64,000 nucleotides of DNA from Mytilus edulis (Eukaryota): the NCBI RefSeq assembly GCF_963676685.1, contig NC_092347.1:24428001-24492000 (forward strand), given 5' to 3'. Position numbers and translations under genes: made by a program. Below the pieces are notes generated by a model. It was not told where the DNA came from, searched no databases, and worked only from the letters and a program-made list of their open reading frames with translations. Of this stretch, positions 1 through 64,000 are shown one piece after another. Position 1 is the first letter of the stretch, and the number at the start of each line of letters is the position of its first letter.

Positions 1-1244
1 GGGAAACGAAAGAGCAATTCGGTTATCTATGATTATATTTTATTTGTGTTGTTTGTCAAGTAATATATATCCAATAGCTATAACACCAAACTTAAACTAC
101 TTTATTACAATCGTTTGGTATTTTTGCACACCGATTTTCATGTTAACTCACTTAAATTCAAAATAAACTATTCATAGATATCAGGATTCAAATTTTGTAT
201 GTGCGCCAGGTGCGCACTTCATCTACAAAAGACACATCAGTTACGCTCGAATCACTATAAGTTAAAAAGATAAAATAAAGTTGAAGAGCAATGAGGAAAA
301 TAATTCATAAAATGTTGTCAAATACAGCGAAGGTAATCTATTCCCTGATGTAAAAAGCCTTAGTATTAAAATTTCGTATGCACTTTTATCTCACGCACAC
401 GAAATTTTGCGCAGTTTGATTTCATTGAGTAAAATACTAAGGCTGATCCGGAAAAAAAATGCAACTTAACACCATTTCCACCGTACTGACACAGTACCAA
501 AAAAGTACAAAAACCATAAAAGGGAATCAATGTGCTGATGGTCTATCTAATAGATTGTCATACCCTGCTTTTTTGTTAATACAATTCACCCCTTTCGATT
601 CGATCAAGGTTTGAGACCGAACAGCCTTTAAAACGATTCCTTCCACGTTACAAAAAGATTTAGGTATCTTTACTCGGTTCCGAGAGTTTTTGAAAAATGT
701 ATGTTATTAAATTTTCTGTGTATTCCCCTGTGTTATAATATAAGCTTGCTGCATACAATGGGAATATTTCATTGTTTTTATCAACAAATGTAATCTCAAT
801 GATGCAAAACATATGATATATCCATAGAATCCCTTAAGTATTACACAGTTCAAAAAAGAAAATGACACATGTGTCTGCAATTATACATGTACGTATAAAA
901 ATGGTAAATTGATAGTAGCGTGGACGAATTATATTGACAATATAATATTTCAATGGTAGAGATAAATGGTACAGAATAAGAGATACTTATTCATGACTGG
1001 CATATTAGCTTCTTTTCTTATTCGTGACACATAAATGAACATTATAATAATTCATATGGCATTTGGTCTTAACATCGTATTGGGAATATTCAAAATGCAA
1101 AATTTATTTATCATATTTGTTTCCCATGTGATGAGGAAAAGCAATAATAGTTTCGTATCGTAAAGCAAATCACAAAAACTTAAAACGAAAAGTAAAGGAA
1201 AAATTATGCAATGCATATCAAAGAAATATAACTTAAAAAAAATT

Positions 1245-1540
1245 AGATTGGAAATAGGGACTTGTCAAAGAGACAACAACATGAGCTAAGAGCAGACAAC
1301 AGTCGAAGGCCATCAATGGGTCTTAAACGCAGGGCAGGGAGAAAATCCCGCACCCGAGGTGGTTCTCAGCTGGCCTCTAAATAAATTTTACAGTACAGTG
1401 AAAATGGACGTCACACTTTATACTAAAAAAACATACTAATAAACTAAAATTTAAAAAAAAACATACAAGACTAACAAAGGCCAAAGGCTCGTGACTTGGG
1501 AAAACGGCGGGTTTAAACATGTTTTGTGCAATCTCAATAG
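1245..1540 (-). repeat. Dispersed repeat (also about 33305-33390 and 34875-34960)
   Basis: Shared gtca.agagacaacaac...aacag..gaagg.ca. Confidence 0.6.
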
Positions 1541-3054
1541 AATTTCGTAACGCATTGTTTGCAGTTTTACATATGCATCGGAAATTGTTACAGCTTTTCG
1601 ATGTTGGGATTGATTGGTAAAGGTTATACCATTTGAGTGTACATAGACTAAGCGAAAGTAATATATTTAGGATTCCTATTTAAGCGACAATTTCAAAGGG
1701 AGTTTGAAACAATTTACTGCTGATTCTTACAAGATAAATTAACATTCAAAAATGATTAGAAGGTTATACAACAAATGCATACGTATGATTATGTGTTTCA
1801 GATGTCATCTCACATCTCACATTTACTTTTGCACTGCTTGTCCAACTAAGGTCAATTTGCCTGAGACTATCATAAATTGATCACCAGGTTTGCATGAAAA
1901 TAAGTTGGGTATTATTGCTGCGAGACAAATCCCCTCCGGATTTCAAATGACGTAAAATATAGGTCGCCATACGGTTTTCATGCCGTTTTGTTACTCACTG
2001 GATGAAATATACCCACATCTCCTTTATTTGGTTAAATTTATTATAGTTCACATTCATTTTTGTAGCTGTTTATTTTCGTGGGAATTTGTCTGATGCTTGG
2101 TCCGTTTCTGTGTACGTTACATTGTAGTGTTGTCGTTGTTCTCCTCTTATATTTAATGCGTTTCCCTCAGTTTTAGTTTGTTACCCCGATTCTGTTTTTT
2201 GTCCATGGATTTATGAGTTGAACAGCGGTATACTACTGTTGCCTTTATTTAAAACGCCAGGTAATACATTTAATAGTCCCTTGATACCCATTAAAACAAA
2301 AAGGTAATGTTCGTTAGTATCTTAATAGCTTTTCCCAATATTTATTTACTTCATTTGTTTGCTTTTCTATTATCTTATTGGTAACAAATCACAGAGGGCT
2401 ACTTCAAGCGATTCATTGTATACATTGTAACTGGAGTAATGCAGATAAAATCAACTAGTTTATACTGAAGCGTCAATTTTGCTATTTCTCATTTAATCTG
2501 AACAATCTTTATTTTGCCTATCAGTTAATTAAAATATAATTAGTAAATGGTTTAACTCGTATGAATAAAAATGAAATTTATAATATATGAATACTTAAAT
2601 TAGTAAACTGTTAAACTCGTATAAATAAATAAGAAATATAATATATGAACACTTCAATCTACCTTGACAAAAAGTAAGCAAACATTTTAACAAAATTCAA
2701 TAACATTTACGATACCATTTTTTTCTGCACCAGATGCGCATTTTAACAATTTATCTTCGTTAATGTTCGGGACAAAATTATATGAAAATTAAAAAAATAT
2801 TGACAAAATGAAAAGCATATAAGCTGTATAGGTGAGATTAAGACCAGAAAAATGTGCGGATAACTCACCAATCATAACTGCTGCTGTCAGAGTAATCTTA
2901 TTTTAAAGATAGTTTTATATTTTTAATGCATGACACTAGCACTTGAAGATAATTTTGAAGACAGATGTCTACAGAATAACAATAGATTAAACTTAGTTGA
3001 AATAACCTTTACCGACAAATTTTTCACTTGTCTGCTGAGATACACTTTATAGTT

Positions 3055-3325
3055 ATTCAGACAAAACCAACAAATCCTGTATTCCCCATGCGATTATTAG
3101 ATACAAAATAAGCCATACAAAATAGAAAAACATATTTCATACACCCAAGTGATTATAAAATGATGCAAAATCCAGACAAAACCAACAAAACTTTCCATAC
3201 TCATGCGATCACAGATAATAATAATTGTTAAACCAACAAGACTTTCAACATCCCATGTGATCAGAAATATGATTATTAATTGCGACTTAACCAAAATATC
3301 TTAAAACCCCAAGCGATCATTATTA
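3055..3325 (+). repeat. Degenerate tandem repeat, about 5 units of approximately 55-60 bp
   Basis: Recurrent aaaccaacaa...ccatg(c/t)gat. Confidence 0.6.
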
Positions 3326-3780
3326 TGGTTTCTGTTCTACTGAACTATGAACTAATAAAGTTTGACAAACTGTATTTGATCATTCTCAAACACGACAACT
3401 TTGCTGCGTTTTCTTACTTTATTACGAACGTTTATCATTGTATAGTTGGATAATAAAATTAAAAGCGAAATAAAATGTTGAAACATGAACTGTGAAGTAC
3501 TTTCTGTACTAATATATAAAAATCAGTTGACATCTACACTGTTATCTGAGCCTTCAAATATTTCAATAGTGAAGATTTATCTACAACCAGATATTTGAAT
3601 ATAAGTTGGCGTTTTTTCTGACTTATTTTTTCATCTTTCTTTAAGTTGAAAATGTGGAATACAAGTGTAAGGGTAAATATCAAATGTGTTATACTATAAT
3701 TGAAAGATGAAAGAGATTTCGATTGTACATTCTCTAACAGGTCTTTGATTATTTTAAGTTTTCACATCTGATGCACAACT

Positions 3781-4238
3781 CTCATACAATACTCCCGGGC
3801 TTGTATTTCCTATCATGATTTCCTTGATGGATAGTTGCTGCTCACACGGAAGATATTAAACCAAGAGTTCCAAATGGTGAAGTTGGCTGACCGTTATGGA
3901 ATGACCGTTTCAAAGATGATATCGGATATGTCGTGCCTAAAATACCCTTCCCTTTTCACGAATGTGACCTACCAAATTAGACTATTTACCGGATTTGTTA
4001 TAACATAAGTAACACAACGGGTGCCACATGTGGAGCAGGATATGCTTACCCTTCCGGAGCACCTGAGTTCATCCCCGGTTTTTGGTGGGGTTCGTGTCGC
4101 TTAGTCTTTAGTTTTCTATGTTGTGTCTTGTGTACTATTATTTGTCTGTTTGTCTATTATTTTTTAGCCATGGCGTTGTCAGTTTATTTTAAATCTAAGA
4201 GTTTGGCTGTCCCTCTGGTATTTTTCGCCCCTCTTTCA
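3781..4238 (+). mobile_element. Penelope-like element 3' fragment (RT thumb + structured 3' region)
   Basis: Translates to LIQYSRACISYHDFLDG*LLLTRKILNQEFQMVKL..DRYG, matching the PLE thumb pattern QLIRYxRACSxYxDF...KLLxQG. Related copies occur at 42572-43520 and 48215-48400. Confidence 0.7.
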
Positions 4239-4535
4239 TATAATAATAGACTTCACAGCAACTCTGAAGATCAGCTTTGATTGCTGAAAAAGTTATATTG
4301 ATCGTTCAGAAACAGATTTCATGCAGCAATTAGCAGACTGAACAATAAACCATATTTGTAAGAACCCTTCTTTATCTTTGGTATCCATCTGTAAAACGAG
4401 AGAAGATCAAGTCCCTTATCTTCGTTACGGCACCATATTAAGCTAATGGTTGAAACACTTGAGTCCATGATTATAATTATTGTATACATATACTTCTTCT
4501 CTCTTTTGTACTTTTTTTGAATTGGCATGTATATG

Positions 4536-4973
4536 TGTCATATGTTTTTATGTATATTTATTCATTAGCCGCCCCGTGTTTTATTTTTGCTTTGACTTAC
4601 TGTTATCAACGGTGATCAACGTGCTGTCCTGATCTTCAATTTAAAATATGTTGTCACTTGTTTGTGTAATTTTTTAAAACTTCTATCGTATTCTAGAAGT
4701 TCCGGTTTTACTGTTTTCTGGGAGTTTTTCCCTTCTACAGTGTTCTAGAGGTTTCCTTGACAGCTCTATATACCGAAACCGAAATTGGTCAGATCAGACT
4801 CAAATATACTTGGATTCACAGAAGTACTCCAGATAAAAAAAAACCACAAAGAATAGGACATGTATTTTTTTACAGTGAAGTTGACGTTTCAATTTATATA
4901 CTATTTCTTGTTAGCTTATGTGAAATAAATCCAGTTGAATTTTATTATTGATTTGTGTCTTTTGTTGGCTACA
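4536..4973 (+). mobile_element. Possible LTR remnant
   Basis: TG...CA bounds, TATA-like ctatata at about 4767 and AATAAA at about 4924; no TSD. Confidence 0.3.
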
Positions 4974-5559
4974 ATTTAATGGTGATTTCTGGCCGCAACA
5001 ATAGTGCCCATGGATGAAGTTAGGTTCTTTGATGGGCATTCTTCGTGTAGTTCTTCTCCCTTATGTTTGTCAGGTAATATTTGTTGTCTCATTACTGATA
5101 GATGTTACAACCATTTGCGAGCAGATATGTGTTTAACTTAATGCTATCACTGATACCGTCCTGAATGTTCGTGCATTCATTTGTACTGTGTTCCTGTTTC
5201 TAAATCTTGTCATTTTAGCGGTATTTTTAACATTGCAATAAAAACGGGAGGTTTTGCTAACCATAAAACCAGGTTCAATCCACCATTTTTTTTCTTACAA
5301 TGTCTTGTACCAAGTCTATAATATGTCAGTTGTTATGTAATTATTCGTTTCTATGTATGTTGCATTGGCGTTTCCTTGTGTTGCACGTCCATATTTATGT
5401 TGTTTCGTTGTATAATTGATGTGTTTCCCTCGGTTTTAGTTTGTAACACGAATATGTTTTCTCTCAATCGATTGATGACTTTTGAACAGCGGTATACTGC
5501 ATAAAAAAAAGACTGAATTTGACACATTCCCATGTGATAATCTAATAATAATGATAATG

Positions 5560-6150
5560 ACCTAGTTCAGGTATGTTTTTCCAATACAACTACCAATTTT
5601 TTTCTCTTGAAATCAGCAATCCATGTATGGATCTTTTCAATAAGTTCATTAGTGATAAATTTGTGAAATATTCTTGAAAGGCTCACTTAATAATGCGTCT
5701 AAAAAGTGTAGGACAATCATATTAAAACCTTTGGAAAAACGAATCGGAACTTTTTGTCCTCTTTGTACTTCTTGGTGTTCAACAAATCCTATAACGTGAG
5801 TTTAGAAGGATCTTTTGCCTCAAAGTTTATGTGAAATCTTCCTAACATATTAACTTCAAAGTGCTGCACGGGGTTGAATTCTACGATATGCTCCGTCAGT
5901 TTAATGATATGCAAGTTTATGTGACTGATCTATACTTCACTAGATTGTGACTTGTTTCTTTCGTATGTACATGATATACGAATCAGTTGTTCGGTCAGAT
6001 GGTATTTGACCCAGTTCTGCTGATCTTTCGAATAATATGTAAATATATGGCGATTGTTCTAGGTGCAGTTGTTTGAGACTTGTTTACGGTTTTCATTGGC
6101 TGACCCACTTGTATTGTTTTGATGAGGATTCTTTATAAGATTAATGATCC
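5560..6150 (-). pseudogene. Heavily decayed LINE reverse transcriptase fragment
   Basis: Frameshifted remnants in the canonical RT order: LFERSAELGQIPSD, RNKSQ..YRSVT..CI..KLTEHIV, FSKGF, WIADF. Confidence 0.6.
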
Positions 6151-6697
6151 CATATAATTTATAATTCAAATACTTCTGTCTATCATCTTGTTGTCTATTA
6201 TATGAAAGAAATCCTGGTCTGATAACTAGGCCTAACGTCTACTTAATATCTATGTTGAACTAGTAAAGAATAGGCCAAACGTGTTAATACTAGTTTTAGG
6301 CTGAAGTACTATTTATACTAGGTTACATTTCATATAAGATTAATAAAGTCTTTATGTTATTCTATATTTCTGTCTTTATCTTACCATTTGTATCTACTGT
6401 TTTTAGTTTAAACATATTTTATTTGCTGAATTAAAGCAAAATGGATTAGACACAAGTAAATCATACTTATGAAGTCTTCTCCATAATACAATATAAAGTT
6501 ACAATAATAGTATAATATAATGGACATGCATATAAAACAAACAGTTTATACAATATAATACTAGCTTTCATAGGTGAACAAAGAGGAGACAAAGTAAAAA
6601 AGGAAAAAGAAAGTTTGAAAAATCGTATACTTCTGTGACGATGACTTGTGGATTGATGGCAACGATGACGTCCTGTGTCAGCAATAATAACGCTCTA

Positions 6698-9600
6698 TCA
6701 AGGCATAAGAAATCTGTTTGACCTTTTTATGTAATTCTGAACATGTTTGAAAATTTGAATATTTTGTTCGTTCGAAAGTTCCAAGTGTCCGCAAATTAAT
6801 AGTTTTGTATCTAAAACAAAGTTTTCAGATAGCCAGTTAAGGTTATCGAATAAGTTTTTCCTACATAATGTGTATTTTGGGCAAACGAAAAAGTAATGGT
6901 AGACATCCTCAATATCGGACCCACAATGACAAGAGGGATTATTTATAATGTTAGCTCTAAATAGGTCATTGTTTAAGGATGAAGCGGAACATCGCAATTG
7001 CGTTAAGATAATATTTAATTTCCTTGGGCCGTACAAATAAAACGTTTCAATTTTACATACTAGACTATCGTTTTTTAATTCTTTCTTAAATTTAGAAATA
7101 GAGTCGACACTGCGAATTTTTGGATCGAGTTTATTCCATTCACGTATAGTAGAGGGAATAAACGATTCAGTAGTAAGGGAAAGTCTACAAAATGGAACAA
7201 TAATATCTTGACCATTTCGCAACGGGTAGTTGGTTGTACTTTGTACACAAGGAGGTACAAGATTACATAGATATTCTGGTGCATGCTTTTGGTTCATGTT
7301 ATAAAACATCTGTAATTTTCTTCTTCTTCTTCTTTCAAAAAGAGATTCCCAGCCAACCTCAGAATATAAAGTTTCAGTTTTTGTAAATATTGGTAGACCT
7401 GTTACTATTCTTGCGGCCTCCAATTGTAAATTTTCTAATTTATTTGAGTAGCCTATTCCACAATTATCCCACACTTCCGTGGCATATTCGAAAATGGGTC
7501 TAATAAAAACTAAGTATAGTTTTTCTAAATTATTTCGAGATAATCGATATTTAAGTTTACGTAAAACATTTAAGTGTTTCTTTACACTTGTAATTATACT
7601 TTCAATATGATTGTTCCATTTTGCGTCACTACTGAAATTAACTCCCAGGTGCTTATGAGATGTACTTAAAGGTATATTTTTACCATTTAAGGAAAAGCTG
7701 AGGTCTGGAGTCTCAATATTTGAAAAAATCATAATTTCGGTTTTATCTGGGTTGAATGACATAAGCCATTTAGAAGACCAAACATCCAGCTCTTTCAAGT
7801 CGCGATCAATAACAGATCTAATCTGTTCTCCACCGTTACCAGAATAGTTGAATGATGTGTCGTCAGCAAATAGCCGACACAGTGAAGTAAGCTTATCAGC
7901 AATATCATTAATATATAAGACAAAGAGAAGAGGGCCCAGAACTGATCCCTGGGGGACACCAGCTGAGACATTACAGAAGGAAGAAGACGAGTTATTTAAT
8001 ACTACTCTCTGTTTTCTGTCGTGTAGATAATCCTGAAACCAATTCAATACGTTTCCGTCAACACCATAAGCTTTCATTTTATATATAAGACCCCTATGCC
8101 AAACTTTGTCAAAAGCTTTAGAGAAGTCACAGAATACAAAACAATTTATATCTTTTTTTTCCAAAGAGTTTAATATGCAATTATATATTTCTAAGAGTTG
8201 ATGAACAGTTGAATTTTTAGGGAGGAATCCTGATTGATACTCATAAATTAATTTATTAGCTTTTAAATGATTGTATAAGTGCTTAAACACTACTCTTTCC
8301 ATAACTTTTCCTACACAGCTAATTAAGGATATCGGTCTATAATTTGATGGCAAGGATGAATCTCCCTTTTTGAAAATGGGTATCAGATTTGCTATCTTCC
8401 AGCTAGTTGGGTATATTCCCTCTCTTAAGGATTTATTAAATATAATATGGAGTGGAACTGCTACCTTTTCTGGACACAGCTTTAGCATCTTATGACTGAT
8501 CACATCAGGACCAGATGCTTTGTTTGGATCTAATATCTGAATAATATCTATTATTTCTTTTATATTTACTTGAATATCTGAAAACTTACTATTAGTTTTT
8601 GTATCAAATTCGGGCAAATCAACATGATCCTCATCCAATTTTGAAATCATACTAAAATATTTGTTCAACAAATTACATTTCTCCTCATCTTCATATACAG
8701 TATCATTCAGTTCATTATCATTTATAATATTTTGGAGAGGGGGTATGGTTTCTGAACCTTTTTTGGATTTAATTAACGTTTTCATTAATTTCCAATACGT
8801 TTTTGAGTTTGAGGGTTGTTTTGATATTAGACAGTCCAAATTTGTTTCAAAATTTTCTTTGGCGATTTTTTTCATATTATTTACCTTATTTCGTTGTTTT
8901 TTGTACTTCATAATATTATTTTCACAATTATATTTAATCGCTTTTTTTCTTAATCTGTCTCGGATTCGAATTTCACGTCTTATGTCATTATTGAACCAGT
9001 GTTTGTCATTATGTCGTACTGTTACTATTTTAGTAGGAATGCATTTTTTAGCTATTTTCAAAAATTCTATTGTAAAACATTCACACATCTCATTAGTGGT
9101 TTTACTTTCGGGAAGCATAGTATTCCAGTCTATTTCGTCTAATTTCTCAGCAAATTTGGCTTTATCAGCCCGATCGTATAGCCATACTTCTCTTTTAAAA
9201 GATTTAAAATCGGACATTGGACATTCGAGAAATGCAACAGGTGCATCATGATCACTAATTGCAGATGGAGTTTTTAGAACATTTGAAAAGGAACATGACA
9301 TAGAGTCACTAATAATAATCGGATCTAACAGAGTACTACTATGGTCCGTTACTCTAGTAGGTAATTCAATAACATTGGTTAAATTGAACAAATTTAATGT
9401 GTCAATCAGTTTGTTATTATGCGTAGTAAGTAAGTCAGAGTTCAAATCGCCCGTTATTACCATCCTCTCATTGACCTGCAAACCCATCCCAATTGCATGA
9501 TTTAATCGTGTCCAGTAGTTATTATCTGAATTAGGCGATCGGTAAGTGTGACACAATAGGAAGCTTTGACCTTTAGCATGGATATTGACAAAAAGGGATT

Positions 9601-10171
9601 CGTCTTCTTTCGTTTCGAGTGCATTTATTCGACTAAGTCCGATACCATCTTTGACATAAATGAGTAAACCACCACCAAAGCTATTTCTATCTTTTCGGAC
9701 TATATTTGAAGAGAAGGAATCAAGTTTTATATCGGCGTCAGCAATGTTGGGATCTAAGTGTGTTTCCGATAGCGTAATAATATCAAATTCATCACAAAAA
9801 TTATTTAGAAATTTTAGTTTATTTCTCACGGATCTTATGTTGAGACTACAAATGGATATAAAATTTTCTTGTGGTTGTGTTTCATTCATCGACGGTGCGT
9901 TCGATTCATTACGAAAACTTGGACCAGGATTTGTTTCAACATTTCCAATAATAAGGAGAAAATGAAGTACGTACAACAGAAAAATAATGTTTGATCTTGG
10001 ATTAATTGTTTGTAAAACAGAGAGATTGAAGATGAGGAGACTGCAACGTAAGTTGATTATAAATATGTCTAGATAGGAAGCTATGTGTAAATTGGATGAA
10101 GGTCCACATCGTTTTTTTCTGTTATTAAATATACCTATAGCAGCCCTGTATTCCTGGACGCAGTTATCCAT
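6698..10171 (-). CDS. Non-LTR retrotransposon (CR1/L2-group LINE) ORF2: N-terminal leader + 2A-like motif, APE endonuclease, reverse transcriptase, C-terminal CCHC motif
   Basis: Uninterrupted 1157-aa ORF. APE motifs: SLNIRS, LSETHL, GDLNSD, TLLDPII, SDHD. RT motifs: KASGPD, NYRPISL, DFSKAFDKV, GVPQGSVLGPLLF, LFADD, HLGV. C-terminal CHCG...HYFFVC. Confidence 0.97.
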   Translation of the reverse strand: MDNCVQEYRAAIGIFNNRKKRCGPSSNLHIASYLDIFIINLRCSLLIFNLSVLQTINPRSNIIFLLYVLHFLLIIGNVETNPGPSFRNESNAPSMNETQPQENFISICSLNIRSVRNKLKFLNNFCDEFDIITLSETHLDPNIADADIKLDSFSSNIVRKDRNSFGGGLLIYVKDGIGLSRINALETKEDESLFVNIHAKGQSFLLCHTYRSPNSDNNYWTRLNHAIGMGLQVNERMVITGDLNSDLLTTHNNKLIDTLNLFNLTNVIELPTRVTDHSSTLLDPIIISDSMSCSFSNVLKTPSAISDHDAPVAFLECPMSDFKSFKREVWLYDRADKAKFAEKLDEIDWNTMLPESKTTNEMCECFTIEFLKIAKKCIPTKIVTVRHNDKHWFNNDIRREIRIRDRLRKKAIKYNCENNIMKYKKQRNKVNNMKKIAKENFETNLDCLISKQPSNSKTYWKLMKTLIKSKKGSETIPPLQNIINDNELNDTVYEDEEKCNLLNKYFSMISKLDEDHVDLPEFDTKTNSKFSDIQVNIKEIIDIIQILDPNKASGPDVISHKMLKLCPEKVAVPLHIIFNKSLREGIYPTSWKIANLIPIFKKGDSSLPSNYRPISLISCVGKVMERVVFKHLYNHLKANKLIYEYQSGFLPKNSTVHQLLEIYNCILNSLEKKDINCFVFCDFSKAFDKVWHRGLIYKMKAYGVDGNVLNWFQDYLHDRKQRVVLNNSSSSFCNVSAGVPQGSVLGPLLFVLYINDIADKLTSLCRLFADDTSFNYSGNGGEQIRSVIDRDLKELDVWSSKWLMSFNPDKTEIMIFSNIETPDLSFSLNGKNIPLSTSHKHLGVNFSSDAKWNNHIESIITSVKKHLNVLRKLKYRLSRNNLEKLYLVFIRPIFEYATEVWDNCGIGYSNKLENLQLEAARIVTGLPIFTKTETLYSEVGWESLFERRRRRKLQMFYNMNQKHAPEYLCNLVPPCVQSTTNYPLRNGQDIIVPFCRLSLTTESFIPSTIREWNKLDPKIRSVDSISKFKKELKNDSLVCKIETFYLYGPRKLNIILTQLRCSASSLNNDLFRANIINNPSCHCGSDIEDVYHYFFVCPKYTLCRKNLFDNLNWLSENFVLDTKLLICGHLELSNEQNIQIFKHVQNYIKRSNRFLMP
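9920..9946 (-). other. 2A-like (StopGo/ribosome skipping) motif GNVETNPGP
   Basis: LLIIGNVETNPG|P matches G-D-[V/I]-E-x-N-P-G-P except for D->N. It lies immediately upstream of the APE domain, where 2A-like motifs are known in APE-type LINEs. Confidence 0.8.
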
Positions 10172-12014
10172 TACATGAATAAACTGTTACAGGAATTAGG
10201 AGAGGACTGCTGTAGGAGAACATTACAAAACTGACACACATATCATCATTATCATCACCACCTTCATCATCACAGAAAAATACAAAAAAGTAAGAGCAAG
10301 AAAAGTTGAAAAATGTTAAAGGCCAATAAATAAGCCTCGCAAATATGGAAGTCATAAAAAAAAAAGGAGAATGAAAATGGGATATTGTAATACTGAAGAA
10401 GTTATATGTATTGTATTTAGAAATAAAAAAAAAAAAAGCAATTGGTAAATAAATAAAGAAAGAAAAAAGTACATGGAACTGTATTTGATAGTTACCCCAG
10501 AAACTAAAGTATGATTGCCGATGAGACAACTATTAGCCAGAGATCAATAGACATGGCTGTAAGTAGGTTTGTAGCTTTAAGTTTTTTTTTTTTTTTTTAT
10601 ATATCCTGGCTAAACAAAACAAATGTTTTTGTGTTATGACTATTATCACAAACTTCCAGAAATGCTGTTAGCTTAATAGAGTTAAAGACAGGCTATAAAC
10701 ATTAGATAACAAATTATGATATGATACGCAATAGGTTAGTACGTCAACATACAATTTACAATTTGCAGACAAGCAAAAATCCCGTTCAATTTATAGTTGT
10801 TTCAAATGGCTTATCTAACTATTGAACAATGAATTGTGATGCTTGAAAAACTTAGTAAGTGAAATATTGGATTTCCCTATTTCTCGACATGTTTAACTTT
10901 TTTCTTATTCTTATCAAATAGTTGATATTTTTTAATAGGGTATTAATATTTTTTAATAGGGTATTATGTTAGTTTAAAGCGGTCATCTGTATGTAGTTCG
11001 GTTAGATTTTGTTTGTGGGTGAACTACAATTAATTCGTGAATCTCTAGGCAATGTATAACGGTTTCGAAATGGTAAATTACTCGAGCTTAACCACAATTA
11101 TCTATTGTTGACACCTATGGTCAGTAGACTGGTTAGAGTATGTACTCATAGATAAACATAAAATTAACGGCAAACGGAAATGTTCAATCGATGTAATTTT
11201 TTTAAAGACTTTTAATGAAATGGGCTATAATTATTTATTTTTAAAAAAGATTCTCATTAGGTCTCTGTCAAGTTAGTGCCTGCAATAAAATTAACAAAAT
11301 TGTTCAATTTTTAGATGCACCTAATAAACATAATATATACATACAAACAACATACCATGCAATTGAAAATATTAAATACAGTGGTGAAGGTCAAAATAAG
11401 TGTAATATAAGGTAACAGAAAAGGCTATAATTTTAGGGACACTTTTGGATTTAGTTTTTGTTCCTTTCTAACCAAAGAAAAACAAATCAAAAACAAATCA
11501 AAATAAAAAAAAAACAGATTGGAACAAGTTTTACGGATTCCGACAACTATATATCGAGAATATACACACATATTAAGTTGGAATGTGTATTATTTAACTA
11601 ACAGTACTAGTTACTGCTTTTTGTTTTTTAAATTGATTTTTCTTTCAAATGAATCTTTACTTCAGTGTTTTTCAAGTTTAAGAATAAGAATGAATGAACC
11701 TTTAAAAAACAAAACAAAACAAAAAAACAAAAAACCAAAAAAAAACCGAGACTTTAATTTACTCTCAATACATTGTGTTAATGGATGAACATAGAATTTT
11801 TTAATAGGATCACTGACTTTGATTGCTTTTGGTAAGATGCGGGGTTTTCATACAGTTTCACATTTGGGAAAGAAACAATCTGTAAATATAATATTTTGTT
11901 ATTAACTGTTCAGTACATATGACACACTCTCAAAAAGTTATTCAATTGTAGTAGAATTAAAGATAAGTCTTTATTATATATATATCAATATGAAATATGG
12001 TGAAACCTTGTACT

Positions 12015-12490
12015 CTACATTCCATCAGAGTTATTTGTGTTCGTGCGTTCTTCAAGTTGTTGGATATCTGACTCGAGATCACTAATATCATCGAGGTTGT
12101 TAATAATGCGCTTTTGACTGTTAGCATTCACTTTGACAAAGATCCGACCGTCTGTGGTCCAGCAGGCATTGATTTTGTTGTTGTACTTTAGCGTTGCTAA
12201 CTGTTTGACGAGGTTTGTCCTAAAATGTGTTAGGTTTTCTGTAATAAATGTACCATTAGGATCACCTTTCAGAGCTTTTTTGTTGGAGTATACCAGTTGT
12301 CTAGTTCTGTATGAAATAAATCGAACAATTACTTGAGACCTTCCTTGTTTGAGCTTGCCGATGACATGGGATCGTCCAATGTCTCCAATACCAATGTCGA
12401 GTCCGAGTTTGTTGTTACATATATCTAGGATGATGCTATCAGTACTGTTTTTCTTTATTCTGTTTCTTTGGAGATTGGTACCCCACCAAT
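12015..12490 (-). pseudogene. LINE ORF1p fragment (RRM + C-terminal domain), no start codon
   Basis: Manual translation gives a stop-free frame: ...DIGRSHVIGK...SQVIVRFISYRTRQLVYSNKKALK...FITENLT...INACWTTDGRIFVK...GM*. These are typical L1-type ORF1p motifs of CR1/L2 elements. It is absent from the ORF track for lack of a start codon. Confidence 0.8.
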
Positions 12491-13496
12491 TCTTACTGTA
12501 TGTCTAAAGAAGCTTGCTGCTGTCTCCAAAGCTTTTCGTAGTCTTTTCTGGTGATTTTGTATCTATAAAATTGCTTACTTGTTAAAATAATAATTTATCA
12601 ACATTTGACCCGGGTTAGGGTTAGACAAATAGCATGTTATAAATAAACGAAAGCGCTACAACATACTATGAAGTAATAAATTCTTATGATTTGTATGATG
12701 ATATCTTTTCGTCTTATTCATAGAACATATGTGTGACTTTTCACAAATAATCACTTTTCAAAGTTAAAATAAGTGTCTTTTGAATAACATGAATAAATTT
12801 GCAGAAAGAAGTTTTTAGACGGCTGAACGCGTAAGCTTACGCATGCACATTATTTCCTGCTTCAACTCTACCACAATTGGGAAATTTAATTTGTAAAAGG
12901 AAATGTAAGCTTTTCGTAATCTGTATGATTTAAATCAACAATTTCTGTTTAATATGACCTACATATCTCCTAGTATTTAAGAGCAAAACAGTAGGAACCT
13001 GTAGGAATTCTAGATTGTGGTTTGAAACTCTGAGCTATTCTGGTAATATTTCTTATTATAGGCTAACAAAATCAGAATTTAATGGTCTGTTTTCTCTTTT
13101 GACTGAACCAAATTATCTCAAAGGTTTAAATTAAGCTTTCTTTGTCCAGTCTTAATCGTTGTATCTCAGCTAAGCGTTTTTCTTGAAATTTGAATATGTG
13201 TTTCATGATCTTTTCTTTCTAGATTCAGGCGTGACACATTAAATAATCACTGAACTGTTGTTAAAGACCTTATGCCGACCTATAGTTTATTTGTTTTGTT
13301 ATCGGGTTGCTGTCTCACCTTTCAAAGCCTTTTATTTATATGCGATAAACAAGTAAAGATAATTGATGACGGATAGTAGAAATATTTAGTCCAGTCCTCA
13401 TATTATTCATAACATTCATACGAAATATACAATAACACGTAATGAAAGCTTTCTTCTCCAAATGATGAATGACACTTATATAATCAGTCTACTTAA

Positions 13497-16400
13497 TAGT
13501 ACGTTGACCGAGTAAGGAAAAGTCGCTTATTTAAGGAGTTTAATTGTCATCCGGACTATACGGGCGGCTATAAATCACAGTATTGATAGTTCAAAGGTTA
13601 ATCTTAACATTTGACTTGTCGTCAAAAAATCGTACGGTGCAATTTTCGTAAAATGGGCTTTGAAGTACGTTAGTTTACTTGAACGAAAAATCGACTAAGA
13701 AAAGTTTTGAGGTCAACATTGTAAAATAACATCCGTGATACGATTTTTGTTATTATATACATTGTTGTTACACCTTATTCGTGTTATTTTAACGATTTCA
13801 AATAAAGTTTAGCAAAATTATTTCGTTATTAAAGATTTTTTGTAAAAGTTAAACACTACGAATACTTTTCATTTAATAGAGTACGTTCCAATTTAATTTC
13901 ATAATTATTTTAACGCAAAATGTAAAATAATTAACATTTATATAATATCTCATACATGTGTACCTTTATTTATCAATAATATCAAATTCATTTGTCTCAG
14001 AAGCACTATTTCAGCAATTCAAGCCAGACCAAATTCATAACGCTCATATGACGGAGCTATTCGAGGCTCATATACAGCCTCATATAGATACATATACGCA
14101 ATTGGGATGTGATGTATTACTTACATTTACATACTGGGATATGTTCCTTGAAGCAATAGACATTTAGCTGTCAAATTTTAGAGCAGAACGAGAGGTAAAT
14201 TGGTCTCTTCCTTGAGATCGTCATCTCAAATGTAACATTATATTTTTGTAACCAACCGTACGGCACGAAGGTGGAAACTCGATATGCTTCAATTTTCTGA
14301 GAAAATTCGATCACCTTTTAGAGATGGCTACATTGCTTTTTAGACAGATTCCTGGACATTGTAACAGTACTTTGACATGGCAACAGAGAAGACCGTTATA
14401 ACAGCCTCAAGGGGATTAGGTGGCACTGTAGGCATAACAAATCAAAAGTCTGCGCTTGTTAGATGGACCCTTACTAGACATTTCATAGAATCCATTAGTC
14501 GTGTATTGCTGAAAAGGGATGGGATTGCTGCAAATTCTGCAAATTCACAAGAAGAAACAAAGCCAACAGCAATGAAAAGAGATGAAGAACATGTTATTGC
14601 CATTGTGAACCATCTAAATGATCCATGACTGATCCCTTTGGTGTGGAATCCCACCCTCGATGTCTCTTCTTAAATGCATGCTTCAAGACATATTCGAGGT
14701 TCTTTGCGCAGAGTTGTCGAGGAAGGCTTGAACATGTCCAATCATTTTATCACTAGTGCTTTTTCTTAAGATCACAAGGAGTTTTTATAGTCCAATATCA
14801 AAGTCAAACACAAACCTTAAATATAAATCGGGGGAAATACTTTTATGTCGCATAAATCCATAACTTGTGATTAGACGTGCACTGATTTCGGCAAAATGTA
14901 GAGATGTTGTAATCATAGAACATGTGTTGTCGCACCCCGCGGCATTCCATTATCCCCTTTTCAAAATGACGGCACCATGAGAAAATCATGCAAGTCGGAT
15001 TTTGTGAAGCAATTCGAATCTTAAATCTCTTGTGCATTTTCCCTACCCTCCTTTATACCATCACTCACAACTTGCATAAGAGATTGTATTGCATTGATTC
15101 AATTTATTAATGCTAAAAAAGGTAAAACATACGGCGACCTTGCAGCTTACTATTAAAAAAATATGTCCCAATGAATTTCTATGGCGCACAAAGTAGCACA
15201 TGTTTTTGACCGCTACGCCATGAACAACTCTATAAAGTCTGCCGAAAGGAATCGCCGCCCAGAGAGATTCCTCCTGATGTGAGCTTTACATAGTCAGAAC
15301 GTTTGTTAATTCCGATATTGTTATTTATACCAACACTGTTCATGACTGTCGTAGCTTGTTCAGCACTCAAGAAAAGGCCTATACCCAATGCCTTAAACTT
15401 TGACACGGATTTTAGGGAAATGTGAAAGAGTGGAAGAACAATCATACGGACCTCTTCATTGCTCTTATACAATTGTAATTGTTCTGTATGTTCGTTACTA
15501 TAAAAAAAAAAATAGGTCACATACAAGCGAGTTGTGGTTGCAGATGTGGAACATTAGCAGTGTAAATGATGGGTGGAGATAACTATGTGTCTGTCTTTCC
15601 CCAACAATTTGTAATCGATTGCCTGCTGCACATGTACTTACCGGATGCGACGCAACTTCGTCTTTGTTTGGAGTAGGTATACAAACTGTCTTCAAGACTT
15701 CGAAGGACACGCATGACTATTTCAGTTGTTTTTTATATTTTCGGTAATATTGACAATGATGAAACCCTTGTTTTGGCATGAAAGATAATTTCAAAGGTTT
15801 ATGATCAGAACTATCTTTTTAAAACCACTCCATCATAATAATTATTCAAGTTTGACACTAGTAAAGATGTAAGTGTAGTCAGGTTACCTTCCTTCGAGAC
15901 GGCACTGAAACAGTATGTTTTACGTACTTCGTTTCAAACTAAAAATTTGGACCGCATTACACATTGCTAAACCCCTATCCGGTCACCTTTAGAATACGGT
16001 TGGCGATAGTAAAATGATGCATTATACCCCGTGTATTTAAAAGGGCATATTTCAGCAGAATTCTTGCATGATCTTGTGTCTTCATTGAAAGGAAAATCTG
16101 CATGTGAAAGAGTCATGTGTTTGTTCACTTCAAAACCTTACATGTCCGGGGCTTTGATCCTGTAAAGGGTCAGAATTAGGTAAAAAAAAAAATCAAATCA
16201 TGTTCCTTGACAATTAACCAGAAGATATAATTCTGTTGTGTGGATCTCTTTGATTGGAATGTTGAATTGTAACTATTTTCGAAGTATTGAGTGCTTTTTA
16301 GTTTTAACGAATTTCATGAATGATCTTATGCAAAATATGCCTTCATGACAGTAGGATGCAGGTAAAAATAAAGTATATCATTTATTGATGAGATTGAATG

Positions 16401-16812
16401 TCAGCCGGCAAAGTAACTGTTATAATTTTAACAGAATATGTGTTGATCTTGTGAAATAGAACAAGTATTTGAAAAACGCCAATTTCCAGGAAAAAATCGA
16501 TTTCTTATTCATTTTTTTTATAAATTTTCGAGATAATTTAATTGATAATTGATATAAGAAAATGTCTGTATCTAGAATTTAATCTAAATTTTTACTATAT
16601 ATTTCTTCAAATTTTGAAAGTATGGAAGAAAAAAAAATAAAAACAGAATTTGATCTTTGACCTCACTTTATGCAAAACTGTTACCACATTTCTTTTTGAC
16701 GACATCGATATTTCAATAGTACTCATTTACCCGAATCAAATGATATATAATATAGCCATATAGTATGTTTGACGATTAAATCTAAAAAATATTGGGTCTG
16801 GTCACCGTACTA
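13497..16812 (+). mobile_element. Academ (AcademX-type) DNA transposon, internally deleted and decayed
   Basis: TIRs TAGTACG(T/G)TGACC at 13497 and 16800-16812, with subterminal similarity (ggctata, gtcgtcaaaaa). 3-bp TSD TAA at 13494-13496 and 16813-16815. Internal transposase/XPG/Cys-rich remnants. Confidence 0.8.
14125..16175 (+). pseudogene. Decayed Academ transposase-XPG/PIN nuclease-Cys-rich ORF
   Basis: Remnants in order: YWDMFLEAIDI..RAERE.NWSL; DMATEKTVI..GGTVGITNQKSALVRW; VFDRY..SIKSAE; DTRIL; LPAAHVLTGCDATSSLFGVG (H3TH-like, 15619); LPSFETALKQYVLRTSFQ..EYGW; Cys-rich tail. Many stops and frameshifts. Confidence 0.75.
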
Positions 16813-17714
16813 TAAATAATAAAAGGTTACACAAGTCAATGTATCAAACCAGAAAACACTTAGCAGTTTATCCCGAAATGACCGAAATATGAAAATATTT
16901 TTTTCAGAATAGTTCGTAAATCAAAGGTAAATGAAGAATAGGTTGATAATAATCGTCCTGGCATTGACTTATTAAATGGGTGTTACATCGGAAATAAGAT
17001 TCAGCATTGTGAATTAACACAGCTGATTTCAAGTTTCTAGACTACAAGGACGAGAGTATAGATATTTCATATATGATAAGGCATAATTTCTTTGAGAAAC
17101 TTGAAGTAGAAAATTACTTTTGACACGTGAAGAATAAAACGTGGGAATAATATCTGTTGTCGTATCATGTCAATCGGAAATTGAACACCATCTGAAATTG
17201 ACATTTATATCATGAAAGATAGAATTTGATGAAATTAAGAGATCTGGTGATCATTATAAATTTAATAGAACCAATTACGTAATAATTAGATTACAGTAAA
17301 GAGTTATACAAAATTAAAACATCAAAGGCTTCGGGCAGAAGAACGAATTGTTGCTGGTGGTATTAAGTAAGATAATTATTAAAAGTAAGGTCAAACAAAT
17401 GGGATTGGTATTGTTATTCTCAATAAATGAATCTGAGTTTTTCAACATCGTTTGAATATTAAACATTGAAAGCCTGAGATTAAGATTTCTATCCAATATA
17501 ATCTTTGAACTTCATGATTAATCACAATATTCGAAGTATTTCAACAATCCCAGAATCACTACATTATAATAAACAGAGTTATAATTGTTTTTGAGCAGGA
17601 GAAATTCGATATGAACAAAATTACAGGCTGATGACTAGTTTTTTTCTTTAACGAACTTGACTACAATAACGGTGTGGAAATAGTTATCAAGGGTACCAGG
17701 ATTATAATTTGGTA

Positions 17715-17756
17715 CTCCAGACGCGTGTTTCGTCTACACAAGGCTCATCAGTGACG
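17715..17756 (-). ncRNA. Hammerhead ribozyme, family A (paralogue of the 26069 copy)
   Basis: Core CUGAUGA/GAAAC/GUC retained; mismatches in stems I and II. Confidence 0.6.
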
Positions 17757-20700
17757 CTCATATCAAAATAGTTATAAAGCCACGCTAAAAGACCGCAACC
17801 CAAATGACTCAAATGACTCATGTAATCAAAAGACATTTGATTAAAAAAATAAACCCATTATAATGAAGTGTACTGATGGAATATGAAGATACAAACATAC
17901 AACACCACTTGTTCAATCAACATATAACGTTATTCTATTAAAAATTGTAACGTTTATATGACCCCATCCTCCCTAAACAAACAGCCCAACCCATAGAAAA
18001 TACAAACGACTATTAACAACCGTATTTAATGAGATGGTACGATTAGATCTACATTTACTCAAAATATATCTTAACCGCATTAATAGTAATTTGAGTCACG
18101 GTAGCGCTCACTATATATTATTGTTATATTCATATGCACTTTCCTGGATCTACAATCTGTCGATTCCTGTTTTTCTCTGACTGTTTTATGTCGATTTTAT
18201 ACTAAATCAATTGGATGTTTGATTTGTACTGATTGATAATTGAGCCTTAGATGCATGATTTTCCTAATGAGTTGTTAGTGGATATGAAGTAGCTGTCAGT
18301 AACTGTGAGTTCTCTAAGATCTCTACTTTTGTTGTTGGGATGTACATATCCCAGCCACGGTCACTCTGTGTTATTGTTAGATGTATTTCTGTTTGTATAC
18401 ATCTTATATATTAAGCCTTTTCTATCTGATTTTATAGTTCGTTCTTATGTTGTACTGTTACACTAGTGCCCCAGATTAGGGGGAGAGTTTGGATCCCCTA
18501 ACATGTTTAACCCAGCAACATTCTGTATATATGTGCCTGCCCTATGTCAGGAATCTGTAATTCAGTAGTTGTCATTTTTTGTAAATAATTTGGCCGTTAT
18601 TTCTCTCGTTTAAATTGTTTTACATTAGTGAATTTAGGACCTTTATTGCTGACTATTAGGTATAAGCTTTGCTCATTGTTGAAGGCCGTACGATGACCCA
18701 TAGCTGTTACTTTCTGTGTCATTTTGGTCTCTTGTGGAGAGTTACCTCATTGACAATACTACCGCATCTTCTGTTTTGTGTTCACTTCTAGAGTGTTGGA
18801 GGTCAACAGTCGTTTGCAGTTTCTATCATCATCATCATCATCATCATCCCAGCAATAAGCATTTAAGAAAAATCGGTTTGCTAGAAGTCAGAATAAAAAT
18901 GTTTCTGAACAGGCCAATATGTCTTCAAACGAACGGTAACTTTGTGAGACAGCATCTTAAGAAGCTGACTCAGTTGCTGGCTTGGACTAGTATAAACTAT
19001 TATCTTGATTGTGAAAGTCATTCTTCGTACCATTTGTACTTTACGGATTTCTTTGAAAGTCATCTTTTAATTACGAAAATTGCAACTTGTATAATACTTT
19101 AACACCAATGTTATCGCGGAAAGATTGCTCTAAATTTATAATTACTGCATAATGTAAATAATGTATTTCAAGTCGTAAAACCACATTTGTTTTCTTTTTA
19201 AATGAAATGATTTAATGCTTTGATCGTTCTTTTATTTACAATCTTCCTTGAATTTCAATTAAAACAGAAATTATTTTCACCACAATTTCAAGACTAATAA
19301 AATGGCATTCCTCTAACGACACTATTAAAACTATGACTACCACAAAAGCACAGACAAGTCAATGAAACAGTCGATTATCGAAAGAAAAAGTTTCATTACA
19401 GTGAGAAAACGAATTCCTTTACTGCATGATTTAAGCAGTTTTCCTTATTTTCTAATTAAATATGGTTATCAAGGTGAAATGTACCGATAGTTATAAGTTC
19501 GTCGCATATTTCTAGGTTGACCTTAGAGAATAATCAGGGTAAGAATGAGAAAGCCAAGGATGAATAAATACATGTAGGACAACATTACGTAAGAGTTCTT
19601 TAGTTACTTCTAAAAAAAAATGTGGTAAACAAACTATTTTCTTTATATATTTTGCTTCATTTTTACCTGGATAATTGATATCCTAGAACTTCATATAATT
19701 TGTTGTTTTCACTATTGTGATTATGCGATTTCCTATGAAGCTCGGGAGGGTAAGAATATCAAACTCTGCATGCGATATACGTTATATTGGATTGAAAATT
19801 CTGGGTATCCGATTTTTAAACAATTCCTGCATGAGAACAGAAACATGACTACATTATTTACTCAGGCTTAAAGCAGGAGACATAGACTTTGGTTCAATAA
19901 TATTAAGATAGGTTATGTATTCGTTGGTGTGTTTTTGGGATGGGATTTTTTATGTTCTTTCTACTTATAGTTTGTCTGGAACCACTATTGTCCTTTATTT
20001 AAGATTAACATTGTCGCTTAGGTACTCTTCTTTCTCTTTTGTATGACGGAATGGAAAAGGCTGATAACAGTTAATATAAGTAATGAGTTCGTTTAGGTTA
20101 AACAATACATGCATGTGGCATATTTTGTAACGGTTTGTACCTTGTATACGACTATCGTAAATAAAACTCTTACCTATTTCTCAATGCTTTTTTTTAAGTA
20201 AAATGTGTTGATGCATAAAATTTACCAATTGTATTTCAAGAACCAACACATTTATTACTATATCAATTTACTTACTCAATTGAAACTACTTCAAAGTAAA
20301 TTCTCCCCAGGGAGCACACCTTATAGCATTGTATTGGTTGATGTAGGGATCACACCTAATCCTTGACGAAGTTGCAATATACAGCAACGGTGACCAAAGA
20401 AAAGCTAAGATGTGCTCCTAACTTCAACTTCTCTAAGGTGAGTTCCATTGATACTGTCTATGTAACATATTGTTTGAATATGGCATTGTTTAGTTTTTTT
20501 TGTAAATATTTACGTTGGTTTATATAATTTTAATATTACGGTGTTTATTCTATTATGCTACGGTGTAGTAAACTACGGCAAACCTTATGTAATGTTTGAT
20601 GGTGTTATTAAGAACTAAACGAAATATGTAATATAATCTTCGTGTATAAACATGTTCCAACCCAATTGAATTTAGCTAAATAATGTTCTTAATTTGAGAA

Positions 20701-22444
20701 AATAAATAACATTTCATAAAAATATCTGCAAATTCAAAAGAGCTGTCGTAAGTGTCACCAACTATAAGGTGTGTGTCATGTGTGACTTATTAATCAATAG
20801 AGCTGTCGTAAGTGTCACCAACAATAAGGTGTGTGTCATGTTTGGCTTATTAATCAATAGCAAATAAAGGTCAAATAGTTCCTGTGTTGCAACTAATGTT
20901 TCCATTGAATGAATTTAATAATGCAACTCAACTGTAAGTTTATGACCAATAAATGTAGTATAATGGAAAGTGTCCTCCAGGGAGACAACTACATATTTAT
21001 TCTACCCACTCCTGCATGAGAAATGAATTCCTATCTGATGTGCCTAACCTGATAAATCTATTATCCTATTGTACCTACCTGTTAAAGTATGCATTTTAAT
21101 GGGATATTAATATACGTGAACAGGTGGGATAATTAATTTCACCAATTCAAAAGATTAGAAGAACAAGATTATTCTCTTATCAATTTTGTTTAATATTCCA
21201 TTGTAACATGGACTGTGAGGATGTTTTATTACAGTAATATTACGAACACAAACCATTAAATATCACTTAAGTTATTGACTACTTTAGGTCAAATTGAAGT
21301 GCAATCAACTTACTGTCGGTTACATCGATACTCATATTACAATACATGTTTTACCATTCTGGATTATTAATATTGAATTAATTTAGGAACATTATTTTCC
21401 TCAAATACGTTTCCTAAAATCATGTTACGGATTGTTAGCGCATCAAAAGGCTTGTGCAAACAAAGAAAACGACAAGTATAGTCTTCTGACCATTAACGGA
21501 TAAGCTATAAGCCGAAAGTTAATCAGCAAATTACACATGAAATCAATAGATATTTATTCAATTGAAAGTGACATTAAAAATATCCAACACAGAAGGTGCA
21601 GTGTTTTCTTTGTGATACGGGGTTAATATGTATGTAAATATTTTGTATAACACAAAATATTTACAAAATGTTGACTAAGAATCGGTCATAACTATTTTTA
21701 TCCAATCATAGACATTGATAAAACCGTAGACCGTGTTTTTTTAATCTGTCAAGGTTTTTTTCTGATTTTTAAAAAATATTTTTACTTTTCAAAGTATGGG
21801 TAGTTTCATCATTTAAAACTCCATCTTTTATTCAGAGAAAATCTTCGTACTTTCTAATTCAACAAGTCAGTGGAAAATTTACATGCACTGAATATTAATC
21901 AATTTGTTTATTTGTTAGAAAAATCCTTCACCAGAGATAACCCGCCAATTAGGAGTAGACAACAATATACGAATCCGCTATAGCACAAAGCATTAACACC
22001 AACCATTGTTTTTTTAGGGAAGTCCTAACGGAGAATTAACTGTTTCGTATCCACACGAGACACCCTTTGTTACTTTTGTTAAAATCCTTTGTGTCATACA
22101 CATTTATCAGCTAAGTTACATCCTTATGGCGTGCAGAAACCATATTAATCAGACCATTAATTATTGATGATCGACAATTACCATTTCTTTTTTGAAGATG
22201 ATTGAAGATTTTAGGACAATAAGTTCACTTGGTTTTTTGTGTTGTTTTGTTGTTATTTACTTGGATTATATGTACAATGTCTTTTTGGGGCAATGCCAGA
22301 TTAACTTGTCATATCATTATATATTATAATACTGATCATGTTATTTTCAGATGCACAACAATAGGCCTCATGAATACATAAATTAATAGCTTTCCATGAA
22401 ATCCAATTTTGACTTCACTGTTAAATTAAACGTTTGAAACATGC

Positions 22445-23248
22445 TATGTTACACTAATTTCAATTTTTCTTTCCACACATATATTACATCTCGCTATTTT
22501 CAAAAAATGTTCTTTGTAAACCTTTTATTAGTTTTCTACTGGATTCACAACCTTTGATATGAGTAAATTAAGTGCAAGTCATGTTCCTGCGAAAATCCAT
22601 CGGAAAATTATGTTGGTCTGTGTATTTGCAATCCATCTAAGTTGGGTTCATTCTGTGAAGTCGCATATAGTCTAATAACTTTTGGCACTGTCCTCCAGAA
22701 AGTTTAAAAAATGATGCTTTAGATAGTTTATTTGATTTTATAGATGATTTTATCGGGTGATGACCGGAATTCCTCCAATAGTTTTTCAATACTAGTAACA
22801 GTCTGTGGTGCACTTTGCCAGAAAATGGATTACATTCCATACCTTTCTTCAGGCAAGATATCTAGTTTCTGCCAAAACAAAAGAAGAATGGGTAATAGAG
22901 CTGCTGGTATGTAGTTGCATAATGTGAACGAATGGCTGATACTCTTGCTTTTATCTTCGACAGTACAATTGAACAAGTATCAATGGTCAACTGAATAAAC
23001 TTTATGAGAGTGTACAAAAAAGACCTTCATTTTTCTATGAAATAATGAAACTGGAGAACATCTCCTTAGTAACACCGTCTTAGCCCAAAGCAGACTCCTT
23101 ACAAAAAACCCATTCTCACGTCTTAGGAGGATAATGTCTTGATGGAGGCAAAAGCCGTCCTTCAAAAACTTCTCATCAAACCCTTATCTTCATTGCAGGA
23201 AGAAGAGCTAATTATTAAGACTCCTGTTTTCTACCAAGTCAGCACTAA
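22445..23248 (-). pseudogene. Decayed terminal exon of an unidentified gene (copy 1)
   Basis: Same acceptor as copy 2; the peptide KASFFKLS.GQCQKL..YMR..RMNPT is shared; the disablements differ. Confidence 0.45.
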
Positions 23249-26068
23249 CTGAAAATAAAGAAAATATACATCATTAAAATGAAATTAAAAGTCTTTTGAA
23301 ATTATTGATAAGCATAACAAATCATCATAATTTCAATTGTCCTCACATTAATGAATTTTTGTAATGGATAAGTTTGTTTTTCAAACTCATGCGTATTGTT
23401 CATAACAGGGTCCATTGGAGATCATTAGGAAGAATAGATTCATCATTTTTTTGAATATCACTTTAAACCATCTAAATGATTTGAAGAAAACAGGCTTTTA
23501 ATAATTGCATTTACAAAGAAAATAGTTTATATTAATGAGAAGAAAACAAACATTCCGTTTTTGTTGTTTTTTATGAACATTGACATTACTCTCATGTTTC
23601 ATATTATAACTATAGACACATAACAAGGTCATGAGCAGTTTGTGAAGGATTCTGATAATACAATAATACATGTAAGTTTTTACAAGTGGTTGTTGAGACT
23701 TGGTAAGATTAAACTCTCTTTCTGAACACAAAGTTTAAAAAAACTACTGGTCAATTCAGGTTGAATTTAAAAGGAACATGCGCAAAATAAAATTAGGAAC
23801 AGTCACCTAAACTATTCATGATAATCTGTTTATGATATGATAGTACAAGTAGGATGTAAATGTGCCAAAAACCTCGGTTTTTATGAATCTGCATAAAACA
23901 TGGAAAGTGTTTTGTTTAGATCAATATAAGTGGTTTTTGGTTAGGAAATTTTCCAACAAAGTGGTGAGCTTTGGATATTTGGAATTTTGGGTTTCAAGCA
24001 TCTTTGAAGATACATTTGAATATAGAAATGCACATCTGGTGCAGAAAAATTAGTAACGTTCATGAAATTGCTTGCTCATTCTGAAAACCAGCATCTTGTG
24101 AGTAGTCAACCTTATAAACAATCATATATACAGAAAAGTTCCTAACCAAAATTTGATGCATTTTATGTTATCATTTATACATTGTGATCTTGTCCCTAAA
24201 ATTCAAAACTAAATTTTTTCGAAAGATTTTTGATTTCGCTAATTAAAAAACGTCATCTCGAATGAATGCGGTTGTTAGTTAAAAAAGATTCAACCAAAAA
24301 CATTTAGCCAATTTTACGTGACGGCGACTATAGACAACGCGTTAGCAAAACAACAATTTAAATTGATTTCAGCACAAGTACAGTTTTATCGAACAAGGTA
24401 CTACATTTACTCTTATAATTTCCATTTTTGCCTTTCTTGATTATTTGATTCATTGAAATTCTTAATATTCCGTTTCTATAGGCGCATAGTTAAGAAGCAT
24501 TTTTGTCAGAATCTATATTTTAGGTCGGAGTATAGCTCATTTAATTTTCCTGTTAATTCAGATGATTCGAAGCTTTTCCGGTCTGTCTACCAAAATCTTT
24601 GACTAATTAATGTTTGAACTGCTTCAACTTATTTTTTCTTCGATTTTACGATAACTTGAGAAAAAATTACAAATATTGATAATTTCGAACTTAATCTCAG
24701 AATGTTCAACATTCGATAACAATGTTCTACACAGTGTGGGAACGGAACTGTACGGTTTCATAATAATTTGGTCATTCGGGAGACTTTCAAGCGGGGCTCC
24801 AACATTCGTAACAATAACAAGTTGCTTGATGGAAAGTTTGATGAACTTAAGTGTTACTATAAAACTTTTCTGCTTCAAGTTCTGGTAATCATATAATATA
24901 TATGAACCAATAAAATAATAAAAACAACATATGAATCCAAACGTTTTCAATAGAATGGTGGGGCTCCGAGTAAATCGATCAAAACTGCGACGGAGCAGCG
25001 ATCAAAAATGTTTAATAAACATCGAAAAACCCATCGTTACTATCAGAATTACCATATGTACCTTTTCTGATATATAGTTTTACCTGTCTGAAAGTTTGAA
25101 AGTCATTGTCCAAGTAGAAACCCCAATATATTCATTTTCTAAAAGTCGGATATTTTAATTGACTGCACAATCGCTTGCAAGTTTACTGTACAATCGCTTG
25201 GAGCCCTCCTGTACAATCACTCGGAGCTTTCCTTAGCCAAATTAATTAAACACATTACATATGCGTTTCATTGGCTGTTACTTGTCTGTCCCATTATTTT
25301 CATCTATGGTATAAAAAGGGAAATTCCGCGATTTTTTACTTATCATCTAATTATGTTCATCTTAACATAAAAAACACATTTGCAAAGTTTTAAATTTATA
25401 TTCCTTCTAATAACGGAGAAAATCAAGTATTTGTAACTTTTTTGGTTGACCTTCTTGAGTGGGTTGTGACATTTCAGTCCGATGTGTTGAGTTCTGGGGA
25501 AAATAAAATCTGTTAAACTCTTATAGCTTATCCACAATTTACGTAAATAAAAGCGCACAGATGACGGATGGTCGTAGTTATAAACCACAATATAAGAATG
25601 AACGAAAATAAATATGTGTGTACCGTTTTGTATTGATTGACTAAAACTTCATATATGAAATTATCTTAATGTAAATATTTTCGAATTAATTTCATAATTT
25701 TTTGTTGAGATTTCCTCACAAAATATCTATTGAACATTTTTACTGATATTGAACTGAAAATATTTGTTTTATTTACCGTTTTTATTTTGATAATAATTTC
25801 AATGCAAATTATGTGTGAGCAGAGTGTGTTTATTATTTTGTAAATATCCAATATAATCTTTAAACTTCATGATTAATCACAATATTTCGAATTATTTCAA
25901 CAATCCCAGAAACACTACATAATAATAAACTGAGTTATACTTGTTTTTCAGCAGGAGAAATTCGATATGAACAAAAATACAGGCTAAAGACAAGTTTTTC
26001 TTTAACGATCTTGACTACAATAACGGTGCGGAAATAGTTATCAAAGATACCAGAATTATAATTTGGTA

Positions 26069-26110
26069 CGCCAGACGCGCGTTTCGTCTACACAAGGCTC
26101 ATCAGTGACG
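26069..26110 (-). ncRNA. Hammerhead ribozyme, family A (one stem II mismatch)
   Basis: CUGAUGA gccu ugugu agac GAAAC gcgc GUC uggcg. Confidence 0.7.
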
Positions 26111-29100
26111 CTCATATCAAAAACGTTATAAAGCCACGCCAAAAGACCGCAACCCAACTGACTCAAATGACTCAAGTAATCAAAAGACATTTGATTAAAA
26201 AAATAAACCCATTATAATGAAGTGTACTGATGGAATATCACGATACAAACATACAACACCACTTGTTCAATCAACATATAGCGTTATTCTATTTGAAATT
26301 GTAACGTTTATATGACCCCATCCTCCCTAAACAAACAGCCCAACCCATAGAAAATACAAACGACTATTAACAACCGTATTTAATGAGATGGTACGATTAG
26401 ATCTACATTTACTCAAAATATATCTTAACCGCATAAGTGATTTGACTTCATGGTAGCGCTCACTAAGTATTATTGTTATATTCATATGCACTTTCCTGGA
26501 TCTAGAATACTACCGCATCTTTTGTTTTGTATTCACTTCTAGAGTGTTGGAGGTCAACAGTCGTTCATCGATATTTGCAGTTTCTATGCCAAAAGAAATC
26601 CCTATCTACCTCTTTGTCTTAACAACTGAACGAAAAATGCCAGATGCAAACTTCATTCAACTCCGTAGACCTATATTGCGGGTTTGAACAAACAGTTCTT
26701 GTATAAAATCACCATCATTATCATCATCATAATCATTATCTGCCACGCAATAAGCATTTAGGAAAAATCGGTTTGCTAGAAGTCCAAATATAAATGTGTC
26801 TGAGCAGGCCAATCTGTCTTCAAACGAATGGTAACTTTTTGAGACAGCATCTTAAGAAGCTGACTCAGTTGCTGGCTTGGACTGGTATAAACTATTATCT
26901 TGATTGTGAAAGTCATTCTTCCTACCATTTGTACTTTACGGATTTCTTTGAAAGTCATCTTTTAGTTACGAAAATTGCAATTTGTATAATACTTTAACAC
27001 CAATGTTATCAAGGAAACATTGCTCTATATTTATAATTACTTGCATAATGTAAATAATGTATTTCAAGTCGTAAAACCACATTTGTTTTCTTATTAAATG
27101 AAATGATTTAATGCTTTGATCGTTCTTTTATTTTACAATCTTCCTTGAATTTCAATTAAAACAGAAATTATTTTCACCACAATTTCAAGACTAATAAAAT
27201 GGCATTCCTCTAACGACACAATTAAAACTATGACTACCACAAAAGCACAAACACGTCAATGAAACAGTCGATTATCGAAAGGAAAAGTTTATTACAGTGA
27301 GAAAACGAATTCCTTTACTGCATGATTCAAGCAATTTTAATTATTTTCTAATTAAATATGATTATCAAGGTGATATGTACCGATAGTTATAAGTTCGTTG
27401 CATATTTCTAGGTTGACCTTACAGAATAATCAGGGTAAGAATGGGAATTCCAAGGATGAATAAATACATGTAAGACAACATTACGTAAGAGTTCTTTAGT
27501 TACTTATAAAAAAATATATGGTAAACAAACTATTTTCTTTATATATTTTGCTTCATATTTACCTGGATAATTGATATTCTAGAACTTCATCTAATTTGTT
27601 TTTTTCACTATTGTGATAATGCGATTTCCTATGAAGCTCAGGAGGGTAAGGATATCAAACTCTGCATGCGATATACGTTATGTTGGATTGAAAATAATCT
27701 GGGTATCCGATTTTTAAACAATTTCCGCATGAGAACAGAAACATGACAACATTATTTTCTCAGGCTTAAAGCAGGAGACATAGACTTTGGTTCAATAATA
27801 TCAAGATAGGTTATGTATTCGTTGGTGTGTTTTTGGGATAAGATTTTTTATGTTCTTTCTACTTATAGGTTGTCTGGAACCACCATTGTCCTTTATTTAA
27901 GATTAACATTGTCGCTTAGGTACTCTTCTTTCTCTTTTGTGTGACGGAATGGAAAAGGCTGATAACAGTTAATATAAGTGACGAGTTCGTTTAGGTTAAA
28001 CAATAAATGCATGTGGCATATATTTTGTAACAGTTTGTACCTTATATATGTCTATTTAAACTTAGCCTCGAACATCTAAAATATTTCACAATGCTTCTTG
28101 AAAGTAAAATATGTTGATACATAAGGTGGGCTCCCTACTGCAACCACTTTAAAGCGTAAATATGTTCCTAACTTCAACTGCTTAATAGCTAATGTGTGCT
28201 CCATTGATACTATCTCTGTAACATATTGTTTGAATAAAACATTGTTGAGTATTTTGTAAATATTCACTGTCTTTTTATAAACTTAATGTTACGTTGTTTA
28301 TTATTGTATTGTGTGATAAACTAAAGAAAACCTTACGTAATGTTTGATGCTGTAATTTAATATAAAATGAAATATGTAATATAATCTTCGTGTATAAACA
28401 TGTATCAACCCAATTGGATTCAGCTAAATAATGTACTAAATTTAAGTGAATAAACAAAATTTCTTAAATGTATCTGCATAATCAAAAGAGCTGTCGTTAG
28501 TGTCAACAACAATTAGGTGTGTGTCGTAGTCAATAGAAAATAAAGTTCAAATAGTTCTTGTGATGCAACTAATGTTTCCATTAAATGAATTTAATAATGC
28601 AACTCAACTGTAAGTTTATGACCAACAAATGTAGTATAATGGAAAGTGCCCTCCCGGGAGACAACTACATATTTATTCTACCCACTCCCGCATGAGAAAT
28701 GAATCGCTATCTGATGTGCTTAAGCTGTTAAATCTTATATACTATTGTACCTGCCTGTTAAAGTATGCATTTTAATGGGATATTGATATACGTGAACAGT
28801 GGGATAATTAATTTCACATATTCAAAATATTAGAAGATAACAAGATTATTCTCCTATCAATTTTGTTTAATATTCCATTGTAAGATGGACTGTGAGGATG
28901 TTTTATTACAGTAATATTACGAAAACAAACCATTAAATATCACTTAAGTTATTGACTACTTTAGGTCAAATTGGAGTGCAATTAACTTACTGACGGCTAC
29001 TTCTATACTTATATTACAATACATTTTTCACCATTGCGGATTAATAATATTGAATTGGTTTAAGAACAATATTTGCCTTTAAATGCGTTTCCTGAAATTA

Positions 29101-29324
29101 TGCTACGGATTATTAGCACCTCATCAATTTCATGTGTAAACAAAAGAAAAGGGACAAGTATGAACTCTGCATTCAGTCCTCTGACCATTAACGGATAAGC
29201 TAAAAGCCGATAGTTAGTCAGCAAATTACAAATAAAATCAACAGATTTTTCTCAATTGAACGTAACATTAAAAATAACCTACACAGACAGGTTCTGGGTC
29301 TTCTTTGCGATACTGAATTAATAC

Positions 29325-31673
29325 TGTAACGGATTTCGTCCTCGTTGTTCAACAGTTTTTGTCCCCTCCTCCTTTTCTCTTTTTATCAACAGTTAAATCT
29401 CCGTTTAACCGTATTGGATACTTATAAATTTTTGAATATGTTTCTTTTTATTAGAATAAGTTATCTTAGATATTTAACACTTAATCATATTGTTTTATGA
29501 ACAGTAACTTGAGCAAAGATAAGAATAACGTCAAGTCCCACCTGAAACTGAGTCGCCTTTCTATTTATTTTTGTACAGTGTTAATACAGAATTTCCTTAT
29601 ACTGGACCTACCTTTATATATTTGTTGACGATTGTAGTATGTTGTTTTAATCTCTATATATAATTATATTGAGTGAATTAGTTAACCTGGTCAAGTTTCT
29701 AGAGACTCAGAGTCTCTCTTTGTCCTTGTAATGTCCGCCAAGTCTACTGGAGTCGCTTTATCTTAAACCGTCAAAGTGCACTGTCGTGAACGGCAATATT
29801 ATGGTATTATTGCGTAACAATTTTCATATTGGCTTAGTTATAGGTCCGAGGGTACCATATTGGCCTGAGGCGAAGCCGAAGGCCAATATGGCTGCCCGAG
29901 GACCTATAACTAAGCCAATATGAAAATTGTTACGCAATGATACCTTTATTAATTAACCAGTCCAACACACGTAAATACACGTAATAATATCTTTATTAAT
30001 AAACTAAAGTGTTACAATATTTTTTTAATTTCATTTCAAAAGAGATAAATATTTTTACCTTGAAGTGGAACTATCCAAATCTCAGTTTGTTTCTTTTTAT
30101 TAGATGCAGGTGTCTTCAGCATTTTCTCATCTGATGAATTTTTCTACCCTTTTCAGTCACTATAAAGTGTTACAACTTAAATTTAGACGCAACACATAAA
30201 TAGTAATTGGAAAGGTACTGCCATTGCATGTGTTACGCAGAAACTAATTTAAAATCGATGTGTACAATCGTGAAATTATGAGGTCGTCAAGAAATGAACT
30301 TTGTGATAATCTACTCGTTCCCCAAACCTGAAACAGTTCTATCGTCTGCCTTCAAAATATCTTTTAAATGAATGTGACCGTCTTTCGCCAGAAATGTTTG
30401 CCATACTGACATTTTCAGCATGTTGAAGATAACTAAATGACAACTGCGTCTTCAAAACAACTGTTTACTTTCAGTTACTCTAGAGTTATCGGGATTTCAA
30501 CCGATTAGTCTAGAGCTAATCGAATATGCTAATATTGGGCTTGCTAAACCCGGGCCAATACGGAAAAATCCGTATTGGCCTTATAGGACAAAATTATCGA
30601 TTTGGCAGTTTTACTCGTATTTAGTCAAATAAGCTCCAGTTAATTAATAATACGTTGAAATAGTCTTTCGAGTCGCTTTTGACGTCAATATGAAATCTTT
30701 TAAGTCTTTTTGTTGTATAAATATTGAACTACCAATAAGCGCGTTAGTCGTGATCGGACTGACAAGGCAAAAGGTTGCTTACAATCACAAGCCTAAATAA
30801 TAAATCCTTTCTTCACTGTAACTTAGAATTTGAGTCTTGCACTTTTAAATCGTTAGGAAGTATTTTGTCAAAGTTTTACTTTATGTAAAACATAGATTTA
30901 TAATTTTATATTATAAGAGACTCTAAAGATCAGAGATCATTAGATGTACAAAAAGTTATATACTGAAAAGTAAAGAAAAGTCAGAAGCATAAAATATTCC
31001 ATATTTTATACAGAGACTCAACGACGCAGTCTCGAGTCTTAAATTCGCTATTCAAATAAGACGCCAATATAGTTTTTCTTCAGAGAAAGTAGCAGTTAAA
31101 GTTATTCTTGTATTATTTGTTTGATATACCAATAGTATAGAAACTGTATTTATTAACGATTCTTATATATTACGAAGTCAAATATTCACAAAAAGTACAG
31201 TAAAACCCGGAGTCGCAACTTATACATTTGAAGTCGACATAACTTATATAATTATAGAGATTTCTATAAATACTTGTTAATATAATTGTTTATTTAATAC
31301 ATGTGTATATAGAGCTTGACCAGAGTACTCACTAGCTTGCATACTATTTAAGTGTTATTTATTGTGTTGATCTGATGCAAAAAGAGATACACTATTGAAA
31401 TTGTCTGAATTACATATCTATAACTGATCATAGTAACACTTCATTAAATCATTAACTTTAAACGAATTATTTATTTCTGTCTTCTGAAACAACGCATAAT
31501 TAAATATAACTATTGGATTACAGGGTTGAGTTAACCCAAGAGAGCAGTCATTTGAAACAGTAGTAATTGCCGAGTATTAGTTTGTCTGACGGATTGTCTA
31601 GTTTTGTCAGTGGGTCAGAGTTTCACTTTAGGGTAACGAAAACGCTATAGCAACACCGAGTGAAAACGTTACA
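29325..31673. mobile_element. Solo LTR (Gypsy-like) with a nested hairpin element
   Basis: Termini TGTAACG...CGTTACA. 4-bp TSD ATAC at 29321-29324 and 31674-31677. Absent from the paralogous site near 21625. Confidence 0.8.
29799..30650 (-). mobile_element. Non-autonomous element with a 142-bp terminal hairpin (Crypton- or Helentron-like)
   Basis: Hairpin 29803-29944. 12-bp inverted repeat ttattaattaac (29946) / gttaattaataa (30639). Small hairpin ggccaatacgga..tccgtattggcc. Flanked by aata on both sides. Confidence 0.6.
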
Positions 31674-31696
31674 ATACGTATGTTAATATTTTTATA

Positions 31697-32030
31697 AAAA
31701 AAAAGTAAAATCACAAAAATACTGAACTCCGAGGAAAATTTAAAACGGAAAGTCTCTAATTAAATGTCAAAATCTAAAGCTCAAGCACATCAAACGAATG
31801 GATAACAACTGTCATATTCTTGATATGGTACAGGGATCTTTTTTATGTATAAAATGGTGGATTGAACCTTATTTTATAGCTTACAAAACCTCTCACTTGT
31901 ATGACAGTCGCATCAAATTCCATTATATTGACAACGATGCGTGAAAAAAAACCAAACAGACATAATAGGTAGAACTATCAATAATACAACAGTCAACATT
32001 GTGCTATAATCCTAATCCCTAAAAACAGTC
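31697..32030 (-). mobile_element. Dispersed repeat family (also about 38140-38290 and 58050-58480)
   Basis: Shared aaaatcacaaaaatactgaact...aaacgaatggataacaa. Absent from duplication copy 1. Confidence 0.65.
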
Positions 32031-32783
32031 CATACAAACATGAAAACCGTAGACCGTGTGTTTTTTTTTTAATCTGTCATGGTTTTTATTCCATGTCCTG
32101 TTTTTTTTTCATATTTTACTTTTCCAAGTATGGTTAGTTTTATCATTCAAAAATCCTTCTTTTACTCAGAGAAAATCTTCGTACTTTCAAATTCAATAAG
32201 TTAGTGGAGAATTTACATGCACTAAAGATTAACCAATTTGTTTATTTGTTAAAAAATCCTTCACCAGAGATAACTGGCCAAGGGGTAGACAACAATATGC
32301 GAATCCGCTATAGCACGAACCCTTAACACCAACCATTGTTTTTTTTTAAATCTTTCTGTTAAAATTCGTTGTGTTCTACACATTTGTAAACTAAGTAACA
32401 TCCGTATGGCGTACAGGAACCACATTTATTAGACCATCATTTATTGCTGATCGTCCATTATCATTCTTTTCGAAGATGATTGAAGTGTTTTGTTGAGGGC
32501 AATAAGTTTAATCAAGTATTTGTGTAGTTATTTCTATACAAATCCTTGGTTAACTTATGAACTATGTTTCTTGGTTTTTGTGTTGTTTTGTTGATAAACA
32601 CTTGGATTATTTGTACAATTTCGTTTTTTGGGCAATGCCAGATTAACTTGTCATAAGTAATACATTATGATACTGATCCTTTTATGTTCAGATGCACAAC
32701 AATAGGCCTAATGAATAAATAAATTAATAGCTTTCAAAGAACTCCAATTCTAACTTCATTGTTGAATTAAAGTTTGAAACATG

Positions 32784-33641
32784 CTATGTTACGCTGATTT
32801 TAACTTTTCTTTCCTTACATATATTACATAATGCTATTTTCAAAAGATGTTCTTTGTAAACCTCTTTTTTATACAGAATCCGAAGCTCTTTGAAGTCACT
32901 AGAAAGTACATACGACTGATATGTTACATGTGTAATGTTGATGTGTAAGTATTTACAATCTGCCCATGTTGGATTCATTCTGTAGACTCGCATATAGTGT
33001 ATTAACTTTTGGCACTGTCCTCTAGAAAGTTTAAAAAATGATGCTTTAAAAAGTTTATTGGGTTTTACAGATGATTTATCGGGTGATGACCGGAACTCCT
33101 CCAATAGTTTTATGATACTAGTAACAGTCTGTGGTGCACTTTGCCTGACAAATGAATGACATTCAAGCAAGATATATAGTTTCTGAAAAAAAATATTAGA
33201 AGAATGGGTAATAGAGCTGCTGGTAGGTATAGTTGCATAGTTTGAATGAACGGCTGACAATATTGCTTATTAACAAGTATCAATAGTCAACTGAATTAAT
33301 TAAAATCCATTGGTGGCCTTCTACTGTTGTCTGGTCTTTGGTCGGATTGATGTCTCTTCTACACATTCCCCGTATCCATTCTCAATTTTATTTATGGGAG
33401 TATGCAAAAAAGACCTTCATCATACTTTGAAAGAGAGAAACTGAAAAACATTTCCATATTAATACCGTCTGAGCCCAAAGCAGCCTCCTTCCCATAAAAA
33501 ACCCAATGTCCAGTCTTTGGAGGATAGTGTCTAGATGGAGGCAAAAGCCGTCCTTCAAAAACTTCTCATCAAACCCTTATCTTCATTCAAGGAAGAAAAG
33601 CTAATTATTAAGACTCCTGTTTTCTACCAAGTCATCACTAT
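32784..33641 (-). pseudogene. Decayed terminal exon of an unidentified gene (copy 2)
   Basis: Strong acceptor ttttctttattttcag at 33642. The 158-aa ORF remnant ends KISVT*. Homologous to 22445-23248. Stops, frameshifts and a repeat insertion are present. Confidence 0.45.
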
Positions 33642-34142
33642 CTGAAAATAAAGAAAATATACATCAGTAAAATGAAAGTATAACAAATCATCATAATTTC
33701 AATTGTTTTCACATTAATGAGTTTTTGTAATAGATAACATCAGTTTAAACCATCTAAATGAAACAGGATTTTGATAATTGCATTTACAAAGAAAAATAGT
33801 TTATATTAAAATTCCTTTGTTTTTGTTTTGATGAACATTAATATTACTCTCATGTTTCATATTATAACTATAAACACATAAGAAGGTCATGGCCAGTTTG
33901 TGAGGGATTCTGTTTGAATCTTTTATAGATGAAACGCGCGTCTGGCATAAACATAAAATTTTAATCCTGGTATCTATGATGAGTTTATATACGTAAGTTT
34001 CTATAAGTGATTGTTGTGACTTGTTAAGATTGGACTTTCTTTCTGGCTTTTCTACCTCAGGAATAGATTATCTTAGCTGTATTTGGCAAAACTTTTAGGT
34101 ATAGCTCCTAAACTTCATACTTTATTTGGTTTTTTATTCGAG

Positions 34143-34184
34143 CGTCACTGATGAGTCTTTTGTAGACGAAACACGCGTCTAACG
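34143..34184 (+). ncRNA. Type I minimal hammerhead ribozyme (intact core), family A
   Basis: cgtca CTGATGA gtct tttgt agac GAAAC acgc GTC taacg; one mismatch in stem I. Confidence 0.8.
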
Positions 34185-35789
34185 TAGTTACTAAATTTCA
34201 ATCCTGGTATCTATGATGAGTTAATCCGAACACAGTTAAAAAAAATAGGTCAGCTCAGGTTGAATGAAAAAGGAACATGCACAAAAAAGATTGCCACCAA
34301 GAACTTATAGTACCGTTTGCAGGTTAGGATTAGTCACCCAACATTAGTCGTCTGATAACCTGTTTAAGACATTATATTACCATTATGTTGTGAATGTGCC
34401 AAAAACCTCCGTGTTCATGAATCTGCATAATGCATTGAAAAGTGTACTGTTCAGATCAATGTAAGAGGTTTTGGTTAGTTTGTTTCTAACACAGCAGTTA
34501 GCTTACGATATTTAGATTTTTTGGTTTCAAGCATCACTGAAAGGACATTGGATATCGAAATGAGTATCTGGAAAAGAAAAATGATTATCGTTCATGTAAT
34601 TTGCTTGATCCCTTAAAATCAGCATCAGGTGAGGGATCAGTCACATTTAAGACCAGGTTTCAAGATAAGTTCCCTACCAAAATTTGATGCATTTTATGTT
34701 ATCATTTGTACGTTGTGATATTTTCCTAAAAATCCAAATTTAATTTTTTCAAAGAAAATTTATATCCCATTTGAGATGTTATATATTCCAAACAGATTAT
34801 AAAAGATATGCAATATCTTATTATCATTTAGACAAGTTGACTATCGGAGATACATTAAATTTCGCACGTCGATTCATAAAATTGAGAATGAAAATTGGAA
34901 ATGTGTCAGAGAGACAACAACCCGGCCAAAGGGCTCAAAACAGCAGAAGGTCACCTATGGTTAATCTGAAATTCAAATCACTATGTCCAAACTCCTTAAT
35001 TCCATGATTACGATTAAAGTAGTACATAAATATGATTACTATTCTACATTTTTCTTTATTTAGCATATAGTTAACTCTCCGTCATTGACAAAACTTGTAG
35101 TCAAGTTGTGTTTACATTGTTTGGAGTTATATTATATATTTCATGTACATAGTTTAACGTATGACAAAAAAAATCTGAAACAATTTTGCATTATAGAGTT
35201 TAAAATGCTTTTATAAGATTTGATGTTTTGTATGGGATAATGATGTATAACCTCCAAAGTTTACGATTTCACAAATAATCCAAGGATATAGAGATTAATT
35301 GTACAATTCTAGAAGGTATAATTATCTGTATTGTATAGAATACTTATTCCTTTCTCAATTTTATTATTATCTATTTGTTAAATATATTAGTTTAAACATT
35401 TGAATTAACTGATTTTTTTTGGAAAGGGTAATGTCAAAACATAACAGATATCACATAAAATGCAGGAGGGTTTTACTTTTTCGACACGTTTTGATCTGAA
35501 ACCGTTATGAGAAGTGTGATTCCAAATATTTTTTCACACATTTCGTCTGTTTTATGTAATGACTTGTAATAACTAAATTTGTTTTGATGTACAATATTCT
35601 AATTTATGTCATGAAAAAAAGACGAGCGCTGTGTTCAAACAGCTAATATTCTTATATTTATTGATGTTATGTTCTAGACGTGTTTGTAAGCACAAAAATA
35701 ATTCAGATTTGTTTTAGCACAATTGCACAAATATCGAAAATGGTACTACATGTATTCTTATGATTTTTATTTTTGCCTTACTTTGTGTC

Positions 35790-36030
35790 GAATAGTTATC
35801 AAAGGTACCAGGATTATAATTTATAGTACGCCAGACGCGCGTTTCGTCTACATAAGACTCATCAGTGACGCTCATATCAAAATATTTATCAAGCCAAACA
35901 AGTACAAAGTTGAAGAGCATTGAGGATCCAAAATTCCAAAAAGTTGTGCCAAATACATCTAAGGTAATCTATGCCTGGGATAAAAAAATCCTTAGTTTGT
36001 CGAAAAATTCAAAGTTTTGTAAACAGGAAA
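35790..36030 (-). mobile_element. Hammerhead-bearing dispersed retro-repeat (Penelope pLTR/retrozyme-like). Other copies at about 165-370, 2710-2900, 17680-17780, 23960-24060, 26035-26135, 33915-33990, 34045-34225, 34500-34590, 36697-36875, 38750-38840, 44710-44850, 50745-50865
   Basis: Shared sequence ...ctcttcaact...gagcgtcactgatgag...gaaacgcgcgtctggcgta...aatcctggta..., with a common 3' end and variable 5' truncation. Confidence 0.7.
35829..35870 (-). ncRNA. Type I minimal hammerhead ribozyme (intact core), family A
   Basis: Minus strand reads CGUCA-CUGAUGA-GUCU(uaugu)AGAC-GAAAC-GCGC-GUC|UGGCG: complete core, stems I and II, and a palindromic minimal stem III. Confidence 0.85.
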
Positions 36031-38987
36031 GATGGTTTAACCCCTGCATTTTAATTTGCAAAAGTCATCCCTCCATTGCACTTGATAACAATTATCTGAT
36101 TCATTGATATTCGTAATGTTTTAAGATTAAGCTTTTAGAAATTCTGTTTCTATAAGTGCAAAGTTAAGAAGCATTTTTCTAAGAATCTGTATTTTATTTA
36201 GGTCGGAGTATAGCTGATTCCATTTTCCCTGTTAATCCAGATGATTCAAAACTTTCCGGTCTGTCTACCTAAATCTTTGACCAATTAATGTTTGAACTGC
36301 TTCCACTCATTTTTCATCGACTTTTCGAAAACTTGAGATTCATCACAAGAAAAAAATATTATAAATTGATAATTTCGTACTTAATCCCAGAAAGTTTAAC
36401 ATTCGATAATAATGTGCTTATAAAAAGTAACGAATTATGGCGGGACACACTTAAGCTTCTACTATGACATACTTGCAATACAATAACAAACGACAGAGAA
36501 TAACCAAAGTCGTTCCCTTGCATGAGCCTTAAGTATGTCTCTAAATAATTCGTTATTGCTTGCTGTACTATTTCGTATACATTTGGTACTATTTGTTGTA
36601 CATTTATAGCACAAATGTTTACTTTAATATATTATAACCCCCAGAAATATACTCATCGCTAAAACTTCTTCTTACTCCCATCCATATTTGTCCGTAAATA
36701 AACTCATCATAGAAACCAGGAATTCATTTATTATTTACGCCAGACGCTTGAATCCTAAAAAGTTAAAAAGGTCAAATTAATTACGAAGTTGAAGAGCATT
36801 GAGGACCAAAATTCCTAAAAGGTTTGCCAGATACAGCTAAGCTAATCTATTCCTGAAGTAGAAAAGCCTTAGTGATCTTCTTTTTCAGCTAACAAATGTA
36901 CACTGCCTTCTTATTCTGTATTTTTCTCTCTTTGTGCTGTTTATTATATACTTCTTTTCAATGCAGGGACCTAGATTCTTTAAAGATAGAAATAAAAAAA
37001 CAAGAAGTTTTGAAGAGGTTGCATGATTTTGAGTTGTTGAAAAGCATTGAGGCACACCCTTTTTGTTGAGATTTTATTCAGTCTTTCTATTGTCTTGTCA
37101 TAGCAATATTTTACAAAGTCTACTGCTGTCTAAAAGCCTTTTTTCTGAAGTCGATTTACTTATGAATATAAAATACGTAGATGTTTATAAAATTGCATTA
37201 CTGTACTGAATGTTAATGTTCCATCTTGGTATTTAAAAAAAGTGATATATAAACTAAACCAACAATAACAAAAATCACATTTTCTTTCAACTCCTAATGA
37301 CAATTGGAATCCCACTTGGGCATAATCATTCCTAGTTATCCTAGTTTAAGAAGAGTTTATGGATTTGATATAAAGTTTGAAGAATTAAGGTTATCAATTA
37401 ATTGAAATACAATCTAAATCATTACTTTTTATGAGATCTCCAGATGAAAATTTGCTTCAAAATTTTATATAGAAAATTAAACTTGGTATAATCAGAAGTT
37501 ATTCAAAGGGGAACAACTAGTTCTGGAATCACTGTATAATTGTAATGCTATGGTTGTTTGAGTTGATTTACATTTCGTATTAGATAGTTCGTCGTAGGAG
37601 CTTGTAATAAAGTCATCATATTACAGGTAATCATAAGTACCCAGTGCAGGTGCTATATTTGAAAATGCAATGTCAATTCACAGTTTCTCACATATAATGA
37701 CTTTTTCGGATAGAAAGGTGTAAATTTGATTCAAAACACATTCCAGGCAAAACTGTAAAGTCCGGAAAACCATTTTTCATATGCAATTCTACTAGATACA
37801 AAGAAACCATTTATGACTCTGCGGAAATCTTGTTTATAACATACGATGTGATATTTATGTTATTCTCTAATATATCACGAGCTGGATAAAATGTAAGATA
37901 AGTCTTTCTACGCAAATTTTGACATTTTGTATTACACATTGAATCATAGATGGGTCTTGAAGTAAATTTATTTGTTTGTTATTTTCTATACAGATTTAAT
38001 ACAGACTGTTGTCAGAACTTCAAGGAAAACTGAAATTGTTTAAGTTTTCTATCGTCGAGTAATACCATTGCTATATTGCTATCCAACCCACAAGACTATC
38101 TTTAAATATATAAAAAAATGCTTTCCACAAAATGCAAGTAAAAAGTAAATAAAAACATTCCGAACTACGAGGAAAATCCAAATTAGAAAGTATGTAATCA
38201 ATGGAAAAAAACAAAATTTCAAACATATCAAATGAATGGATAACAAATGTCATTTTCCTAATATGGCACAGTCATTATCTTGTGTAAATAAATATTACAA
38301 CTCGATTTCCTCTCAGCCAAAACAAGAGCCATTACTGAAACCACAAATTTTCACAAGGTTTATGTCTGCTCCTGATGTTCTTACTAAGTGTATTTGTTTG
38401 TTTGTCAAATGCATGCACTTTTTAGACTGATAATGAGATCTGGAAATTAAATCTTTCTGTATGCTTTCACGCCTTTTTTAACTGTTTAGTCTGGCTAGTA
38501 TAGTGGATAACTTTATTATTAGTATCTCGACATCTTTTATTATTTGATAACATTTAACAAATACAATCATGAACAGGTTACCTGGTAGAATGTGTCTGTA
38601 TCTCAACTAACTAGCCACATTTTGTTGCTTTTATAAAATTTAAGCAATGTATGCAAGACTCAGTATGCTACCTTTTAAGGTTTTTTGTCAATGTATTTTG
38701 TTGTTTTAATTTTGTCAGCTCTTTAACGCTTGCATTATTGTTTTGTTTTAAATTTTTCAAATATTTTGGCCTTTACCATCACTAATGAGACATTTGTTGA
38801 TGCTACTGCACAATTGGTGCAGTTTAAGTATTATCGTTACTATTTTGATATGTTGTTATTTGTACATGGGTTCACTACGCTTGCCTTTTGGATATTGCTT
38901 ACATATGAACAGAGAGACTGAAGTTGCATGTAGAATGTTTCTCACCTTTTTATCTTGTTTTTGATCTGGTTTTATCGATAAGGATTA

Positions 38988-39300
38988 TAGGCGAGTGACT
39001 TATTTCAAAAAGACGCTTACTAGTTAACGACTTTAATGTACCCACCTAACACGCGGCTGTATTATATATCATTAGAAAGCTGATAATCTGTACTTTTTGT
39101 TTTGCCAGGTCGTAAAAAAATCGTACGGTGGATTTTCTGTTAAATCAAGGTCAAAGGTCTCAAATAAAACTCCAATTTTTGCGAAAACTAAACAAAAAGC
39201 TATTTTATAGTTCTTGTACCATTAAAATTTTCAAAAAGATCATATGAAAGTTATATAATATGATACATTATTTTCAAATCAAACAAAAAATAAGATGTTA
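38988..39300 (+). mobile_element. Terminal fragment of a second Academ-like element
   Basis: Starts TAGGCGAGTGAC and shares the subterminal blocks gcggct.ta and gtcgt.aaaaaatcgtacggtg with the left end at 13497. The partner end was not found. Confidence 0.55.
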
Positions 39301-41291
39301 GATGCGCATTATTTCCCGAAAATTTAAATTTATCCCAAATCCAAAATAAAATTGAAATTGTTCCAAAAAGCAAAATATATCTTGGGGAATCGATATTTGT
39401 ATGCTAAAAAATAGATAAATGTATATAGTTTAAGTCAAGCAATATTTGTTTTTTAATTTTAAGATGCAATTATTAATTATTATTCATAGAACAGTCTTCT
39501 AATGAAGTGTTTGTAGTTGCACAAACATCTGCCATTAGCAAATAGCGATCATTTTGTTATTCTATGTTAAGAAATCATATGGCCAATTGTCAATATCAGG
39601 GAGGAAAATGATTTTCCATAATAAAAAAGGGGTATTTAAAGTTCGAAAAGAATATTAGACCCTCTACAGTATATCTAGTGTTTGTAATTTAACAAATATT
39701 ACTGGTTATTTTATTTGACATTATGATACCAGTATTATTTGATTTTATTTGTTTCCTTCGTATTCCATTCATGTTTCCCCTCCCGAGTCAATGTTTGGTA
39801 AACTACTGTAGATACTGTTTTGTTGAGATTTTCCTGATCAACTTGAAAAAATTCTTGAAAATGATTGACAACTTCATGTGAAAATATTTCTCCTTGTAAG
39901 AAAATAGTTTATTCTTTCAAATCTGTTGGTGGCTTTTTTCTTTCTATCAATGATAGGGTAGTATTCCAATCTCTCTCTTTTATTATCATTTTATATTTTA
40001 TAGGTGTTTCATACTTCTTTGCAGTTTCTGGATGAATTGATCTTATATATGCAGCGTTCATCATTCAAATTTTTCTTGATTTTTGTTTAAACATCTGTCA
40101 TTTGGTTTACAAGGGATTGTTTAATATGAGCAATGTTCTTCAATTCATACTGCTTATACATAAGGTTGAATTTGTACTTTGATTGGCTTACCTTTGCGTT
40201 CTACTATAGAGGTTTAGTTTGAAAACTAAATCAAAATCGTCACCCCTTAGACTATTTTTTACTCAATTCTTTCAGATTCCTCTCATCTTGTTCTTTCCAT
40301 TATTATCATCATCTACTTTATTTAGTGGTCATATTTCGTCATTGGTTTATTATCGGTGAGTGCATTTCATGACTACCAAGAAAACATATGTTCCTGTTAT
40401 ACAAGACGCCATTGCATTTATTTAACCAATATATCCTGTCCATTTACCCCTAGTCAGCACTCCATATTTGTGAGTATAGGATCATGTGCATTAGTATTGC
40501 CAAATTCAATACTGGAATCGAGTTGACACAGTCCTTGTTATTTCATAAAACTCATGGTTTCAATTTATTAAGCTCCCTATTTTTACTCACCTTGATTAAA
40601 AAATTTGATGGGATTAAGTTCAAAAACAATATCATCTAATTCCATCAGTTAATACTGTATCTTAGAGTTTTTCCTTTTGAGCGTGCGACCTTTTCTCTCG
40701 ATAAAATTGATAAGACAGGACAGTCCATAAATTTCCATTCTGCTGCAGTGTACTTGTTAATGTAAATGCTCCTGTTGACCTTATGTCATTGTGTCATAGT
40801 TTCATGATAATATCTTTTATTTAAGTAAAATGAGGAGCTAGTCTAAATATTTCTATTTGAAAACAGGATTTAGAAATCTACTATACCCTTTTGCTTCTGA
40901 GTTATCTATCTTTGATGCTTTAAGTGCAAACTAAAATCAATTCATCATATAGATATGAATACTTTATTTGGTGATAAATCGGGTTTTGTTTTATGTCGTC
41001 GTTAAATTGGATGACAATGTTATGTTTAAGAATTGTGTCCCATTTTTTCATACAATGCTATACATAGGTAAAATTTATCGAGAATCCACAGCTTTTCGTT
41101 TCTCGTACCCTTATCCTTGCCAAAATGCTGAGCTTTAAAAAAGGAGTTTGATACATTTAAAGTTAGCAATGAATTTTCTACAACCAGTTTTTAAATAAAG
41201 ATAGTAGATAAAGCCATAAAATATCGACATACTCAAGTACACCTTCTAATGTGTGCTAGAATTAATATTCCTGACTAAGGTCTAAAGCATA

Positions 41292-41555
41292 CACTGTAAT
41301 TCAGTGGTTGTCGTTTGTTTATGTGTTATCTATTTGTTTTTTGTTCATTTTTTTTATATAAGTAAGGCCGTTAGTTTTCTCGTTTGAATTGTTTTACATT
41401 GTCATTTCGGGGCCTTTTATAGCTTACTATGCGGTATGGGCTTTGCTCATTGTTGAAGGCCGTACGGTGACCTATAGTTGTTAATTTCTGTGTCATTGTG
41501 GTCTCTTGTGGACGGTTGTCTCATTGGCAATCATACCACATCTTCTTTTTTATAC
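41292..41555 (+). mobile_element. Abundant SINE-like repeat tail. Other copies at about 18480-18780, 46850-47120, 53635-53700, 59835-59920, 63560-63675
   Basis: Shared gctcattgttgaaggccgtacg.tgacctatagttg...gtctcattggcaatcataccacatct. Confidence 0.75.
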
Positions 41556-42013
41556 TTTAAAACTTATTTTTCAAAGAATTAATTGATTACTGTATTTGTT
41601 TTGTTGAACGTCTAGTGCAATAAACTTCGACCGACAGCTTGGTTTGTTATTAATTACAGCACATTGAACAGCAACATCAACATGCTAAATACTGTTTTGC
41701 TAAACATACTTAATAGTTTAGGTCGTTAGCACTAGACATATCAAATATATTAAGATTTTAAAATGTGTCAACAATCAGTTAAACAACAGTGTTTATGAAA
41801 GTTGAAAGTGTCTTATGGGTTTGTTTCACAGTTGCATGTATCAGTCTATAAATTTTGGCTGGTGACCGTGAAATCTTTGTTGCGTCAATTTCAGTCACTT
41901 TTACTCTGGAGTCAATTTCACAAACAAAAAAAACTTTCGACTTAAGACACTTAGATTGATTGTAAGTATACTTCATCGCTATTTTGTGCATTTTCCTTTG
42001 ACCTTTTTTTTGT

Positions 42014-42247
42014 TATAATTTTCATATCATGCTACTCGCTTGAGATGGAAAATTATCGCTAGAAACTAAGGCGGCACGTGGCGTTGCTAATGTAATTGAC
42101 ATGAAATTGACAGCGTCGTCATAGGTAAAATAGCGATAAACAGATTATCATTGGTCATCTCAACTCGATTGATTTTCTCGCTTGAGCCGTACCCGGCTCA
42201 AGCGAGAAAATCAATCTCGTTGAGATGATCAACGATAATCTATAATT
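42014..42247 (+). mobile_element. Short element with a 100-bp terminal hairpin
   Basis: Hairpin 42142-42241 with a 23-bp perfect inner stem. Inverted repeat ttatcgcta (42053) / tagcgataa (42131). tataatt direct repeats at both ends. Confidence 0.55.
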
Positions 42248-42571
42248 ATTGTGTATTCTAATTTGTATTTTTTCTTTAGGAAACAGCTCCAGAACTCTGT
42301 CTCAGCTGTTTTTGTGTTAGAAGAACATCCCTCTTTATGAAGTCCATATAATGTTAACAAACACGTGCGTAACGTATTAATTGTGATATGAAACCGGCAA
42401 ACGACGAGGAAAAGGTATGTTAATAATATAAAATTGATGTTAACAATATGAATACTGATATCATCACGTTTGTCATGGTTTCATAGCAATTGCAGAATAC
42501 GTGTTGTCAGTAAAGGATATCCATGATGTTAGTCTAAACACAATTATTTATCTATCTTATTAAAGTTGACA

Positions 42572-43520
42572 TTAAAGATGGACGAAAAATAGTTGTAGGA
42601 CATTCAAACTCGAAAACAAACTGACAACGCCATGGCTAAAAAGATAAAGATAGTAGTACACAACACTCAACATAGAAAAATAAAGACTAAGCACCGAGAA
42701 CCCCACCAAAAACTGGGGGTGATCGCAAGTGCTCCGTAAGTGAAAGCAGATCTTGCTCCACATGAGGCAGCCGTCTTGCTGCTCATGTTAGTAAAAATGT
42801 TGTTCACAAAGAAGATATTTAACAAAAATTTCCAAGTGGTGAAGTTGAAATCATCCCGTCATTGAAAGTTTAAAGACGCCATCATTAGTTGATTGACAGT
42901 TATTGAATATCAGCTTCATAGATGATGACGGATATATTCCGAATGTCGTAACTACAACACTGTCCCCTTTTCCTAAAGTGACCTATCGCTTAAGACTTAT
43001 TACCGCGTTTGTGTTGACACGAATAACACTACAGGTGACACATGTGGAGAAGAATCTGCTTACCCTTCCAGCGCACTCCAAATTACCCCAGTTTTCTCTT
43101 ATTTTTGAGAAATTGAGATAAGACGTGGCACGGTACTTGTCTATCCCAAATTCATGTATTTGGTTTTCATGTTATATTTGTTATTCTCGTGGTGTTTTGT
43201 CTGATGCTTGGTCCGTTTCTGTGTGTGTAACGTTTCGGTATTATGTCGTTGTTCTCCTCTTATATTTAATGCGTTTCCCTCGGTTTTAGTTTGTTACCCC
43301 GATTTTGTTTTTTGTCCATGGATTTATGAGTTTTGAACAGCGGTATACTACTGTTGCCTTTATTTGGTTGGGTGCTTGTTGCAGTCTTTAGTTTTCTATG
43401 TTGTGTTTTGTATACTGCTGTTTGCCTGTTTGTCTTTTTCCCTTTATTTAGCAATGGCGTTGTCAGTTTATTTTCAACTGTGAGTTAGAATGACCCTCTA
43501 GTATCTTTCGCCTCTCTTGT
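42572..43520. mobile_element. Penelope-like fragments in inverted arrangement (minus 42572-42795; plus 42800-43520, interrupted by another repeat at about 43110-43345)
   Basis: Both parts are homologous to 3781-4238. The plus part encodes KIFNKNFQVVKLKSS. An inverted, truncated terminal copy is typical of PLEs. Confidence 0.65.
43110..43345 (+). repeat. Dispersed repeat (also about 2070-2250 and 5400-5500)
   Basis: Near-identical gtttccctc.gttttagtttgt...ttgaacagcggtatact. Confidence 0.75.
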
Positions 43521-44881
43521 TTGATATCAAACATACAATGTAAACACCATTAGTGCCACAATGCATCAAATAAAAGAATAAAGTAGCTGCCCAAATGTGT
43601 AGAAAAAATAACTATTATTAAAGGATAACCAAAACAAATAACTACAATATTTTTTTTCTTTTCGCATATACCATACCGCTCATTTATCATCTATTTTATA
43701 TCTGCATTTAATCATAAAGTATTATCATGTGATCCTCAATTATTTTGTCCAAATAAAAATACACTGATATATACCAACTATTGTCTTTAAATAATATATT
43801 ATTCTGGACTGACTGAGTTAAGCATTCCGAAAGTAATGAATAAATTGTGATAAAGGGAAACCGAAATGCCGATCAATTTACCCGTGAACTAGAATCAATG
43901 ACCGCACTCGCTTTATTATTTATCCTTTAATGTCTTCATCAATGATCCGCCTGTATATGGTTCCTTTAAACTGATATACACTGATAACGGCTTTATGCAT
44001 TGTGAATTAGCACAAGAGTCGTCTTCAAGTCGGTTTTTTACACGTATGACGTAAACTCAGATACAATCTTATTTATGTCGTAAATTTATATGGCACAATG
44101 TTATCCCCACCATGGGAAATATTAAAACGTTCTATCTATATCTTATACCACAATGGAATAAAACCTTACCGTAGACTGCACTTTCTTTCAAACGAGGCTA
44201 TTGTTCCTTATTGATAAAATAAAATTGTCTGATGGCATTAGCATTCCTTAATCTCATCATCTTTAACTAGTATTGCTTTGCTCTAAATTACGTTTTAGGG
44301 TCATAACGACTCTCGTATGTCTTTTTCGTTTCTCTTAATCATTGACGATACAGACAAATAAATTGAGGTTTTGTAATAGAGAAAACTTCCCGTATTTAAG
44401 AGCTCTTCCTTCGCAATCATTCTGAATAGCTTTTAATTTCGAAATTGACAGAATTGTGCACTATTATATGTACGACACTGTTATACCGTAGTCCGTTTTT
44501 TTACTAAACATTATATATGAATAAAAGGAAATACAAGTATATTTAATATTGGCACAAACTCATTGTATATTAACAGTTAATAGTTAAGACATATGATATA
44601 TTAACAGTGGTGGTAAAATAAAAAGTTTTATCATATACCTATTTTTTTTTTTCATAATATGACAATCTAACATGGAACTGAACAATCACTATCTTTGTGA
44701 CGCAGTGGATTCGAGCGTCACTGATGCAATTTTTGTAAACAAAACGCGCGTCTGGCGTGAATACAAAATTTAATCCTGGTATCTATGATGAGTTTATTTA
44801 CAACCACTGGATCGATGCCAATGCTGGTAGAGATTAATTCCCCAGCCCAGTATACTACCAACAATTTGACTAGCGTTTACA

Positions 44882-45016
44882 TGTACATTAAATGCCGCTA
44901 TAAAAACAGTACTTTTAGGAAACATTACTAATCAGTACATTAAATGCCGCTATATAAACAGTAAGTTTAGTAAACATTACTAAACAGTACATTAAATGCC
45001 GCTATATAAACAGTCA
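44882..45016 (+). repeat. About 2.5 tandem copies of an approximately 52-bp unit
   Basis: gtacattaaatgccgctata.aaacagt is repeated three times. Confidence 0.85.
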
Positions 45017-45395
45017 TTTTTCAGTACTGAAAATTTCAGCCATTTTTCAGTACTGAAAATTTCAGCCATTTTTCAGTACTGAAAATTTCAGCCATTTTTT
45101 AGTACTGAAAATTTCAGCCATTTTTCAGTACTGAAAATTTCAGCCATTTTTCAGTACTGAAAATTTCAGTCATTTTTCAGTACTGAAAATTTAAGTCATT
45201 TTTCAGTACTGAAAATTTCAGTCATTTTTCAGTACTGAAAATTTCAGTCATTTTCAGTACTGAAAATTTCAGTCATTTTTCAGTACTGAAAATTTCAGTC
45301 ATTTTTCAGTACTGAAAATTTCAGTCATTTTTCAGTACTGAAAATTTAATTATTTTACAGGACTGAAAATTCAATCATTTTTAAGTACAGAAAGT
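45011..45395. repeat. 26-bp minisatellite with a 16-bp palindromic core (about 15 units)
   Basis: Unit tttttcagtactgaaaatttcag(c/t)ca; 13 near-perfect plus 2 degenerate copies. Confidence 0.95.
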
Positions 45396-45469
45396 TGTAG
45401 TCAAATTCAAGACCTAATAAAAAAACTCGGTTATGCTATCACAAGGGGCCCTATCACAAATATCATAAG

Positions 45470-45896
45470 CCCCAAGGGTGAGTTGGGAATAGAAATATGC
45501 TCACTTGGTCCTGTTCCGATCGGCAGTAAAAAGCTTGTTAAAGTGGGGCGTCCGTCTGGCTGTGAAAGATGTATCAAATTTGCAGCTACGTCCTGTCAGA
45601 ATGCATATATCGAGGTTTAATCCAATGCCTCGAGTAAATAGAGTGACAAGATCTCTGTTAAGAACTCTTGCAACAACTCTTCTTGTTGCATGGCAAAATT
45701 TTGTCCCTTACTTATATACCTTTATTTTCCAGTAGAAGTCGAAATTCCCCCTGATCATCATCGGGATGGGCCTCTATTATTAAAAGACCTACTAGTACCT
45801 GTTGTATTTATTGTTAACTTGTTCTCGTCCAGAACCATCGTGAAATATTTGCCACTGGACATAAAGCAATCAACAATCAATAAAAATTAATCATCA
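45470..45896 (+). mobile_element. SINE-like retroposon with a 14-bp TSD
   Basis: TSD acaaatatcataag at 45456-45469 and 45897-45910. The 3' tail gccactggac.taaagcaa(tcaa)n resembles I/Nimb-type LINE tails. Confidence 0.8.
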
Positions 45897-47784
45897 ACAA
45901 ATATCATAAGTTGGTTTGGGATAAAAACAAGAATTTTATTTTAAAACTCCATGGCTATATTTAATCTTTCATTTCAACACATTAATACATTAAAGAGGAT
46001 TCTTTTGATGAACTTTATGACCACATTCGTTATGTGCCTGTTTCAAGCCACGACTTCTCATTTTTGATTGTTGTTATTTGTTGTATGTCATAACTGGTGT
46101 TATTCAATGTTTTTGGCGTAAACCAGTGCGGGTTTTTTTTCCTGACGATTAGTTTCGCTAGTTATCAAGATGACTTTTACAGCTTTCCATGCGCAATGAT
46201 GTTTTCATTGATGATTTATGTGAAAGGCGGAAAAGGAGCTGTCATAAAAACAGTCAAATTCAATCACATTAGCAACAAATACAAAACTATCAGACAGGGG
46301 TCACCAATACAGTTTTTCAATATTAAGCAGTCAGCACCATACAAGAAGTTCTGAATAGGTCCGAGAGAAAAAAAATAGATGTCATCTAGATGTAAAGCAC
46401 AATGTCAGAATATCGTTCATCAAACTAAATGTATAACTACACAAAGACATATCTATAACATGACTTCGTCCGACTTGGGACAGAGGTGCATATAAATATG
46501 GTGGGTTAAACCGATTTTGTCGACGTCTGACGTTGAACATTATGGTTATTTATATAGTATCCTTGTTCTGTTGTTGTTCGTTGGGAGGCATACCACATCT
46601 CCTTGTTTTATTAATAGAACTAAATATGTAGATTATATATATGCAGTCGTCTATATTAAAACTGTTGCTCTTTCATACTTTCTTGTAGCACTTGAAATGC
46701 AATGACGTCTTTAATATAGTTCACGTTTCTCTTATAGATAGAAAAGATTCTGTTGATACCATGACAGTTTGTTATCAGTAATAATTTAAAAGTAATTCAA
46801 AAGAATAAGCACACGTTTCAAGATATTTTTATAACATTAACCTTGGATCAAGTCAGGAACCTGTAGTCTAGTGGTTGTGGTTGGTTCATTTCGGTAATAT
46901 TTGTTGTTTGTAAATTGTTTTGTTATACATGTACATTAGGCAGTTAATATTCTGATATGAATTGTTTCATATTCATATTTCACATGTTTAAACGATTTAT
47001 AGCGACTTTTACTCACTCTATGAAGGTCGTACAGTCGACTACAATTGCGTATATCTACCTAAAACTTTGGTGAATTATTATAGTTGTATCATTGAAAATT
47101 ATAACAACATTCCTTATTTTTACCAACACTGATATTTTCTATTCAACGGCAAGAAAATAGAACTTTGCTTCGTATTGTTCTTTGTGTGGTTTTAATATAG
47201 CATAAGAATTTTGACAGCAGTAGATTTTGAATGAAAAGCTGGACTAATTTTTAGGGTAGTAAGGCAGAATCCAATTAAAATACATAATTCTAAATATGAA
47301 AAGAAATGTTAGTTAAATCTCCACAAAACAGTAACACTTCTACAAAAGATATTTCAGTCTATTACTAATTGGAGTCTTATTAGATTTTCTTCATCTTTTA
47401 CGTTACAAGTAAAGGAGTGTTCAAGTGCAAAAAAATGATTTTTTTTTGTCCTTGACCTAAAGCACTTTCAAAATCACGGTTAGTGTAAAAGATCTAAACT
47501 ACAGACAAATTTTCTACCTATGAACCCAAAGTGAATCGATCTATCACATGATTTTTTTTAATTGGAAATGAACACGAATCGAGTCTTCACACGAATTTAA
47601 CAGTAACTGAACATATTGTAGATAATATTATAGAAAGTAAATATGACTTTTTTGGGTCGTGAGCATGTTTTATACAACCTATCTTTATTTCTTTCTTGTT
47701 GATCAAATTTCTTGGTCCTCAACAATTAAAGTCAGTCCTGTAAGCTCTAACCAATAATGTCTCAGACAAATACAACTTATAAGA

Positions 47785-48650
47785 TGCAACGAGAATGCTC
47801 AAGCTGAAACGTTTCGCTTGCTTTTATATTCACGAATTATTTTATGCTGATAGACTAAGGTTAGAGTTTTAGTACAGGTGTCACATACATCACACATTGT
47901 CAAAGATCCATGAAAATGAAGTCAATGTGAGATAAACCAATTTAAGTCAGAAAGACATGTATAGCTTATACACGCGTAATATAGTTTTTCTATTGCTTAT
48001 CTCATACAAGAAACAGCCAAAACAATGAAAATTACATATTGACCAATGAACCATGAAAAAATAAAGTCAAGGTGACTCGTCAGATGACCCCTGCTAGACA
48101 AGACATTTAAATCATAAAATCATTTCATACACTATATCTAGTTTTATATACTAGTATTGCTAAAAGAAATAGACAAAAAAACTAAATTTAACATTGACTA
48201 ATGACCTGTTCAAATTAGACAAATAATAGTTCACAAGACACATAGAAAACTAATGACTAAGCAACACGAATCCCACCATGGGTTTGATCTCGGGTGCTCC
48301 TGAAGGGTATGCTGATCCTGTTCCACATATAAATGTAGCACCCATCCTGTTGCTCATGTTATTACAAATCCGTTAAATAGTCCAATTCGGTAGTTCATTA
48401 ATAGGTAAGTGGGAAAATAACATAATAAAAATAGAAATTTGTTTTCAAGCAGTTGCTTGACAATGAAAATGAGGTCAAGGCCAACAGACACAATACAGAC
48501 TTTCGTTATACATGTATAAGCCACAAGGTATGAAGCCTCCAGTTAAAGTCAATTACCATATAAAATATCAAGCTCAATACAAATAGCTAACGCCGTAGGA
48601 TTGTTATCTGTATCTTTCGCATGTCACAGGCATGACAATAAAGCAAGAAG
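47785..48650. mobile_element. Older degenerate copy of the 49636 HINE family, interrupted by a Penelope-like fragment (about 48215-48400)
   Basis: Shared start gaga.tgc....gctgaaa, ccatgaaaa repeats, and the end agctaacgccg. Confidence 0.6.
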
Positions 48651-49635
48651 ACAAGCAAAGTCATGTACATCGATGACTCGCATCCTGGATTTTAGTTGTA
48701 TTTGTTGATCAACTTTGAAACAAATTACTCAGGGAAAACGGTCTTACTTGCAAAAGACAGAACGAAACTTTTTTTTCTAATCCATTTATCAACTTAATAT
48801 TCTAAAAATAATTTATTCAAACGCCTGTACCAAGGGACCTTCTCATTGCTTGTCTCATGTCCAAAAAAACATTGATTTAGTTTTCATTCACAATGCAGAG
48901 CATGCTACATGTATCAAGTGTCGATGGTATGCTTCCCTTTTGATTTTTGTTTGGTGTTTTTTATCGATTGATTGCTGTCGGATACGAATGCGTTTTTTTT
49001 TTGGGGGGAGGGGGACAGGGACCCATTCCTCTATATGGAGCTACATGAATGGTGAAAGCATAAAATTTCTACATGTCACACAACATGGAAAGGCCTATTT
49101 CAATGTTTTGTACTTAAATGTTTCATTTAAAACTAAATTTTCTCTTTTGGGACTTTATCTGTAATGTTCATACAATAATTTTAATTTAAATTGTATATTA
49201 TTATGAACGAGCTTCTGGTTTTGAAAATATACACTCATGGCAAGTTATTATAGGTTCTTTCGGTCTCTTTAAAAATACACCACCACTGTATGTCTCTTAC
49301 AGTTTTGTTTAAATGTTCTTCCCTGCACATAATTACTTATTTGTATGTTATATTCTTGTAGGATGTTGATTCAATGATAAAATCCTGTTTAATAAACCGT
49401 ATTAGACTCTTGGAATTCTTCATTCTGTTGCTGAAATCTAAAAATAAAATTCAGGGTACAATTTTCTTAAATAATCATCAAATACTACGGTAACCTTACC
49501 AATCAGGGTTATTATTAAGGAATTTTAAGATGAGTCCATACATTCAGCATTTCTGACACGTGCAATGGTGAGATTAAGGATTTTTTGTGATTTATAATTT
49601 ATCATTGCAGTCTCCATGATAAACTAGAACAAGAT

Positions 49636-50731
49636 AAACGAGAGTGCACACGCTGAAATATCTCGCCTTCTTTACTTATCATTGATATTATGTTGATAGT
49701 CCTAAGTATAAAGCTTTATTAAAGACTGTCACATAAACTTAACATTAACCAAGATAACTAAAAAAAAGACCAATGAACCATGAAAATGAGGTCAAGGTCA
49801 GATGAACCATGCCAGGCAGACATGTACAGCTATGCTTCCATACAACAAATATAGTTGACCTATAACTTATAGTTTAAGAAAAACAGACCAAAACACAAAA
49901 AACTTAACACTGAGCAATGAACCATGAAAATGAGTTCAAGGTCAAATTAAACCTGCACGACTGACATATAGATCATAAAATATTTCCATACACTAAATAT
50001 AGTTGACCTATGGCATATAGTATTAGATAAAAAGGCCAAAACTCAAAAACTTAACTTTGACCACTGAACCATGAAAATGAGGTCAAGGTCAGATGACATC
50101 TGCTCGCTAGACATGTACACCTTACAATCATTCCATACAACAAATATAGAAGATCTATTGCATAAATTATGAGAAAAACAGACCAAAACACAAAAATCTA
50201 ACTATAACCACTGAACCATGAAAATGAGGTCAAGGTCAGATGACATCGGCCAGTTGGACATGTACACCTTGCAGTCCTTCCATACACCGAATATACTAGC
50301 CCTATTGATTATAGTATCTGAGATATGGACTTGACCACCAAAACTTAACCTTGTTCACTGATCCATGAAATGAGGTCGAGGTCAGGTGAAAACTGTCTGA
50401 CGGGCATGAAGAACTTGCAAGGTATGCACATACCAAATATAGTTATCCAATTAGTTATAATAAGAGAGAATTTAACATTACAAAAAATATTAACTTTTTT
50501 TTCAAGTGGTCACTGAACCATGAAAATGAGGTCAAGGACATTGGACATGTTACTGACCAAAAGTTCGTAACATGAGGCATCTATATACAATTTGTGAAGC
50601 ATCCAGGTCTTCTACCTTCTAAAATTTAAAGCTTTTAAGAAGTTAGCTAACGCCGCCGCCGTAGCCGCCGCCGCCGGATCACTATCCCTATGTCGAGCTT
50701 TCTGCAACAAAGGTTGCAGGCTCGACAAAAA
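49636..50731. mobile_element. Helentron-type non-autonomous element (HINE/DINE-like) with about six 147-bp internal repeats
   Basis: Repeats of gaaccatgaaaatgaggtcaagg, a (GCC)n microsatellite, and a terminal stem-loop gtcgagc..ctgcaac/gttgcag..gctcgac followed by an A-run. Confidence 0.75.
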
Positions 50732-50764
50732 TTTAATAATGACATTAACGGTATCAATTTTTCT

Positions 50765-50808
50765 GCACCAGATGCGCATTTCGACAACACTTGTCTCTTC
50801 AGTGATGC
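50765..50808 (-). ncRNA. Type I minimal hammerhead ribozyme (intact core), family B
   Basis: Minus strand reads GCAUCA-CUGAAGA-GACA(agugu)UGUC-GAAAU-GCGC-AUC|UGGUGC, with compensatory changes relative to family A in all three stems. Confidence 0.85.
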
Positions 50809-51139
50809 TCGTGGCCAAAATATTTAAAATCCAAAGCGTATATAAAAGATGAAGAGCTATAATAAGTTAACCCTTAAAATTAGATCTATGAATATTTTTT
50901 AGTCATTGCTATAACATTGTTTTTATTATCCATAGTTCATGGATGGAGTATGATGCATGCACATACATAATTTTTTAAATTCTGTATTTTACTGATAAAT
51001 ATACTCACTTTTATAGTCAACATCACACTTTTACACTAACAGCAGCAACTGCAGGTGAGACACAGAGTTCTGTGGATTCATTTAGAAAATGTTCAATCTA
51101 TGTATCCCTATGAAGATTTCTTGTTCCCTAGTTTGGTAA

Positions 51140-52123
51140 AATAATTAAGCTCATTAGTATGCAGAGGAAACCAGTTTTTACAATTCTAGATAAGTTAACG
51201 GACAATGATAACGGATAAAAATTTATGAATATAGCAAAGTGGGCTAAAACAAATATGAAATAATATAAAATAAAATTTTGAATTAAAACCAAAAAGTATA
51301 CAGATCTAAGATTAATGTTACAAAGAAGTATGTAAAGTTTAAGCAATAATCATAAATTGATTTTGAGATACGGCGTGACATGCATGTAAAAATACCCTCC
51401 CCCTTTTTTACAAAATACTAAATAACTGAAAAATGAAATTTTAAATCATCACCAAAAAGTATACAGATCTTGAGATCAATATAACAAAGAAGTGTGTAAA
51501 GTTTTAAGCAACAATCATAAATTGATTTTGAGATACGGCGTGACATGTAAAAATACCCTCCCCCTTTTTTACAAAATACTAAATAACTGAAAAACAATAT
51601 TTTAAATCATCACCAAAAAGTATACAGATCTTAAGATTAATATAACAAAAAAAAGTGTGTAAAGTTTTAAGCAATAATCATAAATCGTTTTTGAGATACG
51701 TCGCGACATGTAAAAATCCCCTCCCCTTTTTTACAAAATACTAAATAACTCAAAAATGAAATTTTGAATCATCACCAAAAAGTATACAGATCTTAAAATT
51801 AATATAACTAAGAAGTGTGTAAAGTTTTAAGCAATAATCAAAAATTGTTTTTGATATACAGTGCGACATGTGAAAAAAACACCCCCCTGTTTTAGTTACA
51901 AAGTGCCGCAACTCAAAAAGTTTTAATCTTATTTTGACCGAAAAGTATACAGATCATTTGACTATCATAAGAAACAACTACAATAAGTTTCGTGAAATTT
52001 GGATAAGTCGTTCTCAAGTTACGGCGCGACATGTTTACGCCGGACAGACGGACAGACGGACGGACACCGGACATTTGTATAACATATTACGTCCCGTCAA
52101 AATTTTGACGGGCGTATAAAAAA
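51140..52123. mobile_element. HINE-like element with about five 162-bp internal repeats
   Basis: aaaagtatacagat recurs at about 51291, 51453, 51615, 51777 and 51940. (GACA/GACG)n microsatellite and terminal palindrome cccgtcaaaattttgacggg. The left boundary is approximate. Confidence 0.75.
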
Positions 52124-52799
52124 GTAATCAAAGCGCTGTAAGCACTGTAGGCAGTTAACCAAAAACCAAGGCAAACATAATTACGAAAACTGTGGCAATG
52201 TTGCTTCAACATTTTTTAAAGATTTAAAAGAACAAACATTAAACATTCATATATAATTGTACATTTATGTTCATTTAATGAATTAATTATTAAGGCAAAT
52301 AATTCATATTTTATTAAGGTTTTCAATAGCAACGCACATGACCATTCGTGGTCATGAGTCTTTCATGAGTCAGCAGTGGTACAAATTTGCAATGATTGCA
52401 GTTCTTCTAGTTGATCGTAATTGTTCGTATTAGTTGACTGTTAGTAGTTCAAGATGACTTTAGTACGAGCTTGTAAAAGTATGAATGGACTTGCTTCCCT
52501 GGAAAGCAAACTAAGTTTGTGTTGTACAGTACAAAAGTTATGAGACACAAATCAGACAAATGTTTACTACTACAGGGATCAATGGTGAGGTCTGACTGAC
52601 CTGTCCATAGTAAATGTAAACGACTCCCACCTTCACTCCAAATCAACGATGTCTATTTTTGGAATAAAATGACAGGTGTTAGGGTCTAGCAAAGTGATAT
52701 GCATATGTGTCACATATGAGATTGACCTTGTATGTCATTCAATCTTTTCTGAAATGACAAACAGGAATGAATATGGTTTAGGCGTTGGTATCTCAATCT

Positions 52800-53635
52800 T
52801 TTGCAAGTTTTAAAAACACACACAAGAGGGTGTGGGGTGACCCTAGGGACTACCCCTATTTTTCATTTGATTTTTTATATTGTCCCATATATGAATATAA
52901 TTATATGGTTTATGGGTGGGGATCTCGGCCGTTATCAAGTTTTCCAACAGGAGGGGTGGGGGACCCCAGTGACTTCCCCTATATTTCATTCGATTTGTTA
53001 AATTGTCCAATACATGAATATATATGGTTGAGGGGTGGGGATAAAAGAAATAAAGATATGAATGAATGAATGTTTCTAAGTTATCAAACAGGAGTGGGTA
53101 GGGTGACCTTAAGGACCCTCCCTATATTTCATTTGATTAGTGCTCATACATGAGTATATATGGTTTAATTTAAAGGTTGGGATCTCGACTCTTTCCAATT
53201 TCTCAATCAGGTGACTGCAGGGACTCCCCCTATATTTCATTTAATTTAGAGTTGGGGATCCCAACTGTTTCAAAGTTCTTCAACATGAGGGGTAGGGTGA
53301 CAACAGGGACTTCCCCTATATTTCATTTGATTTGTTATATAGTCTTATACATGAGTATATATGGTAAAGGGGTGATGATCTCGAATGTTTCGAAGTTCTC
53401 AAACAGGAGGGGGTACAGTGACCATAGGGACCCCCTTATAATTCATTTGATTTGTAATATTGTCCCATACATAAATATATCTATTGTTTAAGATTGTGGA
53501 TCTCGACCATTATATATTCTCAAACAGAGTGGCCCCACGAACTCCACCTATATTTCATATGATTTGTTATATTGTCCCATACATGAATATATATATATAT
53601 GGTTTAGGGGTGGGGATCTTGTCCTTTACCAAGTT
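52800..53635 (+). repeat. Degenerate tandem array, about 7 units of approximately 110-125 bp
   Basis: Recurrent ggtgac...gggac.cccctatatttcatttgatt...tgtcccatacat.aatata...ggggatctc. Confidence 0.8.
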
Positions 53636-55167
53636 TTGGTCATTTTTGTCTCTTGTGGATAGTTGTCTCATTGGCAATCATACCACATCTTTTTTTTATA
53701 TAAGAAACTTCCAGCTATTTTAACTGACCTATCAAAATTGAGAAGGAAAAAATACCCCTTGAAATTGCAGTAATATGTTCAACTTGAAAAACATTTAACA
53801 TGCATTACCAACATTTATCACTGATGAAAAAAAATTATACTGTTACCAGGAACATATATATTGTTAGATAAACTGTTCCCAGCTGTCACAATGTATTGGA
53901 TTTTCACATTAAAATTGGTGTACAAAATATTTTCTGCTTTTTCTTTCTTTTTCATTTAAGTCTTTTGGTTTTTAATTCTAGTGTTTATATTTATTAACAT
54001 GCATAGATGCATAGATGTATTTTGTAACCTGTCTGGATTTTTTTAGTAGCCAAATCCGGGATTACCCTCATCCGCTTCCGGAATCGGATCCGATATTGTA
54101 ATCTCGTGGCAGCCATTTTGGTTTCAATGTTGTTTTTGACAGATAGTGAGATACGATTTTACTCGGATTTACACATTATTTATCGGCGATTTAATGTATA
54201 AAGCTAGCAGTAGAACAAATTGAACATGGCTGTCATGAATAGTAATGATGAATATAAGTTTGAGATCGTTTATTAGGAAACTTTGGTAAAAATGTTTGCA
54301 AAGTTATTTTTTTATATTATTTCAAGGTCCGTCGGGCATGTCGTGCGTAGCTAGTAACAAAGTAGAAAGTCCGACTGCAAAAGTGGAAGGTCACAGACCT
54401 TGGACCACCGCTAATTTAAAACCCTGCGTCCAAATTGAAAAGATACGAAAATTTCGTCTTCTTTTAAATTCAAAATTGCCGCCAACAGTTGAACTTATAT
54501 ACGTAGTTGACTACGTATTGTCGACAAACAATATTCCTACGACTTTTGCAATTTGGGAAATCTTAACTACTTGTCTTTAGAGATTTTCGGCGATTAGATA
54601 TTTCATACATTTGTTCTTTGACATCTTAGCCAAAAGCTCAGAGGATAATAAACTACATAAGGATTCCTAATCTGCAATCTGTAATCTGTAAACAAGTTTC
54701 TGCCAATCAAGGCACACCTCAAAATGTGCTCTACTTCCTATGTGCAACTTCAAAACTTTTGGGAAAATCGACGATCATTTAAGGTTTTTCTGGTCATATT
54801 TTTTGTAATTCAGAATGAAAAGTATAAAAAAACTGTCCAATAAGTTACAAATAATATAGTAGCCAGCTAAATTATAACAATGGCACGTATTTCAGCATTT
54901 ATTGGGTAGCATACAAATCCCGTGAGAGTGCCTAAAAATGAAGCTTTGCTGTAGTAAAATATAAACTTGCGTAGCAACAGATCAAAATGATTAGATCTAT
55001 TCGTCAACTCCCCCCCCCCGAAAAAAACCCATCAAATTATTGTCCCCTTAAAACAAAACCATTACCATGGCAACCATAAAAGAACCATTGTAGTAAAGTT
55101 ACAGATTGCATAACAATATACCCGGAGACAAATTATTTTAAGTGACACAGTTTTGATGGCAACATCC

Positions 55168-55305
55168 AGTGGCGGATTCAGTAATTTTCATGAGTGGGGC
55201 CCCGCTGACTGCCTAAGAGGGGCCTCGCTCCAGTCAAGCTTCGGTGATTCCCTTTAAAAGGAAGCAGGATTTTTTTCCCAAAAAGGGAGGCTGGACCCTC
55301 ACCCC
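55168..55305 (+). mobile_element. hAT-like MITE fragment
   Basis: Begins CAGTGGCGGATTCAG, followed by a GC-rich segment; no right TIR. Confidence 0.4.
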
Positions 55306-55456
55306 GAGTTATAATAATAATATAATAAAACTCATTAGGATTAAACCAAATTTCAATAAGGCGCTCTACATAAAATATCAACTACATAAATGAATAATTT
55401 ACTTATATACAAATGAAAACAATAGATCTAAATAAACAAACTATAATTACAACAAC

Positions 55457-56429
55457 AACCAGGTGCTCCGCAGGGCACATCTGTATACGACCGCAGTGGT
55501 GCAACCCTGAACGGTTGGAGAAAATTTGGTCACAATATTGAAGCTTCATACTGTCTGAATTTGGATTGTGATCGAATTTTTGTCATAATTAAGGTTTTTG
55601 TCACAAAATAAATGTGGCCAGAGATCTAACAAATCTACTATACAATACTGTGCAATTGAAGGCTTCTTCTTGAAACTTTTCAAAATTCGAATTTCGAAAT
55701 TTTTTGAAAAAAAGGAATCCCTTAAAAAATTTAACCCCCCCCTAAAAAAAACTTATTGAAACCCCCTTTTTAAGCAATAACCCTTCAACTCAATCCCATC
55801 ATTTCCCTTGTAGTATGGAACCTTGTATTACGATTTCAGAGAGATTCATTCACCTAAACAATTTTTGTTTGGAAACTAGAAACATGCTTCTTTTTTGCCC
55901 TTTTTTGGCCCCACTAATTCCTACATATTTTGGACAATTATTCCAAAACTTAATCCTAGCCTCCCCTTTGTTATGTGAAACATTGTGGTACAATTTTAGA
56001 GAAGTCAATACAATTACACACAATTTATTGTCTTGAAACTAGAAAAATGCTGGCTTTTGGTCCCTTTTTGGCCCTTTATTCCTAAAATTTTGACCCATAA
56101 CCCCGTAAACGAATCCAAACCTTCTACTTGTGGGTTTAAACATTGTGGTACAATTTCAGAGCAAATGAAATACTTATACACAAGTTATTATCCTTACTAG
56201 AAAAATCCTTGTTTTGGGCTTCTTATTCCAAAACGGTTGGACAACCATCCCCAAAATCGATTCCAACCTTCCTTTTGTGGTATTGACCCTTTAGAAAAAA
56301 AAATCATTAAGATCTATTTTGTTAAACTAAAGAAACTGTCCGGAAACCAATTGGGCTTCGGACGACGCAGACGACAACGACATCATACCATTATACAATC
56401 CAAAAAAATGTTTGAGGTCGTATAAAAAA
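55457..56429. mobile_element. HINE-like element
   Basis: Start aaccaggtgctccgcagggc..tatacgaccgc; internal aatcccaacctt-type repeats; (GAC)n; end ggtcgtataaaaa. Confidence 0.65.
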
Positions 56430-56753
56430 CACCTAGTATACTAGTATAATTTTTTTATTTCACTGGATAATGAATTCCACGCTTTTGTGCCACTAAAATA
56501 ACCAGATGCTCCGCAGGGCGCAGCTTTATACGAAAACAAAAACTCCCAAAATCAATCCCAACCTTCCTTTTGTCGTCATAAACCTTGTGTGAAAATTTCA
56601 TAGATTTCTATTTTCTTATACTAAAGATATTGTGCAAAAACTAAGAAAAATGTTTGTTTTGGACCGTTTTTGGCCCCTAATTCCTAAACCGTTGGGACCA
56701 AAACTCTCAAATTAATCCCAACCTTCTTTTTGTGGTCATAAACCTTATGTTAA

Positions 56754-57408
56754 AAGACGTAGGTCCGGTAAGGGCCGATTTTGGCCTCAATTTTCAAGTT
56801 CATCTGACGAAATATTTTAGACACTTTTTAAACACTTAAGTGTCTATTTCAATTGATTCAATTAGTTTTTGTGAAAGATTTCAACTGATTAAGTCATTAA
56901 AAACGCTCTGATTCAAGCTTAAACATGAAAAATCTATCAAATTCGCCAAAAATCGTCACTTTTCAGATGGTTTTGGTCAAAAATGAAAGTGGCCGCATCC
57001 GTGTTCATCCTCAACCTTTATATATAGTATGTATTATCATCAAATACAACTTACATTTCAATATTATGGATGAACACGAATGCGGCCACTTTCATTTTAG
57101 ACCATCTTCGCTAGCCAAGGGTTACGAACCACTCCCGCTCTATCGTAACCCTTGGCTAGCGAAGATGATTTTAGACAGAAACCGTCTAAAATTTGTCTAA
57201 AATGCTGAAATTGTGAAGATTTCAGTAATTTAGCGTGACTTTATGATGCTAGTACCCGATATATGTGCATTTTATTGTCAAACACAGCCCATATTTATGT
57301 ACCAGAATCATTCTACTTTCCAAAAAATGGCTTAACGATTACATTATCACAATTTTGTAAAACTGCTATATTTTGGGGCCAAAAAGGAGTCTTAGCGTAC
57401 CTACTCCT
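56754..57408. mobile_element. Kolobok-like MITE (TTAA TSD)
   Basis: TTAA at 56750-56753 and 57409-57412. Imperfect TIRs a.ga.gtaggt.cg.taag...ttttggcc. Internal inverted repeat 56980-57010 / 57068-57098. Confidence 0.7.
57103..57167. mobile_element. 65-bp micro-MITE with 25-bp perfect TIRs and a 9-bp TSD
   Basis: catcttcgctagccaagggttacga-15 nt-tcgtaacccttggctagcgaagatg. TSD attttagac at 57094-57102 and 57168-57176. Confidence 0.9.
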
Positions 57409-58077
57409 TTAATAGAATTCTGTTTACTGAAAGTTCTTGTGCGAAAACCAAGTAAAATTCTATTTTGGGCCCTTTTTGTCCCTAATTCCTAAACTGTTGG
57501 GACCTGGCCTCACGGTCATAAAACTTTCGAGCATGATTTTTGTACTTGGACTCGAAAATCAACCAATCAAATTGCTGGATTTCATGTTTCGAGCATGATT
57601 TTTGTGCTCCGAGCACTGAGCAAAGTTTTATGCCTTTAAGGCCAGAACTCCCAAAATCAATCCCAACCTTGCTTTTATGGTCATAAACCTTTTGTTTAAA
57701 TTTCACATGTTTCTATTTACTTATACTTAAGTTAAAGTGCGAAAACACCAAATGTTTTCGGACGACGACGACGACGACGACGACGGCAACGTCATACCAA
57801 TATACGACCGAGACCACAATTGTCTGTTCTTCTTCGCTTCGTTGTTCACGAATATAGTCCCCAGTGTTTACTCGTTTAAACTAATATTAATTTGACATGT
57901 TACTTGTAACTTTTCTTCTCATTTAAAGTACCTAATACAATACCAAAGAGCTTCCAAAACTTAAAATTACTGGAATTTATTACAGCTTTGTGTTTATTAA
58001 CTTAAATCTCTGGTTGATGAGCTCTTTTGTGGCCGGTAACAGAGTAGAGAGTAAAATCACAAAAATACTGAACTTAA

Positions 58078-58399
58078 GGTCGTGATAACGTCGCTGTGAG
58101 ATCGTAGCGCAATCTCTCCGAATAGAAACACGCTTTCGCTACGCTCTCGCAACGATTGTTCAGCGACCTTTGCGATCTTATACGATCTTAATGCGCTTCC
58201 ACTACGCTTCTACCACGACCTAATTTCGCCACGACCGCACCACGATTGTTTTGAACATGTTTAAAGATGGCCACGCTCTTCACGATCTTGAAGATTTCAC
58301 CACAACCGTGGTACGACCTTACTGCGACCTACACGATCATCAAAATTTGCATTTTTTCCACAGATCGTAGTGCGATCGTGGCTTAGTGGGACTAGGGTA
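58078..58399. mobile_element. PIF/Harbinger-like MITE remnant
   Basis: CG-rich acga/cgat-patterned segment ending gtgggactagggta. Flanked by TAA on both sides and interrupting a host repeat. The left TIR is missing. Confidence 0.45.
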
Positions 58400-58548
58400 T
58401 AAGAGAAAACTCAATTCGGAACATCCATAATCACGTGGCTAAATCAAATAACAAAACGCATCAATAAAAGGATAGACAAGAATTATCAATTTCCTATTTT
58501 GGTGTCTGTATGATCTATAAAATATATAACTTTCTCACTGAATGTATA

Positions 58549-59579
58549 TGTTCCGGACCATATGAGTATTTGGACCATACGCGTATGGTCATGACCATAT
58601 GGGTATATACTCATATGGTCCGACCATACGCGTATGGTCGGGGTAATTAACACTCTGTTACAGTTTACTTGTAATACTTCTAAACTCTTCATATGGTATG
58701 ACCGTTCATTCAAAAGACGCTATCATATAGGTAATTTTATCGTTATATTATAATAAAAAGATAAGCTAAATAAAAATAAGAAGTTTCACATTGTTAATTT
58801 TACTTAATTGTCAAATTTAAAGTAAACACATTTTATACCGATGGGCATTACCGATGGTCATAACCGATTTGTTATTACGAGTAAATGGCAATATGTCGAC
58901 TAAAAAATTAAATTCCAAAAATTTCTTAATGAACTGTTACATAAGAAGTCACTGGAAAGTAGCATACTATTAGTTTATTTAAGTTGTGTTGTGAAGATGG
59001 TGTATTGCAGTCAACCATTTTACGATATTTGAGATCTAGAGCTTCTTAAAAACACTGTAGACATCAGAATTGCCAAAGACCTCGGTATCACTGTACGCAG
59101 CTGCAAAAAAGGCTTGTTTTTCACTCGCAAACAAAATGTGTAAATGAAAAAGATCGTGCACAAAACTTGCAAATGCAAAAAAGCTATGATACCGTGTGGA
59201 AGTGAATGTCATCCAAGCCTACATGCACTAATGTAACTAGCGATGAAAACTAACTATGGCATCAATATTAAATTTTTACGTAGTTTTTTTTTATTATAAA
59301 ATTAAAAAATTGTCATGTTTTAAACCATCACTGTTTTTTTTTAGATAAAGTTCTTGTATTATTGAAACGTTTATAATTTAATTTGGAAAAATAAATATAC
59401 CTATATGGTCCAAATACTCATATGGTCCGGCCCGTTAATAACCAAACGAGTATTATACTCATATGGTCCGACCATACGCGTACGGTCGGACCATACGCGT
59501 ATGGTCGGACCATATGAGTATACGCATATGGTCATGACCCATGACGCGTATGGTCCAAATACTCATATGGTCCGGAACA
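58549..59579 (+). mobile_element. Ginger/GingerRoot-like non-autonomous DNA transposon
   Basis: TGT...ACA termini, approximately 90-bp TIRs built from gaccata/tatggtc palindromes, and a 4-bp TSD TATA. Internal remnant LFKLCCEDGVL...VRAAAKK..KMCK..CKCKKA..PCGSECHP..CTN resembles the SCAND3/KRBA2-type integrase C-terminal Cys cluster. Confidence 0.7.
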
Positions 59580-59944
59580 TATACAAAGAGGGTGTCCAAA
59601 GATTTTGCGACGATGCAAATATTAAACTTTACAATATAAATAAATATCTTTAACCAACGAATTCAAATAGCAAAAGCTATGCAATTAACAAATATATACT
59701 TATATGCTTCATGTACATTATTTAACAATGAAATACATTAATTATGAAATTTGAAGTTTTACCAAGGGCGCTAATAATTAATTAATAACACTGTCTATCA
59801 CACAGCATTTCGGGGACACTCCCTCTGGTATCATTCCCCCTCTTTTATAGCTGACTATGCGGGGGCTTTTTCTAATTATTGGGGGCATTATGATGACCTA
59901 TAGTTGCTAATGTTTGTGTCATAGTCACAGTCATCCTCATTGCT

Positions 59945-60118
59945 TCCGTCAATCTTTATTCTATCACCAATAGTTTCAACACCTAGTCTGATCAAGTCTT
60001 GATCAGTAAGGTGCTGAAAAGAGTCATCTTCTATCGATATCCTATCATCTTTAAAAATTTTAATTTGAAAGATTTGTAGATTAAGTTCTACAAGAGCACG
60101 TTGTATAGCAGACGACAT
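59945..60118 (-). pseudogene. Truncated SAM-domain coding fragment (probably transposon-derived)
   Basis: MSSAIQRALVELNL...FKDDRISIEDDSFQHLTDQDLIRLGVETIGDRIKI matches the SAM pattern (LTDxDLxxLGV..xGDR). The frame runs into a SINE-tail repeat at about 59920. Confidence 0.65.
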
Positions 60119-60382
60119 GTTGCCAGTATGAAAATAAACCCGAAAAAAATATACATGTTTTCGGTTATTTTCGGAAGTCTACCACCACCACATAATGAAA
60201 AAAAGCACTGAAAGTAATTGATTAACCACCTAGTATAATATTTTTTGAACCAAACATAAAACATTTTGACCACTGATCATAAAGTTGTTTGAACTGAACA
60301 TAATATTTATTTTACTGAACATAATGATCAGTCTACAGAACATAATATTTATTTCACTCAACATAATGATAACAGTACTGAT

Positions 60383-60955
60383 AATAAAGTGCTGCGCTTT
60401 AGCGCATGATACGCTCGTTGCTCTTTTAACTTGTTTTTAAAAGTGTTAGTTATTGTCCAAAAATTGGAAAATCCCCCCATTTTTAAGAATAAAAATTCAT
60501 AACACGGAAATGTAAAATCTTAAATTTATAAAAATTGAAAGGGAGCTTACATCAATATATATAAACAATTCACCAAAGTCTCATGGACATTGGTGAAAGC
60601 CTTTTTGAGTTATTGTCCGAAGTGTTAAAAATCCCCCTTTTTTATGAATAAAGCCCCATAAATCCAAAACTTAAAATCTAAAATTTATAAAAATTGAAAG
60701 GGAGCTTGCTTACATCAATAGATATAAACAATTCACCAAAGTTTCATGGACATTGGTGAAAGCGTTTTTGAGTTATTGTCCGAAGTGTGGACAACGGATC
60801 CCCTTTTTTATAAATAAAGCCCCATAAATCCAAAACTTAAAATTTGAAATTAAAAAAAACGAAAGGGAGCTTACGTCAATAGATATAAACAATTCACTTA
60901 AGTTTCATGGAAATTGGTGAAAGCGTTTTTGAGTTATTGTCCGAAGTGTGTATAA
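60383..60955. repeat. HINE-like fragment with about 3.5 tandem units of approximately 161 bp
   Basis: gttattgtcc recurs at about 60449, 60609, 60772 and 60932. The start has a small hairpin tgcgctttagcgca. Confidence 0.7.
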
Positions 60956-63900
60956 AAAGTGTGTTTGACCACTGAATATTTCGGTTTCTGTAATCAACAT
61001 AATGAGAAATCTACATAATATAATAATATGTTGACAGAAGATATTTTCAAAAGTACTGAATATAAAGACAAAAGTATATTGATTAAAGTGCTGAATATAA
61101 TATCAGATCTGCACAATCACGGTGGGTATGGTTGTCCTGCGAGAGAACGTACTGTGCTGGTGATTCGGTCCTGACGGGTGCTGGTGATCAATGAAAAAAT
61201 GTAAACAAAGACGAAAATGATGATTTTTGACGTTTTCACTCATAAAAAATGGAATAAAACAGTTGAGATTTTTCAATTTCGTTTCTTATGGGTCCATATA
61301 TAAACCATTAAAAAATTGACCCTCTAAACTGTTTCAGTAAGCGTAACACAAAAATGCTCATTTTCAGAAAATCTCGAACTGAAAAAATAAAACAAAAATG
61401 CTCATTGAGTCCGCTTTCTATACCGCAATCCACACGACAAAACAATTTTGTGAAAAAACATTGCAATTTATTAAAATTTAGCATTTTCTCAATTTATTCA
61501 TGTCCTGATACTGTGCTGGTGGGTCCTGTCATTGTGCTGGTGGGTCCTGATACGGTGCTGGTGATTTTAGATAAGAAGTTGGTCATATTTGAAATAAATG
61601 TTACAAAATCAATACAGTTAGCCAGATAATTGTTGCCAACAGGATCTATAACTCCTATTTTAGCTCTTGTGCATCCATTTGGCTTTTAACATGTGTTTTC
61701 AAATGATCTGAACTTGTATTACATAATAACATAAAAGGGCAACATCTTTCGTCCAATATCAGATAACAATATATAGTATCTAAAATAAGTTAAAAATTCC
61801 ACAATACTATATAATTCATTTTATGTGTCGATTTGTTCGAAAAAAGTAGAAAAGAAGAGACTTTTATTAATGTCATGATTATCTAACGCTTTCTAGATCT
61901 ATGCTTAGCATTTATTTCAGATGACATGGACTCCTCACCCTGATGACCCTCCTGCCTTTCATAACTTTATCCGTATACATATATTAATAGATAAACAAAA
62001 GGCTGCAACACGTATTTTTGTATTTAAAATGATTCGTTGTAACGAGAATATTTGTGGTGAATGGAAACTGTGAGGGTCACAATCTTAAATTGCTTATAAA
62101 TGTTTGTGGACCACGGTTTCGTTATCTGATCTGAATTTTCTAAAATGTGCAAGGTAGATAGACATTTTGATTTTTGTTTACTCGGTAATGAACCATTGTG
62201 TTGATCCCATGCTAAACATAACAAAAATCTCTGTACAAAGGTCTGTGAATTCTCTACAAAAATAGTGATTTTATTTTCACTAAATTCTCTTTATCTACTA
62301 AATACAATAAATAATGAACTATAAATAATAATGCTTTGCAAGAAGTTTCCCCTTGATATATGTACAAATGTACAAACTTATATCTCTATTATTCATTGTC
62401 TGTGCTGTTTTGATACTATTGCAGTTTGCACATTTCGGAATTGACAGGCCACAGGAGGGGTCATAAACCGTACACGAAAAGATAAAATATTGATATAAGT
62501 ACTTAATTTGCATCTTTGAACCCCCACCCCGGCTTGTTTTTTTAGGAGCCTGTGGTGTCTAAAAATGGTCGATTACAGACAGCCGAGTACGCATTTTCTA
62601 GGCGTGTTATTGTTGATTGTTAAAGTCCTGAAAACGGATAGATGGAAACAAAAATGTTTGATATATCTGGCTTTAGATTCAGTTTTTTTAAATATAAATT
62701 AAGGCTACATTATAATATATTAATTCTATGAATTCACAATATAAAAAAATGCAGTAAAAAAAATGAATGAAGTGAAATATCTTAGTAAGGAGTCATTACT
62801 ACAGAGATGGTGTGTTTGACACACAAAACTTAAAAGCTTAGTGATATTTCCAATATTAAAATAAAAGTGTATTTTAGTTGGGTATTTTTTCCATTTACTC
62901 ATTTTCAATTATAATCAAGGCACATTTTATTTTTATTCATGAAAAATATTTAAATATAGAAAAGAAGGACACATTGTTCACTTCCTCCCCTGTAATTCTT
63001 TATCAAAAATATTTATTTTGAAATGAAAAAAACTAAGAAATCGTAATTTTGTTAGTGTTCTCTAGGTTATCTCGTCTTCATTTTCTGACATATTCTAGCC
63101 TGCCCTTTCATAAAATAGTGATTTGTTTTAGTGTTCTATCGAACTTTCGAAAAAATATATACCTGATAAAAGAGGGACCAAAGATACCAAAGGGACAGTC
63201 AAACTCGTAAATCTAAAACAAACCGTTTAGACAAAAAAAATATGTTGGAAAAATCTAACAGCAAGTGAGTCTTAACAGCTATAAGATACATTTTTCTTTT
63301 ACAATACAACTTTTAAATCTTACGGGAAACTATTCCAAGCTTTCACTGTAACCTCGTTCTAACTTATCTCCATCCCATCCCACCCCAAAAAAAACCAAAC
63401 AAACAAACCCGCAATACTATTGTCATTCTTATAGTCAGCACTCAATTGTTGACAAACAAATGTGTTTTAAGCTGCTAAAGACATGATTCAAACGCTCAGA
63501 AAGTCCTTTGTTCTATATTTTTGCTCTCCATTTTTATGTAAAACCTTTTACATTTTTATTTTATGGGTTATTGTTAAAGGTCGTACGATGACGTATGGTT
63601 GATAATACATACTTCCTTTGGTTTCTTATGGAAATTTGTCCATTGACAACAAACATACCACATCATCTACTTTATATAAGTATTGTATAAACTACAACGT
63701 ATTTTGGTGATCTTGCAAAATGATCGTAATCCCGAAAATCGTAAACATATTTTCTTATCTTAAATGGGGGCAAGAAGGGTTCCATTCACATGCAAATAAA
63801 TAAGATTACAGTTAATTTTAATTTTTTTTTTTTAAAATAGGGGTATTTTTTCTCTCATAATAACAGTAAACAGATTCACAACAATGTCAATTTCAAGAAA

Positions 63901-64000
63901 GCCGACAACAGCTAATTAGTCAATAACAGTACAGCATCAATGATCTTGAATATATGCCAGTTTTAACTAAAATATAAAAGCACAGAACCAGGACATAGAA

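What the first reader, a model, noticed from the sequence alone, without database searches (positions are those of the whole stretch)
50765..50808. Second hammerhead family with compensatory changes in all three stems
Seen, comparing family A with family B: stem I CGUCA/UGGCG becomes GCAUCA/UGGUGC; stem II GUCU/AGAC becomes GACA/UGUC; stem III C-G becomes U-A (GAAAC..GUC versus GAAAU..AUC); the variable core position is U versus A. The GCGC palindromic loop is kept. Covariation visible within a single window is strong evidence of selection on the RNA fold. The kept palindrome suggests dimerisation, possibly family-specific (inference).
Basis: partly seen in the sequence, partly recalled or inferred. 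Interest (0 to 1): 0.7.

Follow-up and report, generated by a model that had tools for sequence, protein, structure and literature searches.

The report
Mussel retrozyme hammerheads with covarying palindromes
This is one truncated copy of a very common self-cutting RNA repeat (a retrozyme, probably of a mussel and probably already published); four related lineages in the genome each keep a different self-complementary loop, which suggests these ribozymes likely work as pairs, and the repeat is likely copied by Naiad jumping genes.

Summary
Observation confirmed. The minus strand at 50808-50765 holds an intact type I hammerhead with every stated change. 'Family B' is real: 4,519 exact core copies genome-wide (family A 13,826), sitting in ~350-nt tandem units that are homologous to A end to end. 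Nine stem substitutions break none of 12 pairs (P 2e-4 flat, 0.02 with CpG bias). The window copy is a lone 130-nt, 5'-truncated fragment. It most likely belongs to one of the two published Mytilus retrozyme families (their figure could not be read).

New here are lineage C (~550-nt unit, loop CCGG) and its sublineage D (227 copies, loop CUAG, about 4 expected from decay). Across A-D the loop changes by double substitutions yet stays palindromic, which supports a paired (double) hammerhead, whereas invertebrate retrozymes are described as monomer-active. Family-specific pairing of A versus B is weak, and tandem arrays do not need it.

A and B copies end 4-8 nt before an RNA stem-loop shared, with compensatory changes, with hammerhead-free Naiad elements, which end at the same offset. 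I found this independently; the scan had already noted it on other DNA. No cleavage or circle was tested.

The parts
50765..50808 (-). Type I hammerhead, family B: stem I 5' arm 50808-50803, CUGAAGA 50802-50796, stem II 50795-50783, GAAA 50782-50779, palindrome AUGCGCAU 50779-50772, predicted cut between 50771 and 50770, stem I 3' arm 50770-50765
50734..50863 (-). Whole B insertion: 130-nt, 5'-truncated solo copy, 92% identical to unit positions 258-387; its 3' end lies at the family's fixed end, +34 to +37 past the cut site
35791..36030 (-). Family A1 copy with intact hammerhead (35871-35828), the comparison sequence
26032..26134 (-). Family A1 fragment, hammerhead with a C.A mismatch in stem II; part of a local duplication with 17674-17780
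17674..17780 (-). Family A1 fragment, duplicate of the 26 kb copy, loop palindrome broken
34045..34225 (+). Family A2 copy, core intact, loop palindrome and stem I partly broken
44708..44857 (+). Decayed A2 copy that runs on into the conserved stem-loop shared with Naiad
2699..2787 (-). Decayed family B copy, core broken
23967..24063 (+). Decayed family B copy, core broken
34500..34601 (+). Decayed family B copy, core broken (paralogue of the 24 kb copy)
38755..38799 (+). Short decayed family B fragment
31700..31880 (-). Naiad terminal-repeat fragment of the candidate helper family; one window copy ends 5 nt before the shared stem-loop region

Best explanation
This is the hammerhead of an abundant ~350-nt non-coding tandem repeat (family B, a retrozyme) that likely cuts multimeric transcripts into unit RNAs, likely best when two hammerheads pair through their palindromic loop, and that is likely copied back into the genome by Naiad reverse transcriptase. 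Shown: motif, copy number, tandem units, A/B homology, kept pairs, palindromes in four lineages, sense-biased RNA, fixed 3' ends, and the stem-loop shared with Naiad. Inferred: read-through transcription of an array brings two hammerheads 350 nt apart together; they swap halves and form an 8-bp helix III (double hammerhead) and cut after AUC; a host ligase closes the unit (published for a mussel retrozyme); the circle holds one hammerhead with a weak 2-bp helix III and so cuts itself poorly; Naiad protein binds the stem-loop, starts cDNA 4-8 nt 5' of it at a nicked AT-rich target and copies backwards, giving 5'-truncated solos (like this one) or arrays. Selection on the fold acts on the replicating lineages; the window copy is most likely a dead passenger.
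For: Copy number and arrays: (5 of 20 independent B loci are 341-354-nt arrays, 2 irregular, 13 solo). Homology outside the hammerhead z=18 (alignment). Pair retention P 2e-4 to 0.02; 95.9% of cells paired, 7 of 14 pairs with two-sided change, slid controls 14-45% (14 hand-picked copies). Loop palindromes ACGCGCGU, AUGCGCAU, AUCCGGAU, AUCUAGAU. D has 227 copies against 3.7 expected from independent decay; 85 of the first 100 D rows carry a diagnostic loop II that none of the 11 single-change rows has (hand counts). The middle two loop bases cannot pair inside a hairpin. Predicted helix III is +2.4 to +4.8 kcal/mol as a hairpin and -7.4 to -13.3 as a homoduplex; the double hammerhead is 10-14 kcal/mol below two singles (spacer left unpaired). 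RNA reads cover the B unit in 4 of 4 runs, about 3:1 sense-biased in 2 of 4; C is about 10:1 sense-biased in 2 of 4. 3' ends: B 24 of 28 at +32 to +39, A1 mode +43, A2 mode +47; RNA loose ends at +33/+34 with mixed flanks. A model built from retrozymes alone finds the Naiad stem-loop as top hit in 430 kb (E 5e-4) and in 8 of 8 further Naiad copies; 13 of 13 pairs kept, 3 two-sided. Naiad terminal repeats end at the same offset in 26 of 37 dispersed copies and 8 of 8 full-length copies.
Against: PMC7229834 reports that a construct with one mussel retrozyme repeat self-cleaved during transcription (kobs ~0.1/min), so pairing is not obligatory, and PMC7761336 says most invertebrate type I hammerheads cleave as monomers. 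CCGG to CUAG, I.4 and III.2 are CpG-type changes; the palindrome case rests on two events (GCGC/CCGG, CCGG/CUAG). No pile-up of read ends at the cut site in 4 runs; the depth drop there is confounded by cross-mapping and fixed ends. In circular folds of single B, A1 and C units the hammerhead stems I and III have probability ~0, so alternative pairing could block circles without any dimer rule. The RNA-model E-values are rough, and only one Naiad family was examined. C lacks the shared stem-loop, so its helper is unknown. Outside the hammerhead C is only weakly like B (z 3-4) and not like A.
Confidence: 0.68

Rival explanations
1. Same retrozyme, but the hammerhead works as a monomer; the loop palindrome is a by-product (a closing pair over a 2-base loop plus CpG drift in founder copies).
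For: Published single-repeat cleavage at ~0.1/min (PMC7229834, section 14); the review statement that invertebrate motifs cleave as monomers (PMC7761336). CUAG can arise from CCGG by two CpG deaminations, and U-A at stem III arises in 72 A copies.
Against: No amplified lineage with a non-palindromic loop was found; the one repeated exception, 16 identical rows, is a passenger inside a >3-kb repeat in the 9 of 16 checked. CpG-rich palindromes are kept in A, B and C. The hairpin form of helix III is predicted unfavourable.
Confidence: 0.22
2. The palindromes are a selected self-recognition code: RNAs pair in trans and each family cuts only with its own kind.
For: Predicted cross-helices are poor for A/C (-0.7), B/C (-1.0), C/D (-2.8), A/D and B/D (>0); swapped dimers carry 1-5 mismatches. 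A, B and C RNAs occur in the same runs.
Against: A and B, the two largest families, share GCGC and cross-pair at -8.9 kcal/mol. 42 of 45 neighbouring hammerhead pairs are same-family and the other 3 are misclassified or chance matches, so pairing in cis explains the palindrome without discrimination; divergence with compensation gives orthogonality for free.
Confidence: 0.07
3. The window copy itself is a functional, host-selected ribozyme.
For: Its core, all stems and palindrome are intact at 92% identity to the family unit. In 691 kb not chosen by hammerhead pattern, core positions differ less than upstream flank (A 7% vs 17.5%; B 12.5% vs 19%).
Against: It is a solo 130-nt fragment with the standard transposition end; 4 other B copies in the window are decayed; the contrast is confounded by subfamily differences in the flank, BLAST ascertainment and small n (17 and 8). 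No ORF over 127 aa within 44-58 kb.
Confidence: 0.03

Closest known systems
Mytilus galloprovincialis non-LTR retrozymes (Cervera and de la Pena 2020, PMC7229834; read: passages, sections 14 and 17; supplement not readable)
   Same: Type I hammerhead in two families of similar sequence, ~350-390-bp repeats, thousands of copies, expressed. A (354-368 nt) and B (341-354 nt) fit; identity of B with a published family is my inference (about 80%).
   Different: The ~535-550-nt C and D units, palindrome covariation, fixed 3' ends and the Naiad-shared stem-loop are not in the parts I read. The paper treats invertebrate motifs as monomer-active and leaves open both the helper and what blocks cleavage in circles.
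Dimeric (double) type I hammerheads of newt/axolotl repeats and Penelope-like elements (Cervera and de la Pena 2014, PMC4209133, passages and Discussion; review PMC6765202, passages; Forster 1988 and Lunse 2017 seen only as cited titles)
   Different: Here helix III has 2 bp plus a 4-base loop and the palindrome can be followed through double changes between close lineages of one genome.
Naiad Penelope-like elements (Craig et al. 2021, PMC8557442, passages)
   Same: L212/P0001 has an N-terminal GIY-YIG, CxC and DKA motifs, RT core, pLTR-ORF-pLTR layout and no hammerhead. C copies end in (TA)n, the stated Naiad target.
   Different: The paper suggests hammerheads may parasitise PLEs but, in the passages read, names no shared RNA signal with retrozymes.
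Internal initiation by Poseidon RT (Frangieh et al. 2024, PMC11167929, parts 1-2 of 4) and Xenopus retrozyme-PLE link (bioRxiv 10.64898/2026.07.22.740005, part 1 of 5 and passages)
   Same: RT starts inside the RNA and needs sequence 3' of the start; genomic 3' ends mark the start site; retrozymes resemble PLE termini.
   Different: Those concern hammerhead-bearing Poseidon/Neptune elements in vertebrates; here the candidate helper has no hammerhead and shares only one ~60-nt stem-loop.

Membership tests
Type I hammerhead ribozyme | Core CUGANGA, GAAA, NUH | tested here: met
   CUGAAGA, GAAA, AUC
Type I hammerhead ribozyme | Three stems, open ends at stem I, with covariation | tested here: met
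Type I hammerhead ribozyme | Rfam RF00163 at gathering score | tested here: not met
   B copy not listed at E<=1; A copies 25-33 bits against a cut-off of 34
Type I hammerhead ribozyme | Self-cleavage after NUH | not testable with these tools
   searches show no end pile-up at the site; the libraries are fragmented RNA-seq
Type I hammerhead ribozyme | Loop I-loop II tertiary contacts | not tested
   PMC7229834 says the mussel motifs lack most of these nucleotides
Metazoan non-LTR retrozyme | Tandem units of 150-450 bp, one type I hammerhead per unit | tested here: met
   for A and B; C and D are 534-568 nt, above the stated range
Metazoan non-LTR retrozyme | Non-coding, GC under 45-50% | tested here: met
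   GC 33-38%, longest ATG ORF 34-73 aa in five units
Metazoan non-LTR retrozyme | Transcribed, accumulating as circular RNA | tested here: inconclusive
   sense-biased RNA and unit-to-unit joints, which tandem transcripts give as well as circles
Metazoan non-LTR retrozyme | No LTR, PBS or PPT; long target-site duplications when present | not tested
   no dedicated search made
Published M. galloprovincialis families | Sequence identity with Supplementary Fig. S4 or GenBank MN642551-76 | not testable with these tools
   supplement not readable; the host name comes from no call
Dimeric (double) hammerhead | Palindromic 15.1-16.1 segment kept through changes | tested here: met
Dimeric (double) hammerhead | Faster cleavage as dimer than monomer | not testable with these tools
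   only nearest-neighbour energies; published single-repeat activity argues against an obligate dimer
Naiad PLE (candidate helper L212) | N-terminal GIY-YIG, CxC, DKA, C-terminal RT, no canonical hammerhead | tested here: met
   Pfam RVT_1 did not score, the RT is read from the YIDD motif and neighbouring core by eye

The most novel reading that the evidence does not exclude
Mussel retrozymes are pair-gated ribozyme circles that ride a hammerhead-free Naiad enzyme through a borrowed start signal, and co-resident lineages use different loop palindromes (GCGC, CCGG, CUAG) as self-recognition codes, so that an RNA is cut only by meeting its own kind.
Probability: 0.1. Interest if true: 0.8.

Novelty: new member of a known kind. 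Interest (0 to 1): 0.48.

Why it matters
The 2020 paper on animal retrozymes leaves two questions open: what stops the hammerhead from cutting the abundant circles, and which reverse transcriptase copies them. The covarying palindromes give a concrete answer to the first (cutting favoured in tandem transcripts, poor in one-hammerhead circles) and natural matched and mismatched pairs to test it. The shared stem-loop names a helper and a start site for the second. The finding as first written, a second family with compensatory changes, is real but ordinary and probably published.

Tried and rejected
Rfam scan: no gathering-level hit; miRNA-family hits are hairpin noise. A/B nesting: one B array lies antisense inside an A2 copy (L025-L029), 1 of 20 independent B loci, treated as chance. 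Searches for further large families by stem II position 2 (12 matches), stem III purine-pyrimidine (31), and loop G-D-H-C (145) gave only scattered decayed copies. No amplified A/B intermediate. The 16 identical AAGCGUUU rows are passengers in a larger repeat (9 of 16 checked). A cleavage signature in RNA-seq was not found. Hammerhead-bearing PLEs with C-terminal endonuclease did not match the A, B or C units or the stem-loop model. A helper for C was not found. Whether dispersed copies are under selection stayed unresolved. The pseudoknot alternative in the shared stem-loop was seen by eye and not tested. Lunse 2017 is not held, so a published treatment of palindrome covariation or heterodimers there is not excluded; the PMC7229834 supplement and bioRxiv supplements may also bear on which families are known. 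Eight literature searches listed no paper on C/D-type units or a Naiad-retrozyme signal.

Full report
1. Observation. The minus strand at 50808-50765 carries a complete type I hammerhead. No pair of 12 is broken. The position numbering is standard hammerhead usage, recalled. Rfam lists three A copies below gathering and misses B. The window has one intact B and four decayed ones.

2. Is it more than chance? The B core pattern matches 4,519 places and the A pattern 13,826 in a 1.37-Gb genome, with 0 for reversed controls. A and B units align end to end, about 75% identical, z=18 without the hammerhead, so the differences are true substitutions. Scattering the 9 stem substitutions at random keeps all pairs with P about 2e-4; with a 10-fold CpG bias from A to B it is 0.02. 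Two of the four two-sided changes are CpG-type, and 72 A-backbone copies show the U-A stem III pair. The stem II transversion pairs are the firm part. A hairpin further along the unit has three more two-sided changes between A and B. This is one phylogenetic contrast, not many.

3. What it is. Of 20 independent B loci taken from the first 30 hits, 5 are arrays of 341-354-nt units, 2 irregular, 13 solo. Units are 33-38% GC with no long ORF. The window copy is a 130-nt, 5'-truncated solo, 92% identical to the unit. RNA reads cover the B unit in 4 of 4 raw-read runs, about 3:1 on the hammerhead strand in two, 1.3:1 in one, even in one (strand read by the tool's usual convention); unit-to-unit joints cannot tell circles from tandem transcripts, and no end pile-up marks the cut site. 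This fits the non-LTR retrozymes of Mytilus galloprovincialis: about 5,000 type I hammerheads in two similar families, 350-390-bp repeats, kobs ~0.1/min for a cloned repeat, abundant circles (PMC7229834). The host is my inference from this fit and from 14 large contigs. The figure with their sequences could not be read, so B being a published family is likely (about 80%) but not shown.

4. The palindrome. Searching for loops that neither start with G nor end with C gave 1,611 matches (control 14), mostly a third lineage, C, with a B-type stem II, loop CCGG and a ~550-nt unit, and a sublineage D with loop CUAG. The C hammerhead matches B at 39 of 44 positions, but the rest of the unit is only weakly similar (z 3-4). 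D has 227 copies; C, D and the single changes total 1,151. In the first 100 rows I counted 73 CCGG, 16 CUAG, 7 CUGG, 4 CCAG, so independent decay predicts about 4 CUAG. 85 of the first 100 D rows share a loop II variant absent from all 11 single-change rows, so D is an amplified lineage. All four lineages have a perfect 8-base palindrome. The middle two bases cannot pair within a hairpin, so their joint change points to pairing between two hammerheads. Energies agree: hairpin +2.4 to +4.8, homoduplex -7.4 to -13.3 kcal/mol; double hammerhead 10-14 kcal/mol below two singles (spacer unpaired, no tertiary terms). No amplified non-palindromic lineage turned up. Limits: two events only, one of them CpG-type; published single-repeat cleavage shows pairing is not obligatory; folds of single circular units do not form the hammerhead anyway. 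The general dimer idea is in print (PMC4209133; PMC6765202), but invertebrate retrozymes are described as monomer-active (PMC7761336), and the 2020 Discussion leaves open what blocks cleavage in circles.

5. Family specificity. A/B cross-pairing is -8.9 kcal/mol with one mismatch per core; C and D are nearly orthogonal to A and B. Neighbouring hammerheads are same-family in 42 of 45 cases, the other 3 being misclassified or chance matches. Pairing in cis within arrays therefore explains the palindrome, and specificity need not be selected.

6. How copies are made. 5' ends vary; 3' ends are fixed: B 24 of 28 at +32 to +39 past the cut, A1 mode +43, A2 mode +47, C mostly +369 to +374 and running into (TA)n. 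RNA reads leave the B unit at +33/+34 into mixed flanks. For A and B the end lies 4-8 nt before a conserved stem-loop. Among GIY-YIG loci one element, L212, shares this stem-loop at the start of its 1,053-codon frame; it has Naiad hallmarks and no hammerhead (Craig 2021). A model built from 12 retrozyme copies alone ranks it first in 430 kb (E 5e-4, rough) and finds 8 of 8 further copies; 13 of 13 pairs are kept, 3 by two-sided change (9 rows, 3 of them Naiad). Naiad terminal repeats end at the same offset in 26 of 37 dispersed copies and 8 of 8 full-length ones. PLE reverse transcriptase is known to start internally and to need RNA 3' of the start (PMC11167929). I infer that Naiad protein mobilises A and B. 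C lacks this stem-loop and its helper is unknown. I reached this before looking at the scan's notes, which record the same link several times; that agreement is not independent evidence. The notes shown did not mention C, D or palindrome covariation, and sequence look-ups returned nothing.

7. Verdict. The added value is comparative evidence for paired hammerheads from lineages C and D, and a named helper with a start signal; both are untested at the bench. Interest 0.48.

Noticed in passing
window 49690-50727: An element with 4.3 copies of a 147-bp repeat and a terminal hairpin abuts the 3' end of the B copy; the label Helentron-associated element is recalled, from no call.
   Followed up: no
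L025-L029 (G000:C1:7975228-7979659): A five-unit B array, units 100% identical, inserted antisense into an A2 copy; very recent.
   Followed up: partly
L177, L182, L187, L203, L214: Penelope-type loci with C-terminal endonuclease carry other hammerheads with shorter palindromes (ACAUGU, AGCGCU, or just AU), as described for PLEs.
   Followed up: no
L096-L099, L132: A C subgroup with AUA at the cut site and a different tail; the AUA form is 40-50% of sense reads at that position in 2 of 4 runs.
   Followed up: no
L139 unit positions ~378-450: Just 3' of the C fixed end lies a long irregular hairpin followed by a short one, the same layout as in A and B but unrelated in sequence; possible start signal for another helper.
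   Followed up: partly
L027:1590-1594 with 1620-1623: UGGU in the stem-loop could pair with the ACCA bulge (AUUA in Naiad, still pairing by wobble), a possible pseudoknot; seen by eye; an earlier scan note prefers a plain stem-loop.
   Followed up: no
L073-L091: A >3-kb repeat, 96-98% identical between 9 copies, carries a decayed A2 hammerhead as a passenger.
   Followed up: partly
window 23255-24217 and 33648-34747; 17490-18156 and 25845-26508: Local duplications that carry A or B fragments, so window copies are not all independent insertions.
   Followed up: no
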